Shown: piece after piece, positions 1 through 64,000 of the stretch
How the letters are laid out: every line of letters starts with the position of its first letter
Position numbering within the stretch: the stretch's first letter is position 1
Source of the DNA: Alphaproteobacteria bacterium
GTDB lineage: Bacteria; Pseudomonadota; Alphaproteobacteria; CAAHEQ01; UBA3637
Length of the DNA stretch: 64,000 bases
Direction of reading: 5' to 3'
Assembly: GCA_017533325.1 (NCBI GenBank)
Contig: JAFXIF010000061.1
Span: 28-64,027 of the forward strand
Made by a program: the position numbers and the translations under genes
The notes under the pieces: model-generated
The model's database searches: none
The model's input: only the letters and a program-made list of their open reading frames with translations
What the model was told of the DNA's origin: nothing

Positions 1-290
1 AAAAATCATCAATTTTTTTTGAAAAATTTTGGACATGAAATTTTAAACCCATGGTATAATAAAAGTATGGAAAGGAAAAAGTTCGGAATAAAAAACGACC
101 GTTAGATTTCCGACCATAAAATTTAAAATAACTATTTAAAATAAAACATTTTTTATCATAACACTTAAAAGATTCATAAAATATCTATAACGGGAAAAAA
201 TATATTTTTTTCTATTTAACTCTTTTCTTATTTTTAAAATTTTGCTAGTAATATAAACAAAAGTAAAATCCATAATAAAGGGGAAATTCA

Positions 291-902
291 ATGCCGTTTT
301 TTTCTGCTTTTAATTTTCAAGAATTTTTAAGTGCCTTTTTGGTTATCTTTGCCGCCATTGACTGTATTGGCTCAATCCCAACAATTTTAAGCACAAAACG
401 AAGAGGCGCTGTTGTGAATCCGAACAAAGCAACCATTTGTGCCATGTGTATGCTTTTTGGTTTCTTTTATATCGGAGAAGCTTTTCTTTCCCTCTTTCAT
501 TTGGATATTTCTTCTATTGCCATTGCCGGTTCTTTAATTATCTTTCTTTTCGGTATGGAAATGATTTTAGATGTTGAAATTTTTAAATCGAACGGCCCAT
601 CAAACGTCAAAGATGCCACCTTCATCCCAATTGTATTCCCTCTTTTAACAGGCGCCGGTGTGCTCACAACAATTCTTTCCATTCGTTCACAATATAGCGA
701 TATTAATATGCTTCTTGCTATGTTTGCAAATATCGCTGTGATTTATTTCATTTTAAATTTTGTTGAAAAAATTGAAGCGAAACTCGGTAAAAACATTATT
801 TATATGCTTCAAAAATTCTTTGGCATCATTTTAATTGCCATCGCTGTTAAGTTGTTCATTTCAAATATCACCATACTTATTGCAAAAACAACAATTCAAT
901 AA
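291..902 (+). CDS. MarC family (UPF0056) integral membrane protein
   Basis: 203-aa ORF that is hydrophobic throughout (about 6 TM segments). The N-terminal FLSAFLVIFAAIDCIGSIP-type motif is as I recall for the MarC/UPF0056 family. An aagggga RBS-like element lies about 7 nt upstream of the ATG. Confidence 0.65.
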   Translation: MPFFSAFNFQEFLSAFLVIFAAIDCIGSIPTILSTKRRGAVVNPNKATICAMCMLFGFFYIGEAFLSLFHLDISSIAIAGSLIIFLFGMEMILDVEIFKSNGPSNVKDATFIPIVFPLLTGAGVLTTILSIRSQYSDINMLLAMFANIAVIYFILNFVEKIEAKLGKNIIYMLQKFFGIILIAIAVKLFISNITILIAKTTIQ

Positions 903-909
903 CAAAATA

Positions 910-938
910 TTGACAAAATTCTTTAAATAGGATAAAAT
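910..938 (+). promoter_or_regulatory. Putative sigma70-type promoter (TTGACA-17 nt-TAAAAT) for the 968..2197 ORF
   Basis: TTGACA at 910-915, a 17-nt spacer, then TAAAAT at 933-938, about 30 nt upstream of the ATG at 968. Read directly from the sequence. Confidence 0.35.
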
Positions 939-967
939 ATTGCAACTTATCGATTTAGAGGATTTTT

Positions 968-2197
968 ATGAAAAAAGAAAAAAAACTTTCAAATATAGTT
1001 CAAAAAAAGCTTTTTTGGCAACGCTTTGTCTTAAATTTTTCTATAACCTGGTTCGGGCTTTTTTTGTTAAACACCTCAATATCCACTTCTTTGGATATTA
1101 AACAAAGAATCGAAAATAAAGAAAGCTTTACCAAGCTCAAACTTTCAAATATCATTAACCTGATTTTATTTTATTATTTATTTAATGTGTCATTAAAATT
1201 AAGAAAACAGGAACCGGACGTTCTTTTGAGAAAACCAAGCGCTGCAAAATCGGTTTTAGATGATCTTCGCTATTTTTATGACAAAGAAGAAGATGACGAT
1301 ATTTATTCTTCATTAAAGCCCAAAGATATTGAAAATTTATGCAAAAAAATTGATTTCTCACCTCTTTCATATTCAGAGCAATATGCCATTTTGCAAGGGT
1401 TAATTGTAACGGCCCATAACAATCCGGTTGTTGCCAAAATATTGAAAAGCAATCTCTTACCAAGCACGTTACGCATTGACGACTCCCTCTTAGTCGGCGG
1501 ACAACTTGTTCATGGCGAAAAAATCATCAAAAAAGGGCATATTCTTATTCAAGATCATTTAGATATAACCGCTGTTGCTCATGAACTTTTTCATACAAAA
1601 CAATGTATGGATGGCGCTTTTTTACCAAAAGAATTAAGAAGTTATGCCTCAGTGATGAATGAAGCTCAAGCCAAAGCTTTAAATTTAATACTTGCCGTCA
1701 CCCCCAATCATACAGATTATTTTATCGAATATAAATCAGAGATAAACAATTGGGTCGAACAAATTCAAAATCTTCAACTTTTTGAGGTCCAAAAAGAAAA
1801 TTTGCCTCTTTCAAGACGCGCCAAAATCGGCAAAGCTCAAGAAAGAACAATGGGTATTATTATGAAATGCTTAATTGAGGGAGATGAAGGATTAAGAGAA
1901 CAAATCGCTCAGTCCCTTTGCAAAAATCAATTATCCAAATGGGATTTAGGCGAAATGCATTTTACTGTTGCAAACTGGAGAGATTATTATATTAAAGCGG
2001 GGTATGAAATTCAAGAGGAAAAATTAAAAAAAATCTTACCCTCTTTATCAAAAGAATTAAAACTCATCCCTTTGTTAAATGAATATTATTCAGAAGAAAC
2101 CGGTATTCCTCAATCTCTTGAGGCCGTCAAAATAGATTCTTCAAAACCAAGTGCTTTATATGAATATTTAAATACAAATAAACAAAAAACAAAATAA
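968..2197 (+). CDS. Hypothetical membrane-anchored protein with an HExxH...NEA motif (putative gluzincin-like metallopeptidase)
   Basis: 409-aa ORF with two hydrophobic segments in the first ~75 aa. AVAHELFHTKQ (HExxH) is followed 23 residues after the second His by MNEAQA, resembling the thermolysin-type third zinc ligand motif NEAxxx. An agagga RBS is present. I recognise no overall family. Confidence 0.55.
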   Translation: MKKEKKLSNIVQKKLFWQRFVLNFSITWFGLFLLNTSISTSLDIKQRIENKESFTKLKLSNIINLILFYYLFNVSLKLRKQEPDVLLRKPSAAKSVLDDLRYFYDKEEDDDIYSSLKPKDIENLCKKIDFSPLSYSEQYAILQGLIVTAHNNPVVAKILKSNLLPSTLRIDDSLLVGGQLVHGEKIIKKGHILIQDHLDITAVAHELFHTKQCMDGAFLPKELRSYASVMNEAQAKALNLILAVTPNHTDYFIEYKSEINNWVEQIQNLQLFEVQKENLPLSRRAKIGKAQERTMGIIMKCLIEGDEGLREQIAQSLCKNQLSKWDLGEMHFTVANWRDYYIKAGYEIQEEKLKKILPSLSKELKLIPLLNEYYSEETGIPQSLEAVKIDSSKPSALYEYLNTNKQKTK

Positions 2198-2201
2198 TCC
2201 C

Positions 2202-2252
2202 TGCCCTCTTGATTTTTGGAAAAAAAAGGAATAAAAGAGGGCATATTTATTT
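2202..2252 (+). terminator. Possible rho-independent terminator after the HExxH ORF
   Basis: Inverted repeat tgccctctt (2202-2210) / aagagggca (2235-2243) followed by a T-rich tract. The loop is long (~24 nt), so this call is weak. Confidence 0.3.
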
Positions 2253-2281
2253 ATGATTTTTAATTTTTACAGGAGTTTTTT

Positions 2282-3064
2282 ATGTCATATTATCAACCAG
2301 CAGAAATTGCCACTCTTTTTGCTGACGGCTCAAAAGCAAAAGCTCAAATGCCGTTATTAAAATTCTTTTTATTTGCTATCCTCGGCGGTATTTTCATTGC
2401 ACTTGGCGGATTATTAACCGTTGTTGTTGCAGGCGGAATGCCTTTAACTATGGAATTAAACCCCGGACTTGTTAAATTTATGGCCGGCGCGCTCTTCCCT
2501 GTCGGTTTGATTATGGTCAGTGTTGCCGGCGCTGATTTATTCACCAGCGATTGTGCCGGAATGGTTCTTTCCACCATGCAAAAGAAAACAAACGTTTGGG
2601 CTTTATTAAAAGTTTGGATTTTAGCTTATGCCTTCAACTTTGTCGGCGCACAACTTGTTGCTTTTTTTATGGCGCATAAAACAGGGATTATTGCAGGAGC
2701 CCCCTATAGCGATTATTTACATTCGCTTGCTTATGGGAAACTTAAATATCCATTTGAGACCGTGTTTTTAAAAGGCATCGGCGCGAATGCTCTTGTTTGC
2801 CTTGGAACCTGGATGGGTTATGCCGGTAAAGACATTATCGGAAAAGCTTTAGGCATTTGGGTTCCCGTTATGCTTTTTGTTACGTTAGGATACGAGCACT
2901 CCATTGCCAATATGTTTTTTATTCCGGCTGCAATGTATACCGGCGCTGATATTTCTTGGAGTCAATTTGTTATTGATAACCTTATTCCGGCAACAATCGG
3001 CAATATCGTTGGCGGTGCTGTTTTCATTGGCCTTATTTATGGATATATTTATAACAAAAAGTAA
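2282..3064 (+). CDS. Formate/nitrite transporter (FNT) family channel
   Basis: 260-aa ORF with 6 TM segments. Typical FNT features: an N-terminal region ending in KFFLFAILGG.FIALGG, plus the GADLFTS and GYEHSIANMF signature stretches. An acaggag RBS is present. Confidence 0.85.
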   Translation: MSYYQPAEIATLFADGSKAKAQMPLLKFFLFAILGGIFIALGGLLTVVVAGGMPLTMELNPGLVKFMAGALFPVGLIMVSVAGADLFTSDCAGMVLSTMQKKTNVWALLKVWILAYAFNFVGAQLVAFFMAHKTGIIAGAPYSDYLHSLAYGKLKYPFETVFLKGIGANALVCLGTWMGYAGKDIIGKALGIWVPVMLFVTLGYEHSIANMFFIPAAMYTGADISWSQFVIDNLIPATIGNIVGGAVFIGLIYGYIYNKK

Positions 3065-3084
3065 CCGATTCTTTAATCAATTAA

Positions 3085-3112
3085 AAAGGCGACCTCTCGG
3101 CCGCCTTTTTTA
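3085..3112 (+). terminator. Rho-independent terminator downstream of the FNT gene
   Basis: GC-rich hairpin ggcgacc-tctc-ggccgcc followed by tttttt. Confidence 0.5.
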
Positions 3113-3176
3113 ATTAATCGTTTCCAAACTTTTATTTTAAGTATAAAAAAAACTCCCAATAAAGGGAGCTAAAAGA

Positions 3177-3253
3177 TGGTGGATGTGGCAAGACTCGAAC
3201 TTGCGACCCTTACGATGTCAACGTAATACTCTAACCACCTGAGCTACACATCC
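3177..3253 (-). tRNA. tRNA-Val (anticodon GAC)
   Basis: The reverse complement reads GGATGTGTAGCTCAGGTGGTTAGAGTATTACGTTGACATCGTAAGGGTCGCAAGTTCGAGTCTTGCCACATCCACCA. It has a cloverleaf, a TTGACAT anticodon loop, a GTTCGAGTC T-arm and an encoded CCA. Confidence 0.9.
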
Positions 3254-3356
3254 ATCAGAAGATAACGATATTTATACTCTGTTTATTTTAAAAAAGCAAG
3301 AACTTTTTTTATAAATTCTTATTTTTTTTACTTCTCTTTATTTTTATTAGCCTTTT

Positions 3357-4256
3357 TTATTCATAGACCGTTAAAACAACCCCTAAAATAATGAAGAAAA
3401 AACAAACAATTTTTTTCAAAATTTCATCCGAGTGCAAATCTTCTTTAAATTTACTCCCAAAAATTTTATATAGAACAAAACTATAAAATAACACAAAAAT
3501 CGGCGTTGTTGAGCTAATCCCGGCGCGAACCATAACCGGTAACAACGAAAGCGCAAAAATACCCGTTAAAACAGCCGCTCTGTCCACCACTTCCATTAAC
3601 ATCAAAAGCAAAAAATTATTTTTAAATACTTTAAAATCTTTTTTAATGTTTTTTAAAAATTTCGGATGCAAAAGCGCTAAAAATAAAATGACATCTGATA
3701 AAATCGTGTAATAAAAACAAAAACTGAGCCAATTCATTTCAAACAATGCTTTTTTTGAAAAAATGGTGCTGAGCGTTATCATTAATGAGGCAATAAACAT
3801 TAAATAAAATGCAAAATTAATTTGAAAAGTCACCCCTCTTTTTAAATTTAAAAACAATGTTGCCGCAATAATAATAAAAAATCCGATATATTGCCAAAAA
3901 CAAAGCTTTTCCCCCACAATTACAAAAGCAAAAACAGGAAGTAAAATCTTTCCAAGCGAAAACATCGCCCCCACAACAGATGTATCAATTTTTTTAAGAG
4001 ATTTAAAATACGGCACTTGATATAAAATTTCAAATAGCGCCACAACAAACAAAATCGGCCATACGCCTATCGGCACATATAAGATATCCCATCCCCCCAA
4101 CAAAAGCAAAAAGGGAAGAACAAATAAATTCGTTATCCCTAAATAAAAAATTGTTGCAGAATTTGTTTTAAACATAAAATTAGAGACACGCGCATCTAAT
4201 ATATTTGAAACCGCATGTAACATCGGGGCAATAAAAGCAATTAATAATGCAAACAT
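3357..4256 (-). CDS. DMT-superfamily (EamA-like) membrane transporter
   Basis: 299-aa ORF with ~10 TM segments arranged as two similar halves. The first half ends in VIVGEKLCFWQYIGFFIIIAATLFL, resembling the EamA-domain C-terminal motif. Confidence 0.55.
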   Translation of the reverse strand: MFALLIAFIAPMLHAVSNILDARVSNFMFKTNSATIFYLGITNLFVLPFLLLLGGWDILYVPIGVWPILFVVALFEILYQVPYFKSLKKIDTSVVGAMFSLGKILLPVFAFVIVGEKLCFWQYIGFFIIIAATLFLNLKRGVTFQINFAFYLMFIASLMITLSTIFSKKALFEMNWLSFCFYYTILSDVILFLALLHPKFLKNIKKDFKVFKNNFLLLMLMEVVDRAAVLTGIFALSLLPVMVRAGISSTTPIFVLFYSFVLYKIFGSKFKEDLHSDEILKKIVCFFFIILGVVLTVYE

Positions 4257-4312
4257 AAAATTTCTCTTTTTTTCTTTTGTTTAACACATTTTGATTAAAA
4301 TTGTCAAACAAC

Positions 4313-5533
4313 TCACCATTCTTCTTTCAAAAGTTTTTTGTTCAGCAAAAAGGCATTTAACCCCATTCCGAACCAAAAAAGAAGCAATAACAAAATAAAA
4401 TATTTTAAAGAACCAAAACCCCATAAAGAAGAAAATATCAATAAAATCGCGAAACTTACAATTCTTCCGATATTTAAAAACATTTCTCTTAAAGCAAAAT
4501 ATTCCGTTCTGAACCGTCTTCTGATTGCCTGTATGTTCGCGGTGTTAAACATATTAACTTCAGCTGTTAAATCAAAAAGTTTTACCGCGCTTGCACAACA
4601 AAAATTATAAAAAATAAATGTTCCTTTATCCGGCGAAATAACAAATAAAACCGTTCCGACAAAAGCCATCAAAAAACTCCAACTGATTAATGAAGTAAAT
4701 TTTGTATATGACCCATATTTTGCAAATAAAAGATTTGTTAAAAGCGCAACAAAGTTAAATACCGCCGTGATAATCCCAAGTTTAAAATCCGTTTTGAATA
4801 AATAAACAATATAAAGCGTTACAATCGCATTTAAAGAACCGATTAATGATAAACCGTTAAAAAATTCCATTCTATATAAGTTATTGATAATTTTATCTTT
4901 CCTTGTTCGTTTATAATATCTCCACAAAGAAAATTTTACTCGTCTTTTGGGTTTAGGAAGCCGAAACCTGATTGTTAAAAACAATTCAAATAACATTAAC
5001 GAAAGCAAAAAAAGAATTGTTTTTGAAATGGAATCAACCGTTAAAAAATATCCTAACATCACCGGTGAAAGAATTTTAACGCCCCCTTTAATCGTGTTTA
5101 AAACACCGCGAAAAGAAATCATTTTGGCTCTGGAAATATTTTCGGAAACCATCAAATTCCAAGTAAAGGTTTTAAGCGCCGTTGCCGATCCTAATAAAAT
5201 TGCCGATAAAGGCAGATAGTTTATAACATCTTCCTTTAAAATCATAATGAGCGCCAACGCAACAAAGTTTGTTATAATCCCTATGCGATATAAAAATAAA
5301 CGGTATCCTCTTTTTATTGTGTTCCCACTTACAGAAGCTAAAAAGAAAACAGCCCCGTAAAACATCATAAAATAAGCCGAAATAGCCCATACGTTTTGGT
5401 CTGCTGTTTTAAAGAAATAGGCAACTAAAAAAGTTGTGATAAAAATATTGGTTATTGTATTTAAACAATCAGCCGTCATTAACGAAAAGGTTAATGATTT
5501 AAAGGGATTTAACTTCCTTAGTTGCCTAAACAT
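4313..5533 (-). CDS. Polytopic membrane protein, MFS-like transporter (putative)
   Basis: 406-aa ORF with ~12 hydrophobic segments and a central basic loop (KPKRRVKFSLWRYYKRTRK), typical of 6+6 transporters. The family was not confidently recognised. Confidence 0.45.
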   Translation of the reverse strand: MFRQLRKLNPFKSLTFSLMTADCLNTITNIFITTFLVAYFFKTADQNVWAISAYFMMFYGAVFFLASVSGNTIKRGYRLFLYRIGIITNFVALALIMILKEDVINYLPLSAILLGSATALKTFTWNLMVSENISRAKMISFRGVLNTIKGGVKILSPVMLGYFLTVDSISKTILFLLSLMLFELFLTIRFRLPKPKRRVKFSLWRYYKRTRKDKIINNLYRMEFFNGLSLIGSLNAIVTLYIVYLFKTDFKLGIITAVFNFVALLTNLLFAKYGSYTKFTSLISWSFLMAFVGTVLFVISPDKGTFIFYNFCCASAVKLFDLTAEVNMFNTANIQAIRRRFRTEYFALREMFLNIGRIVSFAILLIFSSLWGFGSLKYFILLLLLFWFGMGLNAFLLNKKLLKEEW

Positions 5534-5536
5534 TTC

Positions 5537-6964
5537 TTATTTTACCAACTCATTTAACAAACGGACACCCCACCCCGTTGCTCCTTTTGGCGTTATGGGA
5601 CGTGATTTTTCATATTTATCAACGCCGGCAATATCAAGATGAGCCCAAGAGGTGCCTTCTTTAATAAATCTGTGTAAGAAGCAAGCTGCCGTGCTGCCAC
5701 CAGCTAAACGACCACCGATATTTTTCATATCAGCAATATCAGAATCAATCATTTTGTCATAGGCTTTATTCATCGGCAAGCGCCACACTTCTTCGTCAAC
5801 TGATTTTCCGGCTGATATAATTTCTTCCACCAATTTATCGTCATAAGAGAAAAGACCCGCATATTCTTCCCCGAGCGCAGCCATCACAGCTCCGGTTAAG
5901 GTTGCTAAATCAATAATCTTTTTCACTTTATAAACTTGTTGCATATACCATAAGCAATCCCCTAAAACAAGACGCCCTTCTGCATCCGTATTTAAAATTT
6001 CAACCGTTTTACCGGAAAGAGAAGTCACAATATCCCCCGGCCGAGTCGCAGAACCAGAGGGCATATTTTCAACAAGGCCGACAATACCGATAACATTATT
6101 TTTCACTTTACGAAGCGCAAAGGATCTCATTGAAGAAACAACAACTGCCGCCCCCGTCATATCCTGTTTCATATCACCCATTCCGGCGCCCGGTTTTAAT
6201 GAAATACCACCGGAATCAAAAGTCACGCCTTTCCCGACAAACCCTATATCAAATGTTTTCTTTTTAGGATTTCCCATCCATTTCATGATTGCAACTTTTG
6301 GCTCATTTTGAGACCCTTGTGCAACCGAAAGCAACATTCCAAATTTTTTTGATTTTAATTCTTTTAAAGACAATATTTCGATTTCAAGTCCTGTATCGGC
6401 AAGCTTTTCAATGAGCTTTGAAAAAATTAAAGGCGTTAAATGATTGGCAGGCTCTGCGCTTAAAGCTCTTGCAAAACAAACACTTTCCAAAATCGGCTTT
6501 GTTTCTTCAAATTGTTTTTTTGCGCCTTTAATATCTTCACAAACAAATGTAACATCTTTTAATTCTTTTTCATTTTTTTTCTTTGATAAATATTTATCAA
6601 ATTTAAAAGAGGCAAGGAACAAACCGGTTGCAACAGCATTTATTTCTTCACTTAAATTTTTTGCATTTAGCGGATAATATGCCGCCTTTTCATCTTTAAT
6701 GGCACCAGCTAATTTTCCGCCTATTTTTTCAAATGCCGTTCTGTTCGGACACTCACCCGTTCCCACAACTAAAATTTTTTCTTCCAATCCTAAAACAGAA
6801 ACAATTTCTCCTTCTTTTGCTTTAAAGTCACATTGTTTTAAAGCTTGTGCAACATATTTTTTTTGTGCCGGCGTTAAACAATTTGTTTTTAATTCAGGCT
6901 TATTTGTTGCAAAAATTTGAACCACATTTTTTTGAATTTCTTTTTTAAAATTAATTGTAATCAT
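5537..6964 (-). CDS. pepA: Leucyl aminopeptidase (M17 family)
   Basis: M17 signature NTDAEGRLVLGDCLWY, together with VGKGVTFDSGGISLKP and the metal-binding stretch MKQDMTGAA. The start was moved to the internal ATG at 6964 (MITINF...), which has an aaagggg RBS. The ORF-track start at 7000 has none. Confidence 0.9.
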   Translation of the reverse strand: MITINFKKEIQKNVVQIFATNKPELKTNCLTPAQKKYVAQALKQCDFKAKEGEIVSVLGLEEKILVVGTGECPNRTAFEKIGGKLAGAIKDEKAAYYPLNAKNLSEEINAVATGLFLASFKFDKYLSKKKNEKELKDVTFVCEDIKGAKKQFEETKPILESVCFARALSAEPANHLTPLIFSKLIEKLADTGLEIEILSLKELKSKKFGMLLSVAQGSQNEPKVAIMKWMGNPKKKTFDIGFVGKGVTFDSGGISLKPGAGMGDMKQDMTGAAVVVSSMRSFALRKVKNNVIGIVGLVENMPSGSATRPGDIVTSLSGKTVEILNTDAEGRLVLGDCLWYMQQVYKVKKIIDLATLTGAVMAALGEEYAGLFSYDDKLVEEIISAGKSVDEEVWRLPMNKAYDKMIDSDIADMKNIGGRLAGGSTAACFLHRFIKEGTSWAHLDIAGVDKYEKSRPITPKGATGWGVRLLNELVK

Positions 6965-7034
6965 TTTTAACCCCTTTGATTGTTTATCTTTTTTTATCAT
7001 AGCAATGTAACAAAAAAGTTAAAAGTATTTTTTA

Positions 7035-9371
7035 TCAGTTTTTAAAAAAACTTTTAAGCCGTGTCGAATTTTTTGAAAGTTCAGTAAATGTTTTCCCCTC
7101 TGCATCTTTTAAATTTAAATCCACATTATTTTCAATCATCACCTCTACAAAAGGATGATATCCGACTAAAACCGCTAAATGAAGCAAAGGAAGTTTTGTT
7201 TTTTCATCTATTGAATTAACATCTGCTCCCGCTTTTAAAAGGATTTTAAAATATTTCATATCCTGTTGCAATAATGCCTGCCTCAACTCTAAATATCCAA
7301 GATTTTTTATTCTGTTTTGCCGGCAAAAACAGTTATTTTTCATCAAAAGGACAACAGCTTCTCGATATGAAAATGTTAAAGCCCATTCAATTGGTGTTTT
7401 TTGATACAAGTAAATTTCATTTAAATGCGCTTTTTTTTCAATTGCTTTTTCAACATAAGGAAGATTATTCGTTAAAATACCTTGAAACAACAAACATTCA
7501 TAAATCTTCCTTTGGCTTTCATAACGCGCAAAAAAGTTTTTATAGTTTTGCGATTTTTTTTGAATTAAGGAAGCACAACTTTGCCCCTCTTCATTCAAAA
7601 GGTAAGGATCAGCCCCATTTGCAAGTAAAAACTTAAAAGCTCCAAAATTATCTTTTTGAATCGCTAAATGAAGAGGTGTCTGTTTATTTTCATCCATCTC
7701 ATTTAAATCTTGGTTTTTACAATCCAAAAATTCAAAAACATGATCTTTTGGGCTTAAAACCGCAAAATGAAAAATCGTTTTTCCTTCAACATCCTTTTCA
7801 CTCAAGGAAGCATTCTTTCCTAAAAGTAATTTTATAATTTTTTTATTGCCGATTTCAAACGCTTTCATTAATGGGGTTTGTTTTTTATAATCTGATTTTT
7901 CTATATCCGGATTCAATGCAAGAATAGATTTAACCAAATTCTCGTTTTCATTACAAACCGCATGAAAAAGAAGTGTTCTTCCTTTACAATCAATGGCGTT
8001 TATATCTATTTTATTTATACCTTTGGTCAGCTTATTTACTTTACCATCCGTTAAGTTCGTTAACAGTCTTGTTAATTCTTTTTGTTTTTCACTCTTCTCT
8101 AATTTCTTTGTCAAATTTAAATCTTTTAACAAAAGATGATATAAAAGAAATAAATTTTGTTCCACAACATCAAGTTGCCGGTGAATCATTTTATTCATTT
8201 CACTGAGAGCTACTTTTAACATTAAGCCGGAAACATAAGGCATAAAAATAATAAAAGCATTCTTTAAAATAAATTTCATAAGCTTTTTTAAATAGGCTTT
8301 TTCGAAAGCTAATCTCCTATTTAAGGCATATAAAAATTTATCCGGCTCCACCGGTATTTTTTCCAACGGCATATCCGAAACAAAAAGATGTTTTTTTAAA
8401 AGAAACTTCAAATATGCTGCATAAGCCGTTTCTAATTTGAATGGTAGCGAAAATTCTGTTTTAAGCTTTCTCCAATCAGTGTGAATATTCATAATATCTT
8501 GCAACTGAACGGATAAAGAAAATTTTTGCCACAAATCTCCCCATTTTGATTTTTCGCTTTCAGAAACAGCATTGAATAAATCAGCTTCTGAAATCTGAAT
8601 ATTTTTATTTAGCCCTTCTTGTTCTTTCTTTAAAATCTTATCTTGAACAAATAACACCTCTTCAAATAAGTCTTTAAAAAACTTTTGAAAAACAGATTGG
8701 CTATTTTGCGCTGTATCCCAATCTAAATTCTCATTTTGCTTAAATAAATCACATTTTTTTTGAACTATGTCTAAAAAAATCTGACACATATCCTCTAAGT
8801 TCAAAGGTTTTAAGTCTTCAAAAGATTTTCCCTCGTTATAAAAAAATTGTTGTTCGCTCATATTCAAGCTTAAAGGATACAAATCAAAATCTTCTTTAAA
8901 TTCAACAAGATGCGGTTGATTTTCAACTTGCCATTCAAAACTTGTTTCATCAGAGTCTAAACAAACATTTTTGGAATTTTTTTTCTTTTTTTCAAGAATA
9001 TTTTCCCTCATTCTTAAACAAGCTTCTAAAAAAACCGGTCTAAGCGGTGAATTTGTTTTTTTTAAAATATTGACGATAAAAAGATCATCATCAAATTGCT
9101 TAAACGATAATAAAAGCTCATTATATTCCCTAATCAAATTTAATTTGTCATATAATGAATATTTCGATTTTTCTTCAAACGAAAAAAAAAGCTCAACTTC
9201 TTTTTGCCAAATGGCTAAAATGATTTTTTCAAAAGTTTTAAACTGCACTTCAAAATCAGAAAGATTTTTTAAATCCTGCAACCACTTTTTTTGTTCTTTT
9301 AACACCGGTAAAGTTTTTTGCATTTGAGTAGCGTTTGTATTGAAAATTAAATCAGATGAGTCTTGAAACAT
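7035..9371 (-). CDS. Ankyrin-repeat protein with a large N-terminal domain of unknown function (effector-like)
   Basis: The C-terminal ~320 aa contain about 7 ANK-like repeats, e.g. GRTLLFHAVCNENENLVKSILALNPDIEKSD, KQTPLHLAIQKDNFGAFKFLLANGADPY and KLPLLHLAVLVGYHPFVEVMIENNVDLNLKD. The start is set at Met12 (ATG 9371), which has a GGAG RBS 8 nt upstream, because the predicted -10 element overlaps the ORF-track ATG at 9404. Confidence 0.85.
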   Translation of the reverse strand: MFQDSSDLIFNTNATQMQKTLPVLKEQKKWLQDLKNLSDFEVQFKTFEKIILAIWQKEVELFFSFEEKSKYSLYDKLNLIREYNELLLSFKQFDDDLFIVNILKKTNSPLRPVFLEACLRMRENILEKKKKNSKNVCLDSDETSFEWQVENQPHLVEFKEDFDLYPLSLNMSEQQFFYNEGKSFEDLKPLNLEDMCQIFLDIVQKKCDLFKQNENLDWDTAQNSQSVFQKFFKDLFEEVLFVQDKILKKEQEGLNKNIQISEADLFNAVSESEKSKWGDLWQKFSLSVQLQDIMNIHTDWRKLKTEFSLPFKLETAYAAYLKFLLKKHLFVSDMPLEKIPVEPDKFLYALNRRLAFEKAYLKKLMKFILKNAFIIFMPYVSGLMLKVALSEMNKMIHRQLDVVEQNLFLLYHLLLKDLNLTKKLEKSEKQKELTRLLTNLTDGKVNKLTKGINKIDINAIDCKGRTLLFHAVCNENENLVKSILALNPDIEKSDYKKQTPLMKAFEIGNKKIIKLLLGKNASLSEKDVEGKTIFHFAVLSPKDHVFEFLDCKNQDLNEMDENKQTPLHLAIQKDNFGAFKFLLANGADPYLLNEEGQSCASLIQKKSQNYKNFFARYESQRKIYECLLFQGILTNNLPYVEKAIEKKAHLNEIYLYQKTPIEWALTFSYREAVVLLMKNNCFCRQNRIKNLGYLELRQALLQQDMKYFKILLKAGADVNSIDEKTKLPLLHLAVLVGYHPFVEVMIENNVDLNLKDAEGKTFTELSKNSTRLKSFFKN

Positions 9372-9395
9372 AAAATAAACTCCAAAAAACAACTT

Positions 9396-9424
9396 ATGAT
9401 ACATAAAATTTTATGATTTGTCAA
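9396..9424 (-). promoter_or_regulatory. Putative sigma70-type promoter (TTGACA-17 nt-TATCAT) of the ankyrin gene
   Basis: On the minus strand, TTGACA is at 9424-9419 and TATCAT at 9401-9396, with a 17-nt spacer. Confidence 0.4.
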
Positions 9425-9598
9425 TCAAATTAAAAAAGAATAACGCTAACACATTGTGTAACGATAAAAGAGTTATCAGAGCAAATGTCCCTCAACAAAA
9501 ACAACATGACCTTGCTATATTTTGTTTGATTTAAAAAATATGGTTATGTATACTTATACCTGTTAAAAAAATTTTTCTCTATTTAAGCATATAATAAC

Positions 9599-9763
9599 AT
9601 GACATTATTAGAATTTTTAAAAGCATTATTTATATCTGAGCCATTACAAAAGCCAGTAGTTCAAAAAGACATTCAACAAAAAGAAAACTCTTCTTCCCTT
9701 GATGAAGAAGAAGAACTTGTAGCCATGGAAGTTGTTGATGAAGAAGAGGAATTTTTTATTTAG
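9599..9763 (+). CDS. Possible small acidic protein (54 aa), hypothetical
   Basis: An ATG-to-TAG ORF, too short for the ORF track, translating to MTLLEFLKALFISEPLQKPVVQKDIQQKENSSSLDEEEELVAMEVVDEEEEFFI. I see no clear SD sequence. It is the only ORF in a ~400-bp gap. Confidence 0.25.
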   Translation: MTLLEFLKALFISEPLQKPVVQKDIQQKENSSSLDEEEELVAMEVVDEEEEFFI

Positions 9764-9817
9764 CAACCATTATTTTTTATAACAAAAAACCCCTCAATCA
9801 TAAAAGATTAAGGGGAA

Positions 9818-9893
<76 letters not shown>

Positions 9894-9915
9894 GTTAAGA
9901 ATCTTATACGCTATC

Positions 9916-10143
9916 TTAATCAAAAAAGCAAGAAAAAAATTGTCTTTCTTGGCCATCCTTTTTCATCATTGGTTGAGCCGGAGCAATTCCCAACATTTTG
10001 GCATACTCGGAATTAGCCAGAGTCATTTCATTATACCCTGATTGAGCCGCTTCAACGCCATTTGTATAAACCATTGCATTTTTAAATGATTTTTTAAAAT
10101 CTGCAGTATCTTGCGAGGATTGAAGTGTTTCATTTACAGTCAT
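9916..10143 (-). CDS. Hypothetical small protein (75 aa)
   Basis: An ORF with an aaggaaa RBS about 7 nt upstream, non-repetitive composition and no recognised family. It lies between hdaA and tRNA-Thr. Confidence 0.35.
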   Translation of the reverse strand: MTVNETLQSSQDTADFKKSFKNAMVYTNGVEAAQSGYNEMTLANSEYAKMLGIAPAQPMMKKDGQERQFFSCFFD

Positions 10144-10240
10144 AGAATTTTCCTTTGTCTAATTTTTTCAAACAAGGGGAGCATACCACGATAACAATTC
10201 CCTGTCAACAATTTTTTTTCAAAAAAAAGAATTTTTTAAC

Positions 10241-10951
10241 TTATTTAAAATCAAAGAGATGTAATTGAGCTTTTTGATCGTCATAATTTTTCTTAAACAT
10301 ATCATCAAAAACAGCATCTAATGCCGCTTTCATTAACGGAATCGTAACCGCTCGTCCCTGCCCCAAAGACATGCTGTCAGCTTTATCAACTAATTTTTGA
10401 GCTAATGAAAAACTCATAGGCAATCGCTTAAGAGTATATTCTAAAACATTTGGTTGCAAATGAATATGTTTATCCAAAAATAATTTAATTAAAAGCATGG
10501 AGATAACATCTTGGTCAGGCATACAAATCATCGTTCTTGGAACCGTATTCATCCGCGTGACCAAATCGCGCAGTTTAAAAACAGGTTCATTCGTTGCTGT
10601 CATCAATAAATAACGCCCCGTATCATGGATCATATTATAAAGATGAAATAAGGCTTTTTCATCTCGCAATTTATCCACATTTTCAAGAACAACTTTATGG
10701 GCATAATCCGGCAAAATAAAATCTTCATCAAGAAATCTGGCGTCAATATGATAATCCGAAAAAATAGAAGCCAAATGTGTTTTTCCGCTTCCGGTTTCAC
10801 CACAAATCAACAAGGCAAAATAAGGCCAATTCGGGTATCTGTCAATCCAACGAACAGCTTCTTCATTGCATTTAGCAACGATAAAATCATCCCGACCGAA
10901 AGCTTTTCGGTAGGAAAGCAAAAGCGGTAGCTGTTCAAAAGACTTCATCAT
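10241..10951 (-). CDS. hdaA: DnaA-related regulatory inactivator (Hda/HdaA family AAA+ protein)
   Basis: 236 aa with a Walker A motif (LLICGETGSGKTHLASIF), a short DnaA domain III-like architecture, and an N-terminal QLPL clamp-binding-like motif (FEQLPLLL). Confidence 0.8.
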   Translation of the reverse strand: MMKSFEQLPLLLSYRKAFGRDDFIVAKCNEEAVRWIDRYPNWPYFALLICGETGSGKTHLASIFSDYHIDARFLDEDFILPDYAHKVVLENVDKLRDEKALFHLYNMIHDTGRYLLMTATNEPVFKLRDLVTRMNTVPRTMICMPDQDVISMLLIKLFLDKHIHLQPNVLEYTLKRLPMSFSLAQKLVDKADSMSLGQGRAVTIPLMKAALDAVFDDMFKKNYDDQKAQLHLFDFK

Positions 10952-10962
10952 TCGTTTTTAAC

Positions 10963-12045
10963 CTACTTTTTCTTTTTAGATCCTTTCGGGGCTGATAAAT
11001 ATACCGGCGTTGAGCGATACCATTTTAAAATTCTTCGAACAAACACCCCTATCACGGCAGCAACGGGAACGGCAACAAAAACACCAACAAATCCAAATAA
11101 AGCACCCCCGGCCAAAAGAGCAAAAATCACCCACACCGGATGCAATCCGACTTTATTTCCAACCAACTTCGGCGTCAAGATATAACTTTCTAAAACTTGA
11201 CCACCCAAAAAGACAATCATAATTCCAATCCAAAGGGCAACCGAAGCTTCTTGAACAAGGGCAAGCAAACAGCTTAAAATCACTCCCGTTAAAAATCCGA
11301 AATAAGGGATAAATGATAAAATGCCGGATAAAAAGCCGACAAGCAATCCAAAATCCAATCCGACCAAAGAAAGAAAAAGCCCATAATAAACGCCCAATAA
11401 TAAACATACAGACGCTTGCCCACGGATAAACCCTGAAAGCGCCGTGTTAATTTCTTTAAAAACAGAACTTACTTCTTCCTTTTTATTTAATGGCACTAAA
11501 TCGGACATTTTCTTCTCCACAAAAAGCCAATCTCTTAACACATAAAATAACACAACCGGTGTAATTAAAACAAGAGAAATTATATTAAAAAAGACAATTC
11601 CTCCCGTTAAAACTTTTAACAAATTTGATCCCATTGTATTAAACAAAGAAAAAATCGTTTTTGAAACAACACCGGAAATCTGTTTTAACTGCTCTTGTGA
11701 TATATTTTCTTTTGTATACAATATCACCGTTTGAATTTTTACCCATAAGATATCACCCAATTGAGGCACTTTCACCATTAATGCTAAAATTTGAGCTTGC
11801 AAAATCGGAACAAAAATTAAAAATACGGCTATAACAAAAAAACAAAATAAAAAAGTCACAAACGCTGTTGCCAAAGATCTGGAGAAATGTTTTTGTTCTA
11901 AATAAGTGACCACCGGATGCAAAAAATATGCCAAAACAAAGGCCAAGACAAACGGAAGTAAGATACTTGAAATTTCAACAAAAAACCATGTTAAACAAGC
12001 AAGTAATAAAAAAATTAAAACAAGTGCTTTTTGAAATTTTGTCAC
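10963..12045 (-). CDS. AI-2E family transporter (PerM/YhhT-like permease)
   Basis: 360 aa and polytopic. The C-terminal stretch GLHPVWVIFALLAGGALFGFVGVFVAVPVAAV is typical of the AI-2E family. Confidence 0.85.
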   Translation of the reverse strand: MTKFQKALVLIFLLLACLTWFFVEISSILLPFVLAFVLAYFLHPVVTYLEQKHFSRSLATAFVTFLFCFFVIAVFLIFVPILQAQILALMVKVPQLGDILWVKIQTVILYTKENISQEQLKQISGVVSKTIFSLFNTMGSNLLKVLTGGIVFFNIISLVLITPVVLFYVLRDWLFVEKKMSDLVPLNKKEEVSSVFKEINTALSGFIRGQASVCLLLGVYYGLFLSLVGLDFGLLVGFLSGILSFIPYFGFLTGVILSCLLALVQEASVALWIGIMIVFLGGQVLESYILTPKLVGNKVGLHPVWVIFALLAGGALFGFVGVFVAVPVAAVIGVFVRRILKWYRSTPVYLSAPKGSKKKK

Positions 12046-12061
12046 TAAAAAACTCCTTTAA

Positions 12062-13207
12062 TTAAAACGAATTCTCAATTGCCTGATTTTCATTTTCCGC
12101 AACAGTTTCTTGATTCAAAAGTTTAGATTGCGCTTCAGTTTGATTTAATTTTTCTTCAATAAAAGTCAAGAGATAAAGCTTTTCATCTGTTTCAGCCATA
12201 TAAGGCATTAAACTCATCTGATTAAGCACCAATTTTCTTTGAAGCTCATCAATTGAGCCTTTAAAAGCTATCTCTACAGAAAGCATTTTATTTTTAAATC
12301 CTTTAATCTCAACTTTTTCAACAAAATTTAATTGAGCTATTTTATCTTTTATTTTTTTCAATTCAGAAACTTTTGAAACCGGCGTTAACAAATGATAAAT
12401 ACTCACCGGCGCCACATTTTTCGTCATTAGATAAACCCACTTTTTCTCCATATTTGAAAAAGCATCCGATATTAAATCTTTAACAACGAAATGCACATCT
12501 TCTCTGTCATCCATAACCTGAAAATTAACACCAGCTGTTGAAACACTTTCTTTCGGAAGAACAAATGTTTCAACTTGATATACATCCATCGACTTTTTTA
12601 TTTTAAGGACCAATGCTTTTGTAACTTCATATTCATTTAAAAAAGCATTGTGTTTATCAAATAATCCTTCTTGCCATATTTTTTCAGCCTCTTGAAGTTT
12701 TTGCCCTTCATCAGAAACAACTTTTACATGAAAAAAATCATTCTGAGGTTTCTCTGAATAAAAATAATTCAAAATCGGATTTTCTTTATTAAAAACAAGT
12801 ATTTTACCCTCTTCTTCAAAAATCGGCACCAACAACATCGGCTCCGGCAAAGAAGTTAAAAAAGGTTCATTTTGCCCCTCTAATAATTCATAAATCGGTT
12901 CTGATTTAAATCGAACACTTAAATTTCCTTTATATGTTGTGGCTGAAACTTTTTCATCTGAAAGAGAAACATCTTGAACCAAAGGGGCAACATCCACTGT
13001 TTCAAATTGAGTAATATCCACTGTTGGTGCTATTTTTTTCAACAACATTAAAAAAGCTTTTTTTTGACCTTCTGACACGGCATTTGTTTGAGCTTCAAGA
13101 ACACTTTTTCCTTCCCCTGAAACCAAAATATCACTTTGCACATAAAAATTTGATGCGAAAGCGCTTACTGAAAAAAACGTTACAATTCCCATTAATATTT
13201 TTTTCAT
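12062..13207 (-). CDS. Secreted hypothetical protein (possibly DUF2066-like)
   Basis: 381 aa with a signal peptide (MKKILMGIVTFFSVSAFA). Its position next to the AI-2E permease and hda recalls the DUF2066-perM-hda arrangement I remember from other proteobacteria. The family assignment is unverified. Confidence 0.45.
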   Translation of the reverse strand: MKKILMGIVTFFSVSAFASNFYVQSDILVSGEGKSVLEAQTNAVSEGQKKAFLMLLKKIAPTVDITQFETVDVAPLVQDVSLSDEKVSATTYKGNLSVRFKSEPIYELLEGQNEPFLTSLPEPMLLVPIFEEEGKILVFNKENPILNYFYSEKPQNDFFHVKVVSDEGQKLQEAEKIWQEGLFDKHNAFLNEYEVTKALVLKIKKSMDVYQVETFVLPKESVSTAGVNFQVMDDREDVHFVVKDLISDAFSNMEKKWVYLMTKNVAPVSIYHLLTPVSKVSELKKIKDKIAQLNFVEKVEIKGFKNKMLSVEIAFKGSIDELQRKLVLNQMSLMPYMAETDEKLYLLTFIEEKLNQTEAQSKLLNQETVAENENQAIENSF

Positions 13208-13223
13208 TCTCTTTCCTTTTTTG

Positions 13224-13252
13224 TTGAAGATTAAAATTTTGGCTGATATACT
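13224..13252 (+). promoter_or_regulatory. Putative sigma70-type promoter (TTGAAG-17 nt-TATACT) upstream of the HIT gene
   Basis: TTGAAG at 13224-13229, a 17-nt spacer, then TATACT at 13247-13252, in a divergent intergenic region. Confidence 0.3.
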
Positions 13253-13346
13253 CTTTCTAAGATAAAAATTTTAAATTTTTACCCTTAAAACGGGTTTATT
13301 TTAGCAAATTGAAACAAAAAGAGCAACAAAAAAGAAAGGAAAAATA

Positions 13347-13703
13347 ATGGAATATAATGCTGATAATGTATTTGCAAAAATCATTCGAGGAGAAATCCCC
13401 TGCAATAAAATTTATGAAGACGAATTTGCCTTGGCATTTTATGACATTGCTCCAAAAGCTAAAGTTCATGCTCTTGTGATTGCCAAAGCCATGGTGGTTG
13501 ATTTTGCAGATTTCATTGAACATTCCACTGCCGACGAAATTGAAGGTTATATGAGAGCCATTGTAAAAGTAACTGAAATTTTAAATGTCAATGAAACGGG
13601 ATATAGAATTGTTTTCAACTCCGGCCCAGATAGTGGTCAAGAAGTCCCCCATCTTCATGCGCATATTTTAGGCGGCGAAAAACTTCAAACAGAAAATCTT
13701 TAA
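13347..13703 (+). CDS. HIT family (histidine triad) nucleotide hydrolase, HinT-like
   Basis: 118 aa with an N-terminal FAKIIRGEIPC motif and the histidine triad motif VPHLHAHILGG. Confidence 0.9.
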   Translation: MEYNADNVFAKIIRGEIPCNKIYEDEFALAFYDIAPKAKVHALVIAKAMVVDFADFIEHSTADEIEGYMRAIVKVTEILNVNETGYRIVFNSGPDSGQEVPHLHAHILGGEKLQTENL

Positions 13704-13707
13704 TATA

Positions 13708-13747
13708 TAAAAAGCCGATCTGAAAAGGTCGGCTTTTATTTTTTTCA
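13708..13747. terminator. Bidirectional rho-independent terminator between the convergent HIT and pilin-like genes
   Basis: Hairpin agccgatc-tgaaaa-ggtcggct flanked by an A-run upstream and tttatttttttc downstream. Confidence 0.55.
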
Positions 13748-13748
13748 T

Positions 13749-14201
13749 TCAGTTCCCTGATAAGACTTTATTAGAAGCAAATTCAATAATAAGTTTCCCT
13801 GAACTTGCATCTGTTTCTCCTTTATTAACACGATATTGAGAAACTTCTAAATCTTCAAAATATGAAACAATTTTTTTATCTACGCCATTAAAGGTAATTC
13901 GATAACATTGATTATTATGTCTGTCTTGTAATTCACAAGTATCCACCTTAGAAGCTGAGGCATCAAACCCTTTCATAGATTGCACTAAGAACCTGTCTAA
14001 TGCCTTAATTGTTCTAACTTGAGAACCGTCAACAACTAAAACCGTTTTTAACAATGCATCTTCCAGTCCGGAAATTTTCCATTTGCTTGTCAAATAATTA
14101 TATCCGCCAATCGACGTAATGGATAAAAGACTGATGATAGAAATAACCCCCATCATTTCAACCAATGTTCTGCCTTTTTCTTGATTTTTTAACATTTTCA
14201 T
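13749..14201 (-). CDS. Type IV pilin/pseudopilin-like protein (prepilin-type N-terminal motif)
   Basis: 150 aa. A short basic leader MKMLKNQEKG is followed by RTLVEMMGVISIISLL (Gly at -1, Glu at +5, hydrophobic alpha1-N helix). A Cys pair near the C-terminal part (DTCELQDRHNNQCY) resembles a pilin disulfide loop. The gene lies 21 nt downstream of the RND pump gene. Confidence 0.65.
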   Translation of the reverse strand: MKMLKNQEKGRTLVEMMGVISIISLLSITSIGGYNYLTSKWKISGLEDALLKTVLVVDGSQVRTIKALDRFLVQSMKGFDASASKVDTCELQDRHNNQCYRITFNGVDKKIVSYFEDLEVSQYRVNKGETDASSGKLIIEFASNKVLSGN

Positions 14202-14222
14202 TTCATATCCTTATGCTTAGTT

Positions 14223-17200
14223 TTATTTCTTTTTTATTTTAGATTTTTTTTCAAAAAGACTAACCGATTTGTTTTTATTCCAACATCTCTCAACAATTGT
14301 TTGGAAAACAACATAAAGTGCCGGAATAAAGAAAATCCCGATAAATGAAGAAACAAATAAACCGCCAAAAATTGATGAACCGATTGCCTGACGCGCCATC
14401 GCACCGGCTCCGGATGAAATAACAAGCGGTAAAAATCCTAAAAGAGCCGCAATTGCCGTCATCATAATTGCTCTGAATCTCATGTGTGCCCCATTAATAG
14501 CAGCCTCTTTAATAGATGCTCCTTTAGCATGTTCTTCTTTTGCAAACTCAACCAAAAGAATGGCATTTTTAGCAGCTAAGGCAATCAACACGATAATACC
14601 TGCTTGAGCATAAAGGTCATTTGTTATCGAGCGAATCCATAAGAATCCAACAGCACCAAACAACCCGATAATAATAGAAATCATCACCGGCAACGGAATA
14701 ACCCAGCTTTCATATAATGCAACCAAGAAAAGATAGGCAAACAAGAAAGCTAAAACAAAAATAATGGCTGTTTGTGCACCGGCTTCTTGTTCTTGCAAAC
14801 TCATCCCCGTCCATTGGTATTGATAACCGGCAGGCAACACTTTTAAAGAAATTTCTTCCATTGCCTGAATGGCCGATCCGGAACTCAAACCTGCCGCCGG
14901 TGCCGCCGTAATTTTAATCGAGCGATAGTTATTATATCGTTGAATCGATTGCGCCCCGACCGTTCTTTTGACACTAATCAAAGAGCGAAGCGGAACCATT
15001 TCTCCTTTTTTGCTTCGAATATTGATTTTATAGATATCTTCTAAGGTGCGCCGATCTTGAATATCCCCTTGCACATTGACCTGCCAGGTTCTGCCATAAA
15101 GGTTAAAATCATTCACATAAGTTCCACCTAACATTGTTTGCATGGTTGAGAAAATATCTGATATTTCAACACCTAAAGCATAAGCTTTCTTCCTGTCAAC
15201 AACAACTTCAACACGCGGGGAATCAACCGTATAAAAAGTTGTTACCCGTTGTAAACGAGGGTCTTTATTTCCTTCTTGAATAATTCTGTTAGCAACATCT
15301 AAAATTTGTTCCGGAGAATCCCCTTGTGTGCTTTGCAAAACATATTCAGCATCAGAGGTCATACTAATACCGGAAATGGCCGGCATATTAAAGGGGAACA
15401 TCTTTGCCTCTTTAATATCCATTGTCGCTTGATAAACTTTTCCGATTAAACTATCCACATCTTGGCCTTTTCCTTGTCGCTCGGCATAAGGTTTTAATTG
15501 AACGGCAAAGAACCCGTTTGAAGAGGATTGAACCCCACTCATCATCCCATATCCGATAATCGCCATATAAGATTCAATTTCAGGGAATTTTTTAAAACGT
15601 TCTGCCACTTGTTTCATCACTTTTTCAGTTCTGTTCCAAGAAGCACCGGAAGGAAGCTGAACTTCCATCAAGAAAACCCCTTGATCTTCAGCCGGCAAAA
15701 ATCCGGATGGGGTTATTTTCATAAAGCCCCAAGCAGCTATCGCAAACAATGCTATTGCCAAAACAGAAAAAGCAGAATAATTAATCGTTTTTTTAACAAT
15801 ACTTGAATAACCGTTTCTGCATTTATCAATAAAGTTCATTATTTTTTGAACAAGGGCAAAAGGCTTATCATTCGCGCGCATAATAACGGCAGCAACAGCC
15901 GGAGAAAGCGTCAAAGAGTTAATGCCTGAAATAACCATTGCAGCTGAAATGGCAATAGCAAACTGACTGTAAAGAAGACCGGAAATACCCGGTGTAAAAG
16001 CAACCGGCACAAACACCGCCAATAAAACCAATGTAATGGCAATAATCGGTGCCGTAATGCGATTCATTGATTTTGAAACGGCTTCATGCGGCAAAAGATC
16101 CGGATTTTCATGCATAACGGTTTCAACATCTTCCACAACCACAATCGCATCATCAACAACAATACCAATTGCAAGAACAAGCGCCAACAATGAAATCGTA
16201 TTGGCAGTCACCCCAAAAAGAGTCATTCCGACAAAGGCCCCAATCAAGGAAACCGGAATAGCAATTGTTGGAATAATTGTTGCCCTAAACGTCCCCAAAA
16301 AGAAATATGTTACCAACACAATTAAAAGGAACGCTTCAAAAATCGTATGGAAAATTTCAACCAATGAATCTTCCACAAATTTAGCATTATTAAAAACAGT
16401 GTTAAACTGAATTTCAGCCGGCATTTTCTTTTGAAGTTCAACAACTTTTTTATTGACGGCACTGGCAACTGCAACCGCATTGGACCCCGGCGCTTGGAAA
16501 ATAGCAAGACCCACAGCCGGCTGACCATTATACATTGCACGCATTTCTTCAGATTTTGAGGCCAATTCAATACGGGCAATGTCTTTTAAGTATAAATAAG
16601 AACCATCTGTATTGGCCCTGATAACAATATCCCCGAATTCTTCAGGAGTTGACAAACGCCCTTGTGTCGTTAATGAAAATTGAAATTGTTGATCAGGGGT
16701 TGACGGCATAACCCCGATACGCCCCAATGACCCTTGCAAATTTTGACCTTGAATAGCCGCCAAAACCTCATTCGTTGAAAGCTTTAAACTTTTAAGTTTA
16801 TCACTATCCAACCAAACGCGCATTGAATAATCAAGTGTTGAGAACACACGCACATCCCCAACCCCGCTGGTTCTGGCAAGTTCATCTTTCACATTGATTA
16901 AGGTATAATTTGTTAAGAAAACATCATCATAGGCCGGATTAGATGAAGATATAGTGAAAATTTGCAACATGGAAGGCATTTTTGATTGAACAATCACCCC
17001 TTGTTTCAAAACTTCTGCCGGCAATGTGCTTTCAACTTGCTTTAACCTGTTTTGAACATTAACGGAAGCAATATTCGGATCCGTTCCGATATTAAAAGTC
17101 ACACTTAAATTATAAGACCCGTCATCACTGCTGGTTGATGACATATAAAGCATATCTTCAACCCCGTTCACAACGGATTCAATTTGCTGAGCTACCGTTG

Positions 17201-17378
17201 ATTCAACCACATCAGCACTGGCACCGGGATAAGTGGCCGAAACGGAAACTGAAGGCGGAACAATGTTCGGATACTGTTCTACCGGCATTGCATACATACA
17301 AAGAAGCCCGGCCAAGACAATCACAACCGATAAAACCGTTGCTAACCGCGGACGTTTAATAAAAGTATCCGAAATCAT
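14223..17378 (-). CDS. RND efflux pump inner-membrane transporter (AcrB/HAE1 family)
   Basis: 1051 aa with the N-terminal motif [19 protein letters not shown], 12 TM segments, two large periplasmic loops, and conserved [10 protein letters not shown] and NAILLVEFA stretches. Confidence 0.95.
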
Positions 17379-17381
17379 TGA

Positions 17382-18533
17382 TTATTCTCCTTTTTTAAAC
17401 TGTGGGTTAACAATCATTTGCGGCCTGATCTTTTGGAACCCTTCTGTCACAATTATATCTCCGACACTTAAACCGGAAACAATTTCAACGCTAAATCCTT
17501 CCATTTCAACACCGCGCACAACAGGTCTTTTTTCAATTTTATTTTCCGAATCAACAACATAAACATACGTTCCTTGCATGTCTTGTTGAACGGCTTTCAT
17601 CGGAATAATAATTTCCTTGACAGGTTTGTTGCTTTTAATAACCACACGGCCATATTGTCCGGAAATCAACTGATTTGAAGGATTTGGAAACGAAGCCTTT
17701 ATTTTAAGTGTATTCATCGCTTCATCAAGGGCAACATCAATAAAATTTATTTGACCTTTTTCCGGATAAACAGCGCCATCAGACATAATAAAACTTACTT
17801 CAACACCCCCAGCATTTTCAAAGTTTTTGCGCAAAGACAAAAGCTCGTTTTCACTCACTGAAAAAACAGCGTCAATCGGATTAACGGCAACAATTTGCGC
17901 CAATTCACCGGAACTTGGACCAATCAAAGAGCCGACAGAATAAACAGATTCGCCGATTTTTCCATCCATTGGAGAAACAATGGTTGTATATTCTAAATCT
18001 TTTTGCGCCAAATCAAGTTTAGCTTGAGCTTCCGCTAAAGAAGCTTGAGCCGATGTATAAAAAGCTTCATCTTCATCTAATTTTGATTCTGAAACATCTT
18101 TTGTTTTATAAAGGATTTGAGCCCGTTCATATTGTGCTTTTTTATTTTTCACTTGAGCTTCAGCTTTGGCAACATTTGCTTGAGCTTCCCGAACGGCTGC
18201 TTCAAAATTAACTTTTTCAATCACAAAAAGAGGCTGACCTTTCGTGACTAAATCCCCTTCTTTAAATAACCGTTCTTGCAAAAAACCTTGCACGCGAGCG
18301 CGTAAAGCAACTTTATCTTGAGATTCAATTTTTGCAACAAAACTACTTTCCGGATAAATTTCGGATAATTTTACTTTTAAAGCATCAACACTCACCGCTG
18401 GCATTTGCTGTATAGCATTCGGCTTGGAATAATAGTAATAAACACACCCCCCAGCCAATAACGCTCCTAAAACAGCGATTGAAACGGATATTTTTTTGAA
18501 TCCGGAAGATTTTGAAAGTTTTTTTTCTGCCAT
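17382..18533 (-). CDS. RND efflux membrane fusion protein (AcrA/MexA-like periplasmic adaptor)
   Basis: A membrane anchor, then lipoyl, coiled-coil hairpin (AEAQVKNKKAQYERAQ...AQAKLDLAQKDLEYT) and beta-barrel regions. The start was moved to ATG 18533, which has an AAGGAG RBS. The stop is 3 nt before the pump gene. Confidence 0.9.
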   Translation of the reverse strand: MAEKKLSKSSGFKKISVSIAVLGALLAGGCVYYYYSKPNAIQQMPAVSVDALKVKLSEIYPESSFVAKIESQDKVALRARVQGFLQERLFKEGDLVTKGQPLFVIEKVNFEAAVREAQANVAKAEAQVKNKKAQYERAQILYKTKDVSESKLDEDEAFYTSAQASLAEAQAKLDLAQKDLEYTTIVSPMDGKIGESVYSVGSLIGPSSGELAQIVAVNPIDAVFSVSENELLSLRKNFENAGGVEVSFIMSDGAVYPEKGQINFIDVALDEAMNTLKIKASFPNPSNQLISGQYGRVVIKSNKPVKEIIIPMKAVQQDMQGTYVYVVDSENKIEKRPVVRGVEMEGFSVEIVSGLSVGDIIVTEGFQKIRPQMIVNPQFKKGE

Positions 18534-18629
18534 AAACGACTCCTTTTTTTTCATTCTGTTAAAAAAGATGTAGCATTTTTTATTTTAAAAGTCTATAAGT
18601 AATTATAATTTTTTTAAATTGGGGGTCAA

Positions 18630-19697
18630 ATGAAAAAAGCAACAAACAAGATGAAAACAAAAGAAAAAACTTTATCCGGAAATAAACTTTCTTTGACCCG
18701 TGGATCTGCACTTATGGAACGCGAGGCCAGAAAAGAAAGAACGCCTCAAAAAAAAAGCAAAGCCGTTAAAGCCTTTATTGATCAAAACAAACAAGGGTTA
18801 ACAAGGGTTTTTGTTGCCGGCGGGTCCAGATCCGGCAAAAATGACATTTATGAAGAAGAAGCTTTTGCTCTTGGAAGACAAATCGGAAAGAAAAAATATC
18901 GCCTTGATTTTGGACTTTCTTCTAAAGGGATTATGGGGGCTGTTGCCAGAGGTGTTTTAACAGGGTGGAGCGAAACAAATCAAAATCAATCAAAAGATAA
19001 GGTGATTCATGCCGTTACAACAAAGGAATATTTAGCCCTTTATCAAAGCGATAGTATTATAGATGAGGTTTCAGATATCATCGTTTCTCATACATTGGAA
19101 GAAAGAAAACAGCAACTTCTTGGGGCGGATTTTGTTATTTTTGCTCCGGGAGGCGTCGGCACGTTAGACGAACTTGCTTATGATTGCGTTGCCATGCAAG
19201 ACGGTTTTTTAAATTTTAAACCGTTCATTCTTTTTAATGTTCAAGGTTTTTTCTATCACTTACTTGAATATTTAAAAGAAATTCAAAAAGAAGGTTTTGC
19301 CAGCAATATTCCTTTTATTGTTGTTGATGATAGTTTTGAAGCATTGGTTGCTTTTGATATGATTGATCTTTTTTATAAAAAAGAAATCAAAAAAAATCCG
19401 ACTCACGCCAAATCCATTTTAAACAGATTGGTTTATTTGCTTCCTTACGTCATTCATCAACGCCTTTTAGATTCAAAAAAATCAACTGAGGATGTGTTAA
19501 ATAACATTGAAACCGTTATCAATCAAACCAATTCAAAAAAACAACACATACTTGAAGAAGAAATTGAAAAAGCCTATTTAAGCAAAGAAATTGAGCGCCT
19601 TTATGAACGCTTGGCAAAAGCAGGAAAAGACACGGCAAACGTCAGCGACAAGCTTCAAAAATTAAAGAACAGATATAAATCAAAGAATATTTTATAA
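18630..19697 (+). CDS. LOG family (TIGR00730-type Rossmann fold) protein with N- and C-terminal extensions
   Basis: 355 aa. The core (~aa 58-240) has VFVAGGSRSG...GIMGAVARG and the PGGxGTxxE motif (APGGVGTLDEL). It carries a ~55-aa Lys-rich N-terminal extension and a ~110-aa C-terminal helical/coiled extension. Confidence 0.7.
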   Translation: MKKATNKMKTKEKTLSGNKLSLTRGSALMEREARKERTPQKKSKAVKAFIDQNKQGLTRVFVAGGSRSGKNDIYEEEAFALGRQIGKKKYRLDFGLSSKGIMGAVARGVLTGWSETNQNQSKDKVIHAVTTKEYLALYQSDSIIDEVSDIIVSHTLEERKQQLLGADFVIFAPGGVGTLDELAYDCVAMQDGFLNFKPFILFNVQGFFYHLLEYLKEIQKEGFASNIPFIVVDDSFEALVAFDMIDLFYKKEIKKNPTHAKSILNRLVYLLPYVIHQRLLDSKKSTEDVLNNIETVINQTNSKKQHILEEEIEKAYLSKEIERLYERLAKAGKDTANVSDKLQKLKNRYKSKNIL

Positions 19698-19806
19698 TTT
19701 TCAAAAATATTTGTTTTTTTTATTATAAACGAAAAAACAGATGCCTGATTGATTGAGGCGTTGACGAAGACTTTCTTTTTTGATAAAACGAAAAAGGAGG
19801 TTTTTT

Positions 19807-20568
19807 ATGCGCAAAATTAAAATTTTCATTCTTTATTTTTGTTTGATGTTTACCCTGCCCGTTTTGGCCAATCAAGAAGCAAGTTCAATGGGCGAAAAAT
19901 CACTACCCCAAATTGTTTCATCACTGACAAAAAACATCAAAAATCCATTAAAAAAAGCAAAAGTTCTTGCTGTTTTTATTGCTGAACATTATGAGCGTGA
20001 CGGATTTATAAAAAAAGAAAAAGATAATGCCGCCAAAAGAGGAAAAATATATAAAATTCCTTATCAAAGCAATCTTTTTGAAACAAAAATCGGGGATAGC
20101 TATGCTTTTGCCGATTTATATCAACAAATGTGTCAATTAGCCGGATTAGAAGCGGTTGTCATTGAAGGATATAGCGGCCGGCGAATTGAAGCTTTCTCGG
20201 TTAAAAGAAAAGAGCAAAAAGCCATTAAACAAGCATTCAATATGCTTTCAGGGAAACAAGATTCATCTTTGGAACGGTATAAATCCGCATGGAATGCTGT
20301 TAAAATCGATGACAAATGGATTTTAGTCGATACATATTGGATGATTAAAGGTGAAAAATACAGCTATAAAAACATCCAATCGGAAAAACGCATGAAACGT
20401 ATCCTAAAACAAAATCAAGGCAAAAAACTTTCCAAGAAAAATTCTTCCATCGATATGGATTTTTTTGATGCAAAACCAAAAGATATGATTAAAACTCATT
20501 TTCCTTTTGATGAAACTTATCAACTTTTGAAAAATCCTTATTCTTTAAATCGTTTTTTAAATCAATAG
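19807..20568 (+). CDS. Secreted transglutaminase-like fold protein (catalytic Cys/His apparently substituted)
   Basis: The start is set at ATG 19807, with a perfect AAGGAGG RBS 7 nt upstream. The signal peptide is MRKIKIFILYFCLMFTLPVLA. The stretches GDSYAFADLYQQMCQLAGLEAVVIEGY and SAWNAVKIDDKWILVDTYW resemble the transglutaminase-core G-x-C...H-x-W...D layout, but with Ser at the Cys and His positions. This is a by-eye alignment. Confidence 0.45.
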   Translation: MRKIKIFILYFCLMFTLPVLANQEASSMGEKSLPQIVSSLTKNIKNPLKKAKVLAVFIAEHYERDGFIKKEKDNAAKRGKIYKIPYQSNLFETKIGDSYAFADLYQQMCQLAGLEAVVIEGYSGRRIEAFSVKRKEQKAIKQAFNMLSGKQDSSLERYKSAWNAVKIDDKWILVDTYWMIKGEKYSYKNIQSEKRMKRILKQNQGKKLSKKNSSIDMDFFDAKPKDMIKTHFPFDETYQLLKNPYSLNRFLNQ

Positions 20569-20591
20569 CGGTTTCGAAATTTTAAATTTTC

Positions 20592-20620
20592 TTGACGAAA
20601 ATAAAAAAATAAGTTATAAT
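20592..20620 (+). promoter_or_regulatory. Near-consensus sigma70 promoter (TTGACG-17 nt-TATAAT) for the S/N-rich orphan gene
   Basis: TTGACG at 20592-20597, a 17-nt spacer, then TATAAT at 20615-20620, 31 nt upstream of ATG 20652. Confidence 0.45.
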
Positions 20621-20651
20621 TACTAAAGGATAAAAAAGAAAGGGTGCATAA

Positions 20652-21785
20652 ATGACAATGGGAACAGTTCAATCAAAATGGCAACAAATTAACGGCAGTA
20701 ACATGCTTGTTTTGGTTCGTGAAACCGGGGAAACGGTTGCTCTTCCGATTGAACAAGTTTATCAAATTTTAAATCCGGTTGTAATCGATCAAGATGGGGC
20801 GCCAACTTTTTTAGTTGATGTAACAGATGCCATAACCCCTCAACAAAAACAAGCTTTGTATAACACTCCGACACCGCGCTTTGTGTCAAGTCCCTATCGC
20901 ATAACTTATGCCGAACTTGCTTCAATTTCACAAACGGGGAAACCGGTTATTGAGTCCCTTCAAAATCAATCAAACACGCAAAGCATTAATCTTGCCGGTG
21001 CTATGACGGGATTAGCCGGCGTGGCAAGTTTAGGTGCCAGAAGCACAAATTCCATCACAAGCGGAGTCAACAGCATTTCCAATGGGGTCGGAAATTTACA
21101 AAATATTGACAGTATATCCGATGTTTCTCGTGGCACAACTCAACTTTCCAATGGGCTTAATCGTTTTGCAAACTTAACGAACAATGGCAATGCCGCCGTT
21201 GATGCCACACAAGGAACGGATGATCGAAATTTCTTTTTGTCAGCCGGCAATTGGCTTGATAATTCTTTATTTGGATCTATTGCCGATCTTATGCCGATAG
21301 ATATGTTAAAAAAAGCTGTCAAAATGATCGGCGGATGTATTTCAGGTCTTTTCAAAACCCTTGGATATATCATTGAAGGGGAATGGGATAAAGCCGGATC
21401 TGTCGGGTTAAGTTGGTTAAAAGATGCAGCCGTTACCGGCGCCTTAACCTATGGAGCCTATTATCTCGGAAAAGAACTCAATTTATTTGGGAAAGAGGAT
21501 GAAGATGAAAACACCTCTTCAAATTCAGGAAGCAATTCTAATGATAACTCTAACGATAATTCTAATAACACCCCAACGGTTAATGTTTCCGTTTCAAAAG
21601 AAGATTCATTAGAATTGGTTCATAGGCCCAGCTCAAACAGCACTCCTGTTGCCGTTTTAGATCAAGCCGGAAAAATCATCACGACCGGACAAAGTCATTT
21701 ATCAGGCACCAGCACCATTTTAAATAATGGAAATTCCTCAACTGTGTTTGAATACACAATTAATCAAAAAGTGGATACAAAATAA
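20652..21785 (+). CDS. Hypothetical S/N/G-rich protein with a central hydrophobic region (orphan, effector-like)
   Basis: 377 aa in five parts: a globular N-terminal ~100 aa; a low-complexity S/N/G/T region; a hydrophobic/amphipathic block (IGGCISGLFKTLGYII...AAVTGALTYGAYYLG); an acidic stretch with SNSGSNSNDNSNDNSNN repeats; and an S/T-rich tail. No family recognised. Confidence 0.6.
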   Translation: MTMGTVQSKWQQINGSNMLVLVRETGETVALPIEQVYQILNPVVIDQDGAPTFLVDVTDAITPQQKQALYNTPTPRFVSSPYRITYAELASISQTGKPVIESLQNQSNTQSINLAGAMTGLAGVASLGARSTNSITSGVNSISNGVGNLQNIDSISDVSRGTTQLSNGLNRFANLTNNGNAAVDATQGTDDRNFFLSAGNWLDNSLFGSIADLMPIDMLKKAVKMIGGCISGLFKTLGYIIEGEWDKAGSVGLSWLKDAAVTGALTYGAYYLGKELNLFGKEDEDENTSSNSGSNSNDNSNDNSNNTPTVNVSVSKEDSLELVHRPSSNSTPVAVLDQAGKIITTGQSHLSGTSTILNNGNSSTVFEYTINQKVDTK

Positions 21786-21798
21786 TTTTTAAAAGAAT

Positions 21799-21832
21799 AA
21801 AAAAAAGCGACTTTAAAAAGTCGCTTTTTTTT
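21799..21832. terminator. Bidirectional rho-independent terminator between the convergent S/N-rich gene and frr
   Basis: Perfect inverted repeat aagcgacttt/aaagtcgctt flanked by an A-run and a T-run. Confidence 0.6.
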
Positions 21833-21843
21833 GTTTCTTAAAC

Positions 21844-22404
21844 TTAAATTTGCTTAATTTCGGCTTCTTTATTTTTTAAAGCATCATCTAAAGCTTTGAT
21901 ACCTTCATCCGTTAATTTTTGAATTTCGGTTTCATAACGCTTTTGTTCATCTTCCGTAATTGAATTATCATTTTTAAGTTTTTTAATTCCATCTAAAGCA
22001 TCACGGCGAAGATTACGAACGGAAACACGGGCTGTTTCCGTATATTTGCCGGCAATTTTAATTAATTCAATACGGCGTTCTTCTGACAACGGAGGGATTG
22101 GAATTCTGATCACAACACCATCATTCATCGGATTTAATCCAAGACCGGCTTCCACAATGGCTTTTTCAACTTTTTTAATCATTGATTTATCCCAAACCGA
22201 AACCGTTAACATTCTGGCATCAGAAACAGTAACATTTCCGACTTGATTTAAAGGCACAATAGCCCCATAAGATTCAACCATAATACCATCTAAAAGAGCG
22301 GTTGTTGCCCGACCGGTGCGAAGGCCAGAAAAATCTTTTTTAAGAGAGTCTTGAGTTTTTACCAAACGCTCTTGCATATCTTGTTTAATTTCTGAATATG
22401 ACAT
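21844..22404 (-). CDS. frr: Ribosome recycling factor
   Basis: 186 aa with the typical RRF sequence (DFSGLRTGRATTALLDGIMVESYG...VRNLRRDA). Confidence 0.95.
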   Translation of the reverse strand: MSYSEIKQDMQERLVKTQDSLKKDFSGLRTGRATTALLDGIMVESYGAIVPLNQVGNVTVSDARMLTVSVWDKSMIKKVEKAIVEAGLGLNPMNDGVVIRIPIPPLSEERRIELIKIAGKYTETARVSVRNLRRDALDGIKKLKNDNSITEDEQKRYETEIQKLTDEGIKALDDALKNKEAEIKQI

Positions 22405-22472
22405 AATAATTCCTTTTGTTAAATAAAAAATATAAATTCATTTTACCTATTTTCTAAAAAAAAGCAATTAAT

Positions 22473-22508
22473 TTTCTTAAAAAATTCTTGTTTCTTAAAA
22501 AATTCTTG
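22473..22508 (+). repeat. Perfect 18-bp tandem duplication (tttcttaaaaaattcttg x2) upstream of the GT80-like gene
   Basis: Units at 22473-22490 and 22491-22508 are identical as read. They lie 34 nt upstream of ATG 22542. Confidence 0.75.
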
Positions 22509-22541
22509 ATTTTTTCTATATTTAAATTTACTCTTTTTTAT

Positions 22542-23888
22542 ATGGGAAGATTAAGGATCAAAATCTTTATTGTTTTTATTTGTTGCATCACAGTTTTGTT
22601 TCAACAAAGAAACACTCAGCATTTGCACCTTTATTTTGATCCGGCAACAACACCGGCCTTAGTTCAAATGACCCATTTTATAAATTTACCGCCAAATGAT
22701 TTAAAAATCATCAGTTGGAATAGATTTCATAATCATATTAAAAACAAAAAACAATTCCCAAACACCGATTTTTTTATTACCGATAAGAATGATTTTAACA
22801 ATTCTTCTCTTGTTTTCCAAAAAATTGAAAAAATCCTTCAAACCCAACAAAATGTTCATATACATTTACACTTTAATTTATTGCATCCCGCCATTTATAA
22901 TTTTCTTTCAAGCCACCCGAAAACAAAAGATAAAATCAAATCTGTTCACGTGTATGAAGATGCCAGCGGCCATTTTTTAAGAGATGCGAACAAAGATGAT
23001 TTTTTAACTTCTTTACCTAAAAATTCAACGCTTTATCATTGGGGAAATCTCTCAAAAATTTGCTCTGACAATTCCTTTTCAAGATGCTCACAAATCAAAA
23101 AAATTAAAAAAAACATCTCGTTAAAAGAAATCAATTTTCAAAAATTAGCACACACATTCACCGAAAAGAAGCGAAAAAAACTATTTGATTTAACCGGATT
23201 TGATTATGAAAAAACAAAAAAACTTTTATCCGGAAAAAAAACATATTTTTATATTTTAGGGTATGACTGGCAAAAACCTGTTATCGGCGCCCAATTAGCA
23301 GCATTAAAATATCTTTGTCAACCCTCCTCAAAAACAGGCACTCCAAAAGAAGGGGAAACAGCAAGTTCAAGTCAGTCTTATTGGTTTTATAAAAATCATC
23401 CGAGCGAATTAAATATGCCAAGACACGTCATTCTTGATCATTTATGCCCCAATATAAAATCCATTGCAACACACCTTCCTTTTGAACTTTTAATCCTAAG
23501 TGATTTATCCCCACATAATGTTGCCGGTTTTTCATCAAGTCTTTTTTTCAATTTATCTTCCGAACAAATAGCCGTTTATCTTGAAAGAGCAAATGACCCT
23601 TATCGCAACATTCTTGAAAAAAACGCGCTTATCCATCCCAACAAAATATGGACTCAAAAAGAAATTGATAAACATTTAAAAGAATCCAATATATTTGAAT
23701 TTATCGAAGATGACAACAAATCAAGCTGGTTTTTAAAAATAAATGAAAACAAAATGCTAAACATTTTCAAAAATGAAGAAGTAAAAATCATTGAACAGAC
23801 AAAAAATGATTTTGTCATTCAAAAAAACAAAAAGGACATCCATACCTATCAATTTCAAAAAGATTATCAATGGCTTAAAAAACCTTAA
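22542..23888 (+). CDS. Membrane-anchored GT80-like glycosyltransferase (PmST1-type sialyltransferase homolog), copy 1
   Basis: The start is set at ATG 22542 (MGRLRIKIFIVFICCITVLF signal anchor). Motifs match those recalled for Pasteurella multocida PmST1 (PmST1 form in brackets): LYFDPATTPALVQM (LYLDPASLPALNQL), HIHLHFNLLH (LNIHLNIAH), VYEDASG (LYDDGS), YKNHP (FKGHP), LPFELL (ISFEVL), VAGFSSSLFFNL (VGGVASSLYFSL). Confidence 0.65.
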   Translation: MGRLRIKIFIVFICCITVLFQQRNTQHLHLYFDPATTPALVQMTHFINLPPNDLKIISWNRFHNHIKNKKQFPNTDFFITDKNDFNNSSLVFQKIEKILQTQQNVHIHLHFNLLHPAIYNFLSSHPKTKDKIKSVHVYEDASGHFLRDANKDDFLTSLPKNSTLYHWGNLSKICSDNSFSRCSQIKKIKKNISLKEINFQKLAHTFTEKKRKKLFDLTGFDYEKTKKLLSGKKTYFYILGYDWQKPVIGAQLAALKYLCQPSSKTGTPKEGETASSSQSYWFYKNHPSELNMPRHVILDHLCPNIKSIATHLPFELLILSDLSPHNVAGFSSSLFFNLSSEQIAVYLERANDPYRNILEKNALIHPNKIWTQKEIDKHLKESNIFEFIEDDNKSSWFLKINENKMLNIFKNEEVKIIEQTKNDFVIQKNKKDIHTYQFQKDYQWLKKP

Positions 23889-23940
23889 AAATCTTCATTT
23901 TTCCCTTGCGTTTTAAAAAGAATTTAAGTAAGATAAAGCC

Positions 23941-25929
23941 ATGTCTGATTTATTTAATGCTACACAACAAAAAAACGAATACTCTGCCAGAGATATTGAA
24001 GTTCTGGAAGGGTTGGAACCGGTTCGCAAACGTCCGGGGATGTATATCGGCGGTATTGATGAACGCGCCTATCATCACCTTGTTGCGGAAATTATTGATA
24101 ATGCTATGGATGAAGCCGTTGCAGGTTATGCCACAAATATTGAGGTGAATTTATCTGCTGACGGGTATGTCACCGTAAGAGATAACGGTCGCGGTATCCC
24201 CGTTGATCCGCATCCGAAATATCCGGATAAATCTGCCTTGGAAGTTATCACAACAACCTTGCACTCCGGCGGAAAATTCGGTGGAGGAGCTTATGGTGTT
24301 TCCGGCGGTTTACATGGGGTTGGTCTTTCAGCCGTTAACGCTTTATCTTCTCACATGGTCATTGAAGTTGCCAGAGAGAAAAAACTTTATCGTCAAGAAT
24401 ATAAGCAAGGCAAACCCATCACGGACCTTGTTTGTGTCGGGGCTGTCAGTAACAGACGAGGCACCAGCGTTTCATTTATTCCGGACACTGAAATCTTTGG
24501 GGAAACAACAAAATTTAAACCATCGACTTTGTTTAGAATGAGCCGAACAAAAGCATTTTTGTTCCGTGGCGTTGAAATTCGTTGGTCTTGTGATCCCAGT
24601 TTAATCACAAATGAAGACAAGACACCTTCTGAACAAATTTTAAAATTCCCTAACGGCGTTGCCGATTTCTTGGATTATTTAATTAAAGACAGATCGGTTG
24701 TGACGCCAAAACCTTTCACAGGTCGAATTGAATTACCCGATAATGAAGGGGCTGTTGAATGGGCAATTTGTTGGTTAGATGATTTTAAAGACGGATTTTC
24801 CTATTCATATTGTAATACAGTTGTGACCCCTTTAGGCGGAACGCATGAAACAGGTTTAAGAGCAGGTTTAACAAAGTCTTTACGTTCTTATGCTGAAATG
24901 TCCGGCAACAAAAAAGCAGCGGACATTACCGCTGACGATATTTTAAACACAGCAGGTGTCATGCTTTCTGTTTTCATTAAAGATCCGCAATTTCAAGGCC
25001 AAACAAAAGAAAAACTTGTCACTACAAGTGCAGCTCGTTTGGTTGAAAATGCAATTAAGGATCCTTTTGATCATTGGCTGAGCCGAGATATCAAATCATC
25101 TAATATTTTGCTTGATTATATCGTTGAAAAAGCAGAAGAAAGAAAAAGAAAGAAAAAAACGCTTGAAACAGCCAGAGCAAGCGCCACAAAAAAATTGCGT
25201 TTACCTGGAAAATTAGCTGATTGCTCACATGGAAAAACACTTGGAACCGAGCTCTTTTTGGTTGAAGGAGATTCTGCCGGCGGATCTGCTAAACAAGCAA
25301 GAAACAGAGAAACTCAAGCTATTTTGCCTTTAAGAGGTAAAATTTTAAATGTTATCAGCGCCTCTCAAGATAAAATTTTGGCAAATGAAGAAATTAAGGA
25401 CATGACTGAGGCTTTAGGCTGTGGCAGACGCGATAAATATAATGAAGATGCGCTTCGGTATGAAAAAATCATTATTATGACTGATGCAGACGTTGATGGC
25501 GCTCATATTGCTTCTTTATTAATGTCTTTCTTCTATCAAGAAATGCCAAAGCTTATTGAAAACGGCCATTTATTCTTAGCTCTTCCGCCTCTTTATCGAT
25601 TAACACAAGGCGGAAAATCCGTTTATGCTGCGGATGATGAAGAGAAAGAAAAAGTTTTGAAAACAGTGTTTAAAAATGCAAAAAATGTGGATATTTCAAG
25701 GTTTAAAGGGCTGGGAGAAATGCCCCCACAACAATTAAAAGAAACAACAATGGATCCGAAAAAACGAACATTATTAAAAGTTGTTGTGCCACATAAAGCA
25801 ACAGAAGAAGAGGCCGAAGAAGCAATATATACAAAAAATATTGTTACACGACTGATGGGGACAAAACCGGAATATCGTTTTCAATTTATTCAGGAACACG
25901 CCCGTTTTGTTGAAAATTTAGATATCTAA
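23941..25929 (+). CDS. parE: DNA topoisomerase IV subunit B
   Basis: 662 aa with a GHKL ATPase N-terminus (LEGLEPVRKRPGMYIGG, HLVAEIIDNAMDEA), a Toprim region (ELFLVEGDSAGGSAKQ, IMTDADVDGAHI) and a GLGEM motif. Its length, and the lack of the ~170-aa GyrB insertion, favour ParE over GyrB. Confidence 0.85.
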   Translation: MSDLFNATQQKNEYSARDIEVLEGLEPVRKRPGMYIGGIDERAYHHLVAEIIDNAMDEAVAGYATNIEVNLSADGYVTVRDNGRGIPVDPHPKYPDKSALEVITTTLHSGGKFGGGAYGVSGGLHGVGLSAVNALSSHMVIEVAREKKLYRQEYKQGKPITDLVCVGAVSNRRGTSVSFIPDTEIFGETTKFKPSTLFRMSRTKAFLFRGVEIRWSCDPSLITNEDKTPSEQILKFPNGVADFLDYLIKDRSVVTPKPFTGRIELPDNEGAVEWAICWLDDFKDGFSYSYCNTVVTPLGGTHETGLRAGLTKSLRSYAEMSGNKKAADITADDILNTAGVMLSVFIKDPQFQGQTKEKLVTTSAARLVENAIKDPFDHWLSRDIKSSNILLDYIVEKAEERKRKKKTLETARASATKKLRLPGKLADCSHGKTLGTELFLVEGDSAGGSAKQARNRETQAILPLRGKILNVISASQDKILANEEIKDMTEALGCGRRDKYNEDALRYEKIIIMTDADVDGAHIASLLMSFFYQEMPKLIENGHLFLALPPLYRLTQGGKSVYAADDEEKEKVLKTVFKNAKNVDISRFKGLGEMPPQQLKETTMDPKKRTLLKVVVPHKATEEEAEEAIYTKNIVTRLMGTKPEYRFQFIQEHARFVENLDI

Positions 25930-25941
25930 ATCGGAGATAAA

Positions 25942-26511
25942 ATGAATTTCATCATCACCCTTTCCGGACAGCTTGGCAGTGGCAAATCCACCGTTGGAAA
26001 ATTGCTGGCAAAAAAACTTGGATACACCTTTTATTCAACCGGTAATGCCCAGCGGAAAATTGCCGCCGAGCGAGGATTAACAACACTGGAACTTAACAAA
26101 CTTTCAATGACAGATTCAAGTATTGATGAACAGATTGATTCTGTTTTTAAAGAATTGGTGCTTCAAGACGAAAATTTTATTGTTGATTCCAGATTGGGAT
26201 TCTTTTTTATCCCCTCCTCCTTAAAAGTCAAATTAAATGTGGAAACAAAAGTTGCAGCAAGTCGCATTTTTAATGATCCGACTCGATCTGAAGAAAAAAA
26301 ATATGCTTCAATTAAAGAGGCCGAAACTGCCTTATTAAACAGACGGGCTTTAGAAGTTGAGCGATTTAAAAAATTATATCATGTTGATATCGATAACGAA
26401 GCTAACTTTGATCTTGTTATTGATACAACAGGTAAAACTCCAGATGAAATTGTTAATCTGATATTAGAAAAATTCAAAAAATTTCAAAAAAGACGCTTAA
26501 AAGAAATTTAA
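25942..26511 (+). CDS. Short cytidylate kinase-family protein (archaeal/type-2 style CMP kinase-like)
   Basis: 189 aa with a P-loop (ITLSGQLGSGKSTVGKLLAKKLGY) followed by STGNAQRKIAAERGLT, DSRLG and RFKKLYHVDIDNEANFDLVIDT. This pattern matches the short cytidylate kinase family found in archaea rather than the ~220-aa bacterial Cmk. The start is 12 nt after the parE stop. Confidence 0.65.
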   Translation: MNFIITLSGQLGSGKSTVGKLLAKKLGYTFYSTGNAQRKIAAERGLTTLELNKLSMTDSSIDEQIDSVFKELVLQDENFIVDSRLGFFFIPSSLKVKLNVETKVAASRIFNDPTRSEEKKYASIKEAETALLNRRALEVERFKKLYHVDIDNEANFDLVIDTTGKTPDEIVNLILEKFKKFQKRRLKEI

Positions 26512-26526
26512 AAAAAGAGGCATAAA

Positions 26527-27812
26527 ATGAAAACGATATTAAAATTAAGTGTTGTTTTTATTCTTTTATTTTGTGCTTACTTTACCTATACACCACCACC
26601 AAAAATTCATGTTTATTATGATCCGGCAACCTCGCCTGCTTTATTGCAAATGGTTGATTTTATTAATCAGGACGAGCAAGACATAAAATTCATTTTTTGG
26701 AAGAGATTTGATCAATATATTAAAAATAAAGAGAAATATCAAATACTTATTTTATAAATAACTGGGATCTTTTTTTTAAAAAACTTCAAGAAGTCTCTAA
26801 AGCAAATCCAAAATCAAAAATCATTTTACATCACAATCTCCATCATGATTATTTTTTCAATCATTTTATTGAGGTATTCCCAAAAAATAAAATTTTAGAA
26901 TCCCACGCTTATGAAGATGCTTCAAATTATATGTGGTGGTCCCCAAAAAAAGACTATATTTTCTTTAACTATCCTAAAATAAAACATAAATTGCACATGT
27001 GGGGCGATATAAAAAAACTTTGCTCAACAAAAGATGCGCACCCTCAATGTGAAAGAATCAAAAAATTAGATGATCTTATAAAAATTATACCCGTTGACTT
27101 TTATGCTCTCAAAAATAAACTCGCCCCTGATGATTTGGAAAAAATCGCAGTTCTTGCCGGCGTTGATTTAAAAAAATATCAAAAACTTCTAAAAGGGAAA
27201 AAAACAGGGATTTATTTACTCGGATTTATTGCCGGAACAAATTTAGAAAGTTTTCAACTGGTGGCATTAAAAGACCTTTGCAAAGCCTATAAGGACACCA
27301 CCTGGTTTTATAAACCACATCCCACTCATTTAAAAACACCAACTCATAAAGTTTTAACGCATCTATGTCCCAATATTAAACCTTTAAATCATCAGATTCC
27401 TTTCGAATTTTTGATTTTATCAGGTTTAGCGCCACAATATGTTGCCGGAATCGGCTCTTCAACTTTTGCAAATTTAAACCCTGAAAATATCCTTTTTTAT
27501 ATTCAACGAGGATATGTTGATTCTTATACGAACACGTTAAAAAAGGCAAAAATTCTCCCTGAAAAAGGAAAAGTTATTACACCTGAACAATCAATAAAAA
27601 AAATAATGAAACTTAATATGTTTTTTATCGGTAACGCTGGATGGTTTATCAAAATTGATAATGAATATTGCAAGATGACGCAAAATGAGTGTTACACAAT
27701 CGTTGAGGACACTCCCACAACAAAAACATTCAAAAACAAGAAAAATCAATTAGTTAAAACAAAACATATTGAGTCTTATAAGTGGTCAAAATTTGAACTC
27801 ATCAACGAATAA
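26527..27812 (+). pseudogene. GT80-like glycosyltransferase, copy 2, interrupted by a single frameshift near 26740-26745
   Basis: ORF 26527-26757 (signal anchor plus VYYDPATSPALLQMVDF) is in a different frame from the open frame 26730-27812 (NWDLFF..ILHHNLHH..AYEDAS..YKPHP..IPFEFL..VAGIGSSTFANL). Joined at tat-caa-a/at-act, the two pieces align with copy 1 across its whole length. Confidence 0.65.
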
Positions 27813-28428
27813 AGTTCGTAAACTCTCTTTTTTCATTTTGCGGCGGATAGATATGATTTTCTTTCCCAAGTTGAATAAGATTTAAAAAATAACTCATATT
27901 TTTTGCCAAATGATGAAGTGTTTGAATTCCTTCTTTATCGTTTTGAACATCTTGCGGTTGTGAGCCATGAACCATATTCCAATAACTTGAAGAAATAACC
28001 GGCATTTGATTTATCAAAAAATATTTTTGAATCACATCCAAACTTGCCGAAGTCCCTGCTCTTCTTGCCGAAACAAGAGCTGCTGCCGGTTTATGTGCAA
28101 AATATTTCCCGCCGGCATAAAAGAGTCTGTCCATCACGCTGAGCAATCTTCCGGATGGATGAGCATAATAAACGGGAGATGCAAAAACAAAGCCATCCGC
28201 TTCTTTTGCTTTTTCAATAATTTCATTAACGATATCTTCATATATACATTTACCATTTAATGCTGACCGACATAACCCGCATCCGGTGCAATCATGATAT
28301 TCTTTCGAACCTAACTGAATAATTTCTGTTTCAATTTTTTCTTGATTTAAAATCATCGCAACTTCGCTCAACGCAGTAAATGTGCACCCTTTTAAATTTG
28401 ATGATCCGTTTATCAATAAAACTTTCAT
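27802..28428 (-). CDS. Iron-sulfur flavoprotein-like NADPH-dependent FMN reductase family protein
   Basis: 208 aa with a flavodoxin-like fold start (MKVLLINGSSNLKG) and a compact Cys motif CTGCGLCRSALNGKC (C-x2-C-x2-C-x7-C), at the same position as the 4Fe-4S motif of Methanosarcina ISF as I recall it. The 3' end overlaps the 3' end of GT80-like copy 2 by 11 nt. Confidence 0.65.
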   Translation of the reverse strand: MKVLLINGSSNLKGCTFTALSEVAMILNQEKIETEIIQLGSKEYHDCTGCGLCRSALNGKCIYEDIVNEIIEKAKEADGFVFASPVYYAHPSGRLLSVMDRLFYAGGKYFAHKPAAALVSARRAGTSASLDVIQKYFLINQMPVISSSYWNMVHGSQPQDVQNDKEGIQTLHHLAKNMSYFLNLIQLGKENHIYPPQNEKREFTNFIR

Positions 28429-28437
28429 TTTTTCTCC

Positions 28438-29706
28438 TTATTTTTTCTTTAAAAGAACAGCATAAAAGCCATCTTGGTTCCCATTAACCCCAGGCAATAC
28501 CTGAATGGCTCCAAACTCATTAAAAAAAGGCGCCAATATTTTATTTTTCAGTGTTACACGTTCCATTTCGTTATGTTCTTTTAAAAAGGATTGAATAAGC
28601 GCTTCATTTTCTTCTTCTTGAAGTGAACAGGTTGAATAAACCAATTCCCCCTCTTTTTTTAATAAAGTAACGGCTTTTTGAAGCAATTCTTTTTGAAGCT
28701 TTGCCAACCTTAAAACATCTTCTTTTTCCCGCAGATACATTAAATCAGGATGCCGTTTCATTGTTCCTGTTGCTGAACAAGGCGCATCTAACAAGACAAA
28801 ATCATATTTCTCCTGTCCCTCAATTTCAAGCGCATCCGAACAAATAACCTGAACTTTATTTTTTAATTTTAAACGCTCAATATTTTCTTTTAACCTTTCC
28901 AGTCGATTTAAAGAAATATCATACGCATCAACAAACCCGCCTCTCATCACAAGCTGGGCTGTTTTGCCACCGGGGGCCGAACAAAGATCCGCGCCTTTTT
29001 TCTCATTAATGCAAGAAAATAATTCGGCCGGCATAGCCGCAGAGGCTTCTTGAACCCACCAAGCGCCTTCCGCATATCCTTCTAAAGAGGGAATATTTTC
29101 AGTAAAATGACAACGAACAGTCTTTTGATTTATAACGATTCCATTTAATTTTTTTGCCCATTCTTCTGGATTTTCTTTCACGGAAATGTCCAAGAAAGGT
29201 TCTGAATTAAAATATTTAACAAAGCTCCTTGTTTTTTCCTCTCCATAACAAGATATCCAACTTTCTTTTAACCAGACCGGTAGATTTTCCAATTCATCTT
29301 GCAACACATCATTAATTTTATTGCAAACGGCATGCAAAACGCCATTTACAAAGCCGGAAAAAAACTTTAACCTTAAAATTTTTGTCAATTCAACAGACGT
29401 ATCAACAACGGCATGAGGCGGTGTTTTTAAAAAATAAAGTTGCACAATGGCTAAAATTAAAATTCGTTCCACTTCCTTTTTTTTGCCGGAAAACTTTTTT
29501 TTCACATATTGAGATAAAATTTTTTTTGATTGCCCATATCTTCTTAATGTTGTTAAAACAAGAAGGCGAACAAATTTTTCATCAGCGGGCACCATTTCCT
29601 TTAAGTTTTTGCATTTGGCAAAAGCAAGGGTAATCGTTATTTTATTATCTAAAACATCTTTTAAAATTCCAAGCGCAGTCGCTCTGGTTTGAAGTGCAGG
29701 TTTCAT
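28438..29706 (-). CDS. rsmB: 16S rRNA (cytosine967-C5)-methyltransferase
   Basis: 422 aa with a NusB-like N-terminal domain and a SAM methyltransferase domain carrying DLCSAPGGKT and DAPCSATGTMKRHPD motifs. Confidence 0.85.
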   Translation of the reverse strand: MKPALQTRATALGILKDVLDNKITITLAFAKCKNLKEMVPADEKFVRLLVLTTLRRYGQSKKILSQYVKKKFSGKKKEVERILILAIVQLYFLKTPPHAVVDTSVELTKILRLKFFSGFVNGVLHAVCNKINDVLQDELENLPVWLKESWISCYGEEKTRSFVKYFNSEPFLDISVKENPEEWAKKLNGIVINQKTVRCHFTENIPSLEGYAEGAWWVQEASAAMPAELFSCINEKKGADLCSAPGGKTAQLVMRGGFVDAYDISLNRLERLKENIERLKLKNKVQVICSDALEIEGQEKYDFVLLDAPCSATGTMKRHPDLMYLREKEDVLRLAKLQKELLQKAVTLLKKEGELVYSTCSLQEEENEALIQSFLKEHNEMERVTLKNKILAPFFNEFGAIQVLPGVNGNQDGFYAVLLKKK

Positions 29707-29720
29707 TGATCACATCCTAT

Positions 29721-29752
29721 AAAAAAGAGAGGCCGGGGCCTCTCTTTTCTTT
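29721..29752 (-). terminator. Rho-independent terminator after ftsZ
   Basis: GC-rich hairpin gagaggcc/ggcctctc followed (on the minus strand) by a U-run. It lies between the ftsZ stop and the rsmB start. Confidence 0.55.
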
Positions 29753-29757
29753 TTTTA

Positions 29758-31320
29758 TTAACCCCGTCTTAAAAATGCCGGTAAATCATCCGTATCAAAT
29801 GGATTATCCATATTCAAATCATCTGAATTGTGACCACTCGTTCCAACAGAAGAAGCCGCTGCCGGCACTTGCATTTTATTCTTTTTACCGGGGCTGAAAA
29901 TATCTATCCAACTGCTCCCTTTAGTCTGTTTAACATTATTATCCACTTTTTTCGATTCAATATCAATCGGCGGTTGAATATCAGCTTTAAGAGGAACATT
30001 CACTGGTGCTTTCATTATCGGAACTTCCTCATTAATTAATAATGGTTGTTCATTTTGAGGTTTACTGGCCAAATCAATTGCCATTTCCACTCCTTTATAA
30101 GCTTCCTCACCGATTGCTTCACGAACAACATTTTCAAACCGTTCATTTTCAGGTAATTCTTGTTGTTCATTAATCAATGATAATTGCTCCGGTTTATTGT
30201 CAAAAACAGGCTTAATCGATGATTGTTGAGCCGTTTCATCAACAGGAACGGCAACAATTTGTTCTTGAGAAGTTACAACTTTATTATTTGAAGTTGTTTC
30301 CAGGGCAGGCAATTCATCAATTCCCGTTGCAACAATAGAAATACGAATCATTCCATGCAAGGCTTCATCCGCGCAAGTTCCAAAAATGATATTCGCATCT
30401 TCTTCACCTAATTCTTCTCTAATCCGCTCAGCTGCTAAATCAACTTCAGCTAAAGTTAAATCCAAACCACCCGAAATATTAAGAAGAACACTTTTGGCTC
30501 CACGAATGGAAGAATCATCTAAAAGCGGATTTGAAATTGCTTTTTCAACAGCGATTTCAGCTCTGTTTTCACCGGTGGCTTCGCCGGTTCCCATCATCGC
30601 TCTTCCCATTGAAGAAAGAACGGTTTTAACGTCAGCAAAATCAAGGTTAATCATGCCCGGACGAATAATCAAATCGGTAATAGAGCGAACCCCTTGACAT
30701 AACACCCCGTCAGCTGTTTTAAAAGCATCAGCAAATGTTGTGCTGTTTGAAACAACTCTAAATAAGTTTTGGTTTGGAATCACAAGGAGCGTATCCACAT
30801 ATTTTTTAAGTTCAGCTAAACCGTTATTGGCTGTTCGCATCCGTTTACTACCTTCAAATTGAAATGGTTTAGAAACAACACCAACAGTTAAAATTCCCAT
30901 TTCTTTGGCAATTCTTGCAATAACAGGCGCAGCACCCGTTCCGGTTCCACCACCCATACCGGCGGTGATAAATAAAAGATGCAATCCTTTTAAACATTCG
31001 GTAATTCTTTCAACGGTTTCTTCGGCAGCCGCACGCCCGACTTCGGGATTTGCACCGGCACCTAAGCCTTGTGTTAAAGCAACACCTAATTGTATCCGTT
31101 CGGAAACAAGAGATCTTGAAAGGGCTTGAGCATCCGTATTGGCAACAAAAAAGGAAACACCGCTCAGCTCAGTTGCCACCATATTATTAACAGCATTTCC
31201 ACCAGCTCCACCAACACCAATAACACCGATATTCGGCGTTAACAAAACTTCAGGCGGTTGTGTCGCCAACCCAATTGACAAGCTGTTTTCATTTGAATCT
31301 AAAAATTCTGAACTAACCAT
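29758..31320 (-). CDS. ftsZ: Cell division protein FtsZ
   Basis: The tubulin signature [26 protein letters not shown], a long disordered linker, and the conserved C-terminal peptide [10 protein letters not shown]. Confidence 0.97.
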
Positions 31321-32549
31321 TGTGAAACCTTTCCAAATAAACCCTTTTTTTGCTCTCCTTGTGTTGAAAATTTTTCATTCAACAAACTTTTCTCTTTTAT
31401 CATTACATATTTTAACAAGCCAATGCAAGTAGAAAATGTATATGGTTCAAATTGTTTAGGCAATCCGCGTATATTATCCGGCTTTCCTTGTCTGGCAACG
31501 CCACCAAATGTGTTCATCACCTTATCTTTAAGCCCTAAAAGCATACTTCCGCCGCCATTTAACACAATATGCTTTGTTGCAATGACGAATCGGGGATATT
31601 TTTGAAAAATCTTACCGACATTTTCCAAAACTTCATCTAATCTCGGTAAAATAACAGAAATCAAATCTGACTTTGGAACTTGCATATTTTGATTTTCTTC
31701 CCCTAATACCGGAACAATCAACCTATCCATACTATCTCGAATGGATTCAAAAGCCGCTCCATGTAATGTTTTAAGACGTTCTGCCACAGAAAAAGAACAT
31801 CCCAACCCTCTGGCAATATCTTTTGAGAAAATAGTTCCCCCTTGAGGAACAATATCTAAATGAACCAAACCGCCTTCTAAAAAAATGGCAACAGAGGTTG
31901 TTCCTGCCCCAAAATCAACAACAGTTGCCCCAATTTCTTTTTCTTCATCAGTAATTGTTGCCAAAGCAGAGGCGTAAGGTGTTGCCACTTTCATATCAAT
32001 AGACACATGATGCCTGTCTAATGCCGCCACTAAATTTCTTGATTGACTTTCCGGCAACACAATCACATGCATGTGAACACCAAGCTTATGCCCATATAAG
32101 CCTCTTGGATCTGAAATGCCCGGTTCTTTATCAACCGTATAACTTAACGGAAAAGCATGAATAACTTCATCTCCCTCAGAAAGACAAGAAGTTACAACGC
32201 CATCCACCAATCTTTTAACATCATTCGCTGAAATAGGCCGCCCATCGCTGATATCAACTTCTTTATGAATATGGCAGGACTTTAATTGCGTTGATGAAAT
32301 ATTAACAACGACACTGCCGATTTGTCTTTCCGTTTGTTTTTCAAGTTCTGACAACGCCGCGCGAATAGAGTCTGCCGCCAAGTCTAAATTCACAATGGCA
32401 CCGGCATTAATCCCTCTGGAAGGCGCATAACCCGTTCCGATAACTTCCGGATGTCCATCCGAATTAAAACGGACAGACATACAACAAATTTTACTTGTGC
32501 CGACATCTAATAACGTTATAACCGATTTCAATTTATTTTTTTTTGCCAT
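31299..32549 (-). CDS. ftsA: Cell division protein FtsA
   Basis: 416 aa in the actin-like ATPase family ([23 protein letters not shown]), located between ftsQ and ftsZ. Confidence 0.95.
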
Positions 32550-32563
32550 TTTGTCTCTCTTTT

Positions 32564-33346
32564 TTATTTCAAGGATGAATTGCTTTTAACAATTAAACGA
32601 TCCGGTAATTTTAAATCAATCACCTTGATATCCCGATTTAAAATATCCCCTTCTTCTTTAAATTTTGTTAAGCGGGCAAGCGCCTCTTTTATTCCTGTTT
32701 CCGGCAAACGGATTTCAAGGCCGTTTTCCGCATCATTTAAATAAAGATTCCACCTTCTTTTTCCAACTCGGACTGCCGATCTTGTAACCGAGGCAATATC
32801 CGGATAATTATTCAATATTTCAATTAATTCAGGCGTATGCTCCGGCGCATCTTCCCCCACAACCAACAACACGTTTTTAAGCAATGTTTTATCATCTAAA
32901 ATAGCTTCACCGTTTTCATCAATCGGCCAATATTTCTTTTTATTTTGCCAAACGGCAATGGGTTTCTTTTCCGTTACACTGATTAAAATTTGTGTTGGCA
33001 AATGGCGCTCAATACGAACGGTTTTTATCCAAGGCAATTCCAAAACGGATTGTTTTTCCTTTTCCAAATCAATTTCAAAAATAGGCATACCCTGTCTTAA
33101 ATTGAGCTTGGCATTTAAATCATTTAACTTCGTTCGAATATGCCCTTCCACCACAACGCGTTCTAAATTAAAATGAGCTTTTTGAACACAAAGATTGACC
33201 GCTTTTTGGCCAACTTGTTGAACATCTTTTCCCACCGGCGAAAAAGAAAGAGCGACACCGGCAATCAAAAGTCCAAAAACGATAAACCCGATAATTTTCA
33301 GTTTCAAAAATTTATTTTTTCTTTTCTTTTGTCTTCTTTTTTTCAT
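32564..33346 (-). CDS. ftsQ: Cell division protein FtsQ
   Basis: 260 aa with a basic N-terminus, a single TM segment and a POTRA-like region (VVVEGHIRTKLNDL), in the canonical dcw position. Confidence 0.8.
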   Translation of the reverse strand: MKKRRQKKRKNKFLKLKIIGFIVFGLLIAGVALSFSPVGKDVQQVGQKAVNLCVQKAHFNLERVVVEGHIRTKLNDLNAKLNLRQGMPIFEIDLEKEKQSVLELPWIKTVRIERHLPTQILISVTEKKPIAVWQNKKKYWPIDENGEAILDDKTLLKNVLLVVGEDAPEHTPELIEILNNYPDIASVTRSAVRVGKRRWNLYLNDAENGLEIRLPETGIKEALARLTKFKEEGDILNRDIKVIDLKLPDRLIVKSNSSLK

Positions 33347-34278
33347 TTTTCAAAATCCGCTTGTTTAATAAGATATTCAATAAGTTGATTATAAGAGATT
33401 CCTTTATGTAAAGCAAGCTCCGGAACCAAAGATAAATCAGTTAATCCGGGATGCGTGTTAATTTCCAAAAAAACAACTCTGTTTTCTTTATCATCATATC
33501 GAAAATCGCATCTTGTTGCACCACGACATCCTAAAAAAGAATGCATTTTTAAAGCTGCTTCATGAAGCTTTTTTATCACATCATCCGATAAATTTGAAGG
33601 GAAAAGATGTTCTGTTTTGCCCTTTTTATATTTATGCTCATAATCATAAAAACCATCTTTGGGAACAAGCTCAATAATCCCCAAAACATCTTCATCCAAA
33701 ACTCCAACGGAAAATTCTCGTCCATTAATGTATTCTTCAACAACAAATGTCTTCCCAAGCAAAACTTCTTGTTTCACTTCATCTGGAATCCGATCTCCTT
33801 TTTTTAAAATTATAACACCGACTGAAGAGCCTTCTTGATTTGGTTTTATCACACAATCAAAATCTGTTTCACTTGTTTTTAAAATCCATTCATTTGCCGG
33901 AATAATCCCTTTAGCCACCTCAATATTTAAAGAAGCCGCAACAGCTTTACAAGCCGTTTTATTCATACCAAGGGCAGAAGCAAAAAAACCAGAATGAGTG
34001 TAAGGAATTTTTATCATGTCTAAAAAAGCCGGGATATGACCGTTTTCGCCCCACCCGCCATGCAAAGCATTAAAAACAACAAAAGGCTTTTCTTTATCAA
34101 TAAGTTTTTTTAAAGAATCAATTCCTTGTTGCATGTCAAATAAAAGAACTTTATATCCAAGCTTTTTCAAGGCTTTTTGAACACTGGCCGAACTTTTAAA
34201 AGAAATTTCTCTTTCCGCAGAAATACCGCCTTCCAAAACTAAAACCGGAGAATCTTTTTCATTTTTACTCATCTTCAA
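33343..34278 (-). CDS. ddl: D-alanine--D-alanine ligase
   Basis: 311 aa with an ATP-grasp fold. Motifs: FNALHGGWGENG, EEYINGREFSVGVL, FLEINTHPGLT. Confidence 0.95.
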   Translation of the reverse strand: MKMSKNEKDSPVLVLEGGISAEREISFKSSASVQKALKKLGYKVLLFDMQQGIDSLKKLIDKEKPFVVFNALHGGWGENGHIPAFLDMIKIPYTHSGFFASALGMNKTACKAVAASLNIEVAKGIIPANEWILKTSETDFDCVIKPNQEGSSVGVIILKKGDRIPDEVKQEVLLGKTFVVEEYINGREFSVGVLDEDVLGIIELVPKDGFYDYEHKYKKGKTEHLFPSNLSDDVIKKLHEAALKMHSFLGCRGATRCDFRYDDKENRVVFLEINTHPGLTDLSLVPELALHKGISYNQLIEYLIKQADFEK

Positions 34279-35227
34279 CTCCCAATTTTTTCACTTCCCA
34301 TTCTAAAGAAACACCCTCTTTTTCCAAAACAACCTGACGGATTTTTTCTCCTAATGTTTCAATATCTTTTGCTGTTGCTTTACCGGTATTAATTAAAAAG
34401 TTTGCATGTTTATCACTGACAACGGCTCCACCCACTTTAGCATTTTTCATTCCTGATTTTTCAATCAGTTGCCAAGCCGATAAGCCTTGCGGATTTTTAA
34501 AAGTTGATCCGGCCGTTCTGACCCCTTTTGGTTGTCCGGCATCTCTTTTTTGTTTATTTAAATTCATGCGTTCGGTAATCAGTTGATTATCCGTTTCTTT
34601 TTTTCCTTTTAAAACAGCTTCCAAAAAAATCCAATCACTTGGCAAATGACAGCAACGATAAGAAAAAGCGTCCAAGAGCTCGTCTTTTTGAAATTCTTTG
34701 ATATGCCCTTCTTTTGTTAAAACAGTTAACTTTTCCAACACATCAAAAAGGCTTGATCCATAGGCCCCTGCATTCATTCTGATCCCGCCGCCAAGAGAGC
34801 CCGGTATCCCACATAAAAATTCAAATCCGCTAATTGAATTTTTCTGAGCCACTCTGGAAACATCCATAACCAATGCCCCTGCTTTCACAATCAGTTTATC
34901 ATCTTCAACAACTTCTATCTTTGAAAAAGCCTTTCCAAGTTTAATTGTAACCCCGGGAATCCCCCCATCTCTGATTAAAACATTACTGCCGGCTCCAAGC
35001 AATGTTATCGGAACGGATTTTAAATTTAAAATCATTGTCTTTAAATCATCAATATCAGCCGGTTCAAAATAAACATCTGCCGCACCGCCGACACCAAACC
35101 AATTTTTCTTTGAAAGCGGTTCATTAAATAATAAAACACCCCTGACTTTTGGCAATGATGAAACCAATGAGTCATTTTTATTTTTAAAATTCTTTAAAAA
35201 TCGCTTTAAAAAGGTGCGCTTTGCCAT
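34265..35227 (-). CDS. murB: UDP-N-acetylenolpyruvoylglucosamine reductase
   Basis: 320 aa with FAD-binding motifs (WFGVGGAADVYFEP, LGAGSNVLIRDGG), GAGSTFKNP and VSDKHANFLIN. Confidence 0.9.
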   Translation of the reverse strand: MAKRTFLKRFLKNFKNKNDSLVSSLPKVRGVLLFNEPLSKKNWFGVGGAADVYFEPADIDDLKTMILNLKSVPITLLGAGSNVLIRDGGIPGVTIKLGKAFSKIEVVEDDKLIVKAGALVMDVSRVAQKNSISGFEFLCGIPGSLGGGIRMNAGAYGSSLFDVLEKLTVLTKEGHIKEFQKDELLDAFSYRCCHLPSDWIFLEAVLKGKKETDNQLITERMNLNKQKRDAGQPKGVRTAGSTFKNPQGLSAWQLIEKSGMKNAKVGGAVVSDKHANFLINTGKATAKDIETLGEKIRQVVLEKEGVSLEWEVKKLGVEDE

Positions 35228-36621
35228 TATTTTTTCAACCCCTTCTCTTTTTTCAAAAGTTGCGTTACTTCAGCTGAAATCGACCCCGCCCCTAAACAAA
35301 CAATCGTATCGGATGGGGACAATAAGGAAGCTGTTTCTTTTAAACCTTCAATCGATGCTAAATAAGAAGCTTTTTTCCCTTTTAATCCAAGCCCTTGAAC
35401 AAACGCCGGCGCCGTTACCCCCGGTATCATCGTTTCACCGGCCGCATAAACATCTAATACAAGCACTTCATCAGCAGCACTAAAACAAGTTAAAAAATCA
35501 TCCCATAAATCACTAAATCTGGAATATCGATGTGGCTGAAAAACTGCAACGATTTTGCCTTTTACCGAACTTTTAACAGCCTCAAGAGTTGCTTTAATTT
35601 CAATTGGGTGATGCGCATAATCATCATAAACTTTTACTTTATTTAAAACCCCTCTCAATGTTAATCTTCGTTGAATGCCTTCAAACGTTGAAAGCGCTTT
35701 TTTAATGACAGATTCGGAAATTCCCAATCTTAAAGAAACGGCAATCGCTGCCAAGGCATTTAAAACATTATGTTTGCCAAACATTGCCAATTTAACATCT
35801 TTAATCTTTTTAAATTTAGAGCCATTTCTCACAAAAACATCAAAAATAATACCATCTGATCCCATTCGAATATGATCCGCATGAACATCCGCTTGTTTAT
35901 TTAATCCGTATGAAACAATTCGTCTTGTATCAATATCTTTGATAACTTCTTTAACCGTTTCATGATCGGTGCAAACAACCGAAAAGCCATAAAAAGCCGT
36001 ATTTTGAATAAACAGCCCATAAGCTTTTTTCATATTATCAAAAGTTTTATAATGATCCATGTGTTCCGGATCAATATTTGTAACAACGCTAATTGTGGTC
36101 GGTAATTTTAAAAATGAGCCATCCGATTCATCTGCTTCAACAACAACATAATCCCCTTTTCCAAGTCTGGCGTTCGAAGATTGCGAATTTAAAATACCCC
36201 CGATAACAAAACTCGGTTTTAATTTTGCTTGCATTAAAATACTGGCTAAAAGAGAAGAAGTTGTTGTTTTGCCATGCGTTCCGGACACACAAATGCTTCT
36301 TTTATAATTTAAAATTTCAGCCAACATTTCTGAGCGGTGTCCAACAGGAATACCAAGTCTTCTGGCTTCAAGTAACTCGGGGTTATCCGGTTTGATGGCA
36401 CTTGAAATAACAACGGCATCCACTCCTTTTAAATTTTCTTTTTTATGCCCGATAAAGACAGGAATACCACTTTTTTGAACCCGTTTGGTATTTGCACTTT
36501 CTTTGGCATCCGAACCTTGAACAAAAAGACCTAAATCTACAAGCATTTCCGCAATGGCACTCATACCGATACCACCAATACCGATAAAGTGAATTTTTTT
36601 TAACGGACAAGAAAGTTTCAT
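35227..36621 (-). CDS. murC: UDP-N-acetylmuramate--L-alanine ligase
   Basis: 464 aa. Motifs: HFIGIGGIGMSAIAE, VSGTHGKTTTSSL, DDYAHHP. Confidence 0.95.
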   Translation of the reverse strand: MKLSCPLKKIHFIGIGGIGMSAIAEMLVDLGLFVQGSDAKESANTKRVQKSGIPVFIGHKKENLKGVDAVVISSAIKPDNPELLEARRLGIPVGHRSEMLAEILNYKRSICVSGTHGKTTTSSLLASILMQAKLKPSFVIGGILNSQSSNARLGKGDYVVVEADESDGSFLKLPTTISVVTNIDPEHMDHYKTFDNMKKAYGLFIQNTAFYGFSVVCTDHETVKEVIKDIDTRRIVSYGLNKQADVHADHIRMGSDGIIFDVFVRNGSKFKKIKDVKLAMFGKHNVLNALAAIAVSLRLGISESVIKKALSTFEGIQRRLTLRGVLNKVKVYDDYAHHPIEIKATLEAVKSSVKGKIVAVFQPHRYSRFSDLWDDFLTCFSAADEVLVLDVYAAGETMIPGVTAPAFVQGLGLKGKKASYLASIEGLKETASLLSPSDTIVCLGAGSISAEVTQLLKKEKGLKK

Positions 36622-37779
36622 TTATAAACCTCCTTCTTGTTTGCCATTTTCAATAATTTTTTTAACTTCATCAACCACGCTTTGAGCAGCTTTCGGCATC
36701 GCTCTTGAATAACTTTGCGCCGCTGCAATAGAGAGCTCTTTCGGATTTTTCATTAATTCAGCCAACTGTTCTGAAACGCGCAATGAGCTGAATCCTTTTT
36801 CCGGAATAAGCCACCCTGCACCACTATCGCAAAAACCGGCTGCATTTTCCGTTTGGTGATCATCTGCAGCTGTCGGCAATGGCACAATCATAGCAGGTCG
36901 TCCAACAATTTCAAGCTCTGTAATCGTTGAAGCGCCACCTCTTGCAACAACCAAATGAGCTTGCTCCAACAAGTCGGGCATATTATCAAAAAATGATTCA
37001 ACGGTCACTTTTTTAAATGGCTGACCTTTATAAATATTGCGAACATATTCAATATCTTCAGGTCTTGCTTGTTGTGTTAAAACAAGTTTTTCTTTCAGTT
37101 CAGTTGGTAATTGAAGCAAAACTTCAGGAAAAACACGGCTGAAAAAAGAAGCGCCCTGACTTCCCCCAAAAACAAGAAGATTAAAATCTTTACCTTTTGG
37201 CGGATAAGGGGAATTTTCTTTTTCTAAAATTTGATTTCTTGCCGGCATACCCACTCTTAAAGTCACTGCATTTGCCGGAATTCTTTTTGTCGGCATAAAT
37301 GAAGTTGCAATCAAACAAGCCCCTTTTGCCAAAATACGATTTGCGCGCCCCAACACCGCATTTTGTTCATGCAAAACAACGGGGATACGCCACAAATGAG
37401 CCGCCAAAACAGCCGGAAAAGAAGCATAACCTCCCACACCGATTACAGCAGCCGGTTTTAATTTTTGAAGCAAGCAAAGCGCTTGAACGGCTCCAAAAAA
37501 TAATTTCATGGCAGCGATACCTTTATGAAAAACCGTGCGCCTTGCAACCGCTTCAGACATTAATTTATATGTTTCAACACCCGGAAGTGACGCAAAAGCC
37601 TTTCCTCTTTTATCCGTTACAAACACCACTTTATATCCACTTTTTAACAAAGCAGAACAAATCGATTCAGCCGGAAAAATATGCCCCCCGCTTCCACCGG
37701 TTGTAACCACAATCAAGGGTGCATTCTTTTTCTCATGAGTTTTTTTCTTTTCTTGATTTCTATATCTTTTATGTCCCAT
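36622..37779 (-). CDS. murG: UDP-N-acetylglucosamine--N-acetylmuramyl-(pentapeptide) pyrophosphoryl-undecaprenol GlcNAc transferase
   Basis: 385 aa. Motifs: TGGSGGHIFPA, ARGGASTITELEIVGRPAMIVPLP, DDHQTENA. Confidence 0.9.
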   Translation of the reverse strand: MGHKRYRNQEKKKTHEKKNAPLIVVTTGGSGGHIFPAESICSALLKSGYKVVFVTDKRGKAFASLPGVETYKLMSEAVARRTVFHKGIAAMKLFFGAVQALCLLQKLKPAAVIGVGGYASFPAVLAAHLWRIPVVLHEQNAVLGRANRILAKGACLIATSFMPTKRIPANAVTLRVGMPARNQILEKENSPYPPKGKDFNLLVFGGSQGASFFSRVFPEVLLQLPTELKEKLVLTQQARPEDIEYVRNIYKGQPFKKVTVESFFDNMPDLLEQAHLVVARGGASTITELEIVGRPAMIVPLPTAADDHQTENAAGFCDSGAGWLIPEKGFSSLRVSEQLAELMKNPKELSIAAAQSYSRAMPKAAQSVVDEVKKIIENGKQEGGL

Positions 37780-37800
37780 TTTGTATCCTTTTAAAATAAA

Positions 37801-38928
37801 TTATTCCAACCCACGAGAAAGTGTATGACATCTTGTTAAACCCAAAATAATGCCAAACGCAAACCCAATCGACACCAACGAAGAGCCTCCATAAGAAATA
37901 AACGGAAGAGTCATCCCTTTTGTCGGCAACAAATTTAACGTTGATCCCATATTAACAATAGCCTGAATTGCAATTTGTGTCAACAGACCCGCAACTGCAA
38001 TTTGACAAAAATGATTATTTGACTGTCTTAAAAGACGAAAACCTTTTAAAACAATAAAAGCAAAAACAAAAATTAATAATGTTGTTAAAATAAATCCGAA
38101 TTCTTCGGCAGAAACTGCTAAAATAAAATCCGTATGCGCATCAGGCAATTCATATTTCACAATTCCTTCACCGGGACCTTTCCCGAACCAACCGGCATTT
38201 TTAAGTGTTTCCATTGATTTTTCTACCTGATAAGCTTCCTGACCTTCTGTCGGGTTTAAAAATCTGTTTACTCTGGTATGCACGTGATCAAACATAAAAT
38301 ATGCAAAAACACCTAAACTGACAGCTGAGGCGCATAAAAACGAAACAACTAACATGGGAATACCGGATAAGAAAAGTTGAACGCCAAACATAGCTGTCAC
38401 CGTTACAAGCATACCGATATCCGGTTGTCCCATTAATAAAAGGGCAATCACCCCATAAAGCGCAAAAGCAAGCCAATACCCAGGGAACTGCTTAATCAAT
38501 CGACCGGAAGCTAATAACCAAGCGCAGACAACCGCAAAAGCCGGCTTCATAAATTCAGAGGGTTGCAACCCGATTCCAAGAAAATAAAGCCAGCGTTTTG
38601 CCCCTTGAATTTGAGTTCCGAATAACACAACATAAACCATGCAAACAAGCGAAGCAACCAATACCAATCCGGATAATCGTCTGATATGCTTAAACGATAA
38701 AAATGCCGTTCCGAATAACACCAAAACTGTCGGAAACAAAAAGATAAGTTGCCTGTTGATAAAATAAAATGTTTCACGATTTGTTCGGTAAGCGACTCCC
38801 GGACTTGCTGCAAAAATCAAAAAAATACCATATAAAATCAACACAATTGCGGCATAAAGCAACTGACGATTTATATCCCTAAAGCGTTCGGAAAAAAAGA
38901 GGCGGACTTTTTCAAAAAAACCTGTCAT
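37801..38928 (-). CDS. ftsW: Peptidoglycan glycosyltransferase / lipid II flippase FtsW (SEDS family)
   Basis: 375 aa with 10 TM segments and SEDS motifs (QPSEFMKP, TDFILAVSAEEFGF, LPFISYGGSS). It lies directly after mraY. Confidence 0.9.
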   Translation of the reverse strand: MTGFFEKVRLFFSERFRDINRQLLYAAIVLILYGIFLIFAASPGVAYRTNRETFYFINRQLIFLFPTVLVLFGTAFLSFKHIRRLSGLVLVASLVCMVYVVLFGTQIQGAKRWLYFLGIGLQPSEFMKPAFAVVCAWLLASGRLIKQFPGYWLAFALYGVIALLLMGQPDIGMLVTVTAMFGVQLFLSGIPMLVVSFLCASAVSLGVFAYFMFDHVHTRVNRFLNPTEGQEAYQVEKSMETLKNAGWFGKGPGEGIVKYELPDAHTDFILAVSAEEFGFILTTLLIFVFAFIVLKGFRLLRQSNNHFCQIAVAGLLTQIAIQAIVNMGSTLNLLPTKGMTLPFISYGGSSLVSIGFAFGIILGLTRCHTLSRGLE

Positions 38929-38937
38929 TTCATTCTC

Positions 38938-40020
38938 CTATCGAATTTTAAGAGTTGATAATGCAATGATAGCCAATAAAACAGAAATAATCCAAAATCT
39001 AACAACAACCGTTGTTTCCGACCAGCCTTTTTTTTCAAAATGGTGGTGCAATGGGGCCATTAAAAAGACGCGTTTTTTTCTTAATTTATATGAGCCGACT
39101 TGAATAATATCAGACAAGGCTTCCGCAACAAAAATTCCACCGGCAACAGCCAACAATAATTCTTGTTTTGTGGCAACGCTTAAAGCCCCTAAAACACCAC
39201 CTAAAGCCAAAGACCCCGTATCACCCATAAAAACTTGCGCCGGATGAGCATTAAACCATAAAAACCCAAGAGTTGCCCCAATAACCGCCCCGCAAAATAC
39301 AGCCATCTCACCGGCTCCGGCTACATAATGGATATGCAAATAAGCACTGTAATCTACTCGTCCGACCAAATAGGAAATAACCATAAAAACAAAACAACAC
39401 ATAATTACCGGCAACGAAACAAGCCCATCTAATCCATCCGTTAAATTAACAGCATTGGAACTTCCAACCATAACAATTAAAACAAATGGAATATAAAAAT
39501 ACATTAAATCAATAGATAAGTCTTTAAAAAATGGGATGGTCAATGTTGTTCCCATTGGACCTGTTTCCAAACAAATCATCCAAAGGCAAGCAACAAAACT
39601 GATTAAAAATTGCAAAGATAATTTTTGTTTGGCAGATATCCCATTTGAAGAGTTCTTCGTTAATTTTTTATAATCATCAAAAAAACCGGCCAAACCAAAC
39701 CCGGACAAAACAAACGCCATAACCCAAATATATGAATTTGTTAATTGAGCCCAAAGAAAAGTTGAAATCAAAATTGAAACAATAATTAAAAGCCCACCCA
39801 TACAAGGGGTTCCACGTTTTAAAAAATGAGTTTCCGGGCCATCTTGCCTAATCGGCTGTCCCTCTCCTTGCTTGCTTTTAAGCCAAGAAATAAATTTCGG
39901 ACCGCAAATCAACATAATCAAAAAAGCCGTTGCAAGAGCGCCACCTGCTCTGAATGTAATATACTTAAAAATATTTAAAAAACTAAAATCTGATGACAAC
40001 AACGATAGCAAATATAACAT
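38938..40020 (-). CDS. mraY: Phospho-N-acetylmuramoyl-pentapeptide transferase
   Basis: 360 aa. Motifs: GTPCMGG, NAVNLTDGLDGL, MGDTGSLALGG, APLHHHFE. Confidence 0.95.
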   Translation of the reverse strand: MLYLLSLLSSDFSFLNIFKYITFRAGGALATAFLIMLICGPKFISWLKSKQGEGQPIRQDGPETHFLKRGTPCMGGLLIIVSILISTFLWAQLTNSYIWVMAFVLSGFGLAGFFDDYKKLTKNSSNGISAKQKLSLQFLISFVACLWMICLETGPMGTTLTIPFFKDLSIDLMYFYIPFVLIVMVGSSNAVNLTDGLDGLVSLPVIMCCFVFMVISYLVGRVDYSAYLHIHYVAGAGEMAVFCGAVIGATLGFLWFNAHPAQVFMGDTGSLALGGVLGALSVATKQELLLAVAGGIFVAEALSDIIQVGSYKLRKKRVFLMAPLHHHFEKKGWSETTVVVRFWIISVLLAIIALSTLKIR

Positions 40021-40029
40021 TTTTTCTCC

Positions 40030-42840
40030 CTAATTCATCTCTTGCAACATTTTAACCAATCTGTTTAAGCCGACACTGTTTGATCCTTTTACCAAAACAA
40101 TATCATTTTCATTTATCTCAGAATAAATCCCCCTCATTAACTCTTCAACGGTTTCAAAATAACCGCCTTGAATATGACTAGGCAATAATTCATGTAAATG
40201 TTTCATAAGTGTTCCTATGGTATATACCCGATCAATTTGATTTTCAAGAATATTTTTTAATAAATCTTTATGTAATTGAACGCCATTTTCTCCCAACTCC
40301 AGCATTTGCCCTAAAATCGCTACTTTTCTTCCCCCTGTTTGCTTTGATAAAACAGATAAAGACGCTTTCATTGAAGAAGGATTGGCATTATAACAATCAT
40401 CTATTAATGTTATTTTTTTATTTCCTTTTAATACAAGCTGTTTCATCAACCCTCGGCCTTGAATGGGTTTTGTTGTTTGAATAACATCTAAAACATTTTC
40501 AAAATCAAGACCTAAAGCTTCAATTCCGGCTAAAACAGCCAATGAATTCATGGCAAAATGCTGTCCCAAAAAATTAATTTGATAAGCATATTCTTGGTCT
40601 TTTCTTTTAAATTTAATAAAACACTTATCCGAGATATCACATGAAATTAACTGAAAAGAAGCCTCTTGATTTTGCCCGAAAGAAACTATTTTTAATCCGT
40701 TTTCAAGCGCTTTTTTTTGCATAACAGGGAAAAATGAAGAGTCATGATTTAAAATTGCAACACTTGATTTTTTTTGTCCCAGAAAAATTTCGGATTTTGC
40801 CAAGGCAATCTCTTCTTCAGAGTTAAAAAATTCCCTGTGAGCCGATCCGATCATGGTAATAATACTGACATCCGGTTGCACAAGTTTCGTTAATTTTGAA
40901 ATTTCGCCTTTATGGTTCATCCCTAATTCAATCACCGCATATTTTGTTTCCGGATGCATAGAAGCTAACGTAAGAGGAACCCCGATTTCGTTATTAAAAT
41001 TTCCCTTCGTTGCATGTGTTTTTCCATAAACTTCTAAACAAGTTTTTAACATTTCTTTTGTTGTTGTTTTTCCGGAACTTCCCGTCACACCAATAAAAAG
41101 TGCCGAACTCTTCTTTCTTCGATATAGCGCTAATTTTTCAAGAGCTTCCATCACGTTTGGAACAATAATTTGACGGTTCTTTTGAACCCCTTGAACTTCT
41201 TTTTCAACCAAACAAGCACCGGCGCCTTTTTCAACAGCTGTTTTAACAAATTTATGTCCATCAACCTTTTCCCCTTTAAGGGCAAAAAATAAGTCACCGG
41301 GTTCAAGTGTTCTTGTATCGATTGAAACGCCTGAAACACGAATACTTTCATCCACAAAAACACCTAATGCTTCTTCTAAAGACTGCTTATCCCAAATCAA
41401 ATGATTGAGTGTGTTTATTGCCGCCAACGCTTCTTTTTTATCAGAGAACGGATAACAAATTCCATTCACGAGCTGCCCTGTTTCATGTCCTTTTCCGCAT
41501 AACACCAATATATCATTTTCTTTTAAAGAGCCAATAGATTGATAAATAGCTTCTTTTCTGTTAGCGATGACTTTTGCTTTAGGACAAGCTTTAAAAATCA
41601 TCTCTCGAATTAAAGAAGGCTCTTCAAACCTTGGATTATCATCTGTGATAAAAACTTTATCTGCTTCTTTTTGAGCAATTTCACCCATTAAAGCTCTTTT
41701 TCCTGTATCCCTGTTTCCGCCACAACCGATTAAAGCCACTAATGATCCTTTTGTATGCGGTCTTAAAGATGCAAGAACATTATGAAGCGCATCCGGCGTA
41801 TGCGCATAATCAACAAAGATATGAGCGCCGTTTTGACTTGCAACGCATTCCAATCTGCCCTCCGGCGCTTTTAAGTTTGGCAAATAATCAATCAAATCAT
41901 TCATTGGAATACCCAATTTTGAAACCAATCCCATAGCGCAAAGAATATTATGAACTTGAAATGAGCCAAAAATATTTAAATGAATCTCTTTTGTTATTCC
42001 TTGATAAGTTAAAGATAAAAGTTGCCCGTTCGGTAAAGGAGATAATTTATTAATTTTCAAATCATGACCTTTAACCCCATATGAAAAAATCGGAATATTT
42101 CTTTCTTTTAAAATTAAGCTCAATTCATTAAAACTCTCATCATCTGTGTTTAAAACTCCAACACCCTCTTGTTTTAAAAGCTTTTGAAACAAGATTTTTT
42201 TAGCGTCAAAATAAGCTTGCATAGATCCATGATAATCCAAGTGATCACGTGTTAAATTTGTGAACCCCGCTGATTCAAATTCAAAAGAAAAAAGTCTGTT
42301 TTGAACAAGCCCATGACTGGAAGCTTCCAAAACAACATATTCAACGTCTTTTTGTTCCAGTTCATATAATGTTTTTGCAAGAGATATGCTGTCCGGCGTT
42401 GTCATTTTCCCTGTTGTTAAAACATCATCAACATAGACACCCAATGTGCCAATCGAAGCTGTTTTATGGTGAAAAGCATTTAACAGTTGATAGACATAAT
42501 AAGCCGTTGATGTTTTTCCGTTTGTGCCGGTCACGGCAATTGTTTTTATTTTGGAACAAGGATACAAAACTGATGCAATTTTAGCTATATCCTCGCTTAA
42601 ATTTTTGCTTTTAATAACAGGTAAATGTGTTTTAATTTCTCTATCAGTCAAAACAATAGCAGCCCCGTTTTCAATTGCTTCACTTAAAAAATCAAGTCCG
42701 TCTGCCTTTTCACCTTTAACCGGAACAAAAATGTCCCCCTTATTTATTTCTTTAGAAGAAACACTTATTCCCTCTACTTGAATATCAGTGCAATCATTAC
42801 ATTCGAGATTAACCTTTTTTAATAACTCAACTAATAACAT
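40030..42840 (-). CDS. murE/murF: Fused MurE-MurF (UDP-MurNAc-tripeptide synthetase + UDP-MurNAc-pentapeptide synthetase) in one ORF
   Basis: A single 936-aa ORF. The N-terminal half has MurE motifs (AVTGTNGKTSTAYY, DYAHTPDAL, TDDNPRFEEP). The C-terminal half has MurF motifs (SIDTRTLEPGDLFFALKGEKVDGHKF, GVTGSSGKTTTKEML, DDCYNANP). There is no stop, and no ATG or SD, at the junction near aa 480. Confidence 0.9.
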   Translation of the reverse strand: MLLVELLKKVNLECNDCTDIQVEGISVSSKEINKGDIFVPVKGEKADGLDFLSEAIENGAAIVLTDREIKTHLPVIKSKNLSEDIAKIASVLYPCSKIKTIAVTGTNGKTSTAYYVYQLLNAFHHKTASIGTLGVYVDDVLTTGKMTTPDSISLAKTLYELEQKDVEYVVLEASSHGLVQNRLFSFEFESAGFTNLTRDHLDYHGSMQAYFDAKKILFQKLLKQEGVGVLNTDDESFNELSLILKERNIPIFSYGVKGHDLKINKLSPLPNGQLLSLTYQGITKEIHLNIFGSFQVHNILCAMGLVSKLGIPMNDLIDYLPNLKAPEGRLECVASQNGAHIFVDYAHTPDALHNVLASLRPHTKGSLVALIGCGGNRDTGKRALMGEIAQKEADKVFITDDNPRFEEPSLIREMIFKACPKAKVIANRKEAIYQSIGSLKENDILVLCGKGHETGQLVNGICYPFSDKKEALAAINTLNHLIWDKQSLEEALGVFVDESIRVSGVSIDTRTLEPGDLFFALKGEKVDGHKFVKTAVEKGAGACLVEKEVQGVQKNRQIIVPNVMEALEKLALYRRKKSSALFIGVTGSSGKTTTKEMLKTCLEVYGKTHATKGNFNNEIGVPLTLASMHPETKYAVIELGMNHKGEISKLTKLVQPDVSIITMIGSAHREFFNSEEEIALAKSEIFLGQKKSSVAILNHDSSFFPVMQKKALENGLKIVSFGQNQEASFQLISCDISDKCFIKFKRKDQEYAYQINFLGQHFAMNSLAVLAGIEALGLDFENVLDVIQTTKPIQGRGLMKQLVLKGNKKITLIDDCYNANPSSMKASLSVLSKQTGGRKVAILGQMLELGENGVQLHKDLLKNILENQIDRVYTIGTLMKHLHELLPSHIQGGYFETVEELMRGIYSEINENDIVLVKGSNSVGLNRLVKMLQEMN

Positions 42841-42843
42841 TTT

Positions 42844-44586
42844 TTACCTTCTTTTTCTGGCTTCAAGCGATAATTCAACAGATTTTTTCATATATGATGG
42901 TTGCGCCCATTCAGGTTGAGCCGAAACGCCTAAATAAGAGGCAATTTCAAGGACAATTTGCAATCCTGTCGGTTTAGCATTCCATCCGGCCGTGCTGGCA
43001 TATTGTCCTTCTAATCGTTTCGGATTTTCAAGAACAACCAAAACGGCATATTTGGGAGCATTCATCGGGAAAGCACACACAAACGTTGTTCTTAAAGTTC
43101 CTTCCGTATAACCACCATTTACTAACATTTCAGCAGAACCGGTTTTTCCACCGACATGATATTTTTTAATCGGGTCAGAGTCTTTTAAATTCCAATTAAT
43201 AACCCCCCACATCATGTGTCTGATTTGCTCTGAAACTCTTTGAGAAATAACCTGATATTCGGCCTTTCCTTTATTTCCGTCTTTGATAAAAGTCGGCACA
43301 CGGTAATATCCGCCGTTAACAAGAGCACTGACAGCCGAAATCAAATGAAGCGGGGAAACGGCAATTCCATAACCATACGAAACAGTGGCACTGGTCATAT
43401 CCGCCCATTTAGCTTCCATAGGATATTGCGGTTTTGTTTTTTCCGGCAGTTGAATGGGTAATGGTTGAAAAAAACCGAAACGAGACAAAAAATCTTTTTG
43501 CATTTGATAGCCGGCTTTCAATGCTATTTTTACCGAGCCGATATTGGAAGAATGAATTAAAATTTCCGGCACCATCAATGGTCTTTTTTGTCCGCGATAA
43601 TCATCAATTGTTTTTCTTCCTATTTTAAATGAATTGGTTGTATCAAAAACATCATGCGGACGAATCACTTTATTTTCAAGCGCCATTGCCGTATTAAATA
43701 ATTTAAAAACAGATCCAAATTCATAAGCCCCCAACGTTGCTTTATTAAATCTGGCCGAACTATCGGAATCTTGCGCAATATTCGGATTATAATCGGGCAA
43801 AGAAACACTGGCCAACACTTCCCCTGTATGAACATCCATCACGATACTTGCGCCGCCTAATGCTTGATATTTTTGAATATTTTCAAAAAGAACTCTCGCA
43901 ACTGTTTCTTGAACAGACATATCTAATGATAAAGTCACATTATTTTCTTGCAACTCCTTTTCATAAGATTTTTCAAGCCCTGCCGTTCCTTTGTTATCGA
44001 TATCCACACTTCCTAAAAGATGCGCAAATAAGGACCCTTGCGGATACACACGTTTTTCCCCATCTGTTTCTTGCAAAAAATAATAGCCTAACCAATTAAC
44101 ATCTTTTTGTTCCACCGGTGTAATATTGCGTTTAATATAACGAAAAGATCCGCCTTGATTTATTTTTTTCAATACGTCTTCTTTTGTCACCCCTGGTAAA
44201 ACTTTCGCCAAATTTTCAGCAACAGAGACCCTATCTTTTGCTTTAACCTCTTTCGGATTAATCGATAAATCTTTTGTCGGCACACTGGTTGCTAAAATCA
44301 TGCCGTTTCTATCCAAAATGTTGTGTCTGTTAATATTTAAATCCGTTTTTAACACAGAAGGCTTATAACTTCTTGATTGATAAGATAAAACTGTTAAATA
44401 AAATAATTTTCCGATAATAATTAAGAAACAAAGCGAAAAAACAACCATAATAAAAGCTATTCGCCCGCTTGCCTTTTGTAACACGCCTTTTGTCGCATCA
44501 TCCAAACACTTGTATCGATCCATTGATGTTAAAGGAGGAACCTCATGCCCTGCATAATAAAACGTTTCTTTTTTCCGCTTAAACAT
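42844..44586 (-). CDS. ftsI: Peptidoglycan D,D-transpeptidase FtsI (PBP3)
   Basis: 580 aa with an N-terminal TM segment, a dimerisation domain, and a transpeptidase domain carrying SVFK (SxxK), SSN and KTG motifs. Confidence 0.9.
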   Translation of the reverse strand: MFKRKKETFYYAGHEVPPLTSMDRYKCLDDATKGVLQKASGRIAFIMVVFSLCFLIIIGKLFYLTVLSYQSRSYKPSVLKTDLNINRHNILDRNGMILATSVPTKDLSINPKEVKAKDRVSVAENLAKVLPGVTKEDVLKKINQGGSFRYIKRNITPVEQKDVNWLGYYFLQETDGEKRVYPQGSLFAHLLGSVDIDNKGTAGLEKSYEKELQENNVTLSLDMSVQETVARVLFENIQKYQALGGASIVMDVHTGEVLASVSLPDYNPNIAQDSDSSARFNKATLGAYEFGSVFKLFNTAMALENKVIRPHDVFDTTNSFKIGRKTIDDYRGQKRPLMVPEILIHSSNIGSVKIALKAGYQMQKDFLSRFGFFQPLPIQLPEKTKPQYPMEAKWADMTSATVSYGYGIAVSPLHLISAVSALVNGGYYRVPTFIKDGNKGKAEYQVISQRVSEQIRHMMWGVINWNLKDSDPIKKYHVGGKTGSAEMLVNGGYTEGTLRTTFVCAFPMNAPKYAVLVVLENPKRLEGQYASTAGWNAKPTGLQIVLEIASYLGVSAQPEWAQPSYMKKSVELSLEARKRR

Positions 44587-44910
44587 TTATTTATCCTCCC
44601 CTTCTGACTCGCTTTTTGTTTCCGCTTCTTCCAATTTAATGGGCAAATCATCCACCTTTACCAACTGTTCGGATTTAATTACTTTCCAATCCGTTTGATT
44701 TGTCACAATGGCTTTTAACCGCTTAGGATCATTTAAATGAGCCCATTCGGCCTCTAACATGTGTAAATCCCGTTTTGTTTTCAAAATATTAACATGAATT
44801 CTTTTTAATTCCGTTTCTTTTTCTTTCACTTGATATTTAAGCGAAAACAAAGCCACTCCTGAAAAAACGGCCATCAATAAAAACATCACATTAATTAAAA
44901 ACTTTTTCAT
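44587..44910 (-). CDS. ftsL: Cell division protein FtsL (alphaproteobacterial type)
   Basis: 107 aa with a single TM segment followed by a coiled segment (LEAEWAHLNDPKRLKAI), in the canonical position between rsmH and ftsI. Confidence 0.65.
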   Translation of the reverse strand: MKKFLINVMFLLMAVFSGVALFSLKYQVKEKETELKRIHVNILKTKRDLHMLEAEWAHLNDPKRLKAIVTNQTDWKVIKSEQLVKVDDLPIKLEEAETKSESEGEDK

Positions 44911-44919
44911 CCATCCCCC

Positions 44920-45846
44920 TTACCGTTCCAACAAAAAAGCCGCCCGCAACTTTGCCGAATGCGATCTTGAATTTATCTCAAGTTCTTCTTTACTCGGTAA
45001 TATAGCCTTTTTTGTTAATACCTTAAAAATCGGTTTTGTCTCATTCATAAAACTCATCACATCATGCCTATTTTGATTCGGTTTTAAATCAGAATTTTGA
45101 ATCATAAAGTTTTTCACAATTCTATCTTCCAAAGAGTGAAAAGTCACAACAACCAAGCGCCCGTTTGGCTTTAAAACTCGTTGGGCTGAGTCTAAAACCC
45201 GTTCCAATTCCCCTAATTCGTCATTCACAAAAATCCTGAGCGCCTGAAACGAACGCATGGCGCTATCCGATCCGTCCTTTGGTTTTGGCATAACCTGATG
45301 AATGATTTCTGCCAACTCCCCCGTTGTTTCAATTTCTTTTTGAGAACGCGCTTTTATAATATTTTTTGCAATTCTGCGAGACGCTTTTTCTTCTCCATAT
45401 TTAAACAAAATATCGGCAATTTCCGATTCTTTAAAAGTATTCACAACGTCTTTAGCCGATAATCCGTCCCCACTCATGCGCATATCTAAGGGACCGGAGA
45501 AACGAAAAGAAAATCCCCTTTCCCTTTCATCAATTTGCATAGAGGAAACGCCCAAATCTAAAACCAACCCATCTAACGGCTCTGTCAAATATTTTTCAAG
45601 ATTTGAAAAACAATCATTGATAAAAGTAAAACGATTTTGATATTCATTTTGAAGCTTAGTTACCGTTTTTTGAACACTCGGATCCCTATCAAAAGAAATA
45701 ACTCGATTTAAAGGATTGGCATTTAAAATTGCTTGAGTATATCCGCCGGCACCAAACGTTCCATCCATATAAAGACCACCCTTTTGGCAGTCCAAATAGG
45801 TTAAAACTTCATTAAGCAAAACCGGAAAATGCAATTCAAATGCCAT
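44920..45846 (-). CDS. rsmH: 16S rRNA (cytosine1402-N4)-methyltransferase
   Basis: 308 aa. Motifs: HFPVLLNEV, DGTFGAGGY, DLGVSSMQID, FHSLEDRIVK. Confidence 0.95.
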   Translation of the reverse strand: MAFELHFPVLLNEVLTYLDCQKGGLYMDGTFGAGGYTQAILNANPLNRVISFDRDPSVQKTVTKLQNEYQNRFTFINDCFSNLEKYLTEPLDGLVLDLGVSSMQIDERERGFSFRFSGPLDMRMSGDGLSAKDVVNTFKESEIADILFKYGEEKASRRIAKNIIKARSQKEIETTGELAEIIHQVMPKPKDGSDSAMRSFQALRIFVNDELGELERVLDSAQRVLKPNGRLVVVTFHSLEDRIVKNFMIQNSDLKPNQNRHDVMSFMNETKPIFKVLTKKAILPSKEELEINSRSHSAKLRAAFLLER

Positions 45847-45863
45847 TTTTATCCCCTTTTTTA

Positions 45864-45901
45864 TTAAAAAAGCCGAGTAATAGCTTTCGCTTCACCCAGC
45901 T
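45864..45901 (-). terminator. Rho-independent terminator after ndk
   Basis: On the minus-strand RNA, AGCUGGGUGAAGC-GAAA-GCUAUUACUCGGCU forms a ~13-bp stem (with G-U pairs and one bulge) and a GAAA tetraloop, followed by UUUUUU. Confidence 0.55.
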
Positions 45902-45924
45902 TTTCTTTATCTGTCATACAAGGC

Positions 45925-46347
45925 TTAACCGACAATTTCGTTTAAGCTAAACCATTGAGCAATTTCTCTTTGAGCGGAAGCCGGTGAATCAGAACCATGA
46001 ACAGAGTTGCGACCTTTACTTTCGGCAAATTCAGCACGAATTGTGCCTTTATCAGCTTCTGCCGGATCTGTTTTACCCATCACCGTGCGATATTTCACAA
46101 TAGCATCTTCACCTTCCAAAACCTGAACAACAATAGGCGCAGAACTCATAAATTCGACAAGTTCTTCAAAAAACGGGCGGCCATTATGTTCTGCATAAAA
46201 AGTTTCGGCTTGTTTTCTTGTCATCCAAACACGTTTTTGAGCAACAATACGAAGACCCGCTTCTTCAATCTTTGCATTAATTGCACCTGTTAAATTTCTT
46301 GCCGTTGCATCCGGCTTGATCATTGAAAATGTTCTTTCAATAGCCAT
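45925..46347 (-). CDS. ndk: Nucleoside diphosphate kinase
   Basis: [14 protein letters not shown]...NSVHGSDS. The start is set at the internal ATG 46347, which has an AGGAG RBS. The 27-aa extension in the ORF track is not NDK-like. Confidence 0.95.
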
Positions 46348-46455
46348 AAAAAACTCCTTTTCATTTCTTGCTTTTTTAAAATTAACTTTATTCAAGATAA
46401 CCCTATCATATTTGGAAAATATCGTCAAGTCATCTTTAATAAATTTTTAACTTTT

Positions 46456-47136
46456 TTAAACAATCGTATTTCTTAATACCGGCAACTGTTTCAAACCGGC
46501 ATAGTGAAGTAAAAAATAACCCGTTGTATTCAATCCGGCAATCAATGCGTCTTTATCAGCCACAAACACTTCTTGATACATAAACTTCGGCAAAGGCAAG
46601 AGCTTGTCTTTATAAGGTTCGCCCATTTTTTTTGAAACCGCCCTCCCGCTTTTAGGAGAAACATACGCCAAATCATTTGCATCTCCTCCACCGGCGCATT
46701 TTGAAAAATCAAGTGCAAATCCCAATGCCTCAAGCAATTTTATTTCCCATAAAACATAATGCATTTGAAAATCATCTTTTTCAAGATTGGCAATCAAATT
46801 GATTGTCTCTTGATAGAAATAATCATAATCAACACGTTCTGCAAACAAAGTATCCAATAAAAAACAAACCGAACTGATAACGCTTAATCTTTTTGAATCT
46901 TCCAGAAAAGGAAGATGGGAAGACACCTCTTCCTCAATAAAATAAGAACCCATCTGCTCTAAAAGTCTTGCTTGCCAGCGCCCCGATAGTAAAGAAGCTG
47001 TCATCGGCGGCGTTTTTTTCTTCACAACCCCTAAATGCCTGCCTTTTTCCTTTGTAAATAAACTAACAATATATTTAGCGTCTCCCAAAGGTTTTGCCCC
47101 CAACACCAAGGCTTTTGAAAAAGAAAACTCAGGCAT
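46456..47136 (-). CDS. recO: DNA repair protein RecO
   Basis: 226 aa with an OB-fold-like N-terminus (ALVLGAKPLGDAKYIVSLFTKEKGRHLGVVK), in the canonical position downstream of era and overlapping it by 8 nt. Confidence 0.6.
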   Translation of the reverse strand: MPEFSFSKALVLGAKPLGDAKYIVSLFTKEKGRHLGVVKKKTPPMTASLLSGRWQARLLEQMGSYFIEEEVSSHLPFLEDSKRLSVISSVCFLLDTLFAERVDYDYFYQETINLIANLEKDDFQMHYVLWEIKLLEALGFALDFSKCAGGGDANDLAYVSPKSGRAVSKKMGEPYKDKLLPLPKFMYQEVFVADKDALIAGLNTTGYFLLHYAGLKQLPVLRNTIV

Positions 47137-48028
47137 TAAAATCCAATCCCCAATCTTTATATTGCGAAGGATCTTGTCTCCAATTTTCCTTAACTTTTAC
47201 AAACAAAAAGAGATGAACTTTTGTCTCAAAAAGTTTTTCCAATTCTCTTCTGGAAGATTCTCCGATTTTTTTAATCATTTGCCCGTTTTTACCCAGCACA
47301 ATCGGTTTCAATCCTTCTCGTTCCACATAAATTGTTTGCTCAATACGAACACCTTTTTCTGTTTCTTTATAAGATGTTGTTTCAACAGATAAAGTATACG
47401 GCAATTCTTTTTGCAACATTAAAAAAAGCTTTTCTCTTGTAACTTCCGCAGCAAATAAACGATTTGGCAAATCGGTTAATTGATCGGCCGGAAACATCCA
47501 AACACCAACAGGCGCTTTTTGAATTAAAAAGTTTTTAAGTTCTTCAATTTGCTCTCCTGTTTTGGCTGAAATCATAAAAGTATCCGTGAAAATTTTAAAT
47601 TTATTCAACTCTTCGATAAGAGGCAATAACTGAGCTTTTTCAACCATGTCAATTTTATTTAAAACCAAGATGGCTTTTTTCTTTTCTTGTTGCAACCTGG
47701 CAATAATTTTTTGCGTATTTTTATCTAATCCTTTTTGCGCATCTATCAGCAAAAGACGTTGATCTGCATCATCAGATTCAGTCCAAGCAGATGCAACCAT
47801 CGCTCTTTCAAATTTAGCTGAAGCTGAAAAAATCCCCGGCGTATCCACCAACACCAACTGTGTTTCCCCTTCAACGAAAATCCCTCTAATCCTTGACCTT
47901 GTTGTTTGAACTTTCAGAGAAACAATGCTGACTTTTGATCCGATTAAAGTGTTAACCAAAGTTGATTTTCCGGCATTTGGAGCCCCTAAAACGGCAACAA
48001 ATCCAAATTTCATATTTTTACCCATCAT
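47129..48028 (-). CDS. era: GTPase Era
   Basis: G1 motif GAPNAGKSTL, G3 motif DTPG, G4 motif NKID, and a C-terminal KH domain. Confidence 0.95.
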   Translation of the reverse strand: MMGKNMKFGFVAVLGAPNAGKSTLVNTLIGSKVSIVSLKVQTTRSRIRGIFVEGETQLVLVDTPGIFSASAKFERAMVASAWTESDDADQRLLLIDAQKGLDKNTQKIIARLQQEKKKAILVLNKIDMVEKAQLLPLIEELNKFKIFTDTFMISAKTGEQIEELKNFLIQKAPVGVWMFPADQLTDLPNRLFAAEVTREKLFLMLQKELPYTLSVETTSYKETEKGVRIEQTIYVEREGLKPIVLGKNGQMIKKIGESSRRELEKLFETKVHLFLFVKVKENWRQDPSQYKDWGLDFNA

Positions 48029-48695
48029 TATTTTTTCTCTTTTCTTTTTCTAAATCCAAACATTCTTGCAACAACAATCTGGCCGCTTCAATCATTGCTT
48101 CTTTTTTACTGGCCCCTGTTGCTCGTTTACTTTGCATATCCGGCACACTTACCTCAACTTCAAAAACCGGATCATGGTCCGGCCCTTTTTTTGAAATCAC
48201 TTCATAAGAAGGTATCACTTTTTTATTTTTTTGAGTCCATTCTTGTAAACGACTTTTAAAATCTTTTTCGCCCAAAATCGGTTGATTTAAAAACGGCTCC
48301 CAAACAATTTCAACAAATGTCTTAACCGTTTCAAGCCCTTTTTCAAGATAAATCACCCCTAAAACAGCTTCACAAACATCAGAAAGAACCGAAGAGTTTT
48401 TTCTTAAATATTCCTCATTGGTAATCAACGCTTTATTCAATTTTAAAATCTTAGCAATTTGAGCCAATGTTTGTTCTTTTACCAAGGATGTGAAACGCAC
48501 AGCCCACACCCCTTCCTTTTCCTTTGGAAAACGATGAAAAAGAATATCAGCAATCACAAGACCTAAAACCCTGTCTCCTAAAAACTCAAGTTGCTCATAA
48601 GTGGCAGCCTTTCCGCCAATAGCTAACGTAATGGCTTTTTTATAATTTGGTGTTTCTTGTATTTCTTTTAAAATTGCTTCAGCTTGATTAATCAT
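48018..48695 (-). CDS. rnc: Ribonuclease III
   Basis: The signature LEFLGDRVLGLVIA and a C-terminal dsRBD (GPDHDPVFEVEV...GASKKEAMIEAA). The start is set at ATG 48695 (MINQAEA), because the ORF-track extension overlaps lepB. Confidence 0.9.
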   Translation of the reverse strand: MINQAEAILKEIQETPNYKKAITLAIGGKAATYEQLEFLGDRVLGLVIADILFHRFPKEKEGVWAVRFTSLVKEQTLAQIAKILKLNKALITNEEYLRKNSSVLSDVCEAVLGVIYLEKGLETVKTFVEIVWEPFLNQPILGEKDFKSRLQEWTQKNKKVIPSYEVISKKGPDHDPVFEVEVSVPDMQSKRATGASKKEAMIEAARLLLQECLDLEKEKRKNNDG

Positions 48696-48702
48696 ATATC
48701 CT

Positions 48703-49632
48703 CTATTGAATTTTTGTGAATAAACGTTCTTTTCTGATAAACTCCGGCCATTTAATAAGGAAAGTCGGCCATTTCCAAATTTGCCATAAGGCGCCTGTTC
48801 CATTATTGGAATAAAAAATAACTTCAGCCCGACCTTCTAAATGTGTCAGCGGAACAACGCCAAAGAATCGGCTATCATAAGAATTATCCCGATTATCCCC
48901 CATGGCAAAGAAATGCCCTTCCGGAACTTTAATCAGCGGTGTATCATCCGATTGCATCATATCATTAATTTCATAAATTTCATGTGTCACTCCATTTGGA
49001 AGTGTTTCCAAATATTTTGAGTATAAAACATCTTTTCCTTCAATTTCGGCTTTAACACTCGAAAGATATTTTCTTTCCACTTCTTGCGAATTTAAATAAA
49101 GACGCCCGTTTTTCATTTGAACCGTGTCCCCCGGAAGTGCTACCACCCGTTTAATATAGTCAACAGAACGCTCAATAGACGGCATTAATTCCGGCGTCAC
49201 TCTAAATACAACCACATCTCCGACTTTTGGGGCTTTTTCAAAAATTCTTCCTTTCGGAATAAGCGGTAAAGAATATGGGAATGAATGCCTTGAATAACCG
49301 TAAGCATATTTTGAAATAAAAAGATGATCCCCGATAAGGAGTGTCGGAAACATAGATCCGGACGGAATATTATAGGGTTCAAAGGCAAAAGACCTGAGCC
49401 CCATTGCTAATAAAAAAGCAAAGAAAAGCCCTATAACAGAAGAGTGATTCTTGAAAAAATCTGTATGCACAAATAAAAATTCCCACATGGCACCAGCCAA
49501 CAAAAGCACTAATATCGCTCCAAGAACCCATAATTTGGTTGGGCTCATGTTTACTCCTGCAAAAAGCAAAAAATAACCTAAAACAATGGCAATAGCAAAT
49601 ATAATCCACCCTATTTTTATCTCTTTTTTCAT
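48703..49632 (-). CDS. lepB: Signal peptidase I
   Basis: 309 aa. Motifs: IPSGSMFPTLLIGD, YIKRVVALPGD, GDNRDNSYDSRF. Confidence 0.9.
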   Translation of the reverse strand: MKKEIKIGWIIFAIAIVLGYFLLFAGVNMSPTKLWVLGAILVLLLAGAMWEFLFVHTDFFKNHSSVIGLFFAFLLAMGLRSFAFEPYNIPSGSMFPTLLIGDHLFISKYAYGYSRHSFPYSLPLIPKGRIFEKAPKVGDVVVFRVTPELMPSIERSVDYIKRVVALPGDTVQMKNGRLYLNSQEVERKYLSSVKAEIEGKDVLYSKYLETLPNGVTHEIYEINDMMQSDDTPLIKVPEGHFFAMGDNRDNSYDSRFFGVVPLTHLEGRAEVIFYSNNGTGALWQIWKWPTFLIKWPEFIRKERLFTKIQ

Positions 49633-49673
49633 TGAATTTTTATCTCCGATATGATATGATAATTAAAATTTAG

Positions 49674-50822
<1,149 letters not shown>

Positions 50823-50828
50823 TCCAAA

Positions 50829-51344
50829 ATGCCGGTAAAAAGTCAAAAAGAACCCTCATATACTGAACGGCGCCGCTCTTTTGAAGGGCTTGAGCGATTA
50901 ACAATGGAAGTTAAACGCTTGACTCAGCCCATTTTAGGGCAACGCGGATTTGCCGGCACGGATATTCTTGAATATTGGAATGATATTGTCGGCGAAAATC
51001 TTTCGCAAGGTATTCGACCTGAAAAATTAACGTTTGAAAAAGATTCACGCACAAATGGAACGCTCCATGTTAAAAGTGCCGGCGGTGCTTTTGCTATTTT
51101 ATTTGAACATCAAAAACAAAAAGCGATTGAACGGATTAACACTTTTTTTGGCTATCCGGCTGTTGCAAGGATTAAAATCACTCAAGGGAAACTCAGCTTA
51201 AAAAAACAACCGCTTCCCACACCAAAAAAATATATCAGCGAAAAAGAAAAAGATATTTTAAAAGCGAAAGTTGCCGATATTGATGACAGGGAATTAAGAA
51301 CGCTTGTTTACCAAATGGGATTAACAAGATTAGAAAAAAAATAA
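50829..51344 (+). CDS. DUF721 / DciA-family protein
   Basis: 171 aa. The stretch ILEYWNDIVGENLSQGIRPEKL...GTLHVKSAGGAFAILFEHQKQKAIERINTFFG matches the DUF721 pattern seen in alphaproteobacteria, as recalled. Confidence 0.6.
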   Translation: MPVKSQKEPSYTERRRSFEGLERLTMEVKRLTQPILGQRGFAGTDILEYWNDIVGENLSQGIRPEKLTFEKDSRTNGTLHVKSAGGAFAILFEHQKQKAIERINTFFGYPAVARIKITQGKLSLKKQPLPTPKKYISEKEKDILKAKVADIDDRELRTLVYQMGLTRLEKK

Positions 51345-51376
51345 AAAAGCCTTCTTTTTTTAAGAAGGCTTTAAAA
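51341..51376. terminator. Rho-independent terminator between the convergent DUF721 and GT-A-like genes
   Basis: Perfect 10-bp inverted repeat aagccttctt/aagaaggctt with a 5-nt loop. The U-run is strong on the minus-strand reading. Confidence 0.6.
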
Positions 51377-51377
51377 A

Positions 51378-52181
51378 TTATTTCCAGTAGTCCAAAATCC
51401 ATTTGCTTGGCAAAACGTGTTTATAAATTTTCTTATAGCCGCGCGGATATTTCCTATCATTCGGATTTGAACACCAAATTCCGTTAATGGCATCTTGAAG
51501 TCCCGGATTTCCATGAAAGGCAATCATTTTCATACCATCAACTTTTGGCATTTTCGGAGCAATAAAATATCTGAACAACGGGAAAGGCAAACAATGAAAT
51601 CTGAAACTTTTAAACCAATTATCCGGCCAAAAATTCAAATGACCCCATTTTTCAATAACTTTAGAAGATAAATATTCTTGAGAAGCCGTAAAAAATTTAT
51701 CCACAACTTCTTTTGGGTGATCTTCAAAATATTTTTTAATAAACCCAAGCGTTCCAACAACCCAGGAATAACAACTTGCCTGACCGACATGATGTCCGTT
51801 TGTATGCCAATCATCAATAATATAAAACTTATCTTCCTTCGGATATTCAAAAAACTCATCCAAATTACCGACAATCAAAGAATCTAAGTCAAAGAAAAAG
51901 ACGCGCTGACCGGTTAATCCGCCCAATGAATCATCACAAAGAGCCGCTTCTTTTCGATAAGCATATTTCATTGAATATTCTTCTTCACCTTTTTTCACGT
52001 TTACAAAAACAGGCAAAGGCTTCACTATCACCTCATCTAAAAGCCCGTCAGCTATATCCGTAAAACAATAAAAATCGATATCATGCGAAGTGTTTCTCTT
52101 GACCATAGAACACAAATTATTCACATCTTTGGCCGTGTAAAACGTGCCCCATTTAATGCATATCACATTATATTTTGCCAT
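51378..52181 (-). CDS. Hypothetical protein, putative GT-A-type glycosyltransferase (DxD motif)
   Basis: The start is set at ATG 52181 with an AGGAG RBS (MAKYNVICIKWG...). FFFDLDSLIVGNLDEF contains a DxD-like motif after a Rossmann-like beta-strand start. The family was not firmly recognised. Confidence 0.4.
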   Translation of the reverse strand: MAKYNVICIKWGTFYTAKDVNNLCSMVKRNTSHDIDFYCFTDIADGLLDEVIVKPLPVFVNVKKGEEEYSMKYAYRKEAALCDDSLGGLTGQRVFFFDLDSLIVGNLDEFFEYPKEDKFYIIDDWHTNGHHVGQASCYSWVVGTLGFIKKYFEDHPKEVVDKFFTASQEYLSSKVIEKWGHLNFWPDNWFKSFRFHCLPFPLFRYFIAPKMPKVDGMKMIAFHGNPGLQDAINGIWCSNPNDRKYPRGYKKIYKHVLPSKWILDYWK

Positions 52182-52258
52182 AGTTACTCCTTTAAAAAAG
52201 GTTGTCAATAGTCAAAAGCTAACACCTTTTTAAACTTTTGGCAAGCACATTTTTTAAC

Positions 52259-53932
52259 CTAAACACGGACCAAATGAACTTCAATAAGAGGCTTCTTCCC
52301 ATAAAATTCTTTAAGAAAGCGACGAACCGCAGTTCGAACCGCATTTTCCGCCATGTCATCTCTTGTTATATCTTCTTCTAATTGGCTGACCTCTTCAACA
52401 ATTTCTTTTTTTAAGCGCTCTTCATCTTCCGTACCCGCTTCAATTAGTCCAAAAGATGAAATTTTCGGTTTTCCCAAAATATGGCCTTCATTATCCATAA
52501 CTAAGGTGACAACAAGAGTTCCATCTTCAATCATTTTTCGCCGTTTACGAATAACTTCAGCGCCTAATGACAAAATCTTTTTCCCGTCAACCGCTAAAAT
52601 ACCGCTTTCAACTTCTCCTAAAACAAGTGGTTTTTCGCCCAATTCCAAGACCTCTCCATCTTCCAATGCAAAGGCATACTTAGCGCCCCACTTCAGAGCC
52701 AAAGAAACATGTTCATTTAACTCCCTTGCTTCCCCATGAACCGGCAAAGCAATTTTAGGTTTAATCCATTTATACATTTGTTGCAAATCTTTACCGGAAA
52801 AATGACCGGACACATGAATATCCGCATCTTTATTCGTTATAATTTCAACATCTTTTGTTTTAAAGCGTTTTTGTAAAAGCGCAATAGCCTTTTCATTCCC
52901 CGGAATAATTCTGGAAGAGAAAATAACAACATCTTCAGGCGCAAAGAAAATAGCATTTTTTTGAGGCGTTAGCATAGATAAATTACTTAATGCCGATCTT
53001 GGTTCCCCTTGCGAGCCGGTGCAAATAAACAAGACCGAACCCTTTGGTTGTTCCAAAGCTTCCGATTCGGATAAAAATTCAGGAACATCCTCAAAATATC
53101 CGCAAGCTCTGGCAGCCGCATCCATTCGCCATAAACTGCGTCCCATCAAACAAACCTGTCTATTATTTTTCTTGGCAGCGTAATAAATACTTTTCACCCG
53201 ACTGACATTTGACGCAAAACAAGCAACGGCAATTTGTTTACCCTCATATTTTGCAATCAATTTTTCAAGCTCTTTTCTCACATCTGTTTCAGTTAACTTG
53301 TTTTCTCCGCTAAAAACGTTGGTTGAATCGCAAACAAGTGCCAAAACACCCTCTTTCCCGATTTCTTTTAAACGTTTTTCATTTGTTTTTTGATTCAAAA
53401 CCGTATCCGGAAGCAACTTCCAGTCCCCGGTATGCAAAACAGTTCCTTTATCAGTTCTGATACATAAAGCATTTGATTCCGGAATTGAATGACTCATTGA
53501 AACAAACTCAACTTCAAACGGTTTTAAGTCAATTAACGAGCCTAATTCACAAACATTGACTTCAACACGACCAAGCAAGGAATTTTCCACTAATTTGCTT
53601 TCCAATAATTCGGCCGCAAATGCCGTTACATAAATCGGACATTGTAATGAACGCCATAAATGCCCCACTGCGCCTAAATGATCTTCATGCGCATGGGTGA
53701 TAACCAAACCCAAAATATCTTTTTTATTTTTTTCCAAAAAGGAAACATCCGGCAATAAAACATCAACACCCGGTAATCCGTCCCCCGGGAAACCAACCCC
53801 TAAATCAACAATTAACCATTTTCCTTTATAGCCATAAGCAAAACAGTTCATTCCGACACCGGTTGCCCCCCCGATTGGAACAAAAACAAATTTTTCTTTA
53901 TCGATGATCACATCTTTTCTTTCTTCAATCAT
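52259..53932 (-). CDS. rnj: Ribonuclease J (metallo-beta-lactamase / beta-CASP)
   Basis: 557 aa with an HxHxDH motif (VITHAHEDHLGA), beta-CASP motifs, and a C-terminal domain. Confidence 0.9.
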   Translation of the reverse strand: MIEERKDVIIDKEKFVFVPIGGATGVGMNCFAYGYKGKWLIVDLGVGFPGDGLPGVDVLLPDVSFLEKNKKDILGLVITHAHEDHLGAVGHLWRSLQCPIYVTAFAAELLESKLVENSLLGRVEVNVCELGSLIDLKPFEVEFVSMSHSIPESNALCIRTDKGTVLHTGDWKLLPDTVLNQKTNEKRLKEIGKEGVLALVCDSTNVFSGENKLTETDVRKELEKLIAKYEGKQIAVACFASNVSRVKSIYYAAKKNNRQVCLMGRSLWRMDAAARACGYFEDVPEFLSESEALEQPKGSVLFICTGSQGEPRSALSNLSMLTPQKNAIFFAPEDVVIFSSRIIPGNEKAIALLQKRFKTKDVEIITNKDADIHVSGHFSGKDLQQMYKWIKPKIALPVHGEARELNEHVSLALKWGAKYAFALEDGEVLELGEKPLVLGEVESGILAVDGKKILSLGAEVIRKRRKMIEDGTLVVTLVMDNEGHILGKPKISSFGLIEAGTEDEERLKKEIVEEVSQLEEDITRDDMAENAVRTAVRRFLKEFYGKKPLIEVHLVRV

Positions 53933-54614
53933 TTATTTTTCTTTCATCTAAAAAAAACACGTCACCTGCCGTTATCAACCGACAGTTTAAATCTTTTGTT
54001 TTGACTTGAACGGCACCCTCATCCGTCAAACCGATAAATTCTCCCTTTATTTCTTCATTCGGCAATCGAATGATAATTTCTTTTCCCACCCCTTTTGAAT
54101 AGGTCAACCATTTTTCTTTAATTTTTTGAAAACCTTCAGATTCGAAAATTTCAATATTTTTATCAAGAGACTCCAAAATATTGTTTAAAAGATCTTCATT
54201 TTTAATTTTAGTCTCTAACGAACAAGTTGGGTATAAAACATCTTCTGTCGGCGCTTTTTGCGTGTTAATCCCAATGCCTGCTATCACTTTATCTTCAAGA
54301 TTTTCAAGCAAAATTCCGGATATTTTTTTTCCTTTAATCAACACGTCATTCGGCCACTTAATAGAGGCATCAAATTCCTTTAAACATTCAGCCACACTTA
54401 AAGACAACACAAATGAAAGCAACGGTGTTTGAGTGTTATAATTTTTAAGCACAAGCGAAAAAAACAAATTTCCCTCTAAAGAAATCCATCTTCTTCCCAT
54501 TCTTCCACGCGCTTTTGTTTGCTCTTTTGCGACAACACACGTTTTAAGCGGCAACGAAGCTGCCACATCATTTGTGCTTTCAACTTTATCTAAAAAAATT
54601 AAATTCCATTTCAT
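53925..54614 (-). CDS. birA: Biotin--[acetyl-CoA-carboxylase] ligase (group I, no HTH domain)
   Basis: Motifs TKARGRMGRRW and KWPNDVLIKGKKISGIL. The start is set at ATG 54614. The upstream TTG extension translates AT-rich spacer. Confidence 0.75.
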   Translation of the reverse strand: MKWNLIFLDKVESTNDVAASLPLKTCVVAKEQTKARGRMGRRWISLEGNLFFSLVLKNYNTQTPLLSFVLSLSVAECLKEFDASIKWPNDVLIKGKKISGILLENLEDKVIAGIGINTQKAPTEDVLYPTCSLETKIKNEDLLNNILESLDKNIEIFESEGFQKIKEKWLTYSKGVGKEIIIRLPNEEIKGEFIGLTDEGAVQVKTKDLNCRLITAGDVFFLDERKIND

Positions 54615-54731
54615 TTGAAAGCGCTTATACCACAAAATAAAAAAAAAATAAAGAAAAACATTGATTTTATTTTTTTTTCGTTCAAAATAAGACAAAACAA
54701 ATAAAAAAACTGAACAATAACGGGTTAAAGA

Positions 54732-55127
54732 ATGACAAAAGACGAACTCCTTGAAAATTTTTCTTATCTGACCGACTGGGAAGAAAAATATTCTTATTTG
54801 ATTGAACTTGGAAATAATTTACCTCCATTTAATGAAAATGACAAAACAGATGAAAACAAAGTGCAAGGGTGCATGTCTCAAGTTTGGTTTACTCACGAAA
54901 AGAAAAATAACCTCAACTATTTTAACGCAACCAGTGATGCCTTGATTGTTAAGGGGTTAGAAGCTGTTTTAATCTCTCTTATCAATGGAAAAACAGATGA
55001 AGAGATTTTAAATTTAAACATTCTTGAAATTTTCAAAGAAATCGGTTTACAAGACCATTTATCTCCCACCAGAAGAAACGGCTTTTTTTCCATGGTTGAA
55101 AGAATTTTTTCACTCATAAAAAAATAA
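54732..55127 (+). CDS. sufE: SufE-family cysteine desulfuration (sulfur acceptor) protein
   Basis: 131 aa with the VQGCMSQVWF active-site Cys motif and an N-terminal DWEEKYSYLIELG. Confidence 0.85.
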   Translation: MTKDELLENFSYLTDWEEKYSYLIELGNNLPPFNENDKTDENKVQGCMSQVWFTHEKKNNLNYFNATSDALIVKGLEAVLISLINGKTDEEILNLNILEIFKEIGLQDHLSPTRRNGFFSMVERIFSLIKK

Positions 55128-55146
55128 TAAAAAAGCGTCCTTTTAC

Positions 55147-55175
55147 TTGACCGGTTATGCAAATTATGATATCAT
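55147..55175 (+). promoter_or_regulatory. Putative sigma70-type promoter (TTGACC-17 nt-TATCAT) for dnaX
   Basis: TTGACC at 55147-55152, a 17-nt spacer, then TATCAT at 55170-55175, 26 nt upstream of ATG 55202. Confidence 0.4.
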
Positions 55176-55201
55176 TTGCAAAAGTTTTATAAGGATTAAA
55201 A

Positions 55202-56869
55202 ATGAAAAATTCGTCACACGTTTTAGCTCGCAAATACAGACCTCAGGTTTTTGATGATTTAGTTGGACAGGACGCTCTTGTCCAAACATTTAAAAATGCC
55301 ATCGAACACAATCGGTTAGCGCATGCTTATATGTTAACAGGTATCCGCGGTGTCGGAAAAACAAGTTCAGCTCGAATTATTGCCAAAGGGCTCAACTGTA
55401 TCGGCGAAGACGAAAAAGGTGGCATGACAGCAAATCCTTGTGGCAAATGTAAACATTGTTTGGAAATTGCAGCTGACTCTCATATTGATGTTATTGAAAT
55501 TGATGCTGCCAGCAATACCGGTGTGGATAATATAAGAGAAATTATTGAAAGCGCAAAATATAATCCGGTTTCTGCCAGATTCAAAATTTATATTATCGAT
55601 GAAGTTCACATGCTTTCAAAAGCCGCCTTCAATGCTCTTTTAAAAACATTGGAAGAACCACCTGAACGCATTAAATTTATTTTAGCAACAACAGAAATCA
55701 GAAAAGTTCCGATCACGATTTTATCGCGTTGCCAACGGTTTGATTTAAAAAGATTAGATGAAGAGTTATTAACAAAACATCTTCAAAAAATTGCACTCAA
55801 CGAAAAGATTGAAGCCGAAGAAGAAGCTTTAAGATTAATCGCAAGAGCCGGCGATGGGTCATGTCGCGATTCTTTATCACTTTTAGATCAAGCGATGACT
55901 CAATTCAATTATCAATTAAGTGCCAAAGATGTTCGTCAAATGCTCGGCGTCACAGACAGAACTCTTTTGTTTGATTTATATCAAGCAATTATGAAAGGGG
56001 ATGTCAAATCCGCCCTTGCCTATTTGGATGAACAACATAATTTAGGTTCTGATCCACTCATGACTGCCCAAGATTTGCTTTCTTTGACACATTGGTTAAC
56101 CAGAATTAAAATTATTCCGGATCTTATCCAAGACAAAACTATTCCCGAAGCTGAACGAACAAGAGGAAAAGAAATGGCTGATTCTCTTTCAATGGCTTCA
56201 TTAACAAGCGCCTGGCAAATTTTATTAAAAGGGTTAACTGAAATAAAAATGGCTGATAATCCCATTATGGCACTTGAAATGATTTTAATCCGTTTGGCTT
56301 TTTTGAGCGAACTTCCGTCATTGAATAATTTAATCGCAGACATAAAAAAAAACACTCTAACGATTAATTCCGAAACAAATACTCAAATTCAACCAAGCGC
56401 GCCAGCGGTTCAAAAAGAGAGTATACCGGCAAGCAACTTGAAAGAAGCACCCGCTCAAGAGCAAAGCATCACTATCAAAACATTAACCGATATTTCAAAT
56501 CTTGCCAAGCAACATAAAGAGCGCCTTTTAGCTTTTAATATTGAAAGTTATATTCGTCCAATCAGTATTGAACAAGGGAAATTGGTTTGTTCGTTTACAA
56601 ATGATGCGCCCAGAGGGTTTAGCGCTGAGCTTGCCAAATTTTTGACTCAAAAGACCAAAACTCAATGGGAAATTTTGATTAAAAATGACTCTTCGGCTCA
56701 AACATTAAAAGAAAACAAAGCCGAAAAAGAGGGGCTGGTTTTAGACGAACTTAAAAAATCAGAACCGCTCAAAAGCGTGTTAAGTGTTTTCCCTAAAGCC
56801 ATTGTTGGTCGAGTTAAAGAACCGGCTTCATCGCAACAAGACGAGCCGGATTTAGACGAAATGATTTAA
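55202..56869 (+). CDS. dnaX: DNA polymerase III subunit tau (and possibly gamma)
   Basis: ARKYRPQVFDDLVGQ, GIRGVGKTS, a Zn module CGKCKHC, IDEVHML and SRCQRF. Full length is 555 aa. Confidence 0.95.
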   Translation: MKNSSHVLARKYRPQVFDDLVGQDALVQTFKNAIEHNRLAHAYMLTGIRGVGKTSSARIIAKGLNCIGEDEKGGMTANPCGKCKHCLEIAADSHIDVIEIDAASNTGVDNIREIIESAKYNPVSARFKIYIIDEVHMLSKAAFNALLKTLEEPPERIKFILATTEIRKVPITILSRCQRFDLKRLDEELLTKHLQKIALNEKIEAEEEALRLIARAGDGSCRDSLSLLDQAMTQFNYQLSAKDVRQMLGVTDRTLLFDLYQAIMKGDVKSALAYLDEQHNLGSDPLMTAQDLLSLTHWLTRIKIIPDLIQDKTIPEAERTRGKEMADSLSMASLTSAWQILLKGLTEIKMADNPIMALEMILIRLAFLSELPSLNNLIADIKKNTLTINSETNTQIQPSAPAVQKESIPASNLKEAPAQEQSITIKTLTDISNLAKQHKERLLAFNIESYIRPISIEQGKLVCSFTNDAPRGFSAELAKFLTQKTKTQWEILIKNDSSAQTLKENKAEKEGLVLDELKKSEPLKSVLSVFPKAIVGRVKEPASSQQDEPDLDEMI

Positions 56870-56881
56870 AATCATAAAAAT

Positions 56882-57229
56882 TTATTTTTGAAAATCAGGT
56901 GCTATTTTTTTAAATTCTTCAGCAAGTTCCATAGACCATCCCATTTGATATTTGCCGGAATATACAAAAAACGGCGTGGCAATCGTTGGTCCTAATTTAT
57001 ATTTTTTCACGGCTTTTAATATTTTTTGATGACCCTCTTTTGTTGAAATATCAACCAGTTCAACATTAACTGTCGGAAGACTTGTTTTGAAAAATTCAAT
57101 AGCATTATGACAATAAGAACACCCCGGTTGCCAAAATAAATAAATCGTGTCATCTTTAAATTCTTTTTTTTGACAAGCCGCTAATCCAAAAAAACAAAAA
57201 AACATGATTACATAAAAAATCTTTTTCAT
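56882..57229 (-). CDS. Lipoprotein with a glutaredoxin/thioredoxin-like CxxC domain
   Basis: The start is set at MKKIFYVIMFFCFFGLAAC (lipobox L-A-A-C), followed by LFWQPGCSYCHNAIEFF (a CSYC redox motif). Confidence 0.6.
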   Translation of the reverse strand: MKKIFYVIMFFCFFGLAACQKKEFKDDTIYLFWQPGCSYCHNAIEFFKTSLPTVNVELVDISTKEGHQKILKAVKKYKLGPTIATPFFVYSGKYQMGWSMELAEEFKKIAPDFQK

Positions 57230-57319
57230 AATACGCCCTCTAAACATAAAAAATTTTCTTTTTCATTCGCTTATTCTTCCTCTAACATAAATATAAATAA
57301 ATGACAACTCATTTATTAA

Positions 57320-58404
<1,085 letters not shown>

Positions 58405-58405
<1 letters not shown>

Positions 58406-58923
58406 TGCCTCAGGCAAAGAAAAAAACAACTATCAGTTCAACACAAGCAGCTGCAAAAAAACAAGCTCAAAAAAATGAAGAACACTTAACAACAAGTGAA
58501 GTAAAAAAATCTCCGGCAAAAAGAAAACCTTGTGCTAAAAAGAAAACAACCAAAAAGGCAGTTTTACCAACAGCCCCCGGCGCTCTTTCTAAAGAACAAA
58601 TCAAAGAGTTAATTGCATTTGTTGAGCAAAAATTAGATGCCGGCAAAGCTGAAAATATCGTTACAATTGATTTAAAAGGGAAAAGCTCTTTTACCGATTT
58701 CATTATTATTGCAAACGGGACATCCGGTCGTCACTTAAACGGGTTAGCAAACAATTTAATCCAAGACATCAAAAAAGCCGGATACAGAGCTCGCATTTCC
58801 GGTGATAATTCAGATACGGGATGGATTGTTATTGACTTAATTGACGTGATGATTCATTTATTTACTGGGGAAATGCGCGATTTCTATGATTTAGAAGGCA
58901 TGTGGAAAGATCAATTAAAATAA
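58405..58923 (+). CDS. rsfS: Ribosome silencing factor RsfS (iojap) with a Lys-rich N-terminal extension
   Basis: The C-terminal ~105 aa match RsfS (ENIVTIDLKGKSSFTDFIIIANGTSGRHL...WIVIDLIDVMIHLF). The first ~65 aa are K/A/T-rich. The start overlaps the obg stop (TAATG). Confidence 0.85.
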
Positions 58924-58941
58924 AAAAAACAGGGGGCTTGA

Positions 58942-59598
58942 ATGAAAAGAAGAATCGGCATTTTTTTATGGTTGACAGCCTTTATTTTTGTCATGGGAGC
59001 AAAACAAGCATCAGCCACTCAAGCCCTTCCGAAAAAATTTGAAGCCGTTTATGAAGAAATTTTAAAAGATCCAAATTATCTTTCTTTAGGGAACCCTAAG
59101 GGAGAATATGTTATTATTGACTTTTTTGATTATCGCTGTGATTTTTGCAAAAAATTGCATAAAGAGCTTTATGAACTCGTTCATTCCAAAAACGGGAAAA
59201 ACATCCGTTGGATTTCAATTGAAGCTCCCGTTTTCGGATATAAATATAATTATGCATCCGATATTGTTTTAGCATCCAAAAAACACGGATTATATAATCA
59301 AGTTTTTGATAAAGTGGCGCAATCAGGAACGGTTACTCAAAGCGTGATTTATGATTATTTTAAAGAATTGGGCGGTGATGTGCAACAGCTTAAAAAAGAT
59401 GTTGCCGAAATGAGTTTCATTCCGGTATACAGAAAGCATTTTGACATTTATCGCATTTTTAATACAACAGCCGTTCCCGTTCTTATTATCAATAAGAAAT
59501 ATCAAATCGGCACTTTAAAAGAAGGCCAAATGGAGCAAATCATTAAAGAGGCAAATCCGCCACGTATTTGGGAAACGATTTTTCTTAGATTTTTTTAG
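58942..59598 (+). CDS. DsbA-family periplasmic thiol:disulfide oxidoreductase
   Basis: A signal peptide (MKRRIGIFLWLTAFIFVMGAKQASA) and a thioredoxin fold with a CDFC motif (FFDYRCDFCKKLH). Confidence 0.75.
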   Translation: MKRRIGIFLWLTAFIFVMGAKQASATQALPKKFEAVYEEILKDPNYLSLGNPKGEYVIIDFFDYRCDFCKKLHKELYELVHSKNGKNIRWISIEAPVFGYKYNYASDIVLASKKHGLYNQVFDKVAQSGTVTQSVIYDYFKELGGDVQQLKKDVAEMSFIPVYRKHFDIYRIFNTTAVPVLIINKKYQIGTLKEGQMEQIIKEANPPRIWETIFLRFF

Positions 59599-60829
59599 GT
59601 TCCAATATGTTTAAAATATAAGTATCTGCTTTTGCTTTAAAGCTATTATCTTTTCTGGCTTTATCAAAATCAGGCATGCGCATTAAATTGATTTTTTTCA
59701 CTTCATCAAAAAGGCGCAAACTTCTGACTTCTGCAACACTTAAATTATCAAATTCTTTCTGTTCAAGAACTTTTCCTCTTCCGTAAATATCCGCTTTACA
59801 AACCAAAAAAAGATTTTCCAAACTTTCTTTTCTTTTAAATCCACGACTCACTTTTGAAACAAAGCAATAAAGGTCCATCAATGGCATTTCTCCAACTTTG
59901 CGAGCAACCATGTGATATTCTGAAGCCAATACCGCCATCATTTCATATTTTTTCGGAACTTTTAAACGCGCGCAAATATCTTTAATTAACAAAACCCCTT
60001 TGGCATCATGCCCATAATGACTTGGCAAAATAATTTGCGGCGTTAAAATTTTCCCAATATCATGCAACAAAACAGCAAATTTAACAAAGGGTGAATATTC
60101 TTTTGCTTCTTTTAAAGCCAACAATGTATGCTCACCGGTATTTTTTTCAGGATGAAATTCCTCTTTTTCCGGTATTGAAAAAAGTTTATCAACTTCGGGC
60201 AAAACTTCCTTTAATGCACCACATTCTTTCATCATGGCAATAAAAATATCAAACCCATCCGTTTGAAGCGCCTTTTCAATCTCCTTAAAAATTCTTTCTT
60301 GACTCAAATGGGAAAGCATCCCTTCTTGAACCATTTGCTGGGCCAATTGCATTGTTTCTTGATCAATTTCAAAATGAAGTTGCGCGGCAAATCGACACAT
60401 TCTTAACACACGGAGCGCATCTTCCTTAAAATGCTCGGAATGAATATGACGGATGCGTTTTTCCTCAATATCTTTTTTTCCACCGACATAATCAATAATT
60501 TCGCCGGTTTCTTCATCAAGCGCCAACGCATTCATTGTAAAATCACGACGCAAAACATCTTCTTGCAACGTAACGGTCTTATCAAAAATAAATTCAAAAT
60601 CCGTATGCTTATTTCCAATCTTAATCTCTTTACGCGCTAAAGCATATTCATCCCTTGTTCTGGGATGCAAAAAAACAGGAAAATTCTTTCCAACTTGTTG
60701 AAATCCCTTATCAATTAATTCTTGCGGTGTCCCTCCGACAACAACATAATCAAAATCTTCGGCTTTCTTTCCTAACAAACGGTCCCGAACGGCACCACCT
60801 ACCTGATATATCTTCATTTTAAATCCCAT
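59585..60829 (-). CDS. cca: Multifunctional CCA-adding tRNA nucleotidyltransferase with HD domain
   Basis: KIYQVGGAVRDRLLG...DFDYVVVG, RDFTMNAL, and a C-terminal HD domain (LLHDIGK). An alternative start at ATG 60817 would give MKIYQVGG. The 3' end overlaps the dsbA-like gene by 14 nt. Confidence 0.85.
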   Translation of the reverse strand: MGFKMKIYQVGGAVRDRLLGKKAEDFDYVVVGGTPQELIDKGFQQVGKNFPVFLHPRTRDEYALARKEIKIGNKHTDFEFIFDKTVTLQEDVLRRDFTMNALALDEETGEIIDYVGGKKDIEEKRIRHIHSEHFKEDALRVLRMCRFAAQLHFEIDQETMQLAQQMVQEGMLSHLSQERIFKEIEKALQTDGFDIFIAMMKECGALKEVLPEVDKLFSIPEKEEFHPEKNTGEHTLLALKEAKEYSPFVKFAVLLHDIGKILTPQIILPSHYGHDAKGVLLIKDICARLKVPKKYEMMAVLASEYHMVARKVGEMPLMDLYCFVSKVSRGFKRKESLENLFLVCKADIYGRGKVLEQKEFDNLSVAEVRSLRLFDEVKKINLMRMPDFDKARKDNSFKAKADTYILNILEPKKI

Positions 60830-60900
60830 TAAAAACGTTCCTAAAGCTTTTAACAGGATTTATTTAAAATTTCAACTCTTCATTTGCTTTTTTTTATCTT

Positions 60901-61551
60901 TTATTTCGATTCTTTTATAAATTTTTCAACATAAGGCATAATATTTTGCACCATGAGAGATATTCCTTGATTATTCGGGTGCACATTATCGGATAAAACA
61001 TATTTCGAATCAGGAATTTGATTTTCAAGTTCAATTAATCCTTTCATAAAAAACGGATAAAAGATTAAACGATATTTTGAAGCTAATTTTTCATACATTT
61101 GGTTAAATTCTTTTTGATATAAAATACCTGTATATGGTGGGGCTTTCATACCGGCTAATAAAACATAAATTCCTCTTTCTTGACACAAAAGAATCATTCT
61201 TTCTAAATTTTTTTCAATTGAAGCAACCGAATTGCCTCGCAAAGCATCATTAATCCCCAGTTCTAACAAAACACCATTTGGTTTTTCCGTTTCCAATACC
61301 GCTTTTAAGCGAATCAATCCCCCTGTTGTTGTTTCACCGGATTTACTTTTATTGATAACGATAACGTTTTTATATCCTTTAGCGCGTAATTCTTTTTGCA
61401 ATATCGAGGCAAACGAATTCTTTTTACCAACTCTATATCCGGCACTTAAACTATCCCCATAAACAAGAAGTCTGTAAGGAGTCTCAGCAAAAGAAACACC
61501 TGTATAACTCAACACAAATAAAAACAAAATAGCATAAATTAATTTTTTCAT
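60901..61551 (-). CDS. Secreted SGNH/GDSL hydrolase (TesA/arylesterase-like)
   Basis: A signal peptide, block I LLVYGDSLSAGY, block III GINDA, and block V DNVHPN. Confidence 0.8.
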   Translation of the reverse strand: MKKLIYAILFLFVLSYTGVSFAETPYRLLVYGDSLSAGYRVGKKNSFASILQKELRAKGYKNVIVINKSKSGETTTGGLIRLKAVLETEKPNGVLLELGINDALRGNSVASIEKNLERMILLCQERGIYVLLAGMKAPPYTGILYQKEFNQMYEKLASKYRLIFYPFFMKGLIELENQIPDSKYVLSDNVHPNNQGISLMVQNIMPYVEKFIKESK

Positions 61552-61616
61552 CTTTAAATCTCCTATAAATTATTATAGGTAAAAAAACTTTAAATACCAC
61601 CATTATTATTTAAAGT

Positions 61617-61646
61617 ATAAAAAAAAGAGCTGTTAAAAGCTCTTTT
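61617..61646 (-). terminator. Rho-independent terminator after the metallophosphoesterase gene
   Basis: Hairpin aagagct-gttaaa-agctctt followed on the minus strand by a run of ~8 U. Confidence 0.55.
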
Positions 61647-61655
61647 TTTATTTTT

Positions 61656-63836
61656 TTAAATCAGCGGTAATTTCAAAGCCTTCCTTAAAGCATTTTCAAT
61701 CATAACCGGATCAGCCGTTTGCTCTTCATACGGTGTTGTCCGATAATTTGCAACGCTTTTAACCGTGCTGAAATATGTTGGATATTCAATGATAACCGTT
61801 TTTGTCATTTGTCTTGTCACAGACCCGTCTTCATGATATATCACTTGCATATTTGCAAATTTTTCTTCGCGGCGTTGCTCTTGCGAATAAGCGCGTTCTG
61901 AAGGTTGAGGAGCAAATATTGGTGCCGGCTCATAAAGAGGCGTTAAGACAGAACGTTTTTTTTGTTCTTGAAGTGTTGGCACTTCTTTTTCGAAATTGGA
62001 GGCATCAACCAAAACCTTTTTCGTTTCTTGACTTACTTGTTCTTTTGATTTTAAAGCAGCTAATTCTTTTTTAACTGATTTTAATTCGGCCAACAATTCA
62101 TTTTGAAGTTTAAATGCTTTCTTTGCAATTTCACGTTCTCTTGCCAATAATTTTTTCTGTGTTGCCAAGATTTCTTGTGTTGCTTTTCGTTCTGATTTTA
62201 ACAAAAGTTTTTGTTCAACCAATTCATCTTTTAAAACCTTGCGTTCTGCTTCTAAAAGTTTTATGGCTGCTTTTTGACGAATAATCACTTTACTCATGTC
62301 TTCTTTTGTTTTTTCAAAATCAACGCGCAACTGCTTGATTTCAACTTCAAGCTTTTTGCTTTTTGCTTTTTCTTGAGAAAGTTCTTTTTTGGTATTTTCC
62401 AAAATAACTCCTTCAAAAACATCATCTAAAGAAGCTTTGGCCTCTTCAAAATCTTGATCAATATTTTCTTTTTCAGTTGATTTTTCTTCTTTTAAAGAAG
62501 CTTCTTTGTCAGCAATTTGTTTTGCATTTTCAAGATTATCCGTAACAGAGTTCTCTAAAGAAGCTTTTTTTTCTTCAGCCATTGTTTTTTCAACAAAATT
62601 ATTTTTTGTTTCTTTTGCCGGATAAACAATTTCTTTTGCCGAATCTAAAACTTCTTTAACATTATCAGGTTCAAGTTGTTTTTCTTGTGTTTTAAAAGCA
62701 GCTAAATTTTGAACCGGCTGAACTTTGATTAAAGAAATTTCACTTGGCGCAAACAAGCGCATTTGAGGACCCCATTGTCCGGCTCCACGCGTCACATATA
62801 AAAATGAATTATCCTTATGATAAAGACCGGACAAATATCCGTTCATTATTTTTGAAATAATATGGAATGGGAAAATTTGTCCTCCATGTGTATGACCTGA
62901 AACAACTAAATCCACATTATTTTTTCTTGCCGTTTTATATACGCATGGACGATGAGCAAATAAAATTTTATAATCGGAAAGTTTTGCACCTTGCAATGCA
63001 TTTTCAATATCTTTATCCGAAGTCAGCTTTGTTTTAAACCTTTCATCACTGACCCCTGCCAAATATACATTTCCTTTAACAAAAACACCTTCATTAACCA
63101 AATAATGAATACCCATCATCATAAAAGCTGTTTTAACCTGATCGGGATTGATATAAAACTCATGATTTCCGGAAACAGCATACATTCCTTTAAAAGCATG
63201 AATATTTTTCAATTCTTTTAACAACGGCTCAATAAAAAAGACATCATCATCTATTGTATCGCCTGTAAATAAAACAAGATCAGCATTTAATTCATTTACT
63301 TTTTTAACAATTTTTTTCACTTTGGAAAGGCTGGTCGTTCTTGTTAAATGCATATCCCCCAACACAACGATATTTAAAGGATTTTCAATTTTATTTGAAG
63401 CTAAAATCGTTTCTTTAACATCAGGCGTTTTTAAACCGGAATATAAACTGAAAATCGATGCAACAAGAGCAATCACCATCAATAAATAATTGGTTCGTCT
63501 TAAAAAAAGCGGATTTTTCCATTGATATTTTCTGGGTAAAATATTTTTTGCCATTTCCCGAACACATAAGAAAAGCCAAATCGCATCCCGCACCAACATT
63601 AAACAGAAAAAAAGTGCCCCACAAATAAAAATGAAATAGGCACTGACAAAAACAAATGTATATATAGAACCGGAATAACCTTCAAGTCTTTTGAGCAATA
63701 ACGGGATTAAAAACAAAAATAACGATCCCAAAATAATCAATAATTTTTGCTTCAATGAATAAGTCCCCTGTCCGATCAAACGATATGCCGTGTAAAGACC
63801 GGCGGTAAGGCAAACAATCAAAATGGCTAAAAACAT
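61656..63836 (-). CDS. Membrane-anchored metallophosphoesterase (YaeI-like) fused to a long C-terminal coiled-coil region
   Basis: 726 aa with ~4 N-terminal TM segments, a calcineurin-like phosphoesterase core (VVLGDMHL, FTGDTIDD, SGNHEF, SGHTHGGQ), then ~340 aa rich in E/K heptad-like sequence (KQLRVDFEKTKEDM...LLAELKSVKKELAALKSKEQ). Confidence 0.75.
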   Translation of the reverse strand: MFLAILIVCLTAGLYTAYRLIGQGTYSLKQKLLIILGSLFLFLIPLLLKRLEGYSGSIYTFVFVSAYFIFICGALFFCLMLVRDAIWLFLCVREMAKNILPRKYQWKNPLFLRRTNYLLMVIALVASIFSLYSGLKTPDVKETILASNKIENPLNIVVLGDMHLTRTTSLSKVKKIVKKVNELNADLVLFTGDTIDDDVFFIEPLLKELKNIHAFKGMYAVSGNHEFYINPDQVKTAFMMMGIHYLVNEGVFVKGNVYLAGVSDERFKTKLTSDKDIENALQGAKLSDYKILFAHRPCVYKTARKNNVDLVVSGHTHGGQIFPFHIISKIMNGYLSGLYHKDNSFLYVTRGAGQWGPQMRLFAPSEISLIKVQPVQNLAAFKTQEKQLEPDNVKEVLDSAKEIVYPAKETKNNFVEKTMAEEKKASLENSVTDNLENAKQIADKEASLKEEKSTEKENIDQDFEEAKASLDDVFEGVILENTKKELSQEKAKSKKLEVEIKQLRVDFEKTKEDMSKVIIRQKAAIKLLEAERKVLKDELVEQKLLLKSERKATQEILATQKKLLAREREIAKKAFKLQNELLAELKSVKKELAALKSKEQVSQETKKVLVDASNFEKEVPTLQEQKKRSVLTPLYEPAPIFAPQPSERAYSQEQRREEKFANMQVIYHEDGSVTRQMTKTVIIEYPTYFSTVKSVANYRTTPYEEQTADPVMIENALRKALKLPLI

Positions 63837-64000
63837 CTCTTCACTCCTTTTTTAAGTCATTATTCTTAAGCGACTATACAATAATTTTTATAAAAAATAA
63901 AGTGTTTTTTTATACCTTATAAAAAATAATAGACAGAGCAAAAAAGAAATTGATTTTTTTATTTTAAAAATGTTATATTAATATTTTATTAACAATGGAG

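Follow-up and report, generated by a model that had tools for sequence, protein, structure and literature searches.

Does a gene that resembles the Pasteurella multocida sialyltransferase PmST1, found in an alphaproteobacterium, encode a working enzyme of the GT80 family, and which sugar would such an enzyme transfer? We addressed this question in a window of 64 kb (the whole stretch of DNA that was analysed), which contains the gene, here called GT80a.

22542-23888, plus strand: GT80a, an intact gene for a 448-aa glycosyltransferase of the GT80 family (PM0188/PmST1 type), identified by ORF, Pfam, PDB, AlphaFold and Foldseek.

The reading frame runs from an ATG at 22542, whose Met is common to the orthologues, to a stop at 23886-23888 and encodes 448 aa, as the preliminary description had stated. 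The protein matched Pfam PF11477 (PM0188) with E = 8.6e-14 and 51.7 bits, above the curated cut-off of 25 bits, so the profile bears out the GT80 assignment that had been proposed from motifs. The best single-sequence match in a phmmer search of the PDB was 2zwi (3e-14, residues 27-343), and the clade profile found GT80 chains only, from 3.7e-27 (4v2u) to 2.5e-19; by these searches GT80a aligns with solved GT80 sialyltransferases over its full length. The precomputed Pfam domain was PF11477 in 12 of the 16 homologues, and the NCBIfam scan of GT80a returned no family match. GT80 had been called a small family, which agrees with the 218 representatives found among 1.84 billion. An exact-sequence look-up in public assemblies returned no identical protein; the closest public copy (P0001/L022; L numbers denote the loci compared) is 97% identical and came from another sample, and the closest characterised enzyme shares only ~20% identity in the Foldseek matches. 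These data demonstrate that GT80a is a real, intact member of the GT80 family. The reading that we prefer, with a probability of roughly 0.6, is that GT80a is a functional, anchored GT80 enzyme that transfers a CMP-nonulosonate to the cell surface and is part of a two-paralogue surface-variation locus.

The six motifs claimed for the protein (HLYFDPATTPALVQM, HIHLHFNLLH, VYEDASG, YKNHP, LPFELL and VAGFSSSLFFNL) are all present in the correct order, and the PmST1 forms quoted beside them agree with the PDB chains in the profile alignment. In the profile alignments, the Asp, His, Glu and Ser-Ser of GT80a align with PmST1 D141, H311, E338 and S355/S356, and PmST1 Asp141, His311, Glu338, Ser355/356, His112 and Trp270 are all conserved in GT80a. 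The motifs carrying the first four of these are located as follows.

22956-22964, plus strand: E139-D140-A141, the D/E-D/E-G motif, in which D140 is the counterpart of the catalytic base D141 of PmST1 and Ala stands in place of Gly (alignment to 2c84 'YDDGSM').
23397-23402, plus strand: HP motif H286-P287 (PmST1 H311), in the C-domain.
23484-23486, plus strand: E315 (PmST1 E338), in the C-domain.
23535-23540, plus strand: S332-S333 (PmST1 S355/S356), in the C-domain.

Across 14 clade members at 31-47% identity, E139, D140, H286-P287 (FYKNHP aligned with FKGHP) and E315 (PFELL against SFEVL in PmST1) are invariant; in the Ser-Ser motif (AGFSSSLFF against GGVASSLYF), S332 is invariant and S333 is kept in at least 90%. 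Among 109 other family representatives, 97 have D in the column of D140, and family-wide conservation was similarly recorded for H (100/109), P (100/109), E (108/109) and the two Ser residues (103/109 and 98/109). This (near-)invariance of the catalytic columns in the clade and the wider family argues for purifying selection on catalysis. The residue roles are those given in the literature (PMC4202792, PMC2169525, PMC7908025), where the HP motif of PmST1 (H311-P312) contacts the CMP phosphate and the carboxylate of sialic acid.

GT80a departs from the Gly requirement of the D/E-D/E-G motif, as it has A141 at the third position. This counts against activity, because the equivalent G154A exchange abolishes the activity of a GT38 polysialyltransferase (PMC2169525). 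On the other hand, clade members have A or S at this position, and among 109 other family representatives 72 have G, 24 have S and 9 have A; since a third of the members carry Ser or Ala there, A141 can be regarded as a natural variant. The E-D-A sequence in place of E/D-D-G would also suit the view that GT80a is a decaying or dead relic, with the frameshifts and repeat tracts described below reflecting relaxed selection or metagenome assembly error, and the lack of a partner pathway nearby points the same way. We consider this view very improbable, since the window copy is full-length with every catalytic residue intact, the 97%-identical copy was recovered from a separate sample, and the catalytic columns do not vary within the divergent clade.

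The AlphaFold model of GT80a (pLDDT 87.3, pTM 0.83) has two alpha/beta domains. In the Foldseek search with this model, ranks 1-24 were all GT80 structures (E 8e-18 to 5e-14; TM-score on target 0.52-0.69), and the next family, GT38 (5wcn), followed at 1e-6, eleven orders of magnitude weaker. The protein is thus predicted to adopt a GT-B fold of two domains that is nearest to the GT80 structures, as had been anticipated, with its 24 best PDB matches being GT80 sialyltransferases. The parts of the protein downstream of the N-terminal segment are the following.

22617-23327, plus strand: N-terminal Rossmann-like (acceptor-side) domain, residues 26-262, delimited by the alternating strand/helix pattern, alignments and invariant columns.
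23328-23375, plus strand: interdomain linker, residues 263-278, QPSSKTGTPKEGETASSS, with pLDDT <50 at residues 265-276.
23376-23690, plus strand: C-terminal Rossmann-like (CMP-donor) domain, residues 279-383, delimited by alignments and invariant columns.
23691-23885, plus strand: all-beta C-terminal module, residues 384-448, specific to the subfamily, with no counterpart in characterised GT80 enzymes.

Within the N-domain, H110, N112 and H115 correspond to PmST1 H107, N109 and H112, and W243 to PmST1 W270. This domain also holds the clade-specific cysteines C174, C182 and C259, and a fourth, C302, lies in the C-terminal Rossmann-like domain; the subfamily keeps all four without exception, and PmST1-type enzymes lack them. 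The C-terminal module was modelled with seven strands at residues 384-446 and, when modelled alone, with a pLDDT of 94.3; it had no match among PDB folds (best E = 1.2) and no family in Pfam. The module and the four-Cys signature co-occur, and GT80a belongs to a distinct GT80 subfamily marked by these invariant cysteines and the additional beta-module.

Comparison with characterised enzymes places this subfamily more precisely. PmST1 (PM0188) and PdST of P. dagmatis (2ex0, 2ihz, 3s44, 4v2u), which are alpha2,3-sialyltransferases, share with GT80a the Pfam family, the GT-B two-Rossmann fold and an N-terminal hydrophobic segment, and 3s44 of this group was the top Foldseek match (E = 8e-18). However, GT80a has only ~20% identity to them and differs in the Gly to Ala change, the extra cysteines and the added 65-residue module, and its host is an uncultured gut alphaproteobacterium, whereas theirs are Pasteurellaceae. 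The highest TM-score (0.69 on target) was obtained with the P. phosphoreum alpha2,3-sialyltransferase 2zwi, which also has in common with GT80a a Ser after the HP motif (KGHPS and KNHPS, respectively). The Photobacterium alpha2,6-sialyltransferases (P. damselae, JT-ISH-224; 4r83, 2z4t) have an extra N-terminal domain, whereas the addition in the GT80a subfamily is C-terminal; of the longer 4r83 enzyme, 4r9v covers residues 113-497, a part that is described as the GT-B domain. The Photobacterium enzymes come from marine Vibrionaceae, in contrast to the gut origin of GT80a.

The N-terminus of GT80a bears on where the enzyme would act.

22545-22610, plus strand: hydrophobic anchor or signal segment, residues 2-23 (R3, R5, K7, then IFIVFICCITVLF).

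Three basic residues are followed by a 13-residue hydrophobic core, residues 2-23 were modelled as one helix by AlphaFold, and the hydrophobic N-terminus is kept across the clade; the segment probably serves as a membrane anchor or signal. A lipoprotein reading based on the conserved Cys 14/15 was dropped, as the preceding residues (V-F-I-C, L-M-V-C) depart from the lipobox consensus. The positively charged N-terminus and the four invariant cysteines together suggest that the catalytic domain may lie outside the cytoplasm; such a location would fit poorly with a CMP-sugar pool inside it and thus counts against our preferred reading. In the alternative that follows from this, GT80a would work outside the cytoplasm on host material, either as a CMP-dependent trans-sialidase/sialidase or with scavenged host CMP-sialic acid. 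The basic residues and hydrophobic core do resemble a signal peptide or signal anchor, the subfamily cysteines are accompanied by a DsbA-like gene within the window, GT80 enzymes are multifunctional with sialidase and trans-sialidase activities, as seen for PmST1 in vitro (PMC4202792), and N. gonorrhoeae relies on host CMP-Neu5Ac (PMC8092323). Nevertheless, we judge this alternative quite unlikely, because the CMP-binding residues are intact, which speaks for nucleotide-sugar chemistry, and because Lst, the 'outer-membrane' sialyltransferase that has been studied most as a precedent, is now placed in the cytoplasm (PMC8092323).

The relatives of GT80a all come from animal-gut metagenomes or MAGs (yak, roe deer, other gut and rumen sources), and those in named assemblies are labelled Alphaproteobacteria with the exception of one Gastranaerophilales. 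The alphaproteobacterial origin given in the preliminary description is consistent with the titles under which 12 related MAG loci are recorded. Its label 'endosymbiont-like' is unsupported and was dropped, in view of these gut and rumen sources and of the window gene content, which includes a full cell-division and peptidoglycan (dcw) cluster, RND efflux and transporters.

The preliminary description had also found no CMP-sialic acid genes in the window, and here Pfam, synteny and tblastn all agree with it. Of the 52 window ORFs of at least 150 aa, 38 were searched with Pfam, the dcw-cluster ORFs were covered by synteny with annotated relatives, and tblastn of the window with NeuA-type, NeuB and MFS queries returned nothing. 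No genes for CMP-nonulosonate synthesis, activation or uptake were found in the 64-kb window or in the ~20 kb around clade members. In the more distant Alphaproteobacteria L016, L017 and L023, GT80 adjoins an MFS transporter and a PF02348 cytidylyltransferase, whose named relatives are CMP-Neu5Ac or CMP-legionaminic acid synthetases, and in L015 (Gastranaerophilales) it adjoins NeuB in a cassette of NeuB, NeuA-HAD and GT80. The best NCBI match to the L016 cytidylyltransferase was in another genome with a GT80, MFS and NeuA cassette, and none of the relatives of this protein that were searched had the yak-MAG locus-tag prefix J6V53. The GT80 proteins of these four loci share the family and the gut habitat with GT80a at 27-28% identity, but they are linked to uptake, activation or synthesis genes, whereas the GT80a subfamily lies between housekeeping genes without a pathway partner in the vicinity; judged by match ends at query residues 354-387, they are also without the C-terminal module. 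The nearest GT80 representatives outside the clade carry no annotation, and a literature search found no paper joining GT80, sialyltransferase and Alphaproteobacteria. We counted the NeuA-type and NeuB neighbours of the distant GT80 genes in favour of a sialic-acid-type donor.

The absence of NeuA, NeuB, NeuC and a sialic acid transporter from the window and the clade loci would also fit a different donor. With the same fold and chemistry, GT80a might use endogenous CMP-Kdo or another non-sialic CMP-ulosonic acid and form a Kdo cap, for which no sialic pathway is needed. We regard this as unlikely, since we know of no GT80 enzyme that uses CMP-Kdo, the more distant members of the family have NeuA/LegF-type synthetases and NeuB, and not KdsB-type enzymes, as their linked genes, and the pathway absence rests on 64 kb of genome. 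W243 is also kept, and in PmST1 the corresponding Trp forms a hydrogen bond with the 7-OH of the nine-carbon sugar (PMC7908025). A Kdo donor nevertheless has parallels: donor promiscuity exists in GT80, as PmST1 accepts CMP-legionaminic acid (PMC10795189), and Neisseria Lst and H. influenzae LsgB use CMP-Kdo as a donor of Kdo if no CMP-Neu5Ac is available (PMC8092323). These two enzymes are precedents both for a sialyltransferase without its own CMP-Neu5Ac synthesis and for the CMP-Kdo fallback (PMC8092323), and the D/E-D/E-G and HP motifs are shared across the families (PMC2169525); however, they belong to GT52, and the window protein matches GT80, not GT52 or GT38.

Returning to a nonulosonate donor, we infer that GT80a is enzymatically active, uses such a donor and has a surface acceptor. 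It would be a membrane-anchored, inverting GT-B glycosyltransferase of CAZy family GT80, whose C-terminal Rossmann domain would bind a CMP-activated nonulosonic (sialic-acid-type) sugar via H286-P287, E315 and S332/S333. D140 would deprotonate an acceptor hydroxyl held by the N-terminal domain, and the sugar would go to a cell-surface glycoconjugate, most plausibly lipooligosaccharide. Glycan mimicry, as suggested earlier, may be one outcome.

GT80a is followed by two spacer genes and a second GT80 gene.

23941-25929, plus strand: ParE/GyrB-type topoisomerase subunit, a spacer gene between GT80a and GT80b (Pfam; context only).
25942-26511, plus strand: cytidylate-kinase-like protein, the other spacer gene (Pfam; context only).
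26527-27812, plus strand: GT80b, the second GT80 paralogue, frameshifted and now split into ORFs of 76 aa and 293 aa.

The same spacer arrangement (23941-26511) is found in L001, L004, L018, L019, L020 and L024, and both GT80 genes have a GC content of 30% in a window of 35%. Alignment to the near-identical strain L001 locates the lesion of GT80b in the loss of one C near 26740 (TATCCAAAT to TAT-CAAAT). After repair, the 428-aa product is 91% identical to the intact L001 copy, passes PF11477 with 37.3 bits and aligns with GT80a over the full length at 36% identity (E = 5e-78). GT80b has been lost by this frameshift in the window, by a nonsense codon in L024 and by absence in L004 and L005, and these losses arose independently. 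GT80a itself is damaged in L019 (two frameshifts) and L011 (a remnant). These many broken copies would be expected of a relic, but nearly every genome compared has at least one intact GT80 copy.

Comparison with L001 further revealed a hypervariable segment in GT80a.

22900-23888, plus strand: mosaic segment of GT80a relative to L001.

DNA identity to L001 is 95-99% up to ~22900 and then falls to 52-66% until the GT80a stop, except for one 100-nt window at 80%, and the next gene is 100% identical. At the protein level, GT80a is 72% identical to L001 in the N-domain and 47% in the C-domain, against 98-100% for 15 flanking proteins and ~90% for GT80b. These data demonstrate that GT80a of the window is a mosaic allele with respect to L001, with a sharp breakpoint near 22900.

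The linker in which GT80a shows low pLDDT is the site of an (AG)n tract in orthologues. L001 and L002 carry (AG)14, and L021, with the same allele, has an 18-nt AG tract; in L003, L012 and L020 the contigs start or stop inside the tract. Only n = 10, 13, 16 or 19 gives a full-length protein from the tract allele; the assembled tract-bearing alleles are all OFF or broken, and both tract-length variants are one unit away from ON. In the orthologues, the length of the tract thus differs from sample to sample and determines the frame in which the gene is read. Errors of consensus and assembly that metagenomes suffer at repeats could play a part in these OFF or broken alleles, and the uniform OFF state is what a relic might show; however, identical (AG)14 alleles were obtained in independent assemblies from two samples by two pipelines, and the tract occupies the one insertion-tolerant loop. 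No other (AG) tract of at least five units was present in 20 loci (~340 kb) or in the window, and a C10 tract occurs in GT80b of L011. The window allele has no repeat in its linker and is therefore fixed in frame, so that phase variation belongs to the sister alleles and not to the window copy. Real-time phase switching may occur in those alleles, and the contig ends inside the tract lend only indirect support to mixed tract lengths within one population.

GT80a and GT80b thus differ sharply or are off between near-identical strains, as expected for a surface-varying gene. The 47-72%-identical alleles amid ~99%-identical flanks, with a repeat switch in the linker, indicate a target of strong diversifying selection, and the mosaicism and repeat-mediated on/off states fit a role in surface variation. 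We propose that the two-paralogue cassette (GT80a, parE-like, cytidylate-kinase-like, GT80b) acts as a surface-variation locus in an uncultured gut lineage of Alphaproteobacteria, where recombination would exchange GT80 alleles and either copy can be lost. In sister strains, (AG)n slippage would toggle GT80a, the tract being read as (Arg-Glu)n in a disordered interdomain linker, whereas in the window strain the repeat-free GT80a is locked ON and GT80b is off.

A known parallel is provided by Lic3A/Lic3B of Haemophilus influenzae, paralogous LOS sialyltransferases that are switched ON and OFF by intragenic repeat slippage, as proposed here for the GT80 pair, and for which OFF frequently prevails over ON in vivo (PMC3938747). 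They differ in belonging to another CAZy family with an unrelated fold and in having a CAAT tetranucleotide at the 5' end, whereas the GT80a orthologues have a mid-gene (AG)n dinucleotide; Lic3A/Lic3B carry their repeats, and the window allele has none. A literature search for a phase-variable GT80 enzyme found none.

A more far-reaching combination of these features, which we hold to be doubtful, is that the four-Cys, beta-module GT80 pair would remodel the surface from outside the cytoplasm without an endogenous CMP-sialic acid pathway. Sugar would then be gained by trans-sialylation from host sialoglycans or from scavenged host nucleotide-sugar, the C-terminal module would be an acceptor- or envelope-targeting domain, and mid-gene (AG)n and poly-C toggling together with recombination swaps would let strains alternate between surface glycoforms under pressure from host immunity or phages.

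GT80 enzymes are the workhorses of chemoenzymatic sialoside synthesis, and to our knowledge every member characterised so far originates from marine vibrios or from a small number of gamma- and epsilonproteobacterial pathogens. The deep, uncharacterised subfamily described here, with an extra domain and cysteines and from uncultured animal-gut Alphaproteobacteria, adds new diversity to these enzymes, which may include novel specificities for donor or acceptor. Under our preferred reading, the locus suggests that a very poorly known lineage of gut commensals displays and varies a sialic-acid-like surface cap.

The region upstream of GT80a contains one further variable element.

22474-22508, plus strand: tandem duplication of TTCTTAAAAAATTCTTG with an 18-nt period, between frr and GT80a, overlapping a promoter-like site.

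A scan of 22300-24000 found no terminator and 11 promoter-like sites where 7.5 were expected, a result that carries no information, and the Rfam scan of the window found two tRNAs only, neither near GT80a. The promoter-like match at 22495-22522 lies over the duplication, which is present in two copies in the window and in L022, which has the same allele, and in one copy in L001 and L002.

GT80a, the gene under study, is a real member of the GT80 family by sequence, fold and catalytic residues, and the identification made in the preliminary description was correct; its activity, donor, acceptor and topology we infer. The proposed open reading frame of 448 codons was confirmed, and a longer form from a TTG start at 22488 found no support, since all orthologues begin at the equivalent of the ATG. 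The genes concerned are the following:

Window 22542-23888 (+): GT80a
Window 25942-26511 (+): cytidylate-kinase-like gene (PF13189)
Window 26527-27812 (+): GT80b, the neighbouring paralogue

The GT80a product matched PF11477 (PM0188 sialyltransferase) in Pfam significantly (E = 8.6e-14, 51.7 bits; curated cut-off 25 bits), and an NCBIfam scan matched no family. A phmmer search against all PDB sequences retrieved only GT80 sialyltransferases (top 2zwi, 3e-14, residues 27-343), and the clade profile gave stronger matches than this single-sequence search (4v2u, 3.7e-27; the Pasteurella multocida enzyme PmST1, 2c84, 1.6e-24). All motifs quoted earlier were found in the correct order, and clade-profile alignment showed that the PmST1 forms given there are those of the solved chains.

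The AlphaFold2 model of GT80a, built with a 14-sequence alignment (pLDDT 87.3, pTM 0.83), comprises an N-terminal helix (residues 2-23) and two alpha/beta domains; residues 265-276 form a disordered linker, and the C-terminal part (residues 384-446) is, unexpectedly, an all-beta module. In a Foldseek search against the PDB, GT80 structures came first and filled ranks 1-24 (E 8e-18 to 5e-14; TM on target 0.52-0.69), and the next family was GT38 polysialyltransferase (1e-6).

Residues were mapped through sequence and profile alignments, anchored on PmST1 'YDDGSM' (D141, and M144, which is changed in the M144D mutant of PDB entry 3s44), and the Asp, His, Glu and Ser-Ser of GT80a matched those of PmST1. 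The roles of the mapped PmST1 residues are described in PMC4202792, PMC2169525 and PMC7908025.

Corresponding residues of PmST1 and GT80a
PmST1 D141: GT80a D140
PmST1 H311-P312: GT80a H286-P287
PmST1 E338: GT80a E315
PmST1 S355/S356: GT80a S332/S333
PmST1 H112: GT80a H115
PmST1 W270: GT80a W243

The profile, the fold and the residues as aligned all agreed with GT80, and none of the three checks named beforehand spoke against it. The 14-member clade alignment shows no variation at H110, N112, E139, D140, H286, P287, E315 or S332, S333 is conserved in at least 90%, and the same positions are kept in 97-108 of 109 further family representatives. The sole departure in GT80a is Ala for the Gly of the D/E-D/E-G motif; every clade member has Ala or Ser there. 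In a GT38 enzyme the corresponding mutation, G154A, is inactivating (PMC2169525), but 33 of the 109 other family members naturally have Ser or Ala here.

Searched exhaustively with an HMM, 1.84 billion representatives yielded only 218 family members at E <= 0.001, and GT80 is therefore a small family, as had been claimed. A word-indexed search of 5.8 billion clusters found 16 close relatives, none of them named. Four cysteines (C174, C182, C259, C302) are invariant across the clade, whereas PmST1-type enzymes lack them, and they co-occur with the C-terminal module (both in 15 representatives, neither in 79). Modelled alone, the module reached pLDDT 94, with no neighbour among PDB structures (best E = 1.2) and no family in Pfam. 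GT80a is best regarded as a structurally new variant of GT80, set apart by its four additional cysteines, its C-terminal beta-module and the Ala of its DDG motif.

GT80a is hypervariable between strains. In one strain represented by L001 (ENA) and L002 (Logan), 15 flanking proteins are 98-100% identical to those of the window, whereas GT80a shows 72% identity over the N-domain and 47% over the C-domain, and GT80b about 90%. DNA identity is 95-99% as far as about 22900, falls to 52-66% from there to the GT80a stop (one 100-nt interval at 80%), and returns to 100% in the following parE; this is recombinational replacement of the allele, with one breakpoint within the gene. The GC content is 30% in both GT80a and GT80b, and 35% for the entire window. 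Between frr and GT80a, TTCTTAAAAAATTCTTG is duplicated in tandem with an 18-nt period (22474-22508 (+)), and the duplication overlaps a promoter-like site; two copies occur in the window and L022, which carry the repeat-free ON allele, and one in L001/L002, which carry the (AG)n allele.

GT80b, which the preliminary description does not mention, is split in the window into ORFs of 76 and 293 aa by the loss of one C near 26740 (TATCCAAAT to TAT-CAAAT, compared with the intact L001/L002 copy). The repaired protein has 428 aa, is 36% identical to GT80a across its full length and passes PF11477 with 37.3 bits; the intact copy of sister strain L001 is 91% identical to that of the window. The order GT80a, parE/gyrB-type gene, cytidylate-kinase-like gene, GT80b is repeated across the lineage, and the kinase-like gene is kept between the GT80 genes in every lineage genome. 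Since GT80 enzymes release CMP as the leaving group and are known to bind it, a functional tie of this gene to the GT80 genes is conceivable; it is also kept in L004, which lacks GT80b, and therefore may simply be housekeeping.

In L001/L002, GT80a carries (AG)14 in the interdomain linker, immediately 5' of the WFYKxHP motif, and the protein is cut off at 277 aa. L021 has the same allele with an 18-nt tract, likewise out of frame; in the yak MAG one contig (L003) ends and another (L012) begins within the tract, and the L020 contig starts within (AG)14. Among tract lengths generated in silico, full-length GT80a resulted only at n = 10, 13, 16 or 19, and the in-frame tract translates to (Arg-Glu)n in the very loop that is disordered in the AlphaFold model. 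No other (AG) tract of at least 5 units was found in 20 loci (about 340 kb) or the window, and the linker of the window allele and of its 97% twin L022 contains no tract.

States of the GT80 genes in the window and homologous loci
GT80a intact: window, L022, L004/L013, L005, L018, L024
GT80a off, or contig broken at (AG)n: L001/L002, L021, L003+L012, L020
GT80a decayed or absent: L019/L010, L011, L006, L008, L009
GT80b intact: L001/L002, L006, L008, L009, L011, L012, L018, L019, L020
GT80b dead: window (frameshift), L024 (nonsense, codon 60)
GT80b absent: L004, L005

At least one intact GT80 copy is present in almost every genome. The locus is best described as a two-paralogue, recombining surface-variation locus that is repeat-switched in sister strains; it is useful for enzyme discovery and informs surface variation in an unstudied gut lineage, and its mechanism is not unprecedented. 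In L011, codons 21-24 of GT80b, at the 5' end of the gene, hold a C10 tract that is in frame (10058-10067) and is among three G/C runs of at least 8 bases in 404 kb. Runs of G or C are uncommon in these low-GC genomes, and in the yak MAG a C8 and a C9 tract follow GT80b at a distance of about 7 kb (L012 11105-11112, 11463-11471); all three tracts may be further contingency loci.

Concerning the donor, the reported lack of neuA/B/C was borne out: the 64-kb window contains no NeuA/B/C, KdsB or sialic acid transporter. In more distant members of the family (27-28% identity), carried by other gut Alphaproteobacteria, GT80 adjoins an MFS transporter and a PF02348 cytidylyltransferase whose named relatives are CMP-Neu5Ac or CMP-legionaminic acid synthetases, and in a Gastranaerophilales locus NeuB and a NeuA-HAD fusion precede GT80.

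GT80 cassettes in other gut bacteria
L016 7850-11067: MFS, NeuA-type cytidylyltransferase, GT80
L017 8670-13015: MFS, NeuA-type cytidylyltransferase, GT80
L023 5470-8696: MFS, NeuA-type cytidylyltransferase, GT80
L015 5900-9189 (Gastranaerophilales): NeuB, NeuA-HAD, GT80

These neighbours tie the gut-bacterial GT80 family to nonulosonate chemistry but do not settle the window enzyme's own donor. The occurrence of such compact cassettes in other gut MAGs suggests that many uncultured gut bacteria decorate their surface with sialic-acid-type sugars. A sialyltransferase without endogenous CMP-Neu5Ac supply, and a CMP-Kdo fallback, have precedent in Lst and LsgB (PMC8092323), and PmST1 takes CMP-legionaminic acid as a donor as well (PMC10795189).

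Twelve of 13 related loci from species-representative genomes are titled 'MAG: Alphaproteobacteria bacterium' and one is a Gastranaerophilales MAG; the sources named are the rectum of yak and the colon and rumen of roe deer. In the window (GC 31-40%), a complete dcw/peptidoglycan cluster is accompanied by genes for RND efflux, transporters, DsbA, a protein with ankyrin repeats and housekeeping functions. The genome had been called endosymbiont-like; nothing in this gene content or in the relatives' sources shows an endosymbiont, and the evidence points to an uncultured gut lineage. Four further genes were observed in the window:

7035-9404 (-): 789-aa protein carrying several ankyrin repeats at about residues 519-608, a eukaryote-like domain that hints at interaction with a host or protists
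40030-42840 (-): 936-aa ORF with two full Mur-ligase domain sets within the dcw cluster, which appears to be a MurE-MurF fusion
13749-14201 (-): 150-aa protein adjoining the RND efflux genes, with a weak prokaryotic N-terminal methylation motif match (E = 0.0037), which may be a pilin or pseudopilin
20652-21785 (+): 377-aa protein unmatched in Pfam, with a central segment that is hydrophobic and a tail of low complexity rich in Ser, Asn and Asp

The last gene lies upstream of frr in all relatives, and its product is fast-evolving, with 68% identity in L004 compared with 97% for frr.

Follow-up and report, generated by a model that had tools for sequence, protein, structure and literature searches.

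Organization of the locus

Why does a short kinase gene of archaeal type lie directly behind parE, the gene for topoisomerase IV subunit B, and between two genes that resemble GT80 sialyltransferases? The locus belongs to a stretch of DNA of 64,000 nucleotides, which we analyzed as a whole and refer to as the window. A first reading of the window, made from the sequence alone, had proposed that the kinase might serve its GT80-like neighbors and had considered parE the odd member of the gene string. Comparison with related loci leads us to a different answer: the kinase is probably the distal gene of an ancient parE–kinase pair and likely a housekeeping (d)CMP kinase, next to which the GT80 genes were added later.

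The four genes between positions 22542 and 27812 are all encoded on the plus strand and are separated by gaps of 52, 12 and 15 nt; the ORF listing and direct reading agree on this with the first description. The string begins with GT80-like copy 1 (22542-23888), an intact gene with a match to PF11477, whose 448-residue product has an N-terminal hydrophobic anchor. It is followed by parE (23941-25929), which scores 793.1 bits against TIGR01055 (cutoff 723.35), and by the gene for a P-loop NMP kinase of 189 residues (25942-26511), which matches TIGR02173 and PF13189 and is a predicted (d)CMP kinase. The 12 nt between parE and the kinase (25930-25941), which read atcGGAGataaa, contain a GGAG Shine-Dalgarno sequence and are too short for a promoter; so short a spacer suggests that translation of the kinase is coupled to that of parE. 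The last gene of the string, GT80-like copy 2 (26527-27812), is disrupted. It had been listed as one gene, and here the first description has to be corrected, as a 1-nt deletion at position 26740 leaves the two ORFs 26527-26757 and 26931-27812.

On its left side the string is bounded by frr, the divergent gene for ribosome recycling factor (21844-22404, minus strand). The identical gene of locus L081 has a recorded match to PF01765 (RRF), the counterpart in locus L001 is 97% identical, and a terminator-like hairpin lies beside the gene at 21800-21831. The right boundary is formed by a convergent FMN reductase-like gene (27802-28428, minus strand; PF03358, 109 bits), which shares 11 nt (27802-27812) with the 3' end of copy 2. 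The overlap, which is without a terminator-like hairpin, also occurs in L003, L006 and L081-L086.

In agreement with the first description, a pattern scan detected no terminator-like sites between the four genes; the hairpins that it found in the string lie inside parE only, and their number does not exceed the expectation from shuffled sequence. The possibility that parE or the kinase has a promoter of its own within the string was considered and rejected, as none of the 52-, 12- and 15-nt spacers contains a consensus-like site. Promoter-like hits in the region of the string were not more frequent than in shuffled sequences.

The window has a G+C content of about 35% and also contains a dcw cell-division cluster. 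One ORF of this cluster (40030-42840, minus strand) encodes 936 residues with two sets of Mur-ligase domains and appears to be a fused MurE-MurF. At 7035-9404, on the minus strand, the window encodes an ankyrin-repeat protein of 789 residues (PF12796 and related families); ankyrin repeats are typical of eukaryotic proteins and in a bacterium may hint at host interaction. Two further proteins, both encoded on the plus strand, are kept in the nearest relatives: a LOG/SLOG-like protein (18630-19697, PF03641), which carries long extensions at both termini and is 91% identical in L001, and a Ser/Asn-rich protein of 377 residues (20652-21785), which has no family match and is 68% identical in L001.

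Family and predicted activity of the kinase

The family models bear out the assignment of the kinase to the short archaeal-type cytidylate kinases. It matches TIGR02173 (cyt_kin_arch) end to end, with a score above the cutoff (105.2 bits, cutoff 102.1; residues 4-176, model positions 2-166 of 169), and PF13189 (Cytidylate_kin2) with 67.8 bits (cutoff 28; residues 4-163, profile positions 1-175 of 176). The margin in TIGR02173 is small, and the relatives in L008, L022, L037, L061 and L058 remain under the cutoff, with 87-101 bits. The protein had also been described as unlike bacterial Cmk, and this too is correct: a canonical bacterial Cmk matches its model over the full length, Cmk-specific insert of the NMP-binding domain included, and above the cutoff, whereas the kinase reaches 38 bits against TIGR00017 (cutoff 135.55), over the P-loop region alone (residues 1-41). 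The match to PF02224 is likewise confined to residues 5-41. Models of shikimate and adenylate kinases gave weak matches, mostly to the P-loop. Judged by these profile comparisons, membership of the kinase in the TIGR02173/COG1102/PF13189 family is solid.

The protein shows the characteristics of a short single-domain NMP kinase, namely a length of about 170-190 residues, a P-loop, an NMP-site motif, a D-S/G-R motif and LID arginines. All three motifs that had been pointed out in it (GQLGSGKSTV, DSRLG and YHVDIDNEANFDLVIDT) are present. In 16 homologues, down to 51% identity, the P-loop (G9-S16), Y31-S32-T33-G34..Q37-R38 and D82-S83-R84 are invariant, as are R108, R115, R134-R135, E138 and R141; the LID and C-terminal arginines are invariant throughout this set. 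A profile alignment to S. aureus Cmk in complex with CMP (2h92) places TGaaQR of the kinase onto TGAMYR and vDSR onto mDGR, the CMP-site elements of bacterial Cmk. Going by its family membership, the activity of the protein is most likely the ATP-dependent conversion of CMP and dCMP to CDP and dCDP.

The AlphaFold2 model of the kinase is confident (mean pLDDT 88.6). Sequence searches found no solved structure of a close relative; the best match in the PDB was 4cvn, a Fap7-like 'putative adenylate kinase' from Pyrococcus. Among solved folds, 3hdt and 3fdi were nearest to the model, followed by the E. cuniculi Cmk-CDP complex, shikimate kinases, Fap7 and bacterial Cmks. Complexes of Cmk with CDP and with CMP come directly after the first two, and Cmk 7l4a is among the nearest folds. 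A literature search for TIGR02173, PF13189 or bacterial Cmk of the archaeal type returned no experimental paper.

These comparisons also bear on a different assignment, by which the protein, still a member of the PF13189 P-loop kinases, would act on a substrate other than CMP (a different nucleotide, a nucleoside or some small metabolite) or would be an AK6/Fap7-like ATPase, and the genome would carry a canonical cmk elsewhere. The leading positions of 3hdt and 3fdi, the scores of shikimate kinases and Fap7, which nearly equal those of Cmk, and the Pyrococcus match 4cvn are compatible with such a function, and the bacterial members of the family score around or under the TIGR02173 cutoff. In addition, the family has relatives in Bacteroidota and Clostridia, where the gene is an extra paralogue. 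Since Bacteroidota and Clostridia carry a canonical cmk, the family is able to coexist with Cmk. However, STG..QR, DSR and RR..E..R, the residues that line up with the elements by which bacterial Cmk binds CMP, do not vary within the family, and the full-length match is to the equivalog model of (d)CMP kinases, while shikimate and adenylate kinase models find little beyond the P-loop. We therefore regard a substrate other than CMP as unlikely.

Origin of the kinase

The sequence-only reading had called the kinase archaeal in style. This is appropriate for the family model, but not for the origin of the gene. A database search yielded 576 relatives, the closest of which are 86-91% identical to the window kinase; the few for which a source is named are labelled as Alphaproteobacteria MAGs. 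The related loci appear to come from MAGs of animal guts (yak, roe deer, sheep rumen, rabbit). In a neighbor-joining tree of the window kinase and its relatives from species-representative genome loci, the gut-alphaproteobacterial kinases form one clade, and archaeal and Patescibacteria sequences form a separate one. Against TIGR02173, the bacterial relatives score 87-107 bits, straddling the cutoff, and the archaeal ones (DPANN) 116-134 bits. A recent transfer of the kinase from archaea was rejected, because the gut-alphaproteobacterial sequences have a clade of their own and their divergence tracks that of parE.

Three of the loci carry unexpected labels, as L021, L030 and L032 are recorded as MAGs of Lactobacillales, Bdellovibrionota and Comamonadaceae, respectively. 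The kinases of L021 and L030 nest within the gut-alphaproteobacterial clade, and the parE of L021 is 84% identical to that of the window; the kinase of L032 groups with Clostridia. For L021 and L030, if not for all three, an error of binning or labelling is probable.

Conservation of the parE–kinase pair

We mapped 80 species-representative loci with the proteins of the window and compared gene order in the first 45, which represent uncultured gut Alphaproteobacteria at species level and in which the identity of the kinase declines from 91% to 48%. Far from being an odd member of the string, parE lies immediately upstream of the kinase and on the same strand in 21 of these 45 loci, with a spacer of -2 to 38 nt in 20 of the 21. 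In another five it is found within one gene of the kinase or inverted nearby. It is missing from the flank of the kinase in 15, and four further loci are too short to tell. The pairing is therefore not obligatory, given the 15 loci without parE beside the kinase; adjacency or nearness of the two genes persists down to about 51% kinase identity. Outgroups show the ancestral arrangement, in which gltX on the minus strand is followed by parE and the kinase.

On the 3' side, the next gene is usually convergent to the kinase and encodes an SNF-family transporter, a HAD hydrolase or a conserved protein of unknown function, which indicates that the kinase closes the transcription unit. Pairwise identities of the kinase and of parE are correlated (Spearman 0.65), at a value not attained in any of 2000 Mantel permutations. 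This correlation fits a joint vertical descent of the two genes.

In five Micavibrio-like loci (L044, L054, L060, L061 and L067), the kinase homologue is located within an apparently longer ORF of 280-326 residues, as delimited by a crude ORF caller; it does not follow parE but lies divergently to an IHF/HU-like gene.

From gene order and divergence as they appear in these genomes, the conserved unit is parE–kinase, to all appearances an old housekeeping pair in many gut Alphaproteobacteria. The arrangement is conserved and has previously gone unremarked, although the kinase family itself is already annotated. Mutants of E. coli cmk reportedly replicate their DNA slowly (Fricke et al. 1995), and it would thus not be surprising to find a cmk gene paired with a gene for replication or segregation.

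Identity and distribution of the GT80-like genes

The two genes flanking the pair are GT80-like, as had been proposed. Copy 1 passes PF11477 (PM0188) with 51.5 bits (cutoff 25). The two fragments of copy 2 stay under this cutoff, with 15.4 and 23.7 bits, and the intact L081 allele of copy 2 shares 36% identity with copy 1 along the full length. Alignments of copy 1 to the Photobacterium sialyltransferase 2zwi and to the sialyltransferase entry 4v2u span almost the entire protein. The sequence motifs are kept in these alignments, YEDAS of copy 1 corresponding to YDDGS, KNHPS to KGHPS and GFSSSLFF to GMGSSVFF.

The family is rare. A word-indexed search of 5.8 billion proteins retrieved 16 members, and an exhaustive search among 1.84 billion representatives gave, for the whole superfamily, 133 clusters at E<=1e-3, of which only 15 reach E<=1e-30. 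Among the loci of related species, the kinase is accompanied by GT80-like genes in the species of the window (L081-L086) and its eight closest relatives (L001-L006, L087 and L088) alone; roughly 39 other loci of related species keep the kinase and lack them. Their complement varies: L001 and L002 have copy 1 and lack copy 2 (of which L002 shows only the 3' end, at the contig edge), L004 and L005 have copy 2 and lack copy 1, and L003 and L087 have both. In L006 and L088, copy 2 is accompanied by decayed fragments of copy 1. Members of the family are located at 22542-23888 in the window (copy 1), at 4657-5922 in L001 and at 8001-9389 in L087. The family seems to be restricted to a single small clade of gut Alphaproteobacteria, in which it is always found at the parE–kinase locus.

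Thirteen contigs encode a kinase identical to that of the window, and we looked at six of them (L081-L086). In L081 and L083, the DNA of copy 2 is 100% identical to that of the window except for one position, where they have CC and the window has the single C at 26740, and it encodes an intact protein of 428 residues; in the window, the downstream frame resumes at about 26742, after the deletion. The copy 2 genes of L082 and L084-L086 are 95.4% identical and are interrupted by different, independent single-base deletions or stops. Throughout the strains with an inactivated copy 2, the kinase protein is 100% identical. Either copy 2 is repeatedly decaying or some of these breaks are consensus or assembly errors. 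Phase variation was also considered for copy 2. The breaks (CC to C, single-base losses and stops) are at non-repetitive sites, and since no long homopolymer or repeat tract is present there, classical phase variation was rejected.

Evolutionary rates

The kinase and the GT80-like genes evolve at different rates. Between the window and L001, dN/dS is lowest for parE (0.024), followed by ftsZ (0.057), the kinase (0.062), the FMN reductase gene (0.104) and rsmB (0.133). The kinase is thus under purifying selection similar to that on ftsZ; its overall range of dN/dS is 0.06-0.16. For GT80 copy 1, the same comparison gives a dN of 0.46 with saturated dS, making it about 7 times faster at non-synonymous sites. 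Its protein is 46% identical to the counterpart in L001, where flanking genes are 90-97% identical. By these rates, the kinase behaves like a core gene and the GT80 genes like surface-modification genes with a fast turnover. The latter are, as far as their distribution in genomes tells, recent and unstable additions around the parE–kinase pair in one genus-level lineage.

The kinase and its GT80-like neighbors

The distribution and the rates together allow an assessment of the proposal that the kinase is present to serve the GT80 enzymes. According to it, the kinase would be a dedicated CMP-recycling partner, co-transcribed with the GT80-like sialyltransferases, which clears inhibitory CMP and regenerates CDP and CTP. 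The layout of the string is favorable to this proposal, its four genes being tightly spaced, co-oriented and without intervening terminators, and the CMP-binding motifs of GT80 are kept. Moreover, every member of the GT80-like family with visible context sits in the parE–kinase string, on one or both sides of the pair, and in L088 an 11-nt overlap joins copy 2 to the stop of the kinase; the GT80-like genes may therefore be selected for expression together with the kinase.

The sequence-only reading had suggested examining relatives for co-occurrence of the kinase with GT80-like genes, and this comparison goes against it. At least 35 related species keep the kinase without a GT80-like gene nearby, and in these it is conserved and linked to parE; the GT80-like genes are confined to a terminal subclade. 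Within that subclade, the kinase is retained irrespective of which copy is lost, in L001 and L002 without copy 2 and in L004 and L005 without copy 1, and its protein is unchanged where copy 2 has been inactivated, in the window as well as in several strains. The core-like evolution of the kinase, set against the roughly sevenfold faster GT80 genes, likewise speaks against a dedicated partnership. No gene for a CMP-sialic acid synthetase was seen in the window, and our literature search gave no described natural cluster of cmk and sialyltransferase genes, with a single paper naming both enzymes along with the term 'gene cluster'. In view of this, a kinase dedicated to the GT80-like enzymes is very improbable.

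A model for the history of the locus

The reading we prefer is that of an old parE–kinase pair with later GT80 neighbors. By its genomic setting, the kinase is the second and final gene of an old parE–kinase transcription unit that has been passed down vertically within a broad clade of uncultured Alphaproteobacteria from animal guts. Its role would lie in the housekeeping recycling of pyrimidine nucleotides and not in assisting a glycosyltransferase. In one genus-level subclade, two fast-evolving GT80-like paralogues would then have come to flank the pair; plausibly, a GT80-parE-kinase segment was duplicated in tandem, and the redundant copy of parE and kinase was lost afterwards. The paralogues would now be subject to repeated loss or inactivation. 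The CMP released by CMP-sugar transferases could be recycled by any Cmk, an incidental benefit that would not explain the position of the kinase.

As a housekeeping enzyme, the kinase may be either the sole Cmk of these bacteria, by non-orthologous displacement, or a conserved second paralogue. Searches with blastp and tblastn, using E. coli Cmk and RpsA as queries, found no canonical cmk or rpsA in 90 loci with flanks of about 16 kb; the only matches were of the P-loop to the kinase itself. Among the scanned ORFs of the 64-kb window there is no cmk, rpsA, aroA, neuA or kdsB.

A more far-reaching scenario can be built on this reading. The archaeal-type kinase would have replaced canonical Cmk as the only CMP/dCMP kinase across an order-level clade of gut Alphaproteobacteria, its translational coupling to ParE would tie the supply of dCDP and CDP to chromosome segregation, and one genus would have recruited rare, rapidly diversifying GT80 genes into this transcript, thereby co-expressing surface sialylation with CMP recycling. 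We consider this scenario doubtful as a whole. If the genome is without a canonical cmk, however, the locus would represent a clean non-orthologous displacement of a near-universal bacterial enzyme in a poorly known gut lineage.

For annotation, these results mean that the gene should be recorded as a cytidylate-kinase-family protein of the TIGR02173/PF13189 type and its neighborhood as a conserved parE–kinase pair, not as a sialylation module. The GT80-like genes, being rare, fast-evolving and repeatedly inactivated, may reveal more about host interaction than the kinase.

Comparison with known systems

The window kinase resembles the archaeal-type kinases of TIGR02173/COG1102 in its length of about 170-190 residues and in matching their model end to end; P-loop, NMP-site motifs and LID arginines are likewise common to both. 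It differs from them in belonging to a bacterial clade and in its place in a bacterial operon with parE, and its score of 105 bits against the model is lower than the 116-134 bits of archaeal relatives from DPANN.

To the canonical Cmk of bacteria (TIGR00017/PF02224), the resemblance lies in the P-loop NMP-kinase fold, the homologous CMP-site motifs and the predicted reaction. A parallel also exists in gene organization, as E. coli cmk, in the rpsA operon, is co-transcribed with an essential housekeeping gene, which is predicted for the window kinase as well. Yet the window kinase is about 30-40 residues shorter, and its neighbor is parE, whereas canonical cmk has aroA or rpsA as neighbors. 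The best structural matches, 3hdt from Clostridium symbiosum and 3fdi from Eubacterium ventriosum (TM 0.73-0.81), are only 14-22% identical in sequence. Their annotations, putative kinase for 3hdt and uncharacterised for 3fdi, carry no functional information.

The ORFs flanking the pair share with the GT80 sialyltransferases PM0188 and those of Photobacterium the YxDxS motif with its aspartate, the HP motif and the SS motif. Their identity to the solved GT80 enzymes is about 25-30%, and they differ from these by an additional C-terminal extension of about 90 residues.

Follow-up and report, generated by a model that had tools for sequence, protein, structure and literature searches.

Do two open reading frames that lie end to end on the forward strand of this alphaproteobacterial DNA represent the halves of one broken gene and, if so, is the break a mutation carried by the organism, an error of its assembly, or a site at which expression is controlled? 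The two frames are found within the window, by which we mean the whole 64,000-nucleotide stretch of DNA that was analysed, and a first-pass annotation had described them as a second GT80-like paralogue split by a single frameshift. This description is borne out, since both pieces match the intact paralogue, referred to here as copy 1, far above chance. In BLASTP comparisons with copy 1, the N-terminal piece aligns with 43% identity over 67 residues (E 7e-18), which establishes the supposed kinship of this short peptide with copy 1, and the C-terminal piece aligns with 35% identity over 366 columns (E 3e-57). In alignment A2 the two pieces meet end to end on copy 1 and do not overlap. Both are also collinear with the intact orthologues, which occupy a conserved slot flanked by cmk and an FMN reductase gene. 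A joined product of about 428 amino acids had been predicted, and all intact orthologues are 428 amino acids long.

The upstream open reading frame (26527-26757, + strand) has 76 codons and translates as MKTILKLSVVFILLFCAYFTYTPPPKIHVYYDPATSPALLQMVDFINQDEQDIKFIFWKRFDQYIKNKEKYQILIL followed by a stop codon. Its 76-residue peptide begins with a hydrophobic N-terminal anchor, continues with VYYDPATSPALLQMVDF, and ends in KEKYQILIL. Residues 1-71 are native and equal residues 1-71 of the protein encoded by an intact allele (P0015), while the last five residues (QILIL) are an out-of-frame read-on to a TAA codon. The predicted transmembrane anchor spans residues 2-20, which form a helix in the AF2 model of an intact orthologue (P0001), and after it comes the first beta-alpha-beta unit of the N-terminal Rossmann half.

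The downstream frame (26730-27812, + strand) is offset by -1 relative to the upstream one (26527 mod 3 = 1; 26730 mod 3 = 0), overlaps it by 28 nt (26730-26757), and is open from 26730 to a stop codon at 27810-27812. It contains the motifs NWDLFF, ILHHNLHH, AYEDAS, YKPHP, IPFEFL, and VAGIGSSTFANL. From position 26742 it encodes GT80 residues 73-428, and its protein is 90% identical to P0001 and 100% identical to P0015. The longest open reading frame of this frame that begins with a start codon runs from 26931 to 27812 (+ strand) and encodes 293 amino acids, its ATG at 26931 corresponding to Met136. An identical 293-amino acid protein (P0012) has been deposited as a separate entry in NCBI nr.

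Family assignment and predicted activity

Judged by sequence and by modelled fold, copy 2 is a member of the GT80 family. The Pfam model for the PM0188 sialyltransferase (PF11477, cut-off 25 bits) matches copy 1 with 51.5 bits and the intact copy 2 orthologue P0001 with 31.0 bits; the scores for the two window pieces, taken alone, are 15.4 and 23.5 bits, which is below the cut-off. Neither GT80 copy is matched by a model in NCBIfam. Copy 1 matches the solved GT80 enzymes (2zwi, 4v2u, and PmST1) with an E-value of 3e-14. In the AF2 model of P0001 (pLDDT 88.6, pTM 0.84), the N-terminal helix (residues 2-20) is followed by a pair of Rossmann-like halves, to which a beta-rich domain is added at residues ~365-428. 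When this model was compared with the PDB using Foldseek, ranks 1-24 were all GT80 structures, with E-values of 3e-14 to 6e-12, and the next GT-B family followed at 3.5e-6.

The catalytic residues of PM0188 are Asp141, His311 of the HP motif, Glu338, and Ser355/356, and the family carries a D/E-D/E-G motif (PMC4202792). HMM alignments to 2zwi and 4v2u identify YEDAS (26910-26924, + strand) as the counterpart of the D/E-D/E-G motif, which reads YDDGS in GT80 structures, and its Asp131 is the predicted catalytic base. In all members of the subfamily this motif is E-D-A, with the Glu and Asp invariant and the Gly replaced by Ala. Likewise, the HMM alignments, read together with PMC4202792, place the HP motif at KPHP (27312-27323, + strand), with His265 as the predicted catalytic acid, the counterpart of PmST1 Glu338 at PFE (27399-27407, + strand), and the counterpart of the phosphate-binding Ser355/Ser356 pair at GSS (27453-27461, + strand). 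His265-Pro266, Glu294, and Ser311-Ser312 do not vary among the sequences of alignment A3, and they line up with the corresponding motifs in 2zwi and 4v2u. Profile matches to GT80 proteins in the PDB end near position 345-349. The C-terminal beta-rich domain (residues ~365-428, 27618-27809, + strand), delimited by AF2 secondary structure and by invariant columns, lies beyond that point and has the invariant residues Trp373, Cys382, Cys389, and Tyr418.

Two characterized enzymes offer the closest comparisons. A profile built from copy 2-type proteins finds its best match among GT80 chains of the PDB in the alpha/beta-galactoside alpha-2,3-sialyltransferase of Photobacterium phosphoreum (2zwi, E 1.4e-19), with an alignment that covers both Rossmann halves and includes the opening motif h-x-V-Y-x-D-x-A-(T/S)-x-P; identity is only 19-20%, however, and 2zwi lacks the C-terminal beta domain. 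With PmST1/PM0188 of Pasteurella multocida (2ex0, 2ihz, 3s44), the proteins studied here share the GT-B fold, the conserved Asp (YDDGS in PmST1, YEDAS here), the HP motif, the Glu of (S/P)FE, the Ser-Ser pair, an N-terminal hydrophobic anchor, and membership in PF11477 (Foldseek E 3e-14, TM 0.5-0.6). They differ from PmST1 in that identity is only 17-18% and activity is predicted here, in the replacement of the Gly of D/E-D/E-G by Ala, in having no Arg after the HP motif, in the additional C-terminal beta domain of ~65 residues, and in the host, which is a gut alphaproteobacterium here and a gammaproteobacterium in the case of PmST1.

From family membership at 15-20% identity we infer sialyltransferase activity, donor, and acceptor, and the copy 2 product is a predicted transferase of sialic acid, or of a related CMP-activated sugar, with a surface glycan as acceptor. 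No genes for CMP-sialic acid synthesis (neuA/neuB/neuC-like) were found in the 64-kb window.

The break at codon 72

DNA alignments and the list of lesions compiled from them place the break at codon 72 (26737-26745, + strand), in agreement with both the -1 offset and the junction given in the first-pass annotation. The window reads TAT-C-AAAT at this site; the sequence is TAT-CC-AAAT where the same allele occurs elsewhere and TAT-CCC-AAT in more distant alleles. At the junction, intact alleles have TATCCAAAT or TATCCCAAT, and the window has TATCAAAT. All other alleles, whether intact or otherwise broken, have one more C at codon 72. The short A-run that had been named as the possible site of an indel is therefore not the site, because the missing base is a C of a 2-3-nt C-run.

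Relative to the intact orthologues, the reading frame of copy 2 is disrupted by this one missing base, and the first downstream start codon is that of Met136. Owing to the gap at codon 72, only 71 native residues are translated before the reading goes out of frame and stops. Met136 lies five codons past the codon of the predicted catalytic Asp (26916-26918), and since the 293-amino acid frame starts after Asp131, its product cannot be an active enzyme. A product restarted at Met136 would have neither the membrane anchor nor the catalytic Asp and would lack the larger part of the N-terminal Rossmann half, so that neither piece can yield an active enzyme. Copy 2 is best described as the orthologue of an intact 428-codon gene for a putative membrane-anchored GT80 glycosyltransferase of the GT-B fold, and it is functionally off in this assembly.

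We compared the window with same-species contigs from about 20 samples, which were collected through exact look-ups of the neighbouring cmk and FMN reductase proteins. Contigs from ERZ28653715, SRR32129097, and SRR31077510 (among L014/L023, L017/L025, and L019/L031) align to copy 2 with one gap and 0 mismatches over 1286 nt. The intact protein P0015, encoded by an uninterrupted 428-codon frame, is present on four contigs from independent metagenome assemblies, and a partial contig from ERZ28653793 also has the extra base at codon 72. Given that, apart from this base, the allele matches intact copies from other samples at every position, the lesion would be extremely young, and it may be regarded as a nascent pseudogene that is specific to this strain or to this assembly. 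Copy 2 of the window has 0 substitutions relative to the intact allele, and no decay following the lesion is seen; with zero divergence since the break, the lesion is too young for relaxed selection to show.

An exact-pattern scan for the frameshifted junction gave 0 matches in the collections of genome contigs and metagenome contigs. The intact junction is also absent from the metagenome contigs, which means that this collection does not include the species. Exact look-ups of the 466-amino acid copy 1 protein, the 76-amino acid peptide, and the 293-amino acid protein returned no matches, and the single-C form was not found in any second assembly among those searched.

Decay and diversity of copy 2 within the species

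A sister clade of alleles, which has 95% nucleotide identity to copy 2 of the window, carries nested lesions on five contigs that represent five independent samples. A TGC-to-TGA change at the invariant Cys166 is the only lesion in L013. In L018, TGA166 is accompanied by a 1-nt deletion at codon 37, and in L015, L016, and L022, TGA166 and the codon 37 deletion are joined by a further 1-nt deletion at codon 138. Since identical lesions recur in independent assemblies, they are not an assembly artefact, and the nested series is the stepwise decay of a dead gene. Loss of copy 2, which had been postulated from the window, does occur in the species. Reassignment of TGA as a sense codon in this clade is ruled out because frameshifts pile up behind TGA166. 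More fragment proteins fall into the 90% cluster, namely P0013 (on 5 contigs), P0016, P0017, P0020, and P0021.

No gene of the locus has diverged more within the species than copy 2, with 93-96% identity, whereas parE, the FMN reductase gene, rsmB, ftsZ, and ftsA are 98-99.8% identical. The dN/dS values of intact copy 2 alleles lie between 0.19 and 0.42, which corresponds to purifying selection and indicates that copy 2 is functional where it is intact. The lesion in the window fits a pattern seen across the species, in which the two GT80 paralogues belong to the accessory genes, show unusual diversity, and have been lost repeatedly.

As a separate observation, codons 78-83 of copy 2 in the clade of L013 (window 26757-26775) read TDRNLL in place of NNWDLF, resembling ITDKNDF of copy 1. 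This cluster of changes may reflect gene conversion by the paralogue over a short tract.

Mutation, assembly error or regulated expression

What the window shows is either a gene at the outset of an ordinary loss or an assembly that has slipped by a single base. If the assembly or its consensus is in error, the true sequence has two Cs and the gene, with its 428 codons, is intact in the organism, the base having been dropped while the sequence was being built or polished. Four independent assemblies and a fifth, partial one carry the identical allele in intact form, which is consistent with such a slip, as are the occurrence of the frameshifted junction nowhere else among the searched sequences and the lack of any further mutation in copy 2. 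The wider alignment argues the other way. Between positions 19942 and 45472, the window differs from scaffold_2528 of the same strain (ERZ28653715) by ~45 substitutions, and the copy 2 lesion is the sole indel in these 25.5 kb. Homopolymers are the usual sites of indel errors in assemblies and consensus sequences, but the lesion lies at a CC pair, and the homopolymers of the two sequences are equal in length throughout (399 of at least 5 nt, 168 of at least 6 nt, and 16 of at least 8 nt). Because all 399 agree and the site is a CC pair, a sequencing error of the homopolymer type is unlikely; an error process that spares every homopolymer and yet strikes the CC pair in copy 2 is possible, but not likely. 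Moreover, the gene has been lost independently within the species, so that a real mutation here would be unsurprising. On balance we consider an assembly slip unlikely, though well short of negligible, and we favour, with a probability of about 0.65, the reading that the break in copy 2 is a real mutation, very young and confined to the strain, by which an accessory and hypervariable surface-glycan gene has lost its function.

Two further readings leave the base truly missing and give the break a regulatory role. Low-efficiency recoding, which the first-pass annotation had listed, would produce a low level of full-length protein by programmed -1 ribosomal frameshifting or transcriptional slippage, and a -1 shift inside the 28-nt overlap would indeed join the two frames. 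However, the upstream frame has no in-frame X_XXY_YYZ heptamer, the 121 nt downstream fold no better than shuffled sequences (z = +0.61), and the overlap contains no long A/T run, the T8A6 run at 26771-26784 coming only after the stop codon. Nor is the shift conserved, since every other allele is in frame at codon 72. With neither slippery heptamer nor structure nor conservation, programmed frameshifting was rejected, and we see next to no chance that recoding of any kind operates here. Phase variation would instead make the off state reversible, through mutational on/off switching of a surface sialyltransferase with an effect like that of the repeat-controlled lipooligosaccharide (LOS) genes of Haemophilus. 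Surface-glycan transferases, including sialyltransferases, are classical phase-variable genes (PMC3938747, PMC6479036), and the on and off forms of copy 2 do occur on an identical allele background. The lesion site is only CC, however, without a simple-sequence tract, and the other lesions of the gene are at different sites, one of them being a nonsense substitution. The frameshifts at codons 37 and 138 are likewise outside long repeats; since none of the three frameshift sites has a repeat tract, repeat-mediated phase variation was rejected. The sister-clade lesions accumulate irreversibly, which points to decay and not to switching, and we hold phase variation in any form to be very improbable.

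The two known situations that most resemble the locus lead to the same distinction between switching and loss. The lic3A gene of Haemophilus influenzae encodes an enzyme of a different glycosyltransferase family (GT42). It is a phase-variable LOS sialyltransferase gene that is turned on and off by frameshifts among close strains (PMC3938747, PMC6479036), and it resembles the predicted surface-glycan sialyltransferase gene described here in existing in both states. In lic3A, switching is reversible and depends on a tetranucleotide repeat tract, whereas here there is no tract and the sister clade decays irreversibly. Ordinary young bacterial pseudogenes likewise have one inactivating lesion, intact orthologues in close relatives, and lesions that build up in a related lineage. 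Nothing essential sets copy 2 apart from these; what is special is that its allele is otherwise identical to intact copies. The overall picture holds nothing that is surprising to a specialist.

Copy 1 and the age of the duplication

Copy 1 is intact and encodes 448 amino acids from an ATG (22542-23888, + strand). This ATG is the start of the 448-amino acid gene-caller predictions in sister contigs L013-L015; the open reading frame itself opens at a TTG at 22488 and has 466 codons (22488-23888). Copy 1-type proteins (P0010, P0011) group apart from copy 2-type proteins (P0003-P0006). In L006, a relative with housekeeping genes ~80% identical to those of the window at the nucleotide level, the slot between rrf and parE and the slot between cmk and the FMN reductase gene each hold the matching type, and the copy 2 slot is also filled in L007-L009. 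Because both slots were already occupied by the matching type in L006, and because the copies are only 35-43% identical, the duplication is old, as the first-pass annotation had proposed. No third paralogue was found in the window.

Copy 1 has also been lost within the species. On a contig from ERR11638249 it is truncated by a 925-bp frame-shifting deletion (window 22666-23599; L035:1549-1557) between two 9-bp direct repeats, AAATGACCC. A different type of change is seen in the copy 1 allele of the L001 type (L001:3997-5337), which has only 61% protein identity to that of the window in spite of flanking genes with 98-99% DNA identity. From the sequence comparison, this looks like an allele replacement by recombination at a surface-glycan gene.

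Two minor observations concern the copy 1 slot. In a more distant MAG, the slot between rrf and parE holds only a ~160-residue stretch that is weakly GT80-like (L007:4665-5132) and that may be a remnant of copy 1. In L027 (5969-6046), the end of the contig folds back inside copy 1 as an inverted duplicate of ~80 nt, which is most likely an assembly artefact of a metagenome contig and not a lesion.

Significance and surroundings of the locus

For annotation purposes, the 76-amino acid and 293-amino acid open reading frames should be joined in a single GT80 gene entry that is flagged as frameshifted, and the NCBI nr entry P0012 belongs to this frameshifted gene and is not a protein in its own right. 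GT80 has so far been known mainly from enzymes of Pasteurellaceae and Vibrionaceae that are used in chemoenzymatic sialylation. The locus extends the range of the family to gut Alphaproteobacteria, and the intact alleles are candidate new sialyltransferases; no paper on GT80 in Alphaproteobacteria was found in the searchable literature. Within one species, the GT80 genes form a series of states that can be read as on, just off, and decaying, with an identical allele present both on and off. Turnover at the locus has taken the routes of stepwise decay in the sister clade, repeat-mediated deletion of the other paralogue, and apparent allele replacement, and the locus offers a small, clean case of the turnover of an accessory surface-glycan gene within an uncultured gut commensal species.

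A broader proposal, which we put forward as speculation and consider doubtful as a whole, is that the GT80 pair may constitute a hypervariable surface-sialylation module that serves in mimicry of host glycans. It would turn over through allele replacement and recurrent, repeat-independent loss-of-function mutations under selection by phage or host immunity, and the event in the window would be one caught just as it begins. The family with the conserved C-terminal beta domain would then represent a new branch of GT80, found in Alphaproteobacteria and specific for an acceptor of its own.

The genes of the locus are rrf, copy 1, a parE/gyrB-type topoisomerase subunit gene, cmk, copy 2, the FMN reductase gene, and rsmB, and the housekeeping cluster ftsZ-ftsA-ftsQ-ddl-murB-murC also lies in the surroundings of the GT80 genes. 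The nearest named genomes are entered as 'MAG: Alphaproteobacteria bacterium' and come from yak rectum and from the colon or rumen of roe deer. Elsewhere in the window, a 377-amino acid open reading frame (20652-21785, + strand) with a Ser/Asn-rich low-complexity stretch is conserved in the species (L001, L014, L035); neither Pfam nor NCBIfam has a model that matches it, and it adjoins a gene for a transglutaminase-core protein. The window also encodes a 789-amino acid protein with ankyrin repeats (7035-9404, - strand), a eukaryote-like type of repeat that is often found in host-associated bacteria.
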